The translations under genes and the position numbers were made by a program. Source: a candidate division FCPU426 bacterium (GTDB lineage Bacteria; Oederibacteriota; Muellerivitia; Muellerivitales; Muellerivitaceae). Taken from it: a stretch of DNA of 45,261 nt. Shown piece by piece: positions 1-45,261 of this stretch (positions are counted from its first letter, which is position 1; every line of letters starts with the position of its first letter). The DNA is taken from positions 1 through 45,261 of the forward strand of contig CAWKAR010000030.1 of NCBI GenBank assembly GCA_963847625.1. The letters are read 5' to 3'. The notes under the pieces were generated by a model that did not search any database, was not told the origin of the DNA, and worked only from the letters and a program-made list of their open reading frames with translations.

Positions 1-1
1 A

Positions 2-742
2 GCCTGGTCACACCTCAAGAACCTGGTGGAGCGGGGCCTGCTCCTCAAGACCCAAAACCTACCCAATGAGGACACCTATTACTGCCTGACCCGTCCGGCC
101 ATAAGGCACCTTTCGGATCTGGCCCGTATCCTGACTTCCCCGGAAATCCGTTCCCCCCATATCAACCCCTTTGAGAGGGAACACGACAAGCGGGTCATTT
201 CCATGCGTATCCAGGTTGAGGAGGCTGGGGGTCTGGAAGGCTTGACCTGGCTTTCCGACTACGAGATGCGTTGCGGCCTGAGGATGGATTGGAAAACAGC
301 CTTGGAAGAGGGCCGGGGATGGGACTTGGCTGGGGCCAAACTCCACCGGGTGCATCAACGGACCCCGGACGGGTATTTCGTTGGCACCCTGGAGGACCGG
401 GCTTATGGCTTTGTCCTGGAGTACGAACATACAGCTTACAACCGGGACAAGATGGTCGGCATGCTCCTCAACCTGAACCGGGACTTCCCCACCGCCTTCC
501 GGTTGGTAGTCAGCCAGGACAAGGCCCATGCGGTGAGGATGCTGGAAGGTTTGGGAACCTTCCTCAAGGGAGATCCTCGGAACCGGGACCTGTGGGGTTT
601 TTCCTTTTTCGATAAGGTAGCCCACCTGCCTTTTGTCCGGGTGCCTTGGGTCCGACTGGACGGTGAGTATCTACCCTTCGTGAAGGACCCCATCCTGAGG
701 ATGAATCAGGCCGGGATCGGACCCCAGGAGGCCACGGTATGA
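2..742 (+). CDS. Replication-relaxation (Replic_Relax-like) protein, 5'-truncated by the window edge
   Basis: The frame is open from position 2. It shows a wHTH-like 'LKNLVERGLL...YYCLT' segment, a His motif 'EREHD' and a PD-(D/E)xK-like 'RTPDGYF...FVLEYEHT'. It lies next to xis and int genes. Confidence 0.6.
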   Translation, partial: AWSHLKNLVERGLLLKTQNLPNEDTYYCLTRPAIRHLSDLARILTSPEIRSPHINPFEREHDKRVISMRIQVEEAGGLEGLTWLSDYEMRCGLRMDWKTALEEGRGWDLAGAKLHRVHQRTPDGYFVGTLEDRAYGFVLEYEHTAYNRDKMVGMLLNLNRDFPTAFRLVVSQDKAHAVRMLEGLGTFLKGDPRNRDLWGFSFFDKVAHLPFVRVPWVRLDGEYLPFVKDPILRMNQAGIGPQEATV

Positions 743-833
743 ACCGGAAAAACTTAAAGCGGAACTTAAAACAGCTTAAAGGCAAAAACGGAAGAAACGC
801 CCACGAAACGGGTGTATTCGACTGTCCTGCGAC

Positions 834-894
834 GCCAGCCCTCACTCCCCCAGCATCACTATGTGATGACTGGAAATCGGTAGTGAGGGCTGGC
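834..894. other. Long imperfect hairpin in the spacer between the relaxase-like gene and xis
   Basis: GCCAGCCCTCACT (834-846) pairs with AGTGAGGGCTGGC (882-894). Nested inside are CCAG/CTGG and CATCAC-TAT-GTGATG. Confidence 0.65.
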
Positions 895-1119
895 CTCTTA
901 GACAGCCGAATAATAGTAGACGTAGGCGTGAAGAATGAAGAAGAAGTAAAGATAAAAATCGAAAGTCAAAAGAAAAGTCAAAATCAAAGTCAACGACAAC
1001 AGCAAAACCGTGGAAACCCCCCCGTTCTGTCCCTGACGGGACTTGCGAGGTTTTCCACACCTTTCCCTGAAGGTTGGACCCTATGGGGTCCTTTATTTAT
1101 TAATTTGAGGAGGTAAACA

Positions 1120-1386
1120 TTGGAAGATCGCAGAAAGGGCGACCACCGGGAGCAAAATCTGGACCACTTATTGAGCGATGAGCAGGTGGGGCAGTTGGCC
1201 GGGGTGCCATCCCTAACGGTTAAATATTGGAGGCACACCGGGAAATTGCCTTACGTGAAAGTGGGAAAGCACCCCAGGATTTGGTACTCGGAGTTCCTTA
1301 AGGTATTCAAAAAACCCCTTCCCATCCTTGGGGGGGAAGCTGGTAAAATGGGCAAAGCTGAGGACATTAGGAGGATTTATGGCTAG
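1120..1386 (+). CDS. Excisionase-like HTH (HTH_17/MerR-type) DNA-binding protein
   Basis: Motif 'LLSDEQVGQLAGVPSLTVKYWRHTGKLPYVKVGKHPRI'. A GAGGAGG RBS precedes the TTG start, and the gene overlaps the integrase start. Confidence 0.85.
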   Translation: MEDRRKGDHREQNLDHLLSDEQVGQLAGVPSLTVKYWRHTGKLPYVKVGKHPRIWYSEFLKVFKKPLPILGGEAGKMGKAEDIRRIYG

Positions 1387-2479
1387 ACCTAATGTTGAAG
1401 GTTTGCCTCAACATCTGAGGACGGATGCTGGGGGGTATTTTCTGGATTATAGGATTAAGGAGACGGGAGCAAGTAAGCGGGTAAGGGTTCGGTTGGGTCA
1501 TATTCCTTTGGCGAATGCCAGGAGGATATTAGCCCAATATGCGGTAGCCATCGCTGAGAAAAAGTATCTTGGGGATTCGATGCCTAAGATCACTTTCAAC
1601 GAGGCTGCGGACGCCTTTCTTGCCTATTCCCGATCCCGGAAAAAAAGCTTCAAGCAAGACGGGTTCTATGTAAATAACCTCAAGCGGTTTTTCGGTGATA
1701 AGCCCCTTGAGTGTTTGAACCTGGATATGGTTGAGAAATACCTCAACTGGAGAAGAAAGGACGGCAACACCCACTGGAAGCCCTTATCGAACACCTCTCT
1801 CAATAGAGACCTGGCTTGCCTAAAGACCCTTGTTAGAAGGGCGTTGTTAAATAGGCAGATCGACAGGAACCCGATTGAGGGGGTTAAGCTCTTTAAGGAA
1901 ACCTCCAGGAACCGGACTTTAACGGCGGAAGAATACCAAAAGCTTCTTGATTGTTCCCCGCCCCACCAAAGGCCGATTGTCAGTTTGGCTTTTATAACCG
2001 GCATGAGGAAAGGTGAGATTTTCGGGCTGACATGGGAGAAGGTGGATTTCCAGAATGGAATCATTACTCTTGAGGCGGAGGACACGAAAACTCAAGAGAA
2101 ACGGGAAATCCCCATGGATGAAACCCTAAAAGAAATGTTTAGGCGTATTCCACGGACTTTGGGTTGTCCTTACGTGTTCAACCACAATGGAAAGCAGTTG
2201 AACCACGCTAAGACAGGATTCAGGAACGCTTGTCAAAAGGCGGGCTTGGAGGGGTTCCACTTCCACGACTTGCGGCATTGCGCGGTGACGAACATGCGCA
2301 AGGCCGGGGTGCCGGAATCGGTGATTATGAGTATCAGCGGACACAAGACCAACGCTGTCTTTCGGAGATATGACAGGATCGACCGGACGGACAGGCTGGA
2401 TGCCCTGGAAAGGGTTCGGGTGTTCAATGATGCGAATTGGACAAAACGACTTCCGGAGGTGAAAACAGAAATAGGTTGA
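1379..2479 (+). CDS. Tyrosine recombinase / phage-type integrase
   Basis: Catalytic motifs TGMRKGEI (R), TKT (K), FHDLRH (HxxR), SGHK and RRY (Y). AGGAGG precedes ATG 1379, so this start is preferred over 1328. Confidence 0.95.
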   Translation: MARPNVEGLPQHLRTDAGGYFLDYRIKETGASKRVRVRLGHIPLANARRILAQYAVAIAEKKYLGDSMPKITFNEAADAFLAYSRSRKKSFKQDGFYVNNLKRFFGDKPLECLNLDMVEKYLNWRRKDGNTHWKPLSNTSLNRDLACLKTLVRRALLNRQIDRNPIEGVKLFKETSRNRTLTAEEYQKLLDCSPPHQRPIVSLAFITGMRKGEIFGLTWEKVDFQNGIITLEAEDTKTQEKREIPMDETLKEMFRRIPRTLGCPYVFNHNGKQLNHAKTGFRNACQKAGLEGFHFHDLRHCAVTNMRKAGVPESVIMSISGHKTNAVFRRYDRIDRTDRLDALERVRVFNDANWTKRLPEVKTEIG

Positions 2480-2621
2480 GAATGGCTTTTTTCGTCCATG
2501 GATACGAATTGGATAAGCCCATTTTTCAACTTCGAATTTCGATGGGTTGAAGTTGTTGTTTTGCTTTAGCAGTAAGGGTTTTAAGCAATCTTGTTTCAGA
2601 TCAAATTAGACTGTCCGTTTT

Positions 2622-2676
2622 CTCAAAATCTATCGACCTCACGGTCATGTCGGTTCAAGTCCGACCTCGGGCACCA
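2622..2676 (+). tRNA. 3' half of tRNA-Leu(CAA), an att-site duplicate rather than an intact tRNA
   Basis: Anticodon loop CTCAAAA, variable arm GACC-TCAC-GGTC, T-arm GTCGG-TTCAAGT-CCGAC and acceptor strand CTCGGGC-A-CCA are present. No 5' half (GCCCGAG..., D-arm) is seen upstream. Confidence 0.85.
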
Positions 2677-2732
2677 AATTTTCCATTTAAATATCCGGTG
2701 TTTTCATCGAACCGGCTGATAAGTCAATTTTC

Positions 2733-2969
2733 TTAAACTGCCGTTACCCCTTCCCGTCTCTTATACGTCTCTTTTGAAACCCGAACTTTCGCTAAAGCGT
2801 TCATCCGGTCTTCCCGGTCAATCCTGTCATACCGCCTAAAAACCGCATTGGTCTTATGGCCTGAAATGGACATGATGACCGATTCCGGCACACCAGCTTT
2901 TCGCATGTTCGTGATTGCGCAATGCCTTAAGTCGTGAAAAGTGTACCTCCCCGGCAGTCCTTTTCCCAT
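2733..2969 (-). pseudogene. C-terminal remnant of a tyrosine integrase closely related to 1379-2479
   Basis: 'FHDLRHCAITNMRKAGVPESVIMSISGHKTNAVFRRYDRIDR' is nearly identical to the intact integrase C-terminus. The N-terminal ~290 aa are absent. Confidence 0.9.
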
Positions 2970-3055
2970 TCCGCTTCAGTGGAAGGCCGTCCGCGCATTT
3001 CAAATGGAAAAGTAAAGATCTGAAAAGAAAGGGTCCGATAGCCTATCTTTAAAAT

Positions 3056-5065
3056 TCAAAGCAGGGGTTCTTGCAGCTTCAAACCTTTTTGGAGCTTTTG
3101 GATGTCCTCTTTTGGTATCTCGGCTGTGATCAGATAAATTTCCCCGAATTTGCTTTTGTACTCCTTCCAGACAGTCCGAGGGTACAAGTCCTCAATTTTT
3201 TCCTTTTCCGTGTAATATTTTTTCCAATTTGGGAGTGCTGAAAAAATCCAATTATACGTGAAAAACAAGGCAACATTCTTAGTCACCGCGGCTTGGATGG
3301 GCATCTCCAAGGATTTTCCCAGATTGACCGGCACTTTCTGATAAGTGAGATACTGTTCCACCGCGCAAAAGCAATCGTCGTCTTCGGCGACAATATGGTC
3401 CGTTGGATAAAGGTTTGTCATCAGTTGAGCTACGGAGATGTGGTCAAAACCAAGAAAGGACCAATTATAAGAACTGTTGCGGAAATTGAAAAAATAGGAC
3501 CGGATGTTAAAGATGAAAGACGCCCCGACCAATGCCGCAAAAATGATGATTCCAGCCTGCCGTAAAGGTTTTGGCTTGGATGCGAGCAACCGCACCAACC
3601 AATCCATGCCCAGGGCCATAAAAAAGCACAGGAACGGAAGGGCGAAGAAAAATCGGCCGGTATGAAAATAAAAAGGGTCTGTGCCTGTTTTGGTACTTTC
3701 GATATGTATGGAAAGGATATTGGCAAGAATGCCAAAGGCCAACCCGGCGATGGCCAGCAGGTTACTCCATTGTTTGAAACCGCGCAAAGCGATGACCAGG
3801 CCCAAGAATCCGAACATGCCTAGGAAGGGGTCCAGCACTGGAACGCCATTAAGCCCGAAGCGTTCATCAACGCCCCAATAGTTCGGCCAAAAGAGCGTGT
3901 AGAGGGAAGTGAAAATCCTTTGCAGGGCCAGGAGATAGTCCGGGGTGAAAAGCTGGCCGACTCGTCCAAAGGCTTCGGAAGGGTTGCGCATGAGAAAGAC
4001 GAGGAACGGCCCGGCCAGCCATAGGAAACAAACAGTAGAAAACAAGAAGTGTCGTCCATAGGCCCTAAGCCACTTGCCCTTCCGCGAGAGGCTGAACCCC
4101 CCCAGGGCGACGGCCAGTAAAACCGGGACCAGGCGGCCGGAATAATAAGTCATCGCCGCAGCGGCCGTGAAAAGCCCGACCCAGGCGAAAGAGACCCGCC
4201 GCCCCTCCTTCAACGCCCGGGCCAGGAAGAAAAAAGCCAGGATCTCAAAAAGCACGACGTAAATGTGGCTGAAGACCGAAAGGCTGAAAAACAAATACAA
4301 CCAACAATAGGAAAAATAGACGGACGCGAGCCAGGAAGCAGTTGCCGAGAAATAAAGCCGGCACCAGCGGTAAAAGAAATAAAGGGTGATGACGGACAAA
4401 AGTGCGGAAAATCCCCGCGCGGCGGCCAGGTGAACCCCGAAAACCTTCAGGAAACCGGCTAGTAAAAAAAGGGGGAAATAGGGCCAGGCATTGAACGAAA
4501 CAAAGGGGGTATTTTGTTTGCCTTCCAGCACAGCGATCGTGTTTAACATATTAAACGCTTCATCCGGTTGAAGACCGGTCAAATTTTGGCCCAGAAAGGG
4601 GAAACGCAAGGAAACCGCCAGCAGAATTAAAATGGTCAAAGCGGCGGTGTTGGAAAAAAACTCACGGGGCCGAAGGGCGCTTCCCGCTTTTTGGATGGAA
4701 AAAATCACGGCCCACAACAATAGAGCCACCGCAACCAAGCCAGCGACGCCCCATTTTTGGTAAAAACAAATATAAGCCAAACACCAGGCGGCGATCAGCC
4801 ATAAAAAAGGCCAATAAGAAACTGTTTTTTCCTTGCGGGTGGAAGTGATTTCCTTGATGGGCTGTTGAATCGTTTCGGAACGCGCGGGGAACGCCTTAAA
4901 CAAGGCCCATAGGGCCAGCGCCTGAACGGGCAAACCGAGAAGCCAGTTCGGTGTGCCGGAAAGCAACGCGACACCCAAACAACCCAGCAAGATCCCGGGG
5001 ATCAGGTATTTCCATTGGATCGTGCGGCTATTCGCATTCTTTTTTGATCGGGTTTTATTTTTCAT
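3056..5065 (-). CDS. GT-C fold membrane glycosyltransferase (ArnT/PMT_2, GT39/GT83-like)
   Basis: Many transmembrane helices. The first external loop has 'LRF...GLQPDEA'; also 'AARGFSALLS', 'TYYSGR' and 'PVLDP'. Confidence 0.8.
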   Translation of the reverse strand: MKNKTRSKKNANSRTIQWKYLIPGILLGCLGVALLSGTPNWLLGLPVQALALWALFKAFPARSETIQQPIKEITSTRKEKTVSYWPFLWLIAAWCLAYICFYQKWGVAGLVAVALLLWAVIFSIQKAGSALRPREFFSNTAALTILILLAVSLRFPFLGQNLTGLQPDEAFNMLNTIAVLEGKQNTPFVSFNAWPYFPLFLLAGFLKVFGVHLAAARGFSALLSVITLYFFYRWCRLYFSATASWLASVYFSYCWLYLFFSLSVFSHIYVVLFEILAFFFLARALKEGRRVSFAWVGLFTAAAAMTYYSGRLVPVLLAVALGGFSLSRKGKWLRAYGRHFLFSTVCFLWLAGPFLVFLMRNPSEAFGRVGQLFTPDYLLALQRIFTSLYTLFWPNYWGVDERFGLNGVPVLDPFLGMFGFLGLVIALRGFKQWSNLLAIAGLAFGILANILSIHIESTKTGTDPFYFHTGRFFFALPFLCFFMALGMDWLVRLLASKPKPLRQAGIIIFAALVGASFIFNIRSYFFNFRNSSYNWSFLGFDHISVAQLMTNLYPTDHIVAEDDDCFCAVEQYLTYQKVPVNLGKSLEMPIQAAVTKNVALFFTYNWIFSALPNWKKYYTEKEKIEDLYPRTVWKEYKSKFGEIYLITAEIPKEDIQKLQKGLKLQEPLL

Positions 5066-5703
5066 TTAGGCCTTACCTTCACTAAAAATTCGGTCCAAGT
5101 TTAAGTTAGTATAAATGGGCTCAAAATGAAAAACCCAAGAATACTTAACGGAAAAAACAGTTTAAGGAATCTTTCATTTTTAAATAGATTTAAAAAAAAT
5201 AACTTATCTAAGTATTTAAATAATTCAATAAATGATTATGCTTAGACAAAGTCTGAGCGCACCAATTTTTTTCTTTTTCAAACGGTTGTAAAACCTTCTA
5301 AATCATCGTCCCTAGCAGATGCCAGAAGCTTCCGATTGTTTCAATTTATAGTCGGGAACCTTTTTTGTTTGTGGCAGTCGGAGGCGGATAAAACCCGTAA
5401 AAACCGGTTACGAGAGACACGTATATGAAACGAATAAGACACCGACAATTTAGAAAAAGTCTATTTCGCCCCTTTCGCAGCAAATAACCCGCGGAACTGG
5501 CTTGAGGAAAAGGGCGTGCAGGTGATATATATCGAGCAGGGAGTCCCTGGCAAAAAGGTAAGATTTTTCTGCCGAAGCCAAGGGTGCAAGGGGTGGTAGA
5601 TTGTTGGAGACAGGCGCATAATTAGAAGAGACCACTCGGCGGTTCGTGTGGAAAGACACCGAAAGAACTTTAATTCAAGTCGATTATTGGGAGAAGGTTA
5701 AAA

Positions 5704-7878
5704 ATGCCATTCGATGCCCCAGGGAAACAAAAACATATTAAAGCCGTTACATTATCAAACCAAGAACGGATTGTACTCGCGAGTGAAAAGACTAGCGCGA
5801 GACTTCTCATAGTTGATTTTTTCAGGGATGTGCTGACCGCCGCGGTTAACGCGGATAGCAGAGGGTTTCTCCAGAAGATCGTGCTGTCACTTAGGGAAAA
5901 CAACTCGGACAAGCTGATCACAACGCTTGAAGAAGCTAAAACCTACGGGGGAATATCGAAAGATTGCGCCGTTGACGCCTATAAGATCATCGAACATTTA
6001 ATTGGGCATCCGCCAAAATACGAGGGGCTTGGCACGGAGCAGTTCTGCAAGTGGGCGTTAGAATATATTGAATGGAAAAAAGATAACGATGGGGTCATGA
6101 TGCAGCTTTTCCGCGACGCTTATGTACATGATCGAGGATTGAAAAAAGGCATTTTACTGGAAGTGTCGATGGAGGCTGGTTCCCTTGTGGAAGTGCAGGA
6201 AGAATCCCAGGCAAAACAATCCCACCTTGACCCGCGGCAAAACATCACCACCTTTATCTTGGAGAACCTGAAAATGTATTCTGAGGTGGAGCAAGACAAG
6301 CTTGAGGATGTTAAAAATATGATGCGGTCGTTTTGGCCTGGCTTGACAGACGACCTGACTAATACCGACCTTTTCCGGAAACTGGATGGAAAACTGGATA
6401 AGGCGGATAAGGACCAGGTGTATTACTGGAACGGCTATCTGGGCGTTACGGTGACCGGCGAAAATGAAAACAAACCTCTCTGGTTTGATTGCCTCTCACA
6501 AGATCGGACCAAAGAGGCTTCCGCTAAAAGGGAAAAAGACGATGAGTTGTTGATGGACCATTTGAATGAAAGTCATTTGAGCTCTTTGCTGTCAACAGAA
6601 GATAAGCCGGCGCAGGAACAGCTTAAACCGGATGACAGCAAAGTGTTTTATGGGGCAGTCCATAAGGTGAATTCGCGCGAGCCGATCCGTCTTCAAGATA
6701 GCGTCAAGATCATCGACCTGAAAACACGGATCACCTATGACCCTCCGAAGCCGGCGGGCCGTCTGGGAAAAGTCGATTACTACAAGTTCATCTACCCGGT
6801 TCTTCCCGACTACAACGATCCCCAATTCAAGCAGGTCCTGGGATTCAATGAGCTCCTGGTGGGATCATTCCTGGATGAAAAAAATCAATCCGATGCCTAT
6901 TTTATCGTCAGGACGCGGAATGAATTTGAGTCGTTAGTCAAGGCCTATAAACTTGAAAAACTGAGGGTATGCGAATACGACGCGACATTGAAGAACGCCC
7001 TGCCCGCCAATGTAACGAAAGATTTAAGGAACACTGTCATTGAAAGAACGCGGACGTTCCTGTCTCAAAACCGCGGAAAGATCCCCGCTATACTGGCCGC
7101 CCTGAAAGCCGGGAAAGCGAATGACACGGTCGCAGCTCTGATGGAATACGTCAAGGTCCAGATGTCGCCCGATGGCAGGCTGGCTTATGATCTGCGGAAT
7201 TGCCTTAAAAAGGTCATATCGGCTAAACAAGATATCCTACCGGCTAAACAAACGCTCCAGGCCCAACAGGCGCTCCAAGATAAACTCATGATCCAAACTC
7301 AAAATGAGATCAAAACGAATCAAACGCTTCAACGCATACAAGCGTTCAAGGCTAAACTGGCGCTTCAAGTCAAGCAGACTCTCCAAGCTAAAAAAGCGCT
7401 CGACGTTCAAGTCGCGCCCCTTTTCGAACTGGTGTCCCAAGCTTATCAAGCACGCCAATTACAGCCAAAACCCCCCGCTCAACCCGGAACCAAATCCAAA
7501 GCGTTATCCCCGCCTAAAGCGGCACCGCCGGCTCCACCCGCGCTCCCGTGGGAGACCGTGATCCCCTGGGACAAACTAACACAACTCGCCGAGAATCTTG
7601 CGGAGAAGGCGAAATTGGAATTGCCCGATGCGAAAATTGTGCTGATATTGCCAGAAACCAATAAAAACATTACCGATAGACTCTTCGAAGATCTTATAAC
7701 ATTTTTTTATGATTTCATGATCAAGGCCATTCAGGAGCCGGTTGCCAAGTTTTCCATGGTGATGGCGGAATCCCTGGCGGACTACCTATCATCTTTGGAA
7801 GGAAATAACCAACAACAGATGATGGATGCATTGGCCCGGTTGGCCGAAGAAATGTCGCCGGGGGAGCAGCAGGGTTAG
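5704..7878 (+). CDS. Hypothetical 724-aa soluble protein with a Gln-rich coiled-coil and Pro-rich linker near the C-terminus
   Basis: Long ORF with a purine-rich leader (GGGAGAAGG). No signal peptide and no family recognised. Confidence 0.7.
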   Translation: MPFDAPGKQKHIKAVTLSNQERIVLASEKTSARLLIVDFFRDVLTAAVNADSRGFLQKIVLSLRENNSDKLITTLEEAKTYGGISKDCAVDAYKIIEHLIGHPPKYEGLGTEQFCKWALEYIEWKKDNDGVMMQLFRDAYVHDRGLKKGILLEVSMEAGSLVEVQEESQAKQSHLDPRQNITTFILENLKMYSEVEQDKLEDVKNMMRSFWPGLTDDLTNTDLFRKLDGKLDKADKDQVYYWNGYLGVTVTGENENKPLWFDCLSQDRTKEASAKREKDDELLMDHLNESHLSSLLSTEDKPAQEQLKPDDSKVFYGAVHKVNSREPIRLQDSVKIIDLKTRITYDPPKPAGRLGKVDYYKFIYPVLPDYNDPQFKQVLGFNELLVGSFLDEKNQSDAYFIVRTRNEFESLVKAYKLEKLRVCEYDATLKNALPANVTKDLRNTVIERTRTFLSQNRGKIPAILAALKAGKANDTVAALMEYVKVQMSPDGRLAYDLRNCLKKVISAKQDILPAKQTLQAQQALQDKLMIQTQNEIKTNQTLQRIQAFKAKLALQVKQTLQAKKALDVQVAPLFELVSQAYQARQLQPKPPAQPGTKSKALSPPKAAPPAPPALPWETVIPWDKLTQLAENLAEKAKLELPDAKIVLILPETNKNITDRLFEDLITFFYDFMIKAIQEPVAKFSMVMAESLADYLSSLEGNNQQQMMDALARLAEEMSPGEQQG

Positions 7879-8144
7879 TTTAACTTTCTCGAATGCGTTA
7901 TCTTTCCCTAAAGCAATGAAGCGGCTGCCGTGGCAGGCGAACCAAGATTGATGAAAGCGTTCGGATTTCCCATCCTGCCTTTAAAATTCCGATTCGCAGT
8001 TAAAATCTGGTTCTCGCCGTCCGATAGCACTCCGGCCAATAAAATCTCGGTCCTAAGACAATCCTGCCTTGATTCGTAGTTAACGTAGTAAGCTGAAGTG
8101 CTTTTCTAGGGCTCCGCATTAGAATATATCCTGGATTTACTTCA

Positions 8145-8285
8145 GGGTACCTCTATAAATCGCTGTTCCCCTTCTCCCTAGAGGGGAGAAGGATGGGATG
8201 AGGGTGGAAATAGCGAGGTTTTTCACCCCTCACCCTACCCTCTCCCTCAAGGGGCGAGGGCTTAAATGAATTTTTAGAGGTTCCC
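8145..8285. mobile_element. MITE-like element (141 bp) containing an inverted pair of REP-like palindromes
   Basis: Terminal inverted repeats GGGTACCTCTATAAAT / ATTTTTAGAGGTTCCC (14/16 match). TTCA is duplicated at 8141-8144 and 8286-8289. Internal hairpins are CCTTCTCCC..GGGAGAAGG and CCCTCTCCC..GGGCGAGGG. Confidence 0.75.
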
Positions 8286-8470
8286 TTCAGGGCTTTCCTC
8301 GCATTTATAAGGTTTTTTCTTTAAACTTATTTATTCATATTCTTTGGAATAAAACGTCCTATTCGGAGTCTATATTTATAGAGGGCCTGGTGGGTAACCC
8401 AGTTCCGGCTGCTGACAACGCCCTAAAACCGCATTTTTAATATTTAAAAGGAACCTATTAGGAGTCTGGA

Positions 8471-9016
8471 ATGAAAAAGATCTTCTTGTTACCGGCTTTA
8501 GCCTTGTTATTAATTTTCGGGATATTAACCTTCTGTGGGTGTAATAAAACTTTGCCATTGGCCCCTCATCCTTCAGGCTCTGTCGCTACGATCCCTACAA
8601 CCACACCCAGCTCCTCATCCGTTTGCCTGCCCTTCACGGCGATCATGAATTTCCCCTTTACATCCCAAACTACTGGGAACTTCGTGATCCATAGCATGGC
8701 AGGCTGGCTAGCCTACACGGGTTGTACCCCCGGAACCTGTCCAGTGCCTCCGGTTGATTTTAATTCCAGCATGCTTCTAGTAAGCGAGGAAACCTTTACC
8801 CGGGTTTGCGGCTGCTTTCCTCTTTCCGAAGCCATTACAGAAGTCTGTACCGATGGAAACGTGATCACAGTAAATGTGCATAAGACATTTCCTCCCGACT
8901 GCAGCTTCACTCCAACGGCCTCGCCGGGTATTTGTGTCCAGTCCTATACGATCGGATCTGCCATTGCCTTGAACCAATCCGGCCTACCCGTGACTTGGGT
9001 GTACGATGGGTTATAA
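8471..9016 (+). CDS. Cys-rich lipoprotein, possibly with a PrcB C-terminal-like domain
   Basis: Lipoprotein signal ending FCGC, a T/S/P linker and 'PPVDFNSSMLLV'. AGGAG RBS present. Confidence 0.6.
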   Translation: MKKIFLLPALALLLIFGILTFCGCNKTLPLAPHPSGSVATIPTTTPSSSSVCLPFTAIMNFPFTSQTTGNFVIHSMAGWLAYTGCTPGTCPVPPVDFNSSMLLVSEETFTRVCGCFPLSEAITEVCTDGNVITVNVHKTFPPDCSFTPTASPGICVQSYTIGSAIALNQSGLPVTWVYDGL

Positions 9017-9061
9017 ACTCAGAATCACGATATTTTGAAAGAATCGCATTTGGAGGATGGA

Positions 9062-9691
9062 ATGAATTCTGTAAGGCGTTTATGGACGTTCGGGGTTATT
9101 TTACTGGCGGGTTTCTGGGTGGCCACGGGTTGCAATAAAATTTATAACGTTCCAGTTGCGCCGGTCCTGACAACAATGCCCACCGCGACCCAGACAAGCT
9201 CCTTGACTTCCACGCCCAGCCTGACGCCGACGGCGGCTTTCACTTTCACAACCACACCCACACCGACTTCCACAGCCACGGCGACTTGGGCAAACACCGC
9301 CACCTTGACCTCGACGCCTTCGGCTTCGCCGACCCCCACAGCTACCGCCACCCCTAATGGAACGGTGGAAGACGTGACGGAATCCAATTTCACCACGGAA
9401 GTCCTGGATTACAGCATGCCAGTCATGGTGGAATTCTTCGCCACCTGGTGCCCGCATTGCGCAGCTTTTAAACCGGTCGTGGACCAGTTCGCCTTGAATT
9501 ATGCCGGCAAGATCAAGGTGGTCCGAGTGGACATTGACTTGAATCCTAACCTGACTATGGACTATGGAATTTCGGGAATCCCCACCTCGATCTTTTTCGT
9601 AAATGGATCAGCGGTCACAACCCTAGTAGGCGAAGTGACACTGAACGTTTTATCTAGCACTGCCGATACCATCCTAGCCTCCGCACCCTGA
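9062..9691 (+). CDS. Thioredoxin-domain lipoprotein with a Thr/Pro-rich stalk
   Basis: Lipobox VATGC, a ~65-aa Thr-rich linker, 'VMVEFFATWCPHC' and cis-Pro 'SGIPT'. GGAGG precedes ATG 9062. Confidence 0.9.
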   Translation: MNSVRRLWTFGVILLAGFWVATGCNKIYNVPVAPVLTTMPTATQTSSLTSTPSLTPTAAFTFTTTPTPTSTATATWANTATLTSTPSASPTPTATATPNGTVEDVTESNFTTEVLDYSMPVMVEFFATWCPHCAAFKPVVDQFALNYAGKIKVVRVDIDLNPNLTMDYGISGIPTSIFFVNGSAVTTLVGEVTLNVLSSTADTILASAP

Positions 9692-9748
9692 CGGGCCGCC
9701 CGAGGTCACAAACCGAGGGCGAAGATTGCCCGTGCTCACAACCGGCCC

Positions 9749-11701
9749 TTATTTCGATATCTCTACTCCCAACGGCGACAAAGACCTGGCTTTCTCGTAA
9801 AATTCTTGGGCCAAGTCCATATTTCCCAGGCCCCGGTAAAGATCCGACAGCTTCAAGTAATAAACCGGCTCCTTAGGGTTAAAGGCTATGCCTTGACGGT
9901 ACTTTTCAATGGCCTCGTCCGGGCGGCCTTGCATCTGGCTGATCACGGCCAGGTTGACTAGGTACTTGGGGTTGTAAGGGTCCAACTCATGGGCCTTTCC
10001 ATATGCTGACTTTGCATCCGCCAGCTTTTTTAAATACCCGTAACTCGCGCCCAATTTGCCGTAGTTATCGGCGTTATCCGGTTCAATTTTGACCGCCTCC
10101 AGCATTGTGTCCGCAGCCTCTTTGTGCCTTCCTAAGTTCTTATAGATCATCCATAGGTTGCGGTATGGCGTTGCGGTATGGGAATCCATGGAAGCGGCTA
10201 GCTTGAATTCCCGGATGGCATCCTCGGCCTTTCCCTGGTTCAAAAGCGCGATCCCCATCCCGTTATGGGTGATGGCCAAGGGAGGAGATATTGCCAAAGC
10301 GCGGTTGAATTCACTCATGGCGTCGTCCCAGCGTCCTTCGTCCGAATAGGTGCAGCCCAGGTACGTGTGGGCATCCGGGGTGTCATCCGGATAAACCCGC
10401 ACTACGTTTTCCCAAAGGGATCGGGAATCCTTCCAAACCCCGATCTGCCGAATGGTTGCGAACCCAAGGACGGCCGTTAAAACCCCGATGAACAACGCCA
10501 GGAGTAACCGCCGGTTTGAAAGACAGGAGGCCAAACCGGCTGAAAAGGGGACAAAGACGGCCAAGCTCGGCAGGTAGGTGTACCGGTCCGCGGCCGCCTG
10601 GCTTCCAACCTGGAGTAAACCCAAAACAGGCGCCAAGGTGATGAGGTAATAAAGCCATGCCACGGAGAGGTAAGGCGCTTTTTTTCGGTAACGGGAACAG
10701 GCAATAAAGATTAGGGCCACTAAAAAGACAGCCAATAGGTTTTCCAATTGATAAAGGCGATTCACGTTGTGAGGGAAGGGGTATAAAGGCACCAGATTGA
10801 CGGGTACGGCCATCTTCCAAAGGTAAAAAATCAGGGCATGAAAAGCGTTCATGATCCAAAATATCTGGGAATGAATATCGGTGGAGGAAAGAGTCTGGAC
10901 ATGTGACAGCACCGTGAATAGGCCGACTGCCAATGCCAGGATGAAAAAAGGGATTTTTTCGGTTAGGACCTTGGAGAGGCCGGTTTGAAACCGGCCCAAG
11001 GGCCATCCATCCAGGATGAGAAAAACCAGCGGAAGGGTGACGGCCATGGGTTTGGACATGAGGGCCAATAGATACAGGCCCAGGCAGCTATACAACTTAA
11101 GGCCGTTTTGCAAGGGGGAAGAAGCGTAGTTCATGTAAAGCAGAAGCCCCAACAGGTAAAAGAAGGCGAAAAGCACGTCTTTTCTTTCCGTAGCCCAGGC
11201 CACGGACTCCACATGGATGGGATGCAGTCCGAATAGGAGCGCTGCCAGCAAAGCCGCGGGAATCTCATAAGTATTTCGACCGGTGTTTCCTACTGGTATC
11301 CGGTTATCTTCTGCCAAGTTCAGAACCCGGCGGCAAACGAAGAAAACCAGCGCGGTATTCAGGGCATGAAGGACAAGGTTGGTGAGGTGGTAAATCCTTG
11401 GGTCCAGGCCGCCCATCCAAAAATTCAGGGCCAGGGATAACCAGGTCAGGGGAATCCAATTACCGCTGTAAAAGGTGGTAAGCATCCATCGCAAGGAAGA
11501 CAAGTCAAGGTGGCGGATATGGGGGTTTTCCGTGATGAATTCCCTATCGTCCCAATTGACGAAACTATTTTTCAGGACGGGAAGGTAAAACAAAGCCACC
11601 ACTAACGCCGGCAGCAAGGCGTAAAACCAAGGTTCGGATTTTAAGGAACGCTCGGGACCGGCTACCATTTCGGCATGATGTGAAGACGGGTTTTCATTCA
11701 T
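9749..11701 (-). CDS. TMTC-like GT-C membrane protein with C-terminal TPR repeats
   Basis: Motifs 'FVNWDD', 'GNWIPLTWLS', 'HPIHVESVAWATERKDVL', 'SKPMAVTLP' and 'AADRYTY', followed by about 6 TPRs. The start is placed at 11701 because the upstream 'CYN' codons correspond to a TGTTATAAT promoter. Confidence 0.85.
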   Translation of the reverse strand: MNENPSSHHAEMVAGPERSLKSEPWFYALLPALVVALFYLPVLKNSFVNWDDREFITENPHIRHLDLSSLRWMLTTFYSGNWIPLTWLSLALNFWMGGLDPRIYHLTNLVLHALNTALVFFVCRRVLNLAEDNRIPVGNTGRNTYEIPAALLAALLFGLHPIHVESVAWATERKDVLFAFFYLLGLLLYMNYASSPLQNGLKLYSCLGLYLLALMSKPMAVTLPLVFLILDGWPLGRFQTGLSKVLTEKIPFFILALAVGLFTVLSHVQTLSSTDIHSQIFWIMNAFHALIFYLWKMAVPVNLVPLYPFPHNVNRLYQLENLLAVFLVALIFIACSRYRKKAPYLSVAWLYYLITLAPVLGLLQVGSQAAADRYTYLPSLAVFVPFSAGLASCLSNRRLLLALFIGVLTAVLGFATIRQIGVWKDSRSLWENVVRVYPDDTPDAHTYLGCTYSDEGRWDDAMSEFNRALAISPPLAITHNGMGIALLNQGKAEDAIREFKLAASMDSHTATPYRNLWMIYKNLGRHKEAADTMLEAVKIEPDNADNYGKLGASYGYLKKLADAKSAYGKAHELDPYNPKYLVNLAVISQMQGRPDEAIEKYRQGIAFNPKEPVYYLKLSDLYRGLGNMDLAQEFYEKARSLSPLGVEISK

Positions 11702-11707
11702 TAAAGG

Positions 11708-11716
11708 ATTATAACA
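11708..11716 (-). promoter_or_regulatory. Extended -10 promoter (TGtTATAAT), probably giving a leaderless transcript
   Basis: TGTTATAAT ends 6 nt before ATG 11701, and there is no SD sequence. Confidence 0.6.
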
Positions 11717-11868
11717 AAGGGCCATTTCTTGTTGGATTTTGGGGTCAAGGTTAAATGTAAATGGTTCAGTCTGAGCCTTTTTATCAATCCACTAATGCGC
11801 TTGAGCCATAAGGTAGTAGGAAAGAAAAGCGGAAGGTACAATGAATCCCGGCCAGATTTGGCTTGGGT

Positions 11869-11966
11869 CTGTCAAGGGACGACCCTTCGGGTCGCCACTT
11901 GGGCGGGGCATGTAACCCCGCCCAAGTACACGGCTAGGCCCCCGGGCAAGCCCGGGGCCTTGGCAG
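11869..11966. other. GC-rich multi-hairpin (cloverleaf) element between divergent GT-C genes
   Basis: Closing stem CTGTCAAGG/CCTTGGCAG. Internal hairpins are CGACCC-TTC-GGGTCG, ACTTGGGCGGGG..CCCCGCCCAAGT and CCCCGGGC-AA-GCCCGGGG. Confidence 0.6.
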
Positions 11967-11996
11967 CCGGTAAAAACACTATCCTTAGCTTAAAGG

Positions 11997-14204
11997 GTGA
12001 TAAAAGCCATGCCGATTCCCAAGGGGTTGAGGAAATGGACAGGAAAACTTTTCTGGCCCTTCTTATACCTCGGTTTGTGGGAAATCCTTCTTCGAGCGCA
12101 AAACCCCGGGTTGATGACCGACGACAGCGGCGAAATCGTCACGGCCGCCTCGTGCCTGGGGATCGGTCATGGCCCGGGTTTTCCCCTCTATATACTTCTG
12201 GCTCGGCTGGCCGGCTTTCTCCCCATGGGGACCCTAGCTTTCCGGTTGAACCTTCTGGCCGCCTTTTTCACCCTGCTGGCCATCCATTTCACGGTAACGG
12301 CCTGCCGCGAACTATGGAAAAAGCTCCTGCCGAATGATCCGGGTGCCCTCTCGATCCTCCTTCAGAAAGAACTGTGGCTGGTTTTTACAGCGCTGTCTCT
12401 ATTGTTCTGCGAGAGTGTTTTCGCGCAAAGCCTGACCGCCAAGGGCGGCATCTATACCTTTACGCTCATGGGTTTCGCGGTAATGCTTTGGGCTTGTATA
12501 GGTGAATTGTCGGACGCCCGGCTTTTGTGGGCACTGTTTTTCTGGTCGATTGGAATGGGAAACCATTGGCCGTTCCAGGTTTTTGGTCTACTTCTGCTGT
12601 TAATCCGGTTCGGCCCCAGGATCTTCCGTTGGGGACTTCTCAAAATCCTTTCCGCCGCCTCCTTCATCCTCATCGGTTTATCCACCTTTCTTTATCTTCC
12701 TTTGAGGGCCGAGAATTCACCCGTCTTAAATTGGGAGAATCCCCGGGTCATTGGGGCATTCTGGTCGGTTTTGTCGAGGAGGAACGCCCCCGCCGGCGAA
12801 TTCGCCGGCCGAAACCTTGAAGAATATGCCAGGAATGTTCTCGAATACCTGCGTGTGATGGGCCTGCATTGGTGGCCCGGTTTCGTCCTGCTTGCGGCAG
12901 CCGGTGCCTGGTTCCTTTTTCGCCGCCAGCGCGGCCTCCTTCTGGCCTATTCCGCGTCCTACGCTGCCCTGGTGGCCGCCATTGTTCGCGTCACCCATTT
13001 TGACGAGAACACCCTTTACCTGGAGACAAATTTTCTTGTCTGCACCCAGGCCCTGCCCGCTTTACTCGGTTTTGCCGGGGCCCTGGCCCTTTGCAACCGG
13101 TGGCTGGGTTCTAGGCCCAAGGCCGCGTTTGGCGTAGCCTTGGCGGCCGTCCTGGCCGTCGCCTCTTGGGGAGCGGCGGTATTTGACCGGCAGCAGAAAA
13201 CAGGTTACACGCTGGCGGAAGACATCGGGGCCAATCTGCTCAAGGAATTGCCTTGGAACGCCCTGGTCTTGCTGGATTCGGATGTGACGATCATGCCGGG
13301 GCTTTACCAGAGGTACGCCCAAGATAAACGGCCGGATATCGCCATGGTCTTTTTGCCCTTGATCCAATCAAAATGGGGTTTTGCCCAGGCCGTAGCGGAA
13401 TACAAGGCAAGAATGAACCCCTCGGGCGCGGTCAGGGGCTTCCAGGATGCACTGCGCTTGTTCATGGACCCGGAGCGCTTCAAGTGCTCGTCCGTTTTCT
13501 ACGCGTACTATAAGCAGAACCTGGAACAAAACGGTATGGGAGACCTAGCCGGCCGCCTTTCTCCCTGGGGATTGAGCTACCGGTTGGGGCAAGGAACATG
13601 GGAACCGGGAAAAGCCTCCTGGGACGTGTGGAATATTACCTCGCGGCAACGCTTGAGAAACCTCGATAGCGCGAAAAACCTTCCCGGCACGGAATTCACC
13701 TGCTTCGTGTACCGTTACGACTACGCCCGGCCCCATTTGGAGATGGGTTCCATTCTGTTGAAAAACGGATATCTTTATGACTCAGTCCGGCATTATCAAA
13801 AAGCATTGTTGGTTTATCCGGGCATGCGGGGAGTTTACCGGGACCTGGCGTCCTATTTCGAGACGGCCGGATACCCTGAAATGGCTGAAGTGTTTAGTCG
13901 GAAGGAGGCAACCATTGCGCCGGATTCGGCGGGTGCCCTGGAAGCACATGGGAATATTCTCATGAAATTGGGGTACTGGAAGCGGGCCGCCGACGCCTAT
14001 GGACGTTGCTTGAAGATCAACCCCAGTTCGCCCGACGCACGTCTTAACCGGGAAACTGCCCTGCGAAACCTATCCGCTTCACCGCCCATCCGAGTTTTGC
14101 CCGGTAGAAGAGCCGAAGATTACATTGCCCTGGGGAAGAAATACGAACGGGACCGTGAAGGCTTCCTGGCTTCTGTGGCGTACGAGGCCGCCCGAGGTCA
14201 ATAG
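11997..14204 (+). CDS. DUF2723 / TMEM260-like GT-C protein with C-terminal TPRs
   Basis: Motifs 'DDSGEIVTAASCLGIGHGPGFPLY', 'GNH', 'YLPLRA..P.LNW..P' and 'QDKRPDI', plus a TPR tail. The start may be ATG 12009. Confidence 0.85.
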   Translation: MIKAMPIPKGLRKWTGKLFWPFLYLGLWEILLRAQNPGLMTDDSGEIVTAASCLGIGHGPGFPLYILLARLAGFLPMGTLAFRLNLLAAFFTLLAIHFTVTACRELWKKLLPNDPGALSILLQKELWLVFTALSLLFCESVFAQSLTAKGGIYTFTLMGFAVMLWACIGELSDARLLWALFFWSIGMGNHWPFQVFGLLLLLIRFGPRIFRWGLLKILSAASFILIGLSTFLYLPLRAENSPVLNWENPRVIGAFWSVLSRRNAPAGEFAGRNLEEYARNVLEYLRVMGLHWWPGFVLLAAAGAWFLFRRQRGLLLAYSASYAALVAAIVRVTHFDENTLYLETNFLVCTQALPALLGFAGALALCNRWLGSRPKAAFGVALAAVLAVASWGAAVFDRQQKTGYTLAEDIGANLLKELPWNALVLLDSDVTIMPGLYQRYAQDKRPDIAMVFLPLIQSKWGFAQAVAEYKARMNPSGAVRGFQDALRLFMDPERFKCSSVFYAYYKQNLEQNGMGDLAGRLSPWGLSYRLGQGTWEPGKASWDVWNITSRQRLRNLDSAKNLPGTEFTCFVYRYDYARPHLEMGSILLKNGYLYDSVRHYQKALLVYPGMRGVYRDLASYFETAGYPEMAEVFSRKEATIAPDSAGALEAHGNILMKLGYWKRAADAYGRCLKINPSSPDARLNRETALRNLSASPPIRVLPGRRAEDYIALGKKYERDREGFLASVAYEAARGQ

Positions 14205-14225
14205 CGGGATGAGCTTTATTGAAAT

Positions 14226-15338
14226 TTATTGAATTCTTCTGATCAATTGGTTGTCAGTATCCGCAACGTAAACATTTCCGGAAGAATCAACCGTGAGACC
14301 ATAGGGATAGTTGAACGAGGTAGCGGTCCCCTTTCCGTTAGCGGACCCGATTGACCCGGAACCAGCTAAGGTCGTTACCATCTCATCGTTGTTAATTTCG
14401 CGGATCAAACTGTTGTTGGTATCTGCGACGTAAACATTTCCGTGAGAATCAACCGCGACTCCACCTGGAAAATAAAATGACGCGGCAGTCCCCATTCCAT
14501 TAGTAGCCCCTGCCATCCCTGCCGTCCCCGCCAGAGTCGTCACCGTGCCCCCAGGTGCAATTTTCCGGATCAGATGGTTCCAAGTATCGGCAACGTAAAC
14601 ATTTCCGTGAGAATCAACTGAGATTCCGCCTGGAAAATAAAATGATGCGGCGGTTCCCATGCCGTTGGCGGCCCCGGCCATCCCTGCTGTCCCCGCCAGG
14701 GTCGTCACCGCGCCATCGGGGGCAATTTTCCGGATTAGATGGTTCCAAGTATCGGCGACGTAAACATTTCCGTGATAATCAACCGAGATTCCGCCTGGAA
14801 AATAAAATGATGCGGCGGTTCCCATTCCGTTGACGGCCCCGGCCACACCGGCCAACCCCGCCAGGGTCGTTACCGCGCCCCCAGGTGTAATTTTCCGGAT
14901 TAAATGGTTCCAAGTATCGGCGACGTAAACATTTCCGGAAGGATCGACGGCGATTCCATAGGGATAATAGAACGATGCGGCAGTTCCTGTGCCGTTGGAG
15001 GACCCAATGAATCCAGATCCTGCCAGGGTTGTCACTACGCCACCGGCGCTGATTTTCCGAATCTGATTGTTCCAAGTATCTGCAACATAAACATTTCCGG
15101 AGGAATCCACCGCAACTTTATTGGGAAAATTGAATAATGCGGCTTTTCCCGTTCCGTTGGCGGACCCAGTAACCCCTGCCGACCCCGCCAGGGTCGTTAC
15201 CACTACGCCATTGGTGTTTGTGGAAGGCGCGGTTGGATTGTTGTTTTTACTGCAGGAGATTGGAAAAATCCCCAAAAACGATATAAGTAATAAAATCAAT
15301 CCTAATGGATAAAGCATTCGGCGCATCGACAACCCCAA
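14226..15338 (-). CDS. NHL-repeat beta-propeller lipoprotein
   Basis: Lipobox FPISC and six 'F..P.G(I/V).VD..GNVYVADT.N..IRKI...VTTLAG' repeats. The central units are near-identical 168-bp repeats. The start may be slightly downstream. Confidence 0.9.
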   Translation of the reverse strand: MGLSMRRMLYPLGLILLLISFLGIFPISCSKNNNPTAPSTNTNGVVVTTLAGSAGVTGSANGTGKAALFNFPNKVAVDSSGNVYVADTWNNQIRKISAGGVVTTLAGSGFIGSSNGTGTAASFYYPYGIAVDPSGNVYVADTWNHLIRKITPGGAVTTLAGLAGVAGAVNGMGTAASFYFPGGISVDYHGNVYVADTWNHLIRKIAPDGAVTTLAGTAGMAGAANGMGTAASFYFPGGISVDSHGNVYVADTWNHLIRKIAPGGTVTTLAGTAGMAGATNGMGTAASFYFPGGVAVDSHGNVYVADTNNSLIREINNDEMVTTLAGSGSIGSANGKGTATSFNYPYGLTVDSSGNVYVADTDNQLIRRIQ

Positions 15339-15463
15339 ACTCTCCCCAAATAAGGTAAACAGTTACCCTTCAATTATAATAAAAATTGCCATAGGTGCAA
15401 TTTTAAATGAAAATTTTATTTCATGACTGATGAAGCTTGCGTAAAAGAAACGCTATTAAAGGC

Positions 15464-15530
15464 GAAATACGAAGGGGACCGCTAAGATTTCCTGGCCTCG
15501 GTAGCGTACGAGGCCGCCAACGGACAATAA
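15464..15530 (+). repeat. Degenerate direct copy of the last 67 bp of the DUF2723 gene
   Basis: It translates as KYEGDR*DFLASVAYEAANGQ*, against KYERDREGFLASVAYEAARGQ* at 14138-14204. Confidence 0.85.
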
Positions 15531-15567
15531 AGGATGTTTTCTCTCTATCCCATGCAGCCATTGAACA

Positions 15568-16326
15568 TTAACGAAGATTCCAACGGCTAGGATCGGTTAA
15601 TACCGTTTCAGCCGCAACAGTCTGCAAGGCCTTAGCCGTTTTTTTGGATATGGCTTCCGGATAATCCAGACCCTCCGGACTTTTCTGGAATAGAACCGCG
15701 TAAAAAACGCAGGCAGCCAGGTAGGTCCCTTCCAAGGTGGGATGGCTCCCATCCCCCTGCCAAAGCTGCAAATCCGGATCGCGCTCCACCGCGGTTTTCC
15801 AGGCTACTCCCACGGGCGCCACTTTCAAATGAAGCTCGTTGGCGATGCCCATATATCCCGAGGTCAGTTGGGCCTGCATAGAGTTGAAATCGCCGAATCC
15901 AAACTCAGCCAATCCCTTTTGGCGGCCCCAGGTCATGTAAAGCACCGGATCAGCGTCGGTTTGCCGGATTCTACCAGCCAAGGAGCGGACCGCTGGATAC
16001 ATGCCCTGCTCACGGCTTTGTTCCACGGAAGGGACAATACTTTGTTCCTGCAATACTACAAAATCCCATTTCTTCCCGCTGATCTTATCCAAAGCATCCT
16101 TGGATTCGGCATGCTGGGCCAAGGTCCAACCACCCGGTGCAAACATGTCGGTAACAACCTGGCGATGACCTGAGAGGGCCAAATCCGCTAATATTTTTGG
16201 AAGGTTATTTACGGAGGTGTAGCTATTGCCGATAAACAAAACGTCTACCTTCGGCCCGGCCATTTTTTCTTCGCCGCATCCGGTTAATAAAACCGTTAAG
16301 ACGATTAGAAGGATACTCTTCATCAT
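15568..16326 (-). CDS. SGNH/GDSL-like hydrolase lipoprotein (DUF4886-like)
   Basis: Lipobox LLTGC; motifs 'VLFIGNSYT', 'WDFVVLQEQS' and 'DGSHPT'. Confidence 0.8.
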   Translation of the reverse strand: MMKSILLIVLTVLLTGCGEEKMAGPKVDVLFIGNSYTSVNNLPKILADLALSGHRQVVTDMFAPGGWTLAQHAESKDALDKISGKKWDFVVLQEQSIVPSVEQSREQGMYPAVRSLAGRIRQTDADPVLYMTWGRQKGLAEFGFGDFNSMQAQLTSGYMGIANELHLKVAPVGVAWKTAVERDPDLQLWQGDGSHPTLEGTYLAACVFYAVLFQKSPEGLDYPEAISKKTAKALQTVAAETVLTDPSRWNLR

Positions 16327-16342
16327 TCGCCTCTACTGAAGA

Positions 16343-17266
16343 TTAAAAATGAGGCCAGAAAAGATGCTTGAGATGGTAATGCCCTAACGCGTTGGGATGA
16401 ATAGGAAGGGGTATGGCGCTGACATACCAGAAGGTGGGATCGGAAGAATCATAATAGGGGTTGGAGGTAATGTTGTATTGAGTCCCGTGTCCCAGAAACG
16501 GCGTATAGTCGTCCACCAAATCCACGCCGGTTTCAGAAGCGACTTCTTTGATCCTCAGGTTATATTGCGCCAAAACCGCTTCCGCCGCGGCCCAGCCATA
16601 AGACGTCAGACCCGTCCCATCTGTCGGATCATAGATGTTTCCCAATACTATTTTTTGAATCCCCGGATAGAGGGCGGTGTTTTGAAGCACTTGCACAATC
16701 TGAGTTTCCAAACGCGCCTTGAAGTTATAGGACCAAGTCGTTCCTTGGGAAAGAGTGCACCCGAAAACGGCCCCGTCACAGGGAGGGTCAGTGTAACTGG
16801 CGCCGCAAGGCTGGATCAGCTCATTCCCCCCGATGAGGATGGTAACAAATATCGGTTCCGATAATCCTTGGGGAATGTAGGGCACTTCATTGCTGATGAC
16901 TTCCTGGGTCCGGTACCCGGGGTAGGAAAGGTTGAGAATCTGCATGCCGGGATATTTGGTGGAAAGGTCCATACCGGCATCGGCCGGATAAGCAGTGTTG
17001 TTATTTTGAAAAAGAAGATTCACGAAACTAAGCGAAACATCGGTTAAATCGTAACCGTAGGAAATGCTATCCCCCAGGGCGACATAAAGCCTTTGCATGG
17101 TCGCTATTGGAGTGGGGGTATGGGTGACCGTTGGAGAAACCGTGGCCGTTGGAGAAGTGTTCATCGGTTTGAGATGTGATGTAGGAGAAATCGAATAATT
17201 TTTCGAACACGCGAATGGGAGCGGGGAGAGAAGCGCAAATAAAATCAGATAGCGAAAAATTTTCAT
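16343..17266 (-). CDS. SGNH/GDSL esterase lipoprotein with a Thr-rich linker
   Basis: Lipobox LPFAC; motifs 'YVALGDSIS', 'IGGNE', 'NIYDP' and 'IHPNALGH'. Confidence 0.85.
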   Translation of the reverse strand: MKIFRYLILFALLSPLPFACSKNYSISPTSHLKPMNTSPTATVSPTVTHTPTPIATMQRLYVALGDSISYGYDLTDVSLSFVNLLFQNNNTAYPADAGMDLSTKYPGMQILNLSYPGYRTQEVISNEVPYIPQGLSEPIFVTILIGGNELIQPCGASYTDPPCDGAVFGCTLSQGTTWSYNFKARLETQIVQVLQNTALYPGIQKIVLGNIYDPTDGTGLTSYGWAAAEAVLAQYNLRIKEVASETGVDLVDDYTPFLGHGTQYNITSNPYYDSSDPTFWYVSAIPLPIHPNALGHYHLKHLFWPHF

Positions 17267-17507
17267 GATTTTAGATTATACATGCCAAAAAGCTTTATTC
17301 CCAACTCCCTGTCAATCCTGGCCTCAGGCGCAGAAAAGGGAAGTATTATGGTTTTTAACACAAATTGTGCACGCATATGTCCGAGTTATAAAGTCTATTA
17401 ATCTGTCTTTACCTAGAACCACCTTCTATTTCCACTGATTAAAGGAAAATAAATTCTCAAAGATTCTATTGGTTATAATAAATTCTCACTGATTTTTTCT
17501 GCGAGGT

Positions 17508-18158
17508 ATGCCCATGCGGCGCTCATACTGGCTTTTTCTTGTTTTTGCGATCTTACTCTCTGGCTGCGTCACTAAAAATTATTACTCAAATCTCAATCCA
17601 AACTTTGCCGGACTTAAATACCAGCGAATCCTCATACAATTCGCCAACTTGGAGCCGGGTCTTGGCCCTGAAGGCGAAAAAACCCTCAAGCAGGAAATCG
17701 GGAATGCCTTCGGCCCCAGCATCCAGTGCTTTCTCTTTTCCGACGAGTTTTATGCCGCCATTCAGCCCAAGGCGGAAATGAGTGCCTCCATCCGGAGGTT
17801 CCTGATGGAAAATAAAATAGATGGATATCTAATCTGTATCAGCGTACAAGGAGTGAAAAAGCAAACCAATGTCATGAGCACCATGTCCGGGTCCGTCTAC
17901 GCCAATAACGATCAAAAAGTCGCGGGATATCGGATGGAGCTATTCGATCTCAGGACCAATCACTCGGTTTGGTACTCCACTGCCCGGATGGAAGGTCTCA
18001 GTCTCCTCAATTCGTTCAAGGGCATGATGACCAGCTTCATCAATAAAGCCGTCAATGATCTGAAAAAGCATGATATTCTCGGCTTAGACGTCCGCCCCTC
18101 CACTCCTTTCGGAATCGGCTCAGATAAAGAGCTTCCCATTCCCAAGCAGGAAATTTAA
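17508..18158 (+). CDS. Hypothetical lipoprotein
   Basis: Lipobox LLSGC and 'MELFDLRTNHSVWYS'. Function not recognised. Confidence 0.7.
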   Translation: MPMRRSYWLFLVFAILLSGCVTKNYYSNLNPNFAGLKYQRILIQFANLEPGLGPEGEKTLKQEIGNAFGPSIQCFLFSDEFYAAIQPKAEMSASIRRFLMENKIDGYLICISVQGVKKQTNVMSTMSGSVYANNDQKVAGYRMELFDLRTNHSVWYSTARMEGLSLLNSFKGMMTSFINKAVNDLKKHDILGLDVRPSTPFGIGSDKELPIPKQEI

Positions 18159-18185
18159 GATTATCGCTTTTAAAAAACTGAATTA

Positions 18186-18232
18186 AAAAAAGGAAAGCCC
18201 CTGGCGGTTTTAAACCGTGGGGCTTTATCTTT
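18186..18232. terminator. Probable bidirectional intrinsic terminator
   Basis: AAAGCCCC...CGGTTT-TA-AACCG-TGGGGCTTT stem flanked by A-rich and T-rich tracts, between convergent genes. Confidence 0.55.
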
Positions 18233-18294
18233 GATGGCTGGCCGTGTCCTGTAGCATCCCTGAAGAGGGCACCGCTACAAGTGACCATTGAAAT

Positions 18295-19518
18295 TTACTG
18301 AATTTCCCTGATCAGTTGGTCCCAAGTATCCGCAACGTATACAATCCCGGAAGTATCAACCGCGACTCCAGTGGGCCCGTTAAACGATGCGGCGGTCCCA
18401 ATCCCATTGTTGGCGCAACATGGCCCACCCCCCGCCAGGGTTGTCACTAAGCCCCCGGGGGTGATTTCCCGGATAAGGTTGTTGTTAGTATCCGCGACGT
18501 AAACGTTCCCGGAGGCATCAACCGCGACTCCAGTGGGATTATAAAACGATGCGACGGTCCCAATCCCATTGTTGGCACAACATGGCCCACCCCCCGCCAG
18601 GGTCGTCACCACGCCCCCGGGAGTGATTTCCCGGATCAAAGAATTGCCATTATCCGCAATATAAACATTTCCTGAGGCATCGACCGCGACTCCAGTGGGA
18701 TTATAAAACAATGCGGCGGTCCCCGTTGCATTGGTGGACCCGGAAACCCCTGCCGATCCCGCCAGGGTCGAAACGACGCCTCCGGCTGTAATTTTCCGGA
18801 TCAATTGGTTGCTGGCATCCCCGACATAAACATTTCCGGAGGAATCAACCGCTATTCCAACGGGTAAGTTGAACGATGCGGAGGTCGCTGACCCGTTAGT
18901 GGATCCTTTGGACCCGGACCCCGCGAAGGTGGACACCAAGCCCCCGGGGGTGATTTCCCGGATCAAATTGTTGTAGGTATCCGCGACAAAAATATTTCCG
19001 GTGGAATCAACCGCAACTCCAGAGGGATGGTAGAACGATGCGGTGGTTCCCATTCCGTTGGTAGAACAACATAGCCCTCCACCCGCCAGGGTGGACACCA
19101 AGCCCCCGGGAGTAATTTTTCGGATCAGGTGGTTGCCCCAATCCGCGACGTAAACATTTCCGGCAGAATCAGCCGCAACTCCATAGGGCATATAAAACAA
19201 TGCGGCGATTCCGGTACCATTGTTGAATCCGCTGACCCCTGCCGATCCCGCGAGAGTCGTTACCATTCCCTCATTAGTCGGAATAGGCGTACAGGTATTG
19301 CCTGGGTAACCGCAAGGAGTATGGGTGGAAGTGGCCGTTGGAGTATTGGTGATGGTAAAAGTGAAGGTCGGCGTACAAATCGAGGGGTAGCAGACGCTGG
19401 TGGGCGTGGGAAAGATCCTGGCCGCAGTAGGGGGATTATCATTGCAGGCGATCTGGAAAAATCCCAAAAAAGATAGAAGTAAAAGGCCGGAACCCAAAAA
19501 ATAAAGATGTCGGCTCAT
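18295..19518 (-). CDS. NHL-repeat lipoprotein with a Thr/Pro/Cys stalk, paralog of 14226-15338
   Basis: The signal peptide runs from MSRHLYF to FQIAC (ATG 19518). It is followed by a TPT linker and six NHL repeats, three with CC loops. Confidence 0.88.
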   Translation of the reverse strand: MSRHLYFLGSGLLLLSFLGFFQIACNDNPPTAARIFPTPTSVCYPSICTPTFTFTITNTPTATSTHTPCGYPGNTCTPIPTNEGMVTTLAGSAGVSGFNNGTGIAALFYMPYGVAADSAGNVYVADWGNHLIRKITPGGLVSTLAGGGLCCSTNGMGTTASFYHPSGVAVDSTGNIFVADTYNNLIREITPGGLVSTFAGSGSKGSTNGSATSASFNLPVGIAVDSSGNVYVGDASNQLIRKITAGGVVSTLAGSAGVSGSTNATGTAALFYNPTGVAVDASGNVYIADNGNSLIREITPGGVVTTLAGGGPCCANNGIGTVASFYNPTGVAVDASGNVYVADTNNNLIREITPGGLVTTLAGGGPCCANNGIGTAASFNGPTGVAVDTSGIVYVADTWDQLIREIQ

Positions 19519-19811
19519 ACCTAAATCCAGAAGAACTTTTAAAGGGAACTCCTGTGCCGAGGCTTCATGCCAAGGCACGCGATTTGAATGTGTTGATTCC
19601 CCAGGGAATCGAACCAGCATCGAGTCGATTATCATTTTAATTTTCATAGCGAATCGGCGCATTCACACACCCGGGAAAAGAATCTGTAATGTTATTCTTA
19701 TAGCCTATCCCACCCATGGACTTGAATTCAACTCGGAAAAAATTTCATGCCGGCGGAACAAGCTATTAGGAACTCAATAGTGTTAATATTTCCATTTCCA
19801 CTTCTGTTAAT

Positions 19812-21005
19812 ATGCTGGCTATGAATTCTTTCGATGTCGTCATTATCGGCGCCGGGGCCGCGGGAATGATGTGCGCCCTGCAAGCCGGGAAGCAGGGCCG
19901 CAAAGTCGCCCTTCTGGAACATGCCCCTCAGATCGGCGCTAAAATCCTCATTTCCGGCGGGGGCCGTTGCAACTTCACCAATACCGGGGCAGACCCGGAA
20001 AATTACGTCTCCCAGAATCCCCACTTCTGCAAATCCGCCCTAGCCCGCTTCACCCCCGCCAACTTCGTTCAGATGGTGAAGAACCACCGCATTCCCTTCC
20101 ACGAAAAAAAGCTGGGTCAGCTCTTCTGTGACCGTTCGGCCAAGGATATCGTGGACATGTTGGAGGGGGAATGCTGCAAATCGAAGGTCAAGCTGTTCCT
20201 GGGCCAAAAAGTCGAGAACATTTCAAAAGATAGCCGGTTTGCCGTCCAAACTGAGGACGGGGAGTTCTCCTGCGATTCTCTTGTCATCGCTACGGGCGGG
20301 CTATCCATTCCCAGGGTCGGGGCCACCGATTTCGGCTACCGGATCGCCCGTTATTTCGGGCTGGGCATCGCGGAGACCGCCCCGGCCCTGGACGGGTTCC
20401 GATTCAACCCGGAGGATTTGAATAGTTTTGGCGACTTGGCGGGTGTTTCCGCGGATGCGACCGTCACCTGTGGGGAAATTTTCCGGGAAAATATTCTCTT
20501 TACCCACGCCGGGTTGAGCGGCCCCGCCGCCCTTCAGGCTTCCCTCTACTGGAAATCCGGCGAAACCGTTCACATCAATTTTATCCCGGGAGAATCCTGC
20601 GAGAAATTCGCAGGGTGGTTTCTGGACCAGAAAAGGAAGGGTTCCAAGGCAAAAGTGAAGGCTTTGCTGGGGCAATGGCTTCCGAACCGTCTGGCTGACA
20701 GGCTTTGTTTACTGGAACTGCCCCCGAAAGCTTCCCTACCCCAATTGTCCGAAAAGAAACTCCGAGCCTTCTGCGGAAAGCTGCAATATTTCTCGCTAGT
20801 TCCCCAATCCACCATGGGCTATGGCAATGCCGAGGTCACCCGAGGCGGGGTGGATACGGACGAGCTTTCCTCCAAGACTATGGAAGCCAAGAAGGTCCCG
20901 GGGCTTTACTTCATAGGCGAGGTGGTGGACGTGACGGGCTGGCTGGGAGGTTATAACTTCCAATGGGCCTGGTCTTCGGGCTGGGCCGCGGGCCAGTCAG
21001 TTTGA
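19812..21005 (+). CDS. NAD(P)/FAD-dependent oxidoreductase, HI0933/YhiN/BaiN family
   Basis: Motifs 'IIGAGAAG', 'KILISGGGRCNFTN', 'ATGGLSIP', 'LFTH.GLSGP', 'VTRGGV' and 'GEVVDVTGWLGGYNFQWAWSSG'. The start may be ATG 19821. Confidence 0.95.
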   Translation: MLAMNSFDVVIIGAGAAGMMCALQAGKQGRKVALLEHAPQIGAKILISGGGRCNFTNTGADPENYVSQNPHFCKSALARFTPANFVQMVKNHRIPFHEKKLGQLFCDRSAKDIVDMLEGECCKSKVKLFLGQKVENISKDSRFAVQTEDGEFSCDSLVIATGGLSIPRVGATDFGYRIARYFGLGIAETAPALDGFRFNPEDLNSFGDLAGVSADATVTCGEIFRENILFTHAGLSGPAALQASLYWKSGETVHINFIPGESCEKFAGWFLDQKRKGSKAKVKALLGQWLPNRLADRLCLLELPPKASLPQLSEKKLRAFCGKLQYFSLVPQSTMGYGNAEVTRGGVDTDELSSKTMEAKKVPGLYFIGEVVDVTGWLGGYNFQWAWSSGWAAGQSV

Positions 21006-21061
21006 AGCTTAAGCGCTAAATGAACGAATGGATAATAACGCTGTTTTTCCATGGGCAAATA

Positions 21062-21532
21062 TTATTTTGATGGCGTTCCGCTAGGGATGTCCCAAGCTCC
21101 CTTATTTCCCTCGCACTTCGCCGCGCTCCACTCGGATTCCTCGGCCTTGGAACTCGGGTTAAGTTGCTCTGTTTTTTTGCCCGACACGGTGTTTTGGGAT
21201 GAAAAGTGGCCTTTAATGATTACCAGGTTTCTTAATACGGCATAATCCGGATTCAGCGACGGGTCGGGTGAATGAACGATTCCGTGGAATTCCCCTTCAA
21301 TCGTAAAATCGCCAGATAAATTTATTTTTATTCGTGTACCTGTATCAACCGGCTCCATCCATGTGCCATGCCCGGGATTGAGGTCATAAGCGAATTGAGT
21401 GATGTAATTCCCGTCGTCCGAAACGACAAATTTAATGCCGGTTCCCGCCCAATTTCCAGAAATGGGCTTACAACCGATGGCTCCAAGCAAAAAAAACACC
21501 ATGGCACAGAAGACCCAGTGCTTCATCAACAA
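21062..21532 (-). CDS. Hypothetical lipoprotein
   Basis: Lipobox GAIGC and a beta-rich mature part ('ISGNWAG..IKFVVS'). Confidence 0.65.
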   Translation of the reverse strand: MLMKHWVFCAMVFFLLGAIGCKPISGNWAGTGIKFVVSDDGNYITQFAYDLNPGHGTWMEPVDTGTRIKINLSGDFTIEGEFHGIVHSPDPSLNPDYAVLRNLVIIKGHFSSQNTVSGKKTEQLNPSSKAEESEWSAAKCEGNKGAWDIPSGTPSK

Positions 21533-21711
21533 TCCCCTTGGAAAACAACAAAGTCAGGAAGCAAAGAAACGGAATTTCCCGAACCGCAGGCCAAACGTTA
21601 TAAGGCCGGTTTACAAACAGACTATGAAGAGAGGTTTTTTTCGATTTAGGTTTTAACGAAGTCCATGTCCAGGGTCAGGCCGACCCTGGGCCATTTGAAA
21701 TCCTGAATGAA

Positions 21712-22737
21712 TCAGGACCCCGACGGCAATTTAAACAGGGTCGCCGTGGTTCCCGCCGCAATCATCAGCACATTGTCCGGGCTGACGGAGATGCCCCGAA
21801 CCCCGCGAAAGGCGTCCTCGGAACCGTTCTGGTCCGCCAGGTTTCCCAAACAATCCCCGCTGGAATCGTAAACCTTCACGCAACTGCCTGTTCCGTCCAC
21901 GGCCACGTATAATCGGCCCTCCGAGTCCAGGCATACGGCGTCGGCATCCGCCGGGTAATCGAAAATCTTCTTGGCCTTCCCTTTCGAGTCCAGCCATTGA
22001 AGGCGGTTGTTTCCGCTGTCCGCGATGAAATAGTTGCCCTTGCCATCGGCAGCGGCATCCAGGGGGTTCTTGAATTGCCCGGCGCCCGGCCCGTGCGCAT
22101 TCCAGACTCCCACCAGGGTCCCATCCAGTGAAACCAGCCCGACGCGGCTGCTTCCCGTATCGGCGACGACAAAATTTTTCCCGTCAAAACCGCATCCCCT
22201 CGGTCCGTAGAATCCCCCTAAACGGGCCAAGTCCAAGTTGAGGACTTCCTTGCCGTTGGCGTCAAAACCCTTGATGGCGCCGCCCCAGGTGTCGGTGACA
22301 TAGACGTTTCCTCGTGAGTCGAAGCACATCCCCGAGGGCTCGTCCAAATCCAGCGCCCTTTTCCTCCCCACCCTGCCGACCGATCTAAGGAACTTGCCCT
22401 GGAAGTCGAAGTAAAGCAGGCGGCCATGTTGCACATCGGAAACGACGAACTGATCCTTGCCCACGGGGGCGATGCCCCATGCGGTAAAAAGACCGCAGGG
22501 ATAATCCTCCCCCGCCACCCTCAACAATTGCCGGACCTTGAAAGGCTTGACCGAGTCCCCGCCCCCGCCCTTGGTATGGAAGTGGTTGAAGATCGCGATG
22601 GCCAATAAGACCAGGATAATCGCGAACACGTACTTTCCACCGGATGGCGCGGCCGGGGAAGGGGCTGCCATCGGGGGTGGCGCAAGTTTTGCCCTGGCAT
22701 TTGACTTTTTCCGGCTCGTCTTTTTTCTCGGCGCCAT
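21712..22737 (-). CDS. Membrane-anchored NHL/6-bladed beta-propeller protein (tandem paralog 1)
   Basis: Basic N-tail, Pro-rich segment and one TM helix. NHL motifs 'LDEPSG..FDSRGNVYVTDTW' and 'FKNP.D...GNYFIADSGNNR'. Confidence 0.85.
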   Translation of the reverse strand: MAPRKKTSRKKSNARAKLAPPPMAAPSPAAPSGGKYVFAIILVLLAIAIFNHFHTKGGGGDSVKPFKVRQLLRVAGEDYPCGLFTAWGIAPVGKDQFVVSDVQHGRLLYFDFQGKFLRSVGRVGRKRALDLDEPSGMCFDSRGNVYVTDTWGGAIKGFDANGKEVLNLDLARLGGFYGPRGCGFDGKNFVVADTGSSRVGLVSLDGTLVGVWNAHGPGAGQFKNPLDAAADGKGNYFIADSGNNRLQWLDSKGKAKKIFDYPADADAVCLDSEGRLYVAVDGTGSCVKVYDSSGDCLGNLADQNGSEDAFRGVRGISVSPDNVLMIAAGTTATLFKLPSGS

Positions 22738-22861
22738 AAAGTCTCCCTGCATGTTTGTTTTAACCCTCTGACTAAAAACCGATTTACGGTTTCAAAAGAC
22801 AGTCCGCCCACCTTTAAAACTCCGCTGGAAATTCGGCGGCTGCTTTACGTTCCTCTTTTGA

Positions 22862-23884
22862 TCAGGACGCGGGAGGAACCTTAAACAGGGTCACCGTGTC
22901 ACCCAGCGTAATCATCAGCACATTGTCCGGACTGATGGCGATGCCCATGACACCCTTGAATGGCTCATAGGAACCCTTCTGGTCCGCCAAGTCTCCCAAA
23001 TAATTCAACTCGGGATCGTAAACCTTCACGCAGCTGCCGGGATCGCTCATAGCCACGTAAACACGGCCATCCTTGTCCACGCAAACAACAATGGGAATCG
23101 AATTGTACTTGATGATTTTCTTGGCCTTTCCTTTCGAATCCAGCCATTGGAGTCGGTGGTTTCCGCTGTCCGCAACAAAATAGTTCCCCTTGCTGTCGGC
23201 GGCGGCATCCCCGGGGTTCTTGAATTGCCCCGGGCCCGTCCCGTGCTCCCAGGTCGCCATCTGGGTCCCGTCCTCTGAAACCAATACGATGCGGCTGGTT
23301 CCCGTGTCGGCGATGACGAAATTATGCCCGTCAAAACCGCATCCCCTCGGGCTGTAGAACCCCCCCAAACGAACCAGGTCCAAGTTGAGGATTTCATTGC
23401 CTTTCGGGTCAAACCCCTTGATGGCACCGCCCCAGGTGTCGGTGACATAGACGTTCCCCTTGGAGTCGTAGCACATTCCCGAGGGCTCGTCCAATTCCAG
23501 CGCCCCCCGGCTCTTCCCCGCCTTGCAGACCGATCTAAGGAACTTGCCCTGGAAGTCGAAGTAGAGCAGGCGGCCATGTTGGGCGTCGCTGATGACAAAC
23601 TCATCCTTTCCCACGACGGGGGCAATACCCCAGGCTGTGAATGAACCGCAGGGAATATCTTTTCCCTGCACCATCAAGAGTTGCTGCACTTTGTAGGGCT
23701 TGACCGTGTCCACCTTTACACGAAAGTGGTTGTAAAGCGCGATGACCACCAAGGCCAGGATGACGGCAAATAAGTACTTGCCGCCGGATGACCGTGGCGG
23801 GGCCGGAGGGGCCGCCACCGGACCTGGATCAAACTTTGCCCCGACATTTGATTTTCTTCGATTCGTCTTCTTTCTTGCCGCCAT
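22862..23884 (-). CDS. Membrane-anchored NHL protein (tandem paralog 2)
   Basis: Same architecture and motifs as paralog 1. GGAGG RBS before ATG 23884. Confidence 0.85.
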   Translation of the reverse strand: MAARKKTNRRKSNVGAKFDPGPVAAPPAPPRSSGGKYLFAVILALVVIALYNHFRVKVDTVKPYKVQQLLMVQGKDIPCGSFTAWGIAPVVGKDEFVISDAQHGRLLYFDFQGKFLRSVCKAGKSRGALELDEPSGMCYDSKGNVYVTDTWGGAIKGFDPKGNEILNLDLVRLGGFYSPRGCGFDGHNFVIADTGTSRIVLVSEDGTQMATWEHGTGPGQFKNPGDAAADSKGNYFVADSGNHRLQWLDSKGKAKKIIKYNSIPIVVCVDKDGRVYVAMSDPGSCVKVYDPELNYLGDLADQKGSYEPFKGVMGIAISPDNVLMITLGDTVTLFKVPPAS

Positions 23885-24111
23885 AAAGCCTCCATGCATG
23901 TTTGTTTTAACCGACCGACGAGAAACTATTACCAGATTTCACGGAAAATCCTGCCCGCCCTTGAAATTCCACGGAAATCCGGCGGACGTTATAAATATTT
24001 TCCGGTCATTATGCCTTAATTCCGGAAAATAGGTATGGGGAAAAAGTCGGTTTTTTAAGGACTTTTTCAGCACCCTTCCTTCAAACGGGGCCGGTTTACG
24101 TTCCGTTTTAA

Positions 24112-25131
24112 TCAGGACGCGGGTGGCACCTTGAACAGCGTAGCCGTGGAACTTGTCGTGATCATCAGCACATTGTCCGGGTTGACGGCAATGCCCATAA
24201 CGCCGCGGAACGGTTCCCCGGAACCCTTCTGGTCCACCAAATCACCCAAATATTTCCCGTTGGAATCGTAAAGCTTCACGCAATCGCCGGGCGCGCCCAG
24301 GGCCACGTAAATACGGCCCGCCTTGTCCACGCATACGGCATTGGGATTCACGTTGTACTTGAAGATCTTCTTGGCCTTTCCTTTCGAGTCCAGCCATTGG
24401 AGGCGTTTGTTTCCACTGTCCGCGATGAAATAGTTACCCTTGCCGTCGGCGGCGGCGTCCATGGGGTTGTTGAATTGCCCCGGGGCCGATCCATGCGAAT
24501 CCCAGGCTGTCACCTGGCTCCCGTCCTCCGAAACCAAGACGACGCGGCTGGTTCCCGTGTCAGCGACCACGAAATGCTGCCCGTCAAAACCGCATCCCCT
24601 AGGGCTGTAGAATTTCCCGATGCTGACCAGATCCAGGTTGAGGATTTCATCGCCATTCGCGTTAAACCCCTTGATGGCGCCGCCCCAGGTATCGGTAACG
24701 TAGACGTTTCCCATGGAGTCATTGCACATGCCGGAGGGCTCGTCCAATTCCAGCGGCCCCCGGCCCTTCCCAGCCTTGCAGACCGATCTCAGGTACTTGC
24801 CTTGGAGGTCGAAGTAGAGCAGGCGGCCGAATTGGGCGTCGCTGATGACGAACAGGTCCTTGCCCACGATAGGGGCGATACCCCAGGCGGAGAAATGGCC
24901 GCAGGGATAATCCTCCCCCGCCACCTTCAAGAGTTGCTGGACCTTGTAGGGCTTGACCGTTTCCCCGTTCATGTAGTTGGAGATCTGGATGACCGCTACA
25001 AGCAGGACAACCGCGAACAGGATGATACCCAGACCCTTATTTCTTCGGGAGGAACGGCCCGCCCGACGGGCCGACCTAGACTTCGCCCTGGCAGTTGATT
25101 TTTTTTGAACCGTCTTCTTTCTTGGCGCCAT
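24112..25131 (-). CDS. Membrane-anchored NHL protein (tandem paralog 3)
   Basis: Same architecture as paralogs 1 and 2. GGGAGG RBS before ATG 25131. Confidence 0.85.
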   Translation of the reverse strand: MAPRKKTVQKKSTARAKSRSARRAGRSSRRNKGLGIILFAVVLLVAVIQISNYMNGETVKPYKVQQLLKVAGEDYPCGHFSAWGIAPIVGKDLFVISDAQFGRLLYFDLQGKYLRSVCKAGKGRGPLELDEPSGMCNDSMGNVYVTDTWGGAIKGFNANGDEILNLDLVSIGKFYSPRGCGFDGQHFVVADTGTSRVVLVSEDGSQVTAWDSHGSAPGQFNNPMDAAADGKGNYFIADSGNKRLQWLDSKGKAKKIFKYNVNPNAVCVDKAGRIYVALGAPGDCVKLYDSNGKYLGDLVDQKGSGEPFRGVMGIAVNPDNVLMITTSSTATLFKVPPAS

Positions 25132-25510
25132 AAAGCCTCCCAGCGTGTTTGTTTGAACCCTCTGACGAAAAACTCTATTAGGTTTCACGGGGCAGTCAAC
25201 CCACCCCAAAAACCCTAGGAAACCGGCGGATATTTTAAATGATTTCCGGCCATTATGCCTTATTTCCGAACAATAGATATGGGGAAAAAACTTGTTTTAG
25301 AGGCTTTTTCAACAACTTGCCGGTTAACTAACGGTCCAAAAGGAACTGCCATTTGCCCCCTCAAGAGAGGAAAATAAATCAGCAGACATAACCCATTCCT
25401 TTGTAATTTAACCCATATGTCTTAAATGAGATTTTGCGCACGTGACTCGTCCACACTCCAAGGCGGATTCCTTCCGGCGTCTCAAACCCCACCCGTTTGC
25501 TCTGCGTCTA

Positions 25511-28159
25511 TCAATGCGCCGCAGCTGATGAATTTTGCGGAAAGCCGCCCATCAGACCGATCGGTAATCCACTCACCCACATCATAATTTCCGGTACCGC
25601 CCTTTGGCATTCGAGATATGTGTCATAAACGGCCGTGTGGTTTCCCGCGGTCAGAAAAATTGTTTTATCCGTGGAAAGGGTCTCTTGAAAGGGCTTCAGG
25701 TACAGGATCATCCTACCGTCAATTTGCAGCTTCACATGGTTGCAAGTCTTGACCTTAAAAGTGACCCGGGCGTCCGCCGGTTGGTTGAAACTGCCCTTTA
25801 AATGCACCATCCTCCCGCCCATGTCGAGGGGCACCGGATCGTAGGGGCTCTGGACGATATCTTCCCTGTCAATCAAACCGTAACCCAGGACGGCCCGTCC
25901 GTTGAGATACTGCCGCGTCCAGTTGGCCGCGGGAACCTGCTGGAAATAAAACAGCTTGCCGGGTTTTTCGGGTATATCCGCAGCCGGGATGATCGCCCGT
26001 CGGCCCACCAGCCGAAGATCCTGAAAACCGCCCAGGCGGATGAGTTCCCAGGCAGCGTTCTTGAATTGGCTTTCGATGAGGGCCTTGGTTTTATCGTCTT
26101 TAACGGACATGATCACGACCACGTCTTTCCGGGTTTCCCCGGTTTTCAACGGGATGGGATTCTCGGCCCCCAGCGAGTAGACATCCAGGCCCTGGTTCAG
26201 TATCGCCTGGGAGAGGGAAGACGCGAAAAATTGATAGAGGACGAGATAGACGCGGTCTTGGGGGGCGTATTTTGCCGCCTGGAAGGAGACGGCCCGGTCT
26301 CCGCTCTCCTGGCTGAAATATTTCACCCAAACTTTTTCGTAGGTTCCGGAGAAAGCCCATCCGAAATAAGCCGTCAGTAACAAGACGAACAGGAAGCCGG
26401 AACGGCCGGCGAGAGCAGTTCGAAGGGCGGAATAAACCTGTCGAACGCCCAACCCTGCCAATACCGAAAGGGGGGCCACGGTGCCCATTAACTTGCCCAC
26501 GTGGGGATCGATGGAAAGAACATGGGGTGAAATCCCCACGAAAAAGCAGATCAACAGGAACGTTTTCATCCAGGTAGGCTGGGCTAAAAGCGAAACCATC
26601 CCGAGGATGAATATCGGAATGAAATGGAAATCGTAGAAAGCGTCATGGAGCAGGTTTGAATCCCCCCGGTCCGCCCCCTCGGCAAAAACTTCCTGAAGGG
26701 TGACCCAAACCTTGTTGGAAAAGGTCCGGACGGCGTCCGAGGTGTAGTTGACGGTTAAGTTGGTCCGGTCATGGAATATGGAAAGGGGCGTGGTATGGAC
26801 CGCCACCATGGAATCGGAAGCCAGGGGATAAGCCAGGGCCGCGGCCAGGAAAACCCCGAGAAAATACCGGGGCACCAGGGACGTGCGGTCCGCCGTCATC
26901 GCTTCCGACAGGGAGCGCTTGAAAAAATACCACAGGATGACCAAGGCGGCCAAACCGACCCATCCCTGGTTCAAGAAAACAATCAAGCCGTTTTTCATGG
27001 GCAGGAAATTGTTCCGCAATAGGAACACGAAAACCCACGCCAGGAGGGTGCCCCAGCCCAGAAGGAAATCCCACTTCCCTTTCCCTTCATTCTGTTTGCT
27101 GAACCAAATCCAGAACAAGACCACCGCCACGATGTAGGGAAGCCAGGGCCGAACCGCGGTGTAATTGTAGGGCATGAAACCCAGCGCCAACCCCCATTGG
27201 ATGAAATGGCTGAAATCGGGTTTTTTGAACAAGCGCACCGTCATGAGCATGGTCAAGGCCACCGCCATGGGGACGGTCACCTGCGTGAACCCGAGGAGGT
27301 TGCAGATGATCATGGGCTTGCTGACTGAGGCGAGGCCGGCCGCCGCGAGTCCCGTCCAGCGCCCGCCGATTTCCTTCCCCAGCAGGTAGAAAAGCCACAC
27401 ACCCGTCAAGTCGATGAGGGCGCTTCCCAACCGTTGGACAAAAATAATGTAGGCGTTGGGCATGAGGGACCACAGCGCCGCGAGGTAATAGGAGAAAAAG
27501 GGTTCCCGGTTCCCGGCCGGCACGAACATGTAGCGGTCATGGAACTCCAAAATACCCCGGGGATCCGTAATGCAGATGGCGCAATCGTCCCAATACATGC
27601 CCAGGGCGTCATTGATCCGGTGCAACCTCATGAAAGCAGCCACGGCCAAGATCACCCAGAACCAGACTCGGGCCCATACTTTGGGGACATCGTACTCATC
27701 CCGGGACGTCGGTAAAAACCGCCAAAACGCCACCATCAATCCCATTCCAACCGCGAAATATAGTGCCGACGAAGCGAACATCATGTTCGGGAACGAGGAA
27801 AAAACGAAGCGGAAATTATAATATTGCCCGACTGATATCGTAAAAAGGACCCATCCCAACCCGATGAGAGTCAGGGGGTAGAAGGGGGTCGGAAAAACCA
27901 TCCCGCTGGAGAGGAAGATAAAAAAAGCCATGCTGATAAAAAGCATCGCAGTATCGGTATGGTGTCCCCACCAAAAAAACAACCCCAAAGCCAGGGTGAT
28001 GACCGCGAGGGTTTTGGTCCAAGGGGGAACGGGCGGCTTCGGGGGAGGCGGTGGCGCTGGGAATTCCGCGGTCAGGGGTAATGGAGTTGGGGGTATAACC
28101 TCTTTCCGCCGTTTCGGGCGGGAAGAAGCGGTCCTCTTGGCTTTTCGTTTAGGGGGCAT
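25511..28159 (-). CDS. GT-C glycosyltransferase (ArnT/PMT_2-like) with a C-terminal PA14-like domain
   Basis: Motifs 'FMRLHRI...YWDD', 'GNREPFFSY', 'YLLGKE' and 'YNYTAVR', with many TM helices. The C-terminus reads 'VHLKGSF...TFKV...VKLQIDG...FLTAGNH'. Confidence 0.8.
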   Translation of the reverse strand: MPPKRKAKRTASSRPKRRKEVIPPTPLPLTAEFPAPPPPPKPPVPPWTKTLAVITLALGLFFWWGHHTDTAMLFISMAFFIFLSSGMVFPTPFYPLTLIGLGWVLFTISVGQYYNFRFVFSSFPNMMFASSALYFAVGMGLMVAFWRFLPTSRDEYDVPKVWARVWFWVILAVAAFMRLHRINDALGMYWDDCAICITDPRGILEFHDRYMFVPAGNREPFFSYYLAALWSLMPNAYIIFVQRLGSALIDLTGVWLFYLLGKEIGGRWTGLAAAGLASVSKPMIICNLLGFTQVTVPMAVALTMLMTVRLFKKPDFSHFIQWGLALGFMPYNYTAVRPWLPYIVAVVLFWIWFSKQNEGKGKWDFLLGWGTLLAWVFVFLLRNNFLPMKNGLIVFLNQGWVGLAALVILWYFFKRSLSEAMTADRTSLVPRYFLGVFLAAALAYPLASDSMVAVHTTPLSIFHDRTNLTVNYTSDAVRTFSNKVWVTLQEVFAEGADRGDSNLLHDAFYDFHFIPIFILGMVSLLAQPTWMKTFLLICFFVGISPHVLSIDPHVGKLMGTVAPLSVLAGLGVRQVYSALRTALAGRSGFLFVLLLTAYFGWAFSGTYEKVWVKYFSQESGDRAVSFQAAKYAPQDRVYLVLYQFFASSLSQAILNQGLDVYSLGAENPIPLKTGETRKDVVVIMSVKDDKTKALIESQFKNAAWELIRLGGFQDLRLVGRRAIIPAADIPEKPGKLFYFQQVPAANWTRQYLNGRAVLGYGLIDREDIVQSPYDPVPLDMGGRMVHLKGSFNQPADARVTFKVKTCNHVKLQIDGRMILYLKPFQETLSTDKTIFLTAGNHTAVYDTYLECQRAVPEIMMWVSGLPIGLMGGFPQNSSAAAH

Positions 28160-28317
28160 CGCGGATTCCCTCCGATTTTTGAAATAAATAATAGGGCCTT
28201 CGGAACAGTCTGCAACTGTTTTTCACGGCTTGGATAGGTCCGGGAACGCTTGCCATATGCCGGAGGCCCGGCCCGTGGCCCCGGGGTCCACGATGATTTG
28301 CGGTGAATGAAGGTTGA

Positions 28318-29805
28318 TCACTCGGCTTTGGGATGATTGAGAAGTTTGATGGCTTGCTGGGCATAAGCGTCCCCTTGCGCGGCGGCTTTCTGGTACCACA
28401 TCATGGCATTTTTATTGCTCGGGGGTACGCCTCGTCCATTTTCATAGAGGACTCCGATATTGTATTGGGCTGGCGCGTTGCCTTGCGCGGCGGCCTTTTG
28501 GTACCACTGCATGGCCTCCTGGTAATCCTGGGGCATGCCCCGGCCGCTGTCGTAGAGGACGCCGATATTGAATTCAGCGAGCGCGTTTCCCTGCGCGGCG
28601 GCCTTTTGGTACCACTTCATGGCCTCTTTATAATCCCGAGGCACACCCCGTCCATTCTCGTACAGAACGCCGATGTTGAATTCGGCGGGCGCGTTCCCCA
28701 GCGCGGCGGCCTTCTGGTACCACCTCATGGCTTCCAGGTAATCCTGAGGCACGCCCCGGCCCTTGTCATAGAGGAAACCAATGCTGGTATCAGCCGTCGT
28801 GTTCCCTTGCGCGGATGCCTTTTGGTACCACTTCATGGCCTCGTGGTAATCCTGGGGCACGCCCCGCCCGCTGTCATAGAGAACACCGATCGCGACTTCG
28901 GCGGGCGGGTTCCCCAGCGCGGCGGCCTTCTGGTACCACTTCATGGCCTCCTGATAATCCTGCAATACGCCCCGGCCGAAGTCATAGAGAGCGCCGATAG
29001 CGGCCTCGGCGCCCGCGTCCCCTTGCGCGGCCGCCTTCTGGTACCACTTCATGGCTTCGGTATAATCCTGGGGCACGCCCCGGCCGGTGTCGCAGAGAAC
29101 ACCAATTGCGGCCTCAGCACCCGCGTCCCCTTGCGCGGCGGCCTTTTGGTACCACTTCATGGCTTCAGAATAATCCTGGGCCACGCTCCGGCCGGTGTCA
29201 TAAAAAACGCCGGCCTTGTACTCCGCGCCCTGGTTTCCTTGCTCCGCAGCTTTTTGGTACCACTTCATGGCTTCCTGGTAATCCTGGGGCATTCCTTGTC
29301 CGTTCTCATATTGAAGACCCATTTTGTATTCCGCCCAGGCGTTCCCTTGCGCGGCGGCTTTTTGATAGCACTTCATGGCTTCCTGGGAATTTTGAAGCAC
29401 GCCCCGCCCATTGTCATAGAGAACGCCGATATTGTATTCAGCGTCTGATTGCCCCTTCGCGGCGGCCTTCTGGTACCACTTCATGGCTTCCTGGTAATCC
29501 TGGGCCACGCCTTGCCCGTTCTCATAAAGAACGCCTATTTTGTATACAGCGTCCGCGCTCCCTTGCCCCGCGGCCTTTTGGTACCACTTCATGGCTTGGA
29601 CGAAGTCCCCGGTGTTGGATGCATCCGTACCGTTCTTGAACCATTCGGTAACCGCATTCGGGTCGCGCATGAATATGAAATCCGCGCCATTCTTCAACCA
29701 ATCGGAAACCGCGTCCAGGTTGCCCACGTAAAAGTAATAGGCCGCGAGCCAAATCCCGGCCCCGAAAATCAACGTCAAGATCGCGCGGACAAGAAATTTT
29801 TTCAT
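28318..29805 (-). CDS. Sel1-like repeat protein with an N-terminal signal/anchor
   Basis: About 12 repeats of 36 aa ('A...IG.LY..GRGV.QDY.EAMKWYQKAAAQG') with a 108-bp DNA period. Hydrophobic N-terminus from ATG 29805. Confidence 0.95.
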   Translation of the reverse strand: MKKFLVRAILTLIFGAGIWLAAYYFYVGNLDAVSDWLKNGADFIFMRDPNAVTEWFKNGTDASNTGDFVQAMKWYQKAAGQGSADAVYKIGVLYENGQGVAQDYQEAMKWYQKAAAKGQSDAEYNIGVLYDNGRGVLQNSQEAMKCYQKAAAQGNAWAEYKMGLQYENGQGMPQDYQEAMKWYQKAAEQGNQGAEYKAGVFYDTGRSVAQDYSEAMKWYQKAAAQGDAGAEAAIGVLCDTGRGVPQDYTEAMKWYQKAAAQGDAGAEAAIGALYDFGRGVLQDYQEAMKWYQKAAALGNPPAEVAIGVLYDSGRGVPQDYHEAMKWYQKASAQGNTTADTSIGFLYDKGRGVPQDYLEAMRWYQKAAALGNAPAEFNIGVLYENGRGVPRDYKEAMKWYQKAAAQGNALAEFNIGVLYDSGRGMPQDYQEAMQWYQKAAAQGNAPAQYNIGVLYENGRGVPPSNKNAMMWYQKAAAQGDAYAQQAIKLLNHPKAE

Positions 29806-29941
29806 CGCTATTTCCTTTGAATAAGATTTCTTCAAAACCCGCTTTCAAACCATAAAACGCGGACCCGAGCAGTTGAAAACAGGCTGCAAGAGAGTCGTCT
29901 AAAGCAGCGCGCTCAGGGTACGGCCCGTTCTTGTTCGCCTA

Positions 29942-32585
29942 TCAGCGCCACCCCGCGGGGGCGGGATTTTGCGCCGGCGCGCCCAATAGACCTATTTGCT
30001 TTCCACCCACCCACATCGAAATTTCCGGGATCGCCCGTTCTTGGAGGTAAGTGTCATAAACAACCGTGTGGTTTCCCACCGTCAAATCCACCTTTTTCTC
30101 CCCGGCTAGGACCTCTTGGTAGGGCTTCAGGTACAGGATCTCCTTGCCGTCAATTTGCAGTTTCACATGGTTGACGGTCTTAGCCTTGAAAGTGACCTGG
30201 GCTTCCGCCGGCTGGTTGAAGCTTCCCTTCAAATGCACGAGCCTTCCACCCATTTCGGGGATCACAGGATCGTAGGGGCTCGGGACGCTTTCTTCCCTTT
30301 CGATCATTCCGCAACCCAGGATGTTGCGGCCCATGAAATAGTCCCTCGTCCAGTTTTCCGCGGGAAACCGCTGGTAATAAAACATCTTGCCGTATTCTTC
30401 GGTAATTTCCGCGGCCGGGATGAGCGCCCGGCGGCCCATCTGCCGGATATCCTGAAAACCACCCAATCGGATGTCTTCCCAGGAAACATTCTTGAACTGG
30501 CTTTCGATGCGGCCCTTTGTTTTCGTATCGTTAACGGACATGATCACAACCACGTCCTTGGGGCTTTCCCCGGCCCTTAAGGGGATCGAGTTCTCATCCG
30601 TCAAAGAGTAAAAATCCAGGCCCTGGTCCAGGACCGTCAGGGTGGACGGCGACACGAAAAAGGGAAAGAGGGCGATATAGACGCGGTCGCGGGGGGCATA
30701 TTTCGCCACCTGGAGGGCGGCCGCCGTGTCCGCGCTCTCGATGTTGAAATATTTTAACCAGACTTTCTCGTAGGTCCCGCGGGTAGCCCACCCGAAATAA
30801 GCCGCCAGAAGAAGGGCCAACAGGATGGCGAGTCCGCGCCGGAAGGATCGAAGGGCCGAGTAAACCTGCCGAACTCCCAACCCTCCCAAAACCGAGAGGG
30901 GGGCCATGATGCCCACCAACTTGCCCACGTGGGGATCGATGGAAAGAACGTGGGGTGAAATCCCCACGAAAAAGCAGGCCAGCAGGAATGTTTTCATCCA
31001 AGTCGGCTGGGCCAAAAAGGGAAACCAGCCCCAGGATGAAAATCGGGATGAAATGGAAATCGAAGAAGGCGTCTCCCGGAATGTTCGAATCCGCCCTATC
31101 CAACCCTGCCGAGAAGACGGCTTGAAGGGTGACCCAAACCTTGTTGGTAAAGGTCCGGATGGCGTCCGAGGTGTAGTTGACGGTTAAGTTGGTCCGGTCA
31201 TGGAAAATGGAAAGGGGCGTGGTATGAACCGCCAAAAGGGGGCTGGAAGCCAGGGGATAAGCCAGGGCCGCGGCCAGGAAAACCCCGAGGAAAAACCGGG
31301 GCGCCAGGGATGTGCGGTTCGCCGTCATTGCTTCCGACAGGGAGCGCTTGAAAAAATACCACAGGATGACCAAGGCGGCCAAGCCGACCCATCCCTGGTT
31401 CAAGAAAACGATCAAGCCGTTTTTCATGGGCAGGAAATTGTTCCGCAATAGGAACACGAAAACCCACGCCAGGAGGGTCCCCCAGCCCAGCAGAAAATCC
31501 CACTTCCCTTTCCCTTCATTTTGTTTGCTGAACCAAATCCAGAACATGACCACCGCCACGAGGAAAGGGAGCCATGGCCGAACCGCGGTGTAATTGTAGG
31601 GCATGAATCCCAGCGCCAGGCCCCAGAGGATGAAATGCTTGAAATCGGGTTTCTTGAACAAGCGCACCGTCATGAGCATGGCCAAGGCCACGGCCATGGG
31701 GACGGTCACCTGGGTGAACCCGAGGAGGTTGCAGATGATCATGGGCTTGCTGACGGCGGCAAGGCCGGCCGCCACGATTCCCGTCCACCGCCCGCCGATT
31801 TCCTTCCCTAGCAGGTAGAAAAGCCATACGCCTATCATGTCGATGAGGGCGCATCCGAATCGTTGGACGAAAAGCATGTAGGCGTTGGGCATGAGGGACC
31901 ACAGCCCCGCCAGGTAATAGGAGAAAAAGGGTTCCCGGTTCCCGTCGGGAACGAACATGTAGCGGTCATGGAACTCCAAAACCCCGCGGGGATCGATGAT
32001 GCATTTGGCGTTGTCGTCCCAGTAGAGGCCCAGGGGGTCGTGAATGCGGTACAGCCGCATGAAAGCGGCCACGGCGAAGATCGCCCAGAAACAAATCCGG
32101 GCCCAGTTTTTGGGAAGGTCGTGCTCCTCCCCGATTTTCGGCAAATACCGCCAAAACGCCGCCATCAATCCGATGCCGGCCGCGAAATAAAGCTCGGGCG
32201 AGGCGAACAGCAGGTTCGGGAAGGAGGAAAAAGCGTAGCTGAAGTTATGGTAGTGCCCGACTGAAACCGTGAAAAGGGCCCATCCCAATCCGATGAGGGT
32301 CAGGGGATAGAAAGGCGTCGGAAAACTCATGAAGCCGGAGAGGAAGGTGAAAAAGGTGATGCTGATAAAAAGCATCGCGGTATCGGGATGGTGCCCCCGC
32401 CAAAAATAAAGCCCCAAGCACAGGGTGATGACCGCGAGGGCCTTGGACCACGCGGGCATGGGAGGTTTCGGGGGAAGCGGGGCCTGGAATTCCGCGGCCA
32501 GGAATTCGGGGGACGGAACCAAAATGGCTTTTCGCCTCTTGGAGTGGGAAGAAACGGTCCTCTTGGCTTTTCGTTTAGGGGGCAT
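29942..32585 (-). pseudogene. Frameshifted paralog of the 25511-28159 GT-C/PA14-like gene
   Basis: Full-length similarity is split by one extra base in the run at 31014-31018 (CTT TTT GGC versus CTT TTA GCC in the paralog). This may be a sequencing error. Confidence 0.8.
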
Positions 32586-33388
32586 CGCGGATAACCTCCG
32601 GTTTTTTAGGGTAAATCATAGGGCCTTCCTAATGGCCTGCAACAAATATTCACGGCATGGATAATAACGAAAATCACTCTTTTTTGGCAAGAAACTGGGG
32701 CGGGCAGGGTGGCCTGCGGAGGGGGTTTGGCCTCATATATAGGTGTGCTTAATTACCTTGTGACTAGGGTGTTGGGGTAGGGGTGGGCGTATTCATAGGG
32801 GTTTTCGAGGATGTGGCTGTGGGAGTAGTCGTGGTAGTGGGAGTCGGAGTCGGTGACATATAACCCCCAGCCACTTTCAAAAGATCGTATGCCAGTCCGT
32901 AATAGGGGAACACGAAGAAAATCTCCCCACTGTCGAACCAATTAATTGCCGCATGACTCCCGATAACATAGCCTTGTACGTCCGTTAATTGGGTTGCGAT
33001 GTCCCCTTGGGCGTTGGGTGATAAAACATAATCCAATTCTGGACTCCCGCTGAAATTCCCATTAAACGTCATGGTGGTACTGTAACTTGTCGTTAAGGTC
33101 GTTCCGGAATCTACCATTATCACTTCTTGGATATTGCTGGCAAGATTCCCATCCAAGGTGGTTGTAAAAGTGTAGCTGGTGTAGTCTTTAGCGCAATAGT
33201 TATCCCCTGGTAAAAATTCGCTTTCTGTAAAATTATAGCCCACCACGGTCGTTCCAGCGGAGACCGGTTGGCCGCCGCCCAAATAGATAGGAGGATGAGG
33301 TGTGGGGGAAAATTGATAAAAAATCATCACTTTACTGCAACCGATGGGAGTGACTGTCGGCGAAGATGTAAATGTAATCGTAGAAGTA

Positions 33389-34264
33389 TTAGTGGGGGTA
33401 GTGACCTTCCCCCAATGTTTGATCCAAATTTAAGTTAGTTAAGGCCCAACTTTTCGGCCTTTGCTTCCATTGGGGTTTTTCCCCCAAACTGCTGTGCGGT
33501 CTCTGCCAGTTATACACCTGCCTCCACCAATCCACGACTACCTGGGCCTCCGCTTTTGAAAGAAAAATTTCTTGGTTCAGGCACTCATCCCTAAACTTTC
33601 CGTTGAAACTTTCGATGAATCCATTCTGCCATGGACTCCCTGGTTCGATATATAGCACCTCTACGCCCTTCTCCTCAAGCCAGTTCCTCAGTTCTTTCGC
33701 CACGAACTCTGGCCCGTTGTCCACCCGCAGGCACTTTGGTGTCCCGTACTCCGTCATCAACTCGTCCAGCGTCTCCAGCACGTCCCGGCTTCTCATTCGC
33801 TTCTCCGCCCGGATCTCCAAGCATTCCCTAAATCCTTCATCCAACACCGTCAAAAACTTCACCTTTCCCCCGAACCATGTCAGGTCATGCACGAAGTCCA
33901 TCGTCCACACCTCGTTGGAACCCAAAGCCGGGTGGGGCCTTCTCCATTCCGTCGGAACCCTCTTCTTCCTGGGTCTCCTGCGCGGTAATTGAAGCCCTGC
34001 TACCTGGTAGAGCCTCTCCACCCGCTTGTGATTCACATCAAGGCCTCTGCGTTCCAACATCCACAACATCCGAGGGCTTCCGAAACGTCGGTTTCTTTGC
34101 GCTAACTTAACCATTTCCTGCAGGATCACCTGGTTCAACGGATCTTCTGGCTGGGCCTCATATCGAAAACTCGATCGATTTACCCCAAGAACATCACAGG
34201 CTCGTCTTTCCGGTACTTCCTGAGCCTTCAGGGCTTCCACCATGCCTTTTTGCTCCTCGATCAA
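33389..34264 (-). CDS. IS3 transposase OrfB (DDE)
   Basis: Motifs WTMDF, RVDNGPEF, PWQNGFIESFNG and RPHSSLG. The C-terminus runs through the IR, which suggests a 1-nt indel. Confidence 0.92.
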   Translation of the reverse strand: MIEEQKGMVEALKAQEVPERRACDVLGVNRSSFRYEAQPEDPLNQVILQEMVKLAQRNRRFGSPRMLWMLERRGLDVNHKRVERLYQVAGLQLPRRRPRKKRVPTEWRRPHPALGSNEVWTMDFVHDLTWFGGKVKFLTVLDEGFRECLEIRAEKRMRSRDVLETLDELMTEYGTPKCLRVDNGPEFVAKELRNWLEEKGVEVLYIEPGSPWQNGFIESFNGKFRDECLNQEIFLSKAEAQVVVDWWRQVYNWQRPHSSLGEKPQWKQRPKSWALTNLNLDQTLGEGHYPH

Positions 34265-34595
34265 TACCCCTTTTTTTTATGTGCTCTTGGAGAACCTGAA
34301 TAGCCAGGGCCTGATCACCCGCTAACTGCTTGAGTTTCCGGTTTTCTTCTTCCAGCTGTTTGATGCGGTGGACTTCGGAAACTCCAAGGCTTCCGTACAT
34401 GCGTTTCCAGCGGTAGTAAGTCTGCTCGGAAATGCCATGCTTTCGGAGAACTTCCTCAACGGCGGGAGCTTTCTCCGCCTCGCGGAGAATAGCCACTATC
34501 TGCTCAGATAAAAACCGTTTCTTTGCCATCTTTCCCCTCCCGATCTATAATCCAAAACTAACATATTTTTGGATCAGTTTTCGGGGGAAAGGTCA
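33402..34595 (-). mobile_element. IS3-family element (1194 bp, IS407-like)
   Basis: Inverted repeats TGACCTTCCCCCAATGTTTGATCCAA and TGACCTTTCCCCCGAAAACTGATCCAA (reverse complement). The 4-bp TSD GTAG is at 33398-33401 and 34596-34599. Confidence 0.95.
34194..34529 (-). CDS. IS3 transposase OrfA
   Basis: 'MAKKRFLSEQIVAILRE...HGISEQTYYRWKRMYG...LEEENRKLK'. An A8G4 slippery run lies at about 34267-34278. Confidence 0.9.
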   Translation of the reverse strand: MAKKRFLSEQIVAILREAEKAPAVEEVLRKHGISEQTYYRWKRMYGSLGVSEVHRIKQLEEENRKLKQLAGDQALAIQVLQEHIKKRGIDRGAKRHGGSPEGSGSTGKTSL

Positions 34596-35237
34596 GTAGA
34601 AGTATAGGTCGACAAGGTTCCCGTGGATGTTAAGGTGAATGTCAACGTTGGTGTGGGGGTATTGGTCGAAGTGTAGGTTGGCAAAGTCCCGGTGCAGGTG
34701 GGTGTAGATGTGTTGGTGGGTGTGGATGAGGGTGTGGGTGAGGATGTGATGGTGGGTGTAGGAGTGTCGGTGGGTGTAAAAGTTAAAGTCGGGGTTGGGA
34801 GTGATGTATTAGAAGTTGCAGTCGGGGTAATTATAACCGTTGGGCTCAGGGTTGCCGTTGGATTTGGCACAGGCATTGAGGGCGTGGAGAAGTTTTTGCT
34901 GCAAGCAATGAATATTGTTCCAAGCAAGATAAAATCTAAACAAATCCAAATCCCAGGTTTTTCCATCCATCCCCCTCCATCCATTGTCTCTCTCTAGACT
35001 CCCTTCCCTCCGAAAAAATCCAAAAAAAGTGAAAATTTTCCGGAAAGGGGCCTGAATAAAGGGGTTTTCAGGATGAAAAACTCGGTCTGGCTGGCGGGGT
35101 GTGCTTATTGTTGAAATCGCGGGGGAAAGACGGCTTACGAATAAGGATTCGTTATATAGGAAGTTGCCGGTGATGACAGCAAATTCACCACAAGATTTTC
35201 GCCCTTTGAAAATCCTCCACAATTCAAAATTTACAAT

Positions 35238-36289
35238 GCTGAATTCAACCAGTAAGTGCAACACCTTGACTAAAGACCTGCTCCGGCGTTTTGAAACGAA
35301 GGCACTTGCGAGGACGATGGTTTAGGATCCGTTCCACGCGTCGTACATTCGCTGGGGTTATAGTAGCAAAATCCGTTTTCTTGGGATAGAAGCGACGAAC
35401 AAGACCTGCAGTATTTTCAACACAACCTTTCTCCCAACTGTGGAAGGGCAAACAAAAGAATGAACGAGTGCCTGAAACACGATTCACCTGGAGATGTTCG
35501 ACGTTTTCGGAGCCATTGTCGTATGTGATGGTACGGCGGAGGCCTTTTGAAATCCGAACCAACCGACGGTTGATTGCGGCTCTAGTGTGGAAAGCTGATT
35601 TTTGAGGTAGCCAAGCCAGTTTCACCAGACGACTTTTGCGCTCGACCATAACCAGAAGTGAGGGTTTGCTTTTCCGGGAGATGATGGTGTCGGCCTCCCA
35701 GTGCCCGAATTGCTGTCTTGTTTCAACGATAGCTGGTCGTTGGGTAATGGGAGTACGTTGAGGAATATGGCTTTTGCGATGTTTTTGAGTGTGCCAACGT
35801 CGCAAACGTTTTCGATGGGCCCGGGCTAGATGAGGAATGAGGTTTCGAGCTTCGCAGTAGATGAATTGATAGATGGCTTCATGGGAAACGGAAAGTTTTG
35901 GTTTCTCCCGGCGAAGAAAACCGGCAATTTGCTCGGGCGAGAGTCCACGAGGTATTTCTCGCAGTACTAAACGGCGAATCTCAGGATTTTTAAGCCTTAA
36001 ATGAGTACGTGAAAGACGGTTTCGGTGTTCTGCACGCATGTGAGCTCTGGCGGGCAGGTAGCGGCGAGATCGTATAGGAGGGGCGTTGCGCTTCAGTTCT
36101 CGGGAAATGCTGGATACATCACGGCCCAGACGGCGTGCGATTTCCCGAAGGGAGAGGCCTTCAGCATTCCAAACTGAAATTTCTTCACGTTCGGCTAACG
36201 ACAGATGCTTGTAGGATGATTTCATAGCACTTAGGATAACCCCCGGGTTCTGCCGGGTCTAAGTGTTGCACTTCGTTATTGAACTGGGG
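35238..36289 (-). mobile_element. IS30-family element (1052 bp)
   Basis: Imperfect inverted repeats ..TTCAACCAGTAAGTGCAACAC / GTGTTGCACTTCGTTATTGAA.. with AAT duplicated at 35235-35237 and 36290-36292. Confidence 0.85.
35245..36225 (-). CDS. IS30-family transposase
   Basis: Motifs 'YKHLSLAERE..SLREIARRLGRDVSSISRELKRN', 'SPEQIAG', 'HWEADT', 'TYDNGSE' and 'WEKGCVEN'. Confidence 0.95.
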   Translation of the reverse strand: MKSSYKHLSLAEREEISVWNAEGLSLREIARRLGRDVSSISRELKRNAPPIRSRRYLPARAHMRAEHRNRLSRTHLRLKNPEIRRLVLREIPRGLSPEQIAGFLRREKPKLSVSHEAIYQFIYCEARNLIPHLARAHRKRLRRWHTQKHRKSHIPQRTPITQRPAIVETRQQFGHWEADTIISRKSKPSLLVMVERKSRLVKLAWLPQKSAFHTRAAINRRLVRISKGLRRTITYDNGSENVEHLQVNRVSGTRSFFCLPFHSWEKGCVENTAGLVRRFYPKKTDFATITPANVRRVERILNHRPRKCLRFKTPEQVFSQGVALTG

Positions 36290-36323
36290 AATTTAAAATT
36301 CATCATTCCCTGTTTTTCAGGGG

Positions 36324-37100
36324 TCACGGGGTCATTGCACAACGGCACCCAAAAGTCGGGTTTCTCACGTCGGCCGTGCTCCAATTGCGGTTTGCAGCTC
36401 TTAACAGATCCGGCCCGTTCCTCCAGGACCCTCCCCTCAACACCTTGTACTTCCCCTGGTCCGGCCCCTTCGGATTCCTCGCCGGGCTCTTGAAATAATA
36501 TTCTTCCCCGTACCAATCCGCGCACCACTCCCAGAGATTCCCCAGCATGTCGTACAACGCGTAGGGGTTCATGCTCTTTTGCGCGGCCGGATGGGCCTGG
36601 TCGCCGGAATTGTCCGAGTCCCAGGCGTTGTCCCCCAACCCTGCGGGGTTGTCGCCCCAGTAATAAACCGTGTTCGTTCCTCCCCGCGCCGCCTTCTCCC
36701 ATTCCGCCTCGGTGGGAAGCCGTTTCTTAGCCCAGGAACAAAAAGCGCTCGCGTCGTTCCAGTTGAGATGGTGGACCGGCATGTTGTCCCGGCCCCACCC
36801 GTCGTCCGCCGGCTTTTCCCAACCGGTCGCCAGGCAGAACTTGTCGAACTGGGCGTAAGTCACCAGGGTCTGGTCGATGTAGAAGGCGTCCACCCATACC
36901 TTGTGCTTGGGTCTCTCCGCGATGCCGCCTTGCCCGGCCGGGGAGCCCATCTTGAAGTACCCCGCCGGGATCAGGATCATCTTGACCCCGTCCTTCCCCA
37001 TGATCCCATTCATCTTGCGGACCTTCCCCAGGCCCGACTGCGCGCTCCAGAGCGCCACGGCGGATGCCAGAATGAGGACGAGTAGGTTTTTGAGTTTCAT
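36324..37100 (-). CDS. Secreted FGE-sulfatase (SUMF1/PvdO-like) family protein
   Basis: Signal peptide, 'IPAGYFKMGS', 'RLPTEAEWEKAARGG', 'LYDMLGNLWEWC' and 'VLRGGSW'. Confidence 0.92.
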   Translation of the reverse strand: MKLKNLLVLILASAVALWSAQSGLGKVRKMNGIMGKDGVKMILIPAGYFKMGSPAGQGGIAERPKHKVWVDAFYIDQTLVTYAQFDKFCLATGWEKPADDGWGRDNMPVHHLNWNDASAFCSWAKKRLPTEAEWEKAARGGTNTVYYWGDNPAGLGDNAWDSDNSGDQAHPAAQKSMNPYALYDMLGNLWEWCADWYGEEYYFKSPARNPKGPDQGKYKVLRGGSWRNGPDLLRAANRNWSTADVRNPTFGCRCAMTP

Positions 37101-37487
37101 TCCAAATCCTTTAGCAGGCCACTTTTTAGCTCGGCTTATAGCCGGTGGTTCCCCAGGATTTTACCAGTTTTTTGAGGTTGTCTGCTTCCGATGTGGAGTT
37201 TTGAGACCTTGCCCGAAACGAAATCTCCGAACCATGCATTACAAGATGGCTGATTTCTTAACTAAATCCTTTAAAAATCAGCGATTATGAGTTTGTTTGG
37301 AATAAAGTTATTTATAAATCACTATATATATAGGGACTTCACTGCCATGTTGTCCTTACGGCCATCCTTTGGGCCAAAGACCCCGTAACGGAAAATAAAT
37401 GATATTCTTGAACTTAATACAAAATAACCCAAGAGCGAACCTCGTACCCAAAAAATAAGCCGTTCCCCTCAGAGGAGAAACTATCCA

Positions 37488-40310
37488 ATGGATAGTCAGA
37501 AAACCAGTTTATATAGAAGTGTTATGGGTCTTTTGGTCTTCAGCACCGCGGTCTATTTCTGCCTGGGCGCCGCCGGTTCCGGTCCCCATTCCAAGGTTCA
37601 ACCTCCGGCTCAATCCCGGTACACCCAAGCGCATCCCGCCAGCCAGATACAATTCAACCAAGCCTACGGCAAACTTCCCCTTTACTTCGAGCCCAACCTG
37701 GGCCAGGTCCGTTCAACAGTTTCAGGACAAGCCGACCCGCAAGTGAGGTTCGTTTCCAGGGGAAGCGGCTATTCCCTTTTCGTCACTCCCCGCGAGGCGG
37801 TGCTGGTCCTGAAAAAACCAAACAAAGAACTTTCATCCCAAAAGCGTAAAGGCCTGGGATTCCGGCTTCCCAATCCTCACCCCTCACCCTCATATGATGT
37901 CCTGCGCATGAGGCTGGAAGGGGCCGATCCCAAGGCCGAATGGCGCGGTGAGGAGAAGATGGAAGGAACGGCCAATTACTTCCTCGGCAATGATCCTTCG
38001 AGGTGGCGGACGAAAGTTCCCATGTACGCCAAAGTGAAAGCCCAGAATGTCTATCCCGGCATCGACATGGTTTATTACGGCAGCCAAAGGCAGTTGGAAT
38101 ACGACTTTGTCGTGAACCCCGGCGCCGACCCGGGCGCCATCGAGTTGACATATGAGGGCGCGAAGGAGGCGGAAATCGACGATCAAGGGAACCTTGTCCT
38201 GAAAGCCCCCGGCGGGAATGTATCCTTCAAGACCCCCCGGATTTATCAACCTACCGCCGAAGGAGAGGTCAATGTGACCGGCCGTTATGTCCCGAGGGGT
38301 GAAAACAAATTCGGATTCGAGTTGGGGGCATACGACAAGACCGGGCCCTTGGTGATCGATCCGGCATTGGCCCTGGCTTATTCCACCTATCTCGGCGGAA
38401 TCCAACAGGATAATGGCGCCAGAATAGTCGTGGACGCGGGCGGGTACGCCTACGTGACCGGTTTTGGGGGTTCCGCCTTCCCGACGACACCCGGGGCGTT
38501 CCAAACGGCATACGGAGGGGTATGGATCGACGCTTATGTGTCCAAGTTAAGTCCGGATGGTTCGACTCTTCTTTATTCGACCTATCTGGGGGGGAACACC
38601 GATGACCGGGGCCAGGACATCGCACTGGATTCGAAAGGGGATGCTTTCATTACCGGATGGACCGCTTCCGCGAATTTTCCCACCACCCCAGGCGCTTATC
38701 AAACCGTCTTAAGTGGAAGTAATGACGCCATTGTGGCTGAAATCGATCCGACTGGTTCGTCGTTGCTTTATTCAACATATCTGGGCGGCACGGGCGATGA
38801 CGGCGGTTACGGAATCGCCCTGGACGCGAATGGCGGGATTTACGTGACGGGGTATGCCAGCGCCGGTTTTCCCACCACCACGGGAGCCTACCAAACCGCT
38901 ATTCCGGGAACTTACGCCAGCTTCGTGGCCAAATTGAACCCCAACGGATTTGGTAGCGCGGACCTGGTTTATTCCACCTATTTGGGGCCATCTTATTATA
39001 CGTACGGGGGTTATGGGATCGCGGTGGATGCCGCCGGCAACGCACTTGTGGCAGGATGCGCCCAAGCGGGGTTCCCCACCACCGCCGGCGCGTATCAAAC
39101 GGCCTTTGGCACATACTCACACGACCCTTTCTTGACCAAGCTGAACGCCGACGGATCGGCTTTGCTCTATTCCACTTTTATAGGGTATTGGTTTGGCCTT
39201 GCCCTGGCGGTGGACGGGAACGGCGATGCCTACATGACCGGATATTCCGGGACGGGTTTTCCCACAACACCGGGTGCCTTCCAAACGGTCGATATCAGCG
39301 GCGGACTTATCGCCTATGTAGCCAAGATTCACCCCGCGGGGGGCGGAACCGCGGACTTGGTCTATTCGACTTATTTGACATCGAGCGGCGGCGATGTGGT
39401 GGGTATGGGCATCGCGGTGGACTCAAGCGGGGACGCCTACGTGACCGGAACCGCGGACCCGGGGTTCACCATAACAGCGGGGGCCTTGCAAACAGCCGCT
39501 CTAGCCCCCGAATATAATTCCTTCATAGCCGAGTTGAACCCGGGCGGATCTGCCCTCATCTATTCGACTTACTTGTCCGGGACCATAGATACCGTCAGCG
39601 AGGGCATCACGGTCGACTCAAGCGGAGGGATCTATGTGACGGGATACACCGATACTGGTTTTCCCATGACCTCGGGTGCCTACCAAACGATTTATGGCGG
39701 CGGTTTTAGCGACGTCTTCGTAACTAAATTAGGTGGAGGACCTTTTATTACACCCACGGCGACGCTTACTCCGGCGATCACCAACACACCTCCCCCCACT
39801 AACACACCCACGAACACGCCTACGCCTACCAACACGCCGACTGTCACCTCGACTCCAACAATTACCAATACCCCCACGGTGACCCTTACGCCTACGGCCA
39901 CCAACTCACCTACTCAAACCCGGACACCGACGAATACCTCGTCCCCCACCGCAACCCCTATTCCGGCTTCCACATCCACATCAACTGTTACCCCGACGCC
40001 GACCTCAACACCCCTTCCTTCCTGCGACGAGTTCTACATCTCAAAAAACGCGTACTTCCCATCTAACGGGCCCATCTCGATCTACGTCTCTTATTGCCAG
40101 TATCCCGGTAATTACTCTTTGAAGGTTTATAACTCAGCGGGAGAACACATCAAAACCTTGGATGAGCAGTATTTAGAAGCGCCTATTGCCGCATCTTACC
40201 AATGGGATGGGAAAAACAAATACGGGGACCCCTGCGCCAGCGGAGTCTATATCTTTTACCTGGTCGAGCCTTACAACCGCCACATGAAAAGGGTGCTTCT
40301 TTTAAAGTAA
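37488..40310 (+). CDS. SBBP-repeat surface protein with a Thr/Pro stalk and a FlgD-Ig/T9SS-like C-terminal domain
   Basis: The N-domain reads 'LPLYFEPNLGQ...NYFLGNDP..W...YPGID..YYG...LEYDFVV'. It is followed by repeats 'YSTYLGG...IAVD..G.AYVTG...FPTT.GAYQT' and a ~90-aa TPT tract. The C-terminus reads 'LKVYNSAGEHIKTL...WDGKN..G...ASGVYI'. Confidence 0.9.
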   Translation: MDSQKTSLYRSVMGLLVFSTAVYFCLGAAGSGPHSKVQPPAQSRYTQAHPASQIQFNQAYGKLPLYFEPNLGQVRSTVSGQADPQVRFVSRGSGYSLFVTPREAVLVLKKPNKELSSQKRKGLGFRLPNPHPSPSYDVLRMRLEGADPKAEWRGEEKMEGTANYFLGNDPSRWRTKVPMYAKVKAQNVYPGIDMVYYGSQRQLEYDFVVNPGADPGAIELTYEGAKEAEIDDQGNLVLKAPGGNVSFKTPRIYQPTAEGEVNVTGRYVPRGENKFGFELGAYDKTGPLVIDPALALAYSTYLGGIQQDNGARIVVDAGGYAYVTGFGGSAFPTTPGAFQTAYGGVWIDAYVSKLSPDGSTLLYSTYLGGNTDDRGQDIALDSKGDAFITGWTASANFPTTPGAYQTVLSGSNDAIVAEIDPTGSSLLYSTYLGGTGDDGGYGIALDANGGIYVTGYASAGFPTTTGAYQTAIPGTYASFVAKLNPNGFGSADLVYSTYLGPSYYTYGGYGIAVDAAGNALVAGCAQAGFPTTAGAYQTAFGTYSHDPFLTKLNADGSALLYSTFIGYWFGLALAVDGNGDAYMTGYSGTGFPTTPGAFQTVDISGGLIAYVAKIHPAGGGTADLVYSTYLTSSGGDVVGMGIAVDSSGDAYVTGTADPGFTITAGALQTAALAPEYNSFIAELNPGGSALIYSTYLSGTIDTVSEGITVDSSGGIYVTGYTDTGFPMTSGAYQTIYGGGFSDVFVTKLGGGPFITPTATLTPAITNTPPPTNTPTNTPTPTNTPTVTSTPTITNTPTVTLTPTATNSPTQTRTPTNTSSPTATPIPASTSTSTVTPTPTSTPLPSCDEFYISKNAYFPSNGPISIYVSYCQYPGNYSLKVYNSAGEHIKTLDEQYLEAPIAASYQWDGKNKYGDPCASGVYIFYLVEPYNRHMKRVLLLK

Positions 40311-40780
40311 AAACCCCCTTCGAGATATAATTAGGCGTGAGAATGAATATGCCGAAAGTATCTAAGAAAAATATGCGGCTCTTGAACGCAGGTTTATTCA
40401 CCTGCGTCATCGCGGTATTTGGAATGGGTTTGGTATCCGCAACCCATAACAGTCCTTCCCCCAAAAAGCCCCAAACTTCCCCAAAAAGTGCCCAACCGAA
40501 TCAACTGACTCAACTTAAAATCAACCAAAATTATGGGCATATTCCCCTCTACTTCGAGCCCAACGAAGGTCAGTCAGACCCTCAAGTCAAATTCATTTCC
40601 CGTGGAAGCGGCTATTCCCTTTTCCTCACCCCCGCCGAAGCGGTGTTTGCTTTAAGAAGTGGATCGCCTAAAGACTTATCACCGAAAGCCGGGGTCCTTG
40701 GCTATAAATTCCGAATTCCTAATTCCAAATTCCTGCTATGAGGCCGTTCGTCAAGCCCCGTGATTTTATTGAATGGTCCA

Positions 40781-40924
40781 AAGTTTTCGTGAATTCATCC
40801 TGCTATTCGTGCTCAAGGCACATGATAAGATCCGATACGTAATAAAGGGAGCCACCACCTAATGGGCGTGTTCTAGACACCGGAATTAGCCGTGGTCATC
40901 CCCAAAAATCGAATCACGAAACTT
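40781..40924 (-). ncRNA. Predicted bridge/seek RNA of the IS110/IS1111-type element
   Basis: An outer stem (40781-40796 with 40911-40924) encloses two internal loops whose strands match the target (CTAATTCC, ATTAG) and the circle junction (ATCTTATC, ATAGCAG). Boundaries are approximate. Confidence 0.8.
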
Positions 40925-40945
40925 AAACCACTCCTTTTAACCTGC

Positions 40946-42013
40946 TTAAGCCAATGGCCGATAAGCCTCTTGCCGAACCAACATTGTCCACAGGTGAACC
41001 AATATCTTCCTAGCCATCGCCACGATGGCCTTATTGGGGCTTCCTGTGTTTCTCGCCAACCTTCCGTAAATCTTCGCCGCCTGCCGATCCACCCGAATCC
41101 AAGCCCAGGCGCTTTCCAACAAAGCCGATCTCAAATGATTTTTCCCTGCTTTTAGTAATGGCCCTTCCTTCCGGCTTTCCCCACTTTGCCTCACTCGGGG
41201 TGCCAATCCAACATATGCCACCACTTGTTTCGCGTTCTGGAATCTCTCCGGCTGATACACCTCGGCCAGCATCTGCGCCGCCGTCACTTCTCCGACCCCT
41301 GGATGACTCCTCAATATCCTGGTTTTTTTCTCATAGACCTTCGAGCTGTATTGCTCCTTGATTTGGTCTTTCACCTTTCCCAGTTGATCTTCCAGGTAAT
41401 AAAACTCCTCCAAAAACCTATCCAGCGTGAAACGCAGCGCCTTATTCAATTCGATCTTTCCAAGAGCCTTCACGGCTTTCCGTGACCAATGGCTCAGACC
41501 TTCCGGTTCCTCAAGGCCGTATTGCAAGAGAAAACCCTTAATTTGCTGTTTCACACGCCTTCTCTTCTCTACCAATGAACTCCTCAGCCTCAATACCTGG
41601 CGGTATGCTTCCTCTTCTACGGTCGGTATCACTACCGCCCGCAATAGCCCCTTCTCCGCGTATTCGGCAAGCATCCGGCAGTCCAGGCGGTCTGACTTGG
41701 CCCCTTCCACAACCGATCTGGGAATCTTTCCAGGGGCAACTACCTCTACCGGTATTCCAACATCTTTCAGCCGCCTCGCTAATCCATATCCCGTGGGGCC
41801 GGCTTCGTACACCACTTTCCGCAAACCTAGCTGGTACTTCTCCAAAAATCTTTTTACGACCTCACGATCAGCCGGCAGGGATTTTATCCCAGCCTCAACC
41901 CCATTCACTCTGACTGCCGCGTAAATACTGCGTTTGTGCACATCTAAACCAACGTAAACGCAGTCTTTCTTGGTGATACCAACCCTTCTTTCCACTGTGC
42001 TACTATTTCTCAT
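40946..42013 (-). CDS. IS110-family DEDD recombinase/transposase
   Basis: RuvC-like DEDD residues in 'VGLDVHK', 'YEAG' and 'KSDRLD'. Also 'PGVG', 'YVGLAP..RQSG' (catalytic Ser) and 'AIVAMARK'. Confidence 0.96.
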   Translation of the reverse strand: MRNSSTVERRVGITKKDCVYVGLDVHKRSIYAAVRVNGVEAGIKSLPADREVVKRFLEKYQLGLRKVVYEAGPTGYGLARRLKDVGIPVEVVAPGKIPRSVVEGAKSDRLDCRMLAEYAEKGLLRAVVIPTVEEEAYRQVLRLRSSLVEKRRRVKQQIKGFLLQYGLEEPEGLSHWSRKAVKALGKIELNKALRFTLDRFLEEFYYLEDQLGKVKDQIKEQYSSKVYEKKTRILRSHPGVGEVTAAQMLAEVYQPERFQNAKQVVAYVGLAPRVRQSGESRKEGPLLKAGKNHLRSALLESAWAWIRVDRQAAKIYGRLARNTGSPNKAIVAMARKILVHLWTMLVRQEAYRPLA

Positions 42014-42246
42014 GCCGTTCCTCCTTAAGAGCTAGACACTCCTGCCGGGATTCTATCCCGGCGGGAGGAACGGCCTGCATGTTATCTAATTCCAAAAACC
42101 TCACTCCCAACTCCCCCAGCCGTTCTGCGTCTGAGGCTCGAGGGAGGCAACCGAAAAGCCGAGTTCGAAGCCCTCGAAGAAGCTCCGGGAAAGAGTAATT
42201 ACTTCATCGGCTGTAGTGTTCACAAAATATCTTCCGGAATTTCCTG

Positions 42247-43257
42247 TTAAGCACGACAATTTTTTCCGCCCCTCAGAATGTTAATCAAGTGATTTTTCTC
42301 AAGTGTTTCGTAAATAGCTAACCGCTCCGCTTTTCGTTTTTCTCTGGGTGTTTCACCTCCTTGTACCGCTTTTTTAATATTCCTGCAAGCTTCCAGGTAG
42401 AAAGTCTCCCGATCAACCAGCGAAGGGCCTTTCACAAGGCTGTTTTCAAGCTGCTGGGCGCTCTGATAACCTTTGCTGGCCCTAGGTCGGCCATCTAGCA
42501 GGTGCCACGTTTTCGCTAAGCACGATACTGCTTCTTGCACAGCACGAAATCCAACCCCTTTTTCCAGGCTGGATTCCGCCTTTATTTCGCCGATTCCTCG
42601 CTCAGCGGCCCCATTGTCCTGCGGTGTTCGGGGTCGAGAAAGCAGATGAATCACTTTTTCGTGTCGTAGGTAGTCTGTTAATTTTTCGTTTTTGTAGGCC
42701 GAACCATTGTCGGTCGACCAAACCAAAGGCAGTCCTGTTTTCTTTTTTTGCAGCTCCAACATGGTCAATATATTTTCTGCTTTAGCAGCGGGTCCGACTG
42801 CCAGACCCTTAAAACCCAAAGTCGCTCGATCTTTGATTACTTCTGCCTGCAATGCTACTTTTCCAACACGCCCAATGTGCGCCGCGTCCTGCGCCCAGAT
42901 CACATCTTTTGCCAACACCTCTACGCTCACCCGGTTTTTCTCGGCCAACTCCCTCAACTTTTTCCTGTGTCTCGCCTTTATTTGGGACAGGCTTTCCTGC
43001 ACCAACCTCGTCGATACTTTGCCGCGAAGGATGGCCGCAATAGATCTCCATCCTGTAGTCCAACCAAAATCCCTCACTTGACGCCTTACTGCCAACTTAG
43101 CCCGATACCTTGCACTCGCGGAATACGCGGGGCGTCCCTGTTTTCTTTTTTGATTATGCGCCCCGCGAATCCAATTATTCAGCGTCCTCTCACTCACCTG
43201 AAGTTGGCTGGATAGAAGCTTCCGTTGGCCCCGGCAATTTTTCTTCCCCAACAACAT
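42247..43257 (-). CDS. DDE integrase-core (rve) transposase-like protein with an N-terminal HTH
   Basis: Motifs 'LQVSERTLNNW', 'IWAQD', 'STDNGSAY' and 'PRTPQDNGAAER'. Confidence 0.8.
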   Translation of the reverse strand: MLLGKKNCRGQRKLLSSQLQVSERTLNNWIRGAHNQKRKQGRPAYSASARYRAKLAVRRQVRDFGWTTGWRSIAAILRGKVSTRLVQESLSQIKARHRKKLRELAEKNRVSVEVLAKDVIWAQDAAHIGRVGKVALQAEVIKDRATLGFKGLAVGPAAKAENILTMLELQKKKTGLPLVWSTDNGSAYKNEKLTDYLRHEKVIHLLSRPRTPQDNGAAERGIGEIKAESSLEKGVGFRAVQEAVSCLAKTWHLLDGRPRASKGYQSAQQLENSLVKGPSLVDRETFYLEACRNIKKAVQGGETPREKRKAERLAIYETLEKNHLINILRGGKNCRA

Positions 43258-43762
43258 TCCCGCTTGCCGGGCGAACCACCTTGGGCTTCTTTTTTTTCCC
43301 TCCCAACTCCTCCGCTTTTTTTAACACTTCCCGATTACCCGGCAGCTCCCTCAATAGCTTCACCAGGTCTTTCATTAGATCAAGGTCCCGTTCTAGGTTC
43401 TGGATTTTTTTGTTCAGTTGCTTCGGGTCCTCCTCCGGTGGCAAGGCCTCCCTCATCTTTTTCTTGCCTGCCTTGGGTTGCTTCACCAACCCCGCCGCCA
43501 GGCCCGCCAACGCTTGTTGGGACAATTGCCACACTCGCAACGGTGGTATTTCCAGTTTCTGCGCCGCTTCCTCCTTCGTGACGCGACCCATCCAATATTC
43601 CAACATCACCGCCGCCGTTTGGTGCGCTTTCTCCTTCTCCTGCAGACTTGCCGTTTCCCACAAGGCCTTCATTGGCAATGCCACATTCATTTGAAACTTG
43701 AATTTTCTCTTCATGCGGCCCTTGGAAATCCGTTTCTTTTCGCCCTTCTCGGCCTCTTCCAT
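43190..43762 (-). CDS. Small HTH/coiled-coil accessory protein (OrfA-like)
   Basis: AGGAGG RBS, an HTH-like 'VTKEEAAQKLEIPPLRVWQL' and a coiled-coil 'LNKKIQNLERDLDLMKDLVKLL'. Confidence 0.65.
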   Translation of the reverse strand: MEEAEKGEKKRISKGRMKRKFKFQMNVALPMKALWETASLQEKEKAHQTAAVMLEYWMGRVTKEEAAQKLEIPPLRVWQLSQQALAGLAAGLVKQPKAGKKKMREALPPEEDPKQLNKKIQNLERDLDLMKDLVKLLRELPGNREVLKKAEELGGKKKKPKVVRPASGNVVGEEKLPGPTEASIQPTSGE

Positions 43763-45173
43763 TGGTATCCTCCTGGATTTTCACGCCCAAACCATTCAAC
43801 CCTAGTTCTTGTACACGTCCATCCGGCGTCTGGATAACTACTTTCCCTTTCTCCCCATGCATGGACACTTGTTGGTCCCCAATTTGACCCACCAAATATA
43901 CCGGCTTCCTTGGTTCTTCACCTACAGCCAAACGCAATTCGTTCTTTTGCATGGCCGCTTCCAGCGCTTTTCTGACCTCATTTTCCACCCCGAAAAACCG
44001 ATCCGCTGGCACCATTCCATCGATTCCCTGATGTGGCCGAAAATGATTGTAGTGGTTGATGAAATGCCCCAATCGTTCCTTTGCCTCGGCTAAATCCTGT
44101 GGCTGATATCGTCCCCAGAATTCTTCCATGACCGTTGCCCAGAAACGCTCAGTCTTTCCAACCGTCTGTGGATGATGAGTACGCGCAACCACGTGCTGGA
44201 TACCTTTTTTACGCAAGAGCCGTTGGAAATCGCCTTTCCCGCGCCAAGCGAAATACTGCCGCCCTTGGTCTGTGAGAACTTCCTTGGGTTGCCCAAACCG
44301 GTCTATTCCCGAAAGAAGAGCCTCAACCACGATTTCTTGTTTTTGTTGAAAGGCCAGTCTCCAAGAAACAATGTACCGACTGTAGTCATCCAGGAACACA
44401 GTCAAGTAAACCCGTTGCCCGTATCGAGGGAGGACGAAACTCGTGATGTCGCTTTGCCACAAGTCCCCCGCGCGAGACCGCTCAAAACGCCGAGGTAGTT
44501 GTGACTTTTCCCGTCTTCTCTTCATCCTCCCGCTTGGATATCCTTTGCCTTTGAGAGCGTTACGGACACTGCTGGTACTTACCCTGACGCCGGCGATTCG
44601 GCCTAGAAAATTTTTCACTTTCCTCAAACCAAAATCCGGATTTTCTTGTTTTACCTTCTCAATGAGTTCCCGCACTCCTTTTCGCCGGGGTCGGCCACCG
44701 GGTTTTCTGCCCTCAAGGGCTTTAGGCCCTCCAGTTCGGTACTTCTGAAGCCAACCTTCCAGTGTGTTTTCGCTTACGCCCCATACTCTTGCGAAATCAT
44801 GGACTGACGATCCAGATTTCATGAACATTTCCACAGCCTGTCGACGTTCTTCCGGCTTGAATGGCCCATCGTGGTGTCCTGATACGAGATATTGGTTGTG
44901 CCGCTTTCTCATCCACTCCTCGCCCTCAATCCGATACTTCTTTAGCCAGCAATTAAAGGTCGAACCATTTATTCCATGGGTGATGCAAAAGGATCGCTGG
45001 GAACCACCGATTTTCAGGTATTCCTTGACCAAAAACAGACGCTTTTCAAGGCTGTCCACAGGTTCTTCTCCCTGTGTTGGCATCAAAGGTGGGTTATGCG
45101 AATTGATTTGTATGGGTGTGCTAAGTGAAGGAACTGCTTCTGCTTGATCTGATTGCTGCTGCTTTTCGTCCAT
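43380..45173 (-). CDS. IS481-like DDE transposase with tandem HTH domains
   Basis: HTHs 'HGINGSTFNCWLKKY' and 'WGVSENTLEGWLQKY'. DDE motifs 'LWQSDIT', 'LTDQGRQ' and 'PQTVGKTER', plus 'YNHFRPHQGIDGMVPADRF'. Confidence 0.9.
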   Translation of the reverse strand: MDEKQQQSDQAEAVPSLSTPIQINSHNPPLMPTQGEEPVDSLEKRLFLVKEYLKIGGSQRSFCITHGINGSTFNCWLKKYRIEGEEWMRKRHNQYLVSGHHDGPFKPEERRQAVEMFMKSGSSVHDFARVWGVSENTLEGWLQKYRTGGPKALEGRKPGGRPRRKGVRELIEKVKQENPDFGLRKVKNFLGRIAGVRVSTSSVRNALKGKGYPSGRMKRRREKSQLPRRFERSRAGDLWQSDITSFVLPRYGQRVYLTVFLDDYSRYIVSWRLAFQQKQEIVVEALLSGIDRFGQPKEVLTDQGRQYFAWRGKGDFQRLLRKKGIQHVVARTHHPQTVGKTERFWATVMEEFWGRYQPQDLAEAKERLGHFINHYNHFRPHQGIDGMVPADRFFGVENEVRKALEAAMQKNELRLAVGEEPRKPVYLVGQIGDQQVSMHGEKGKVVIQTPDGRVQELGLNGLGVKIQEDTNGRGREGRKETDFQGPHEEKIQVSNECGIANEGLVGNGKSAGEGESAPNGGGDVGILDGSRHEGGSGAETGNTTVASVAIVPTSVGGPGGGVGEATQGRQEKDEGGLATGGGPEATEQKNPEPRTGP

Positions 45174-45261
45174 TTTACCCCTCCTGCCGGGGCTTATTTC
45201 CCGGCTTGAGAGGCGGAATTACCATCGCCGCTACACAAAAAATACGGAAAGACTTTTGTTA

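Follow-up and report, generated by a model that had tools for sequence, protein, structure and literature searches.

An IS1111-type element whose predicted bridge RNA guides match the consensus of a host heptamer repeat

Near one end of the window, a 45,261-nucleotide stretch of DNA from a candidate division FCPU426 bacterium, a surface-protein gene is broken by an insertion sequence that sits within a tandem array of seven-base units. This arrangement raises the question of whether the element reached the array by chance or was aimed at it by a guide RNA of its own and, in the latter case, of what such an array offers to a mobile element. The initial annotation of this locus took dispersed heptamers to be the target class of an IS110 element, and suggested that such insertions could act as reversible switches; the analysis reported here bears out the first idea and speaks against the second.

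The interrupted gene and the element within it

The 5′ part of the interrupted gene, of DUF7948/SBBP type, occupies 40337–40734 on the forward strand (open reading frame 40337–40741), and its N-terminus matches DUF7948 with an E value of 1.6e-5 at 25.5 bits, below the 27-bit cut-off. Four units of the host array precede the element (40707–40734, forward strand), the fourth ending in the CT core at 40733–40734 and the left target lying at 40726–40732; units 5–8 follow it (42088–42115, forward strand), with the right target beginning at 42088. Removal of 40735–42087 in silico leaves exactly these eight units and an open frame from the start at 40337, through the continuation of the gene (42088–42210, forward strand), to a second insertion at 42211. 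The array, its eight units and its place in a variable loop of an SBBP gene are therefore as first annotated, as is the start of the span at 40707, whereas its end lies at 42115 and not at 42113.

The adjacent intact paralog (37488–40310, forward strand; DUF7948, SBBP repeats and a weak FlgD_ig match) is one of about 19 DUF7948 loci in the genome. Its degenerate tract, CCTCACC, previously put at about 37860–37895, does lie in the homologous loop (37875–37889), but makes a poor reference for the empty site; in its place we used the intact paralog at G000:C45:71439, in which the loop likewise has eight units, in register.

The element itself (40735–42087, reverse strand) is 1353 bp long, counting one CT core, and is delimited by three identical genome copies with common ends and differing flanks. 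CT stands on both sides, at 40733–40734 and 42086–42087. No target duplication beyond CT is apparent: the dinucleotide flanks all three full copies and one remnant (C3, see below), and the loop of the intact paralog has an equal unit count. The single long gene (40946–42013, reverse strand) encodes a 355-residue IS110 recombinase in which a profile search finds both the DEDD RuvC-like domain PF01548 and the Tnp domain PF02371 above cut-off; D24, E70, D108, D111 and S277 are candidate catalytic residues, placed by motif position and not by alignment to IS621.

On these and the following features, rather than on a tree, the element is assigned to the IS110 family, with every IS1111-group feature examined being present. 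The non-coding ends, 211 bp downstream and 74 bp upstream of the recombinase gene, have the layout of that group. At the right end (40735–40749, reverse strand), a 3-bp terminal extension (40735–40737) adjoins a sub-terminal inverted repeat (40738–40749), read from the sequence and kept in relatives; at the left end (42068–42087, reverse strand), the inverted repeat at 42068–42080 is followed by a 7-bp extension at 42081–42087 that includes the second CT. The 12-bp and 13-bp arms, which differ by one extra base, and the extensions of 7 and 3 bp are those expected of an IS1111-type element, and so is the order of the guides described below, the top-strand-complementary one coming first and the bottom-strand one second. 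An outward −35 hexamer, TTGACG (40749–40754, reverse strand), is partnered with a −10 hexamer in the left end (42079–42084) only when the ends are joined, the circle junction then giving the predicted promoter TTGACG-17 nt-TAACAT; a promoter scan found no promoter-like site in the linear element region. Rfam returned no matches within 40600–42300, and a blastn search of plasmid sequences found no match.

A predicted right-end bridge RNA and its reprogramming among relatives

Within its right end the element carries a readable bridge RNA, predicted from sequence, with a target loop and a donor loop of two guides each. The predicted core (40786–40920, reverse strand) comprises the target-binding loop and then the donor-binding loop, with an outer stem closing both, and was derived by consensus folding and pair counting over an alignment of the downstream regions of 11 elements, namely the window element and relatives with 51–84% protein identity (L005 and repeated copies from G025 and G026 being left out as duplicates). 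The resulting four-helix structure with two internal loops has 27 pairs, is 97.6% paired, includes 7 pairs changed on both sides and was equaled by 0 of 500 shuffles, statistics that are tilted towards the structure because the model was drawn from the same, related sequences. Folding of the single sequence gives a weak signal (z −1.89). Across the alignment, the scaffold and right donor guide are nearly invariant, and both target-guide blocks are hypervariable.

All four putative guides lie on the reverse strand. The left target guide, (G)CTAATTCC (40882–40890, with the core CTAATTCC at 40882–40889), occupies columns that are hypervariable among relatives and follow their flanks. The right target guide, CCATTAG (40859–40865), would pair with CT-AAT, with the target-loop handshake bases at 40857–40858; only 3 of its 5 bases beyond the core match, the other two fitting no site. 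In the donor loop, the left guide ATCTTATC (40824–40831) agrees at 7 of 8 positions with the end of the element itself as it stands in the circle junction, and the right guide ATAGCAG (40800–40806) is complementary to the junction at 7 of 7 and invariant in all 11 aligned elements; the donor-loop handshake bases, GA, are at 40798–40799. The target word specified by the guides is the 12-mer CTAATTC-CT-AAT, itself 7-periodic: shifted by seven bases, it agrees with itself at 5 of 7 positions, whereas five further distinct guide words, from relatives, reach 1–2 of 7. The guides spell the repeat consensus and not the exact site occupied in the window, which is one base off the left guide, as had been recognized from the sequence at the outset; the site of another copy (C21) is a full match.

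The target loop is naturally reprogrammed among relatives. At 11 relative loci with both flanks (a count that leaves out L001 and L008, with no readable target loop, and L006, L007 and L009, with no left end detected), a complete right-guide match (5 of 5 bases) is seen in 8 loci; for the left guide, 7 loci reach 6 of 8 or better and the other four reach 5 of 8 or fewer. In one genome (G006), all seven right ends fit the left guide within one base. This fit between relatives’ guides and their own flanks argues that the guide positions are real. Those guides point to other words, at sites often beside small hairpins (judged by eye), and close relatives (83–84% identity) bear unrelated guides. 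One scaffold thus serves at least six target words across the clade, with handshake bases that often follow the target, and the clade forms a compact natural reprogramming series, useful for bridge-RNA design rules in the IS1111 group.

Some features of these relatives may be recorded in passing. L002 and L013/L032, 84% and 63% identical to the window element, have exactly the same target guides, suggesting guide-loop exchange or convergence. The left flanks of L011, L012, L015, L016 and L018 and the flanks of L003–L005 contain small REP-like hairpin repeats, unlike heptamers. In the four G025 copies of a 63% relative (L011, L015, L018 and L019), roughly the final 15 bases of the right end are tandemly duplicated, and in L018 the second core is absent. 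The species-genome scan yielded one 43% relative, whose target loop is not recognizable. Pattern scans of viral sequences gave two matches, both to one phage coding stretch with neither transposase nor element similarity, and these were set down to chance; a scan of viral sequences for the donor-loop pattern found nothing.

Right-end seekRNA or bridge RNA elements of the IS1111 group include ISEc11, ISKpn4 (attC) and ISPa11 (REP) (PMC11187229, PMC11208160). As far as the accessible text of these papers goes, the window element resembles them in its long non-coding region downstream of the transposase, its sub-terminal inverted repeats with 7-bp and 3-bp extensions, its top-strand guide placed before the bottom-strand guide, its natural reprogramming and its dispersed host targets. 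It differs in that its target is a short tandem heptamer array with no folded REP or attC, and in that target and donor loops are both readable here. With IS621, as described in the accessible parts of PMC11208160, PMC11208158 and PMC13626964, it shares the CT core, a two-loop RNA with four guides and handshake bases, a circle-junction promoter (predicted here), the DEDD plus serine recombinase and a host-repeat target; unlike IS621, which has a left-end RNA and REP targets, it has its RNA in the right end and its CT strand opposite the transposase gene.

Target sites and the heptamer repeat

Besides the three identical full copies (C30, the window copy; C21; and C14), the genome holds two remnants, one internally deleted and 88% identical (C3) and one consisting of one end alone (C13). 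A further contig, X1, duplicates the C21 junction, may be the assembly’s own source and was not counted. At the four sites with two flanks, C30, C21, C14 and C3, the 12-mer is matched with 1, 0, 1 and 1 mismatches, and the right flank of the C13 remnant also fits the guide. The sites of the other copies read AATTC-CT-AA(T/C), all related to the AATTCCT-AAT word that the initial annotation had predicted for them, with C14 offering only a short run.

Heptamer arrays are clear at three of these four two-flank sites, with a short run at the fourth. Outside the guide-paired bases, periodicity scores are 11 (C30), 10 (C21), 7 (C14) and 9 (C3), each of 14, values reached by 0.035%, 0.09%, 3.9% and 0.27% of CT positions. 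In a wide window, the corresponding scores are 20, 17, 8 and 13, each of 28; with an array threshold of 14/28, C3 falls just below. The C14 site, with a wide-window score at background, lacks a long array and consists of three units in a short run next to a hairpin. One of the four occupied sites is coding and three are intergenic. In the right flanks of C14 and C13, a heptamer unit runs directly into a similar GC-rich hairpin, and this continuation suggests that some arrays belong to a composite repeat.

The bias towards arrays extends to free sites, within the scope of four two-flank sites in one genome. A perfect unoccupied guide-word site does not occur in the genome, and 17 of the 21 unoccupied one-mismatch sites score at least 14/28, falling in 10 arrays. 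Among 3000 permuted words, by comparison, 502 of 38,068 sites lie in arrays (1.3%) and no permuted word has 10 or more, and six guide words of relatives give 0 of 170 sites in arrays. An excess of target sites as such over permuted words was not found (21 against a mean of 12.6, a count reached by 16% of permutations). Nine sites of two other IS110 families in the same genome have periodicities of 1–6 of 14 and lie outside arrays, in a control that is rough, the right boundaries of family B being inexact by one or two bases and a right end common to two of its eight rows being counted once. Near-confinement of the guide word to AATTCCN-type arrays suggests that these serve as a dispersed pool of landing sites, in agreement with the target class first proposed.

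One of the unoccupied one-mismatch targets, at 40712–40723, belongs to the window array itself, 14 bp upstream of the occupied target, and tandem filling of one array would be possible. The two other IS110 families (29% and 28% identity) occur on C21, C24, C26, C32, C33, C34, C39, C55 and C19, and on C3 and C13; they use their own target words, and the left end is duplicated in one copy on C24. Contigs from four sequencing runs, a weak source given their low cover and the use of contigs only, include none that spans the stretch and show neither an empty site nor a circle joint; no RNA run carrying the stretch was listed. A contig from another study, about 91% identical to the element, has the flank CTCCTAACTT before the core, a sister heptamer, with the flank seen and the guide not visible.

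The heptamer repeat predates the element and is independent of it, since 10 of the 31 family genomes contain the AATTCCN pattern, against none for the reversed control, and the eight-unit loop also stands undisturbed in an intact paralog. The window genome contains 104 arrays of period 7, against 13, 52, 24 and 27 of periods 5, 8, 10 and 11. Two relatives, G003 and G028, have 21 and 20 pattern matches, with the guide word in perfect form in 8 and 3 of them; PF02371 has no match in either of these fragmented drafts, in which an insertion sequence may be missed. Two arrays of G001 were considered as an orthologous empty site and rejected as not orthologous.

Dispersed 7-bp arrays are known from Xanthomonas and Nostoc (PMC4692102) and from Geobacter (PMC2700814). 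Those described here resemble them in being dispersed, often in inverted pairs and mostly intergenic, with a minority inside genes; they differ in unit sequence, and an RNA-guided element aimed at such arrays is absent from the accessible parts of the same two papers. ISGme8 of Geobacter metallireducens, listed among the IS110 proteins in the supplement of PMC11208160, is a close precedent: octamer tandem repeats lie near it or at a set distance from it (PMC2700814). Unlike the window element, it lies near its array rather than inside it and has an octamer unit, and the accessible text of PMC2700814 gives no guide. Host-repeat targeting is already established in the IS110 family for REP and attC, on the accessible text of PMC11187229 and PMC11208160, and no new mechanism emerges from the present analysis. 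A literature search, with most subscription papers, ISfinder and part of the supplements outside its reach, did not find a heptamer array as a guide-encoded IS110 target. The known IS110 target classes (REP, attC and transposon ends) are extended here to short tandem heptamer arrays, with the guide as repeat consensus, and the element becomes an experimental handle on these arrays.

Competing accounts of the array insertion

We consider it highly probable that this is a selfish bridge-recombinase element of IS1111 type, and that natural reprogramming has directed its target loop to the consensus of a heptamer repeat in the host. By analogy with IS621 and ISEc11, the element would circularize, and the joined ends would form a promoter for recombinase and RNA; the donor loop would then pair with the circle junction and the target loop with CTAATTC-CT-AAT, and recombination at CT would insert the element in one orientation. 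With its guide fixed on the consensus of a repeat that is abundant and mostly intergenic, the element would find many low-cost landing sites. In some surface-protein paralogs a variable loop contains the array in frame, and the insertion in the window would be a chance knock-out, a by-product of this aim. The anatomy of the element, the matches between guides and flanks, the bias towards arrays, the reprogramming among relatives and the independence of the repeat from the element are observed; we infer expression, circle formation and any selective benefit of the target.

It is possible, though doubtful, that the link to arrays is incidental, the guide having drifted to an AT-rich 12-mer that host arrays happen to offer, with the periodicity playing no role in recognition and the target bringing no lasting benefit. 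The mechanism would be the same, and the two accounts differ only on selection. Guides do change quickly, as the unrelated guides of close relatives indicate, and the C14 site has little array context, both of which this account would lead one to expect; it fits less well with a guide word that is a perfect repeat word, recurring as such in G003 and G028, or with the finding that the 88% diverged C3 remnant and the 91% relative also sit in such repeats, so that the aim appears to have persisted through divergence.

Many heptamer arrays in the genomic regions inspected are intergenic or in inverted pairs, and among 80 open reading frames scanned, their neighbors include toxin–antitoxin, AAA_14/DUF4143, DUF218, polysaccharide and amino-acid biosynthesis genes; the sole PF05635 gene of the genome adjoins an array. 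The stretch G000:C3:6000-62000 (L020–L023) has dense arrays, many in inverted pairs, among toxin–antitoxin, AAA_14/DUF4143, DUF218 and polysaccharide genes. A broader proposal, which we think improbable, is that heptamer arrays bracketing accessory genes in many bacteria form a recurrent target class, reached independently by bridge recombinases. The target word, recurring at both cassette ends and in the loops of surface-protein paralogs, would then let such recombinases also move cassettes or knock paralogs out reversibly, and a missing mobilizing activity for heptamer arrays would be supplied.

The reversible switch put forward in the initial annotation, in which the element would enter and leave in-frame arrays of DUF7948/SBBP paralogs and so vary the cell surface, is speculative and, in our estimate, very unlikely. 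Precise excision at CT would indeed restore the frame, as then noted, but any precise excision does so, and frame restoration is therefore no evidence for a switch. Three other intact DUF7948/SBBP paralogs have unoccupied one-mismatch sites in the homologous loop, which would provide further places to enter; coding sites are nevertheless not enriched among occupied ones, of which 1 in 4 is coding, while 3 of the 9 other target arrays lie in long DUF7948 frames (small numbers). A precedent exists in IS492, which reportedly excises precisely at high frequency and is said to have a role in phase variation. IS621, according to the accessible text of PMC13626964, leaves post-excision (empty) junctions at a low level; with another IS110 element, however, the donor copy was still present in each of the 93 excision colonies scored. 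With handshake positions carried over from IS621, the handshake bases of the donor loop pair with target positions 6–7 at all four sites, which would give one Watson–Crick pair before exchange and three after, a count that disfavors excision in IS621 and by analogy would favor insertion here. The second insertion, moreover, breaks the gene in any case, and no continuation was found in the assembly.

That the arrays are products of the element, as footprints or expansions from repeated insertion and excision, is scarcely credible: IS110 loci can gather tandem non-coding units, of at least 50 bp according to the accessible part of a preprint (10.64898/2026.08.14.744561), but other paralogs have the homologous loop undisturbed, with a length difference of three whole units (the C60 paralog has five units, the 21 bp between the two leaving the frame unaffected), G003 and G028 are rich in the repeat with PF02371 matches in neither fragmented assembly, and heptamer classes unmatched by the guide are the commoner ones in this genome.

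As first annotated, the gene does carry a second insertion, a multicopy element unrelated to the first, with integrase-core (rve) open reading frames, which runs from 42211 to the contig end at 45261 on the reverse strand. None of 18 downstream-domain matches in the assembly is an orphan downstream continuation of the interrupted gene. The 3-kb insertion has two integrase-core frames and one small frame, and near-identical copies lie at the ends of C29, C28 and C22 (99.9%) and of C18 (94.6%); all break at the same end, and the element therefore probably extends further. On C25, a diverged pair of its ends stands in reversed order about 2 kb apart. Elsewhere in the window, long coding tandem repeats occupy 14256–15201, 18302–19207 and 28367–29597, with periods of 165, 162 and 108 bp.

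Follow-up and report, generated by a model that had tools for sequence, protein, structure and literature searches.

A predicted target- and donor-matching guide RNA in an intact IS1111-type insertion sequence from a poorly sampled clade

In the window, a stretch of DNA of 45,261 nucleotides, we identified on the minus strand (40735..42085) an intact IS1111-type insertion sequence of 1351 bp. As judged by sequence comparison, it is very probably a recently active element of the IS110 family with a predicted target- and donor-matching guide RNA. It adds a genuine new member, from a clade that is poorly sampled, to the seekRNA and bridge-RNA systems described in 2024. The mechanism is not new; what is particular here is the clade, the three-way-junction architecture of the RNA and a target made of a 7-bp tandem repeat. 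An earlier note on this DNA had proposed such an RNA from four short matches, and its sequences and coordinates are all present in the window as it gave them; its match counts hold as well, 7/8 and 5/5 for the two target segments and 7/8 and 7/7 for the two donor segments. The guide-RNA reading is sound because relatives with other landing sites change their loops to match: the loops track their own flanks, which is the opposite of homologs with different targets keeping identical loops, the outcome that the earlier note had set against its own proposal.

The insertion sequence, its copies and its transposase

The 1.35-kb sequence occurs three times in the genome, at different sites and with 100% identity between the copies. 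On the plus strand of the window, the junctions read ...CAAATTC/CT/GCTATG... (CT at 40733-40734) and ...ATGTTAT/CT/AATTCC... (CT at 42086-42087), and the second and third copies are flanked by TTCTAATTC/CT..CT/AATTCCC and TCATAATTC/CT..CT/AATTCGG. Identity ends in each copy at the core dinucleotide, which is CT on both sides on this strand and AG in the orientation of the element. The empty target CAAATTC-CT-AATTCC and the circle junction ATGTTAT-CT-GCTATG of the earlier note therefore follow, as stated there, from the two plus-strand junction sequences. In element orientation, the three insertion sites are GGAATT-AG-GAATTTG, GGAATT-AG-GAATTAG and CGAATT-AG-GAATTAT, the target being a 7-bp repeat unit in two tandem copies. 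That identical copies stand at three different sites, with a common core and target consensus, argues for recent activity of the element.

The copy in the window interrupts a gene for a DUF7948 surface protein. When the element and one CT were removed, the frame of the interrupted gene was restored, the right flank translating in frame and aligning with the intact paralogue that lies just upstream (residues 132-167, E 7e-09). A search for the left flank in four related genomes found an orthologous gene, 69-76% identical, with a match that ended before the insertion point. The empty site is thus inferred and not seen, since its basis is the three copies and the restored reading frame. For annotation, the element explains the split surface-protein gene, and it aims at a 7-bp tandem repeat scattered in the genome. 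The exact ideal target has no copy in the genome, and one-mismatch sites number 24 vs about 16 expected from base composition, that is, without strong enrichment. Many of these one-mismatch sites sit in heptamer arrays.

The element carries the hallmarks described for the IS1111 group (PMC11187229, PMC11208160), namely subterminal inverted repeats of 7-17 bp, a longer non-coding region downstream of the gene and a GL-P----S(t)G motif in the transposase. We found all three: the subterminal inverted repeats AGGCCGTTC/GAACGGCCT are 9 bp long and lie 9 and 6 nt inside the ends, the non-coding sequence measures 211 nt downstream of the gene (40735-40945) vs 72 nt upstream (42014-42085), and the motif GLAPRVRQSG stands at residues 269-278. 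In addition, GCCGTTCCTCC (42074-42064) is an exact inverted repeat of GGAGGAACGGC (42024-42014), which contains the ribosome-binding site. In relatives, the left end in element orientation reads core, seven variable nucleotides and G-N-AGGCC, and the right end reads ...GGCCTCATAGC followed by the core; for single-copy relatives, these ends were placed by homology. The features of the element are listed in Table 1.

Table 1. Features of the element, given by their positions in the window
Feature	Position	Strand	Basis or remark
Whole element	40735..42085	-	Three 100% identical copies with different flanks; ends homologous to those of relatives
Right end	40735..40754	-	-35-like TTGACG 40754-40749; subterminal inverted repeat GAACGGCCT 40749-40741; terminal CATAGC 40740-40735; conserved in relatives
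Left end	42064..42085	-	ATAACAT 42085-42079, containing -10-like TAACAT 42084-42079; subterminal inverted repeat AGGCCGTTC 42076-42068; layout found in 18 relatives
Transposase gene, 355 aa	40946..42013	-	Pfam PF01548, PF02371; NCBIfam NF033542
Predicted bridge/seek RNA core, about 137 nt, from P1 5' strand to P1 3' strand	40785..40921	-	Covariance model R1; structure counts
P1 closing stem, 5' strand TTTCGTGATTC	40911..40921	-	Pairs with 40785-40796
P1 closing stem, 3' strand GAATTCACGAAA	40785..40796	-	Pairing and duplex energy
Target-loop outer stem, 5' strand GGGGATGACCAC	40892..40903	-	Pairs with 40846-40855; 7/10 pairs changed on both sides; 88% of cells paired
Target-loop outer stem, 3' strand GTGGCTCCCT	40846..40855	-	Partner of 40892-40903
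Inner hairpin of target loop, GGTGT..ACACG	40867..40881	-	Conserved GTGY/RCAC stem
Donor-side hairpin, TGTGCC-TTGA-GCACG	40808..40822	-	Same motif as inner hairpin of target loop
5' target guide CTAATTCC	40889-40882	-	Reverse complement of 7 nt right of core (element orientation) plus C of core
3' target guide ATTAG, then handshake-like GT 40858-40857	40857..40863 (ATTAG 40863-40859)	-	3 nt left of core plus core AG
5' donor segment ATCTTATC	40831-40824	-	Reverse complement of first 7 nt of left end (ATAACAT) plus C of core; one C-C mismatch
3' donor segment ATAGCAG, then handshake-like GA 40799-40798	40798..40806 (ATAGCAG 40806-40800)	-	Last 5 nt of right end plus core AG

The assignment of the transposase to the RNA-guided IS110/IS1111 recombinases, already made in the earlier note, was borne out by profile searches. 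The protein matched PF01548 (DEDD_Tnp_IS110, 6e-14), PF02371 (Transposase_20, 1.8e-26) and the NCBIfam profile NF033542, 'IS110 family RNA-guided transposase', the last with 252.3 bits against a cut-off of 140, over residues 20-349 and profile positions 1-342 of 343. In an alignment of 40 sequences, D24, E70, D108, D111 and G278 were invariant and S277 was at least 90% conserved; S277 and G278 belong to the GLAPRVRQSG motif. By analogy with the IS621 residues D11/E60/D102/D105/S241 (PMC11208158), D24/E70/D108/D111 and S277 would be the DEDD tetrad and the catalytic serine. The description of the protein as compact did not survive comparison: with 355 aa, it is slightly above the 330-350 aa of IS1111 transposases, which share the GL-P----SG motif (PMC11187229), and longer than the chains of the solved IS621 (328 aa) and ISCro4 (341 aa) structures.

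As for relatives, 2122 of 8000 candidates scored were transposase homologs at E 1e-30 or better, and the closest among these candidates were metagenomic and 83-86% identical. ISCro4, an IS110-type enzyme used for human-cell editing, is distant, its C-terminal domain alone aligning. It was the best match among solved structures (PDB 9t56, E 2e-18, residues 204-338), and by phmmer the C-terminal domain alone also aligned with IS621 (E 7.5e-15). The DNA of relatives was taken from one GTDB genome locus and from 79 metagenome loci, 17 of which encode a transposase at least 39% identical; the protein scan of genome contigs gave one locus. Within the phylum itself, the element was found in 4 of 98 other genomes, with four full copies in G067, two in G048 and one each in G066 and G040. 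Two viral-contig loci carry transposases that are 42-43% identical, the plasmid collection held no relative above 38% identity, and the IS4321 transposase was 26% identical over 80% of the query (tblastn).

A conserved RNA structure downstream of the gene

We aligned the downstream regions of 16 elements. RNAalifold, unaided, returned a closing stem (P1), a long outer stem round the first guide pair and a small hairpin before ATAGCAG. In the 31-pair structure, 81.4% of the cells are standard pairs, vs 31-48% after the partners were shifted by 1-3 columns and 72.2% after shuffling of columns, where none of 500 shuffles reached the observed values; 17 of the 31 pairs changed on both sides. G.U cells outnumber A.C cells (39 vs 20), which favours the strand of the gene. 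P1 changed on both sides in 8 of its 11 pairs (16 relatives), and its mean duplex energy was -14.5 kcal/mol vs -7.4 kcal/mol for shuffled sequences (22 sequences). The four pairs of the donor-side hairpin are (near-)invariant in the 16 sequences and are uninformative on structure when taken alone.

The earlier note had also placed the donor-matching segments in a second loop. The segments themselves were confirmed, but an internal loop was not: they flank a hairpin in a three-way junction. For a second internal loop of the IS621 kind, the linker would have to pair with the 3' strand; this stem had a mean duplex energy of -6.0 vs -4.5 kcal/mol shuffled (n=22), to be compared with the values for P1. 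We describe the RNA as a three-way junction because P1 covaries and the IS621-like donor arm is unsupported. Covariation thus shows a conserved secondary structure with compensatory changes, arranged as a three-way junction.

Of the folding check suggested in the earlier note, the half that relies on relatives came out in favour, their alignment supporting the structure, whereas the fold of the single sequence was no better than shuffles (z -1.85 and z -0.90 in two folds). The single-sequence fold pairs the two target guides together; CTAAT and ATTAG can pair with each other because the target is a tandem repeat.

The covariance model R1, built from the alignment of 16 elements, gave a single match in the window (40770-40945, minus strand, 137.5 bits, E 6.4e-30). 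Of the 96 sources searched, 22 contained the RNA, 6 of these 22 lying outside the training set, with 24 matches in all, always on the strand of the gene and downstream of the transposase gene. This is the downstream location that the earlier note had described, and it is as in the IS1111 group. R1 gave no match in the 62 loci whose transposases are at most 36% identical, none in L020, which alone among the close loci has enough downstream sequence and yet lacks the RNA (transposase 42% identical, 272 nt downstream), and spurious low-score matches only in IS4321 and in the closest plasmid-borne relative (38%). An Rfam 15 scan of 40000-43000 with E up to 1 returned no relevant family, its lone match being a chance lncRNA elsewhere. 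As a sequence family, to go by these searches, the predicted RNA is specific to its clade.

Target and donor segments compared across relatives

The 5' target guide CTAATTCC matches its site at 7/8 in the window copy, at 8/8 in the second copy (L002) and at 7/8 in the third (L003). ATTAG matches the sites of all three copies and covers 5 nt only. We then scored the loop strings of relatives, taken from the model alignment, against their own flanks and those of all other elements, keeping the best ungapped window. The covariation between guides and targets that the earlier note had suggested looking for in homologous elements was present. For the 5' target guide against the reverse complement of core and right flank, cognate pairs scored 6.45 of 8 and non-cognate pairs 3.91 (sd 1.00; n=20), and for the 3' target guide against left flank and core, the values were 6.11 of 7 and 4.33 (n=18), with 0/20000 permutations in either case; these and the other permutation counts given here overstate significance because the relatives are not independent. 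Two elements, L009 (right flank cut off) and L011 (right flank replaced by another left end), were left out of the 5' target guide test, and L016, L017, L019 and L022, on contigs without the left end, were left out of the 3' target guide and 5' donor tests.

The 5' target guide matched at 8/8 in seven elements (L012, L013, L015, L016, L019, L021 and L023) and at 4/8 only in five of the 20 (L088, L007, L006 and the first hairpins of L098 and L099). In L098 and L099, a second target-loop-like hairpin lies further downstream and matches at 7/8 and 8/8; when it is used, the cognate mean becomes 6.80. The register of the match, as read by eye from the strings, is off by one nucleotide in L008, L013, L090 and L021. 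The core is AG in most elements, with GG at the right-end junction of L016; L015 has AA at both junctions, and both of its target guides carry the corresponding letters.

In this element, CTAATTCC is, in addition, exactly reverse-complementary to the other half-site and core (GGAATT+AG). Which half-site it reads is ambiguous in this element alone because the target is two 7-bp repeat units, and the assignment is settled only by relatives with non-repetitive targets, whose flanks are matched by the same alignment columns (for example L012, L019 and L023 at 8/8). Covariation shows that the predicted internal loop recognises the target through two segments on opposite strands that meet at the core.

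On the donor side, the 5' segment matched the reverse complement of core and left end at 5.61 of 8 in cognate and 4.97 in non-cognate pairs (n=18, 13/20000 permutations). The 3' segment reads ATAGCAG in 23 of 24 model matches, among them the primary ones of all 22 sources; the exception is the weak second match of L098, which has AAAAGCAG there. The right end CATAGC is likewise found in all 22 sources. The agreement of ATAGCAG with the right end carries no covariation information because both are invariant in the primary matches. Donor guidance is therefore supported less well than target guidance, and would hold mainly by analogy, its covariation being weak.

Positions that resemble the 'handshake guides' named in IS621 (PMC11208158) were visible in both parts of the RNA. 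In the target loop, the base that follows the core in the 3' guide is identical to the first base of the left end in 15 of 18 elements (1/20000 permutations), the window being among the three exceptions with G vs A. On the donor side, the base following ATAGCAG agrees with the first target base right of the core in 13 of 21 elements (20/20000 permutations), and here the GA of the window matches GA. These positions covary, and a handshake role for them would be taken from IS621.

It may be that the RNA only seeks the target and that the protein recognises the ends of the element through the subterminal repeats, the donor matches then being a conserved scaffold. We consider this unlikely, though there are points in its favour: neither ATAGCAG nor CATAGC-AG varies among the primary matches of the 22 sources, the 5' donor segment shows a small excess (about 0.6 nt, with 4-5 of 8 in 7 of 18 elements), and, in the accessible parts of the published reports, long subterminal repeats are ascribed to IS1111 elements and not to IS110-type ones (PMC11187229, PMC11208160), while target matches alone are described for seekRNAs (PMC11187229). 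Against it, an excess as large as that of the 5' donor segment arose in just 13 of 20000 permutations, and this segment matches at 8/8 in L090 and at 7/8 in the window. The donor layout, moreover, repeats that of the target loop exactly: a segment reverse-complementary to the right side and C comes first, then a hairpin, then the left side with AG. The tracking of the first target base by the nucleotide after ATAGCAG in 13 of 21 elements is expected only if that segment lies at the exchange point. A donor-matching role of the RNA is thus the reading that we prefer.

Two further readings do away with a guide RNA in this element. The motifs might act as DNA, as transposase-binding sites or hairpins in the right end, with no functional RNA made; the integrated copy gave no promoter call, and the small hairpins, being perfect inverted repeats, could also fold or be bound at the DNA level. 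Such a reading is very improbable: the pairing of P1 spans about 125 nt with compensatory changes, which is hard to reconcile with duplex DNA, there are two G.U cells for each A.C cell on the strand of the gene, the loops match an external site on both of its strands and vary with it, and the protein family is experimentally RNA-guided in the published work (PMC11187229, PMC11208160). That the four matches in the window are due to chance, or are a by-product of a low-complexity repetitive target in an element that no longer uses them, is hardly credible: a 7-bp tandem repeat does ease short matches, one guide fitting both half-sites, but non-cognate pairs reach 3.91 ± 1.00 of 8 vs 7 for the window, non-repetitive flanks are matched in relatives, at 8/8 in L012, L019 and L023, and the three identical copies argue for recent activity.

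Proposed mechanism and relation to known systems

A scan of the integrated element (40600-42200) for sigma-70-like promoters returned no promoter-like site, and the three terminator-like sites in the same interval all lie on the plus strand and are not above shuffles. When the ends were joined in silico, TTGACG of the right end and TAACAT of the left end came to stand 17 nt apart, with 9 of 12 consensus positions. The same arrangement, in position and spacing, was found in 13 of 18 elements, 9 of the 18 passing the 9-of-12 rule. A junction promoter of ISEc11 is reportedly the subject of a paper of its own. Junction promoters are known for the IS110 family (review PMC13604230). Transcription probably starts at the promoter assembled at the circle junction and would run through the gene into the RNA.

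In the model that we propose, the non-coding tail would be transcribed in the sense of the gene and fold into the three-way junction. P1 would close it, the target arm would carry an internal loop between an outer stem and a small hairpin, and a second, similar hairpin would stand with its flanks in the multiloop. CTAATTCC would pair with the top strand right of the core and ATTAG with the bottom strand left of the core, including the core AG; by analogy, ATCTTATC and ATAGCAG may do likewise on the circle junction, made of right end, core and left end. The two nucleotides after each 3' segment would match the partner DNA once the strands have been exchanged, a role borrowed from IS621. As suggested by the work on IS621 and ISEc11, a tetramer of the DEDD/Ser transposase would hold both loops and exchange strands at the core, and the circle would insert at GAATT-AG-GAATTAG.

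SeekRNAs were shown for the IS1111 elements ISEc11, ISPa11, ISKpn4 and ISPst6 (Siddiquee et al. 2024, PMC11187229), where the segment complementary to the top strand stands 5' of the bottom-strand one. The present RNA agrees with that description in its place in a long non-coding region downstream of the gene, in the accompanying subterminal inverted repeats and GL-P----SG motif, and in its two segments, which match opposite target strands, overlap at the insertion point and have the top-strand one 5'. It differs in showing no detectable RNA homology, a comparison made only with IS4321, a classical IS1111 member, and in its visible donor-matching segments and handshake-like positions, target matches only being given in the accessible text on seekRNAs. 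Production of seekRNAs and their co-purification with the protein were shown in that study (PMC11187229), whereas the present RNA is predicted from sequence.

With IS621 (Durrant et al. 2024, PMC11208160; Hiraizumi et al. 2024, PMC11208158), the predicted RNA shares a target part and a putative donor part with one segment per DNA strand that meet at a 2-nt core, handshake-like positions that would match the partner DNA after exchange, a core that reads CT on one strand, and an enzyme of the DEDD and Ser type. In contrast to IS621 as described there, the RNA lies downstream and not upstream of the gene, the order of the guides is reversed, long subterminal repeats are present, and the donor segments stand not in a second internal loop but in a three-way junction with a long closing stem. 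Bridge RNAs were also predicted in the right end of 93% of the ISfinder IS1111 elements, with 8-14 nt of complementarity (ISCARN28, ISAzs32 and ISPa11 are named), and donor nucleotides in a multiloop were remarked for many IS1111 orthologues (Durrant et al. 2024, PMC11208160). The present RNA resembles them in its place in the right end and in its donor segments in a multiloop.

It is conceivable, though on balance doubtful, that the clade represents a structurally distinct class of bridge RNA without a solved structure, marked by a long-stem three-way junction, twin GUGC/GCAC hairpins, donor guides in the multiloop, two-sided handshakes, a core that is not fixed and a tolerance of one nucleotide in register. 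If it is the RNA, and not the protein, that sets the core, enzymes of this kind would remove the fixed-core constraint on tools of the IS621 type. For engineers of bridge recombinases, the data offer a family-wide sign of handshake positions in IS1111-type RNAs, putative donor guides in a multiloop, and hints of a variable core dinucleotide and guide register. The finding leaves the known mechanism unchanged and adds a well-documented natural case of RNA-guided recombination in a phylum that is poorly sampled, together with an alignment, a covariance model and about 20 natural guide/target pairs. Transposase homologs of this clade run to thousands in metagenomes, and the RNA was readable in 22 sources.

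Right-end variants and the flanks matched by the guides

Departures from the usual right end were observed in several relatives. On two viral contigs (L098 and L099), the right end is longer and carries two target-loop-like hairpins, and the flanks are matched by the second hairpin and not by the first. The 5' guide of this second hairpin matches the flank at 7/8 in L098 and 8/8 in L099, and the 3' guide at 7/7. In G067, another genome of the phylum, three of the four full copies (L087, L092 and L096) have a right end whose terminal 17 bp are tandemly duplicated (GAATGGCCTCATAGCAG twice), the second unit being incomplete in the fourth (L095). For these duplicated right ends, the flank lying beyond the second copy is the one that the guide matches. 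On a metagenome contig (L011), the core AG after the right end runs straight into a left end of the element itself (GTAATATGTAGGCC...); the contig holds either a dimer in tandem or a circle junction that was assembled.

Variation of the core dinucleotide

A core other than AG was observed in some elements, among them two on metagenome contigs. The first (L015) presents AA at both junctions, with the corresponding letters in both target guides; in the second (L016), the right junction reads GG and the 5' guide has CC at its end. Both copies in G048, a further genome of the phylum, show AG at the left junction and AA at the right junction (L088 and L093). Their left flank is matched at 7/7, and the match of the 5' target guide to the right flank is poor (4/8). 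These two copies may be off-target insertions, or may bear the mark of a core mismatch during insertion.

Target repeats, relics and neighbouring transposase genes in the genome

The target of the element consists of two tandem 7-bp repeat units, the unit being GGAATTA or a variant of it (GGAATGA and GGAATTG, for example). This repeat forms short arrays at several loci of the element's own genome (C3, C21, C28, C30, C45, C57 and C60), the array in C30 lying within the window. Two relics of the element were also detected (Table). In L004, the retained left part, at 89% identity, directly abuts AGCAG of the right end. Because target-like sequence flanks it, this relic is a copy with an internal deletion. 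Two more transposase genes adjoin the element in the window, the nearer only about 160 bp past its left end and within the same interrupted surface-protein gene, which appears to have undergone at least two hits.

Table. Positions of the features described in this part.
Feature	Position	Strand	Description
7-bp repeat array	Window (C30), about 40714-40734		Within linker of surface-protein gene
Exact 11-bp inverted repeat	Window 42064-42074 with 42014-42024		Left subterminal repeat region versus ribosome-binding site
Transposase gene	Window 42247-43257	minus	Integrase-core (rve) domain
Transposase gene	Window 43380-45173	minus	Integrase-core (rve) domain
Relic L004	G000 C3:60040-60179		Left end and first ~60 nt of gene retained
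Relic L005	G000 C13:124078-124112		Lone 28-bp left end, GAATT-AG before it
Right-end region, L098	2530-2696		Two hairpins
Right-end region, L099	2642-2842		Two hairpins

Left end and ribosome-binding site

The arms of the inverted repeat are GCCGTTCCTCC (RNA sense) in the left subterminal region and GGAGGAACGGC at the ribosome-binding site, immediately before the start codon. Through this repeat, the start could be masked from read-through transcripts. The same arrangement of left end and ribosome-binding site is visible in most relatives.
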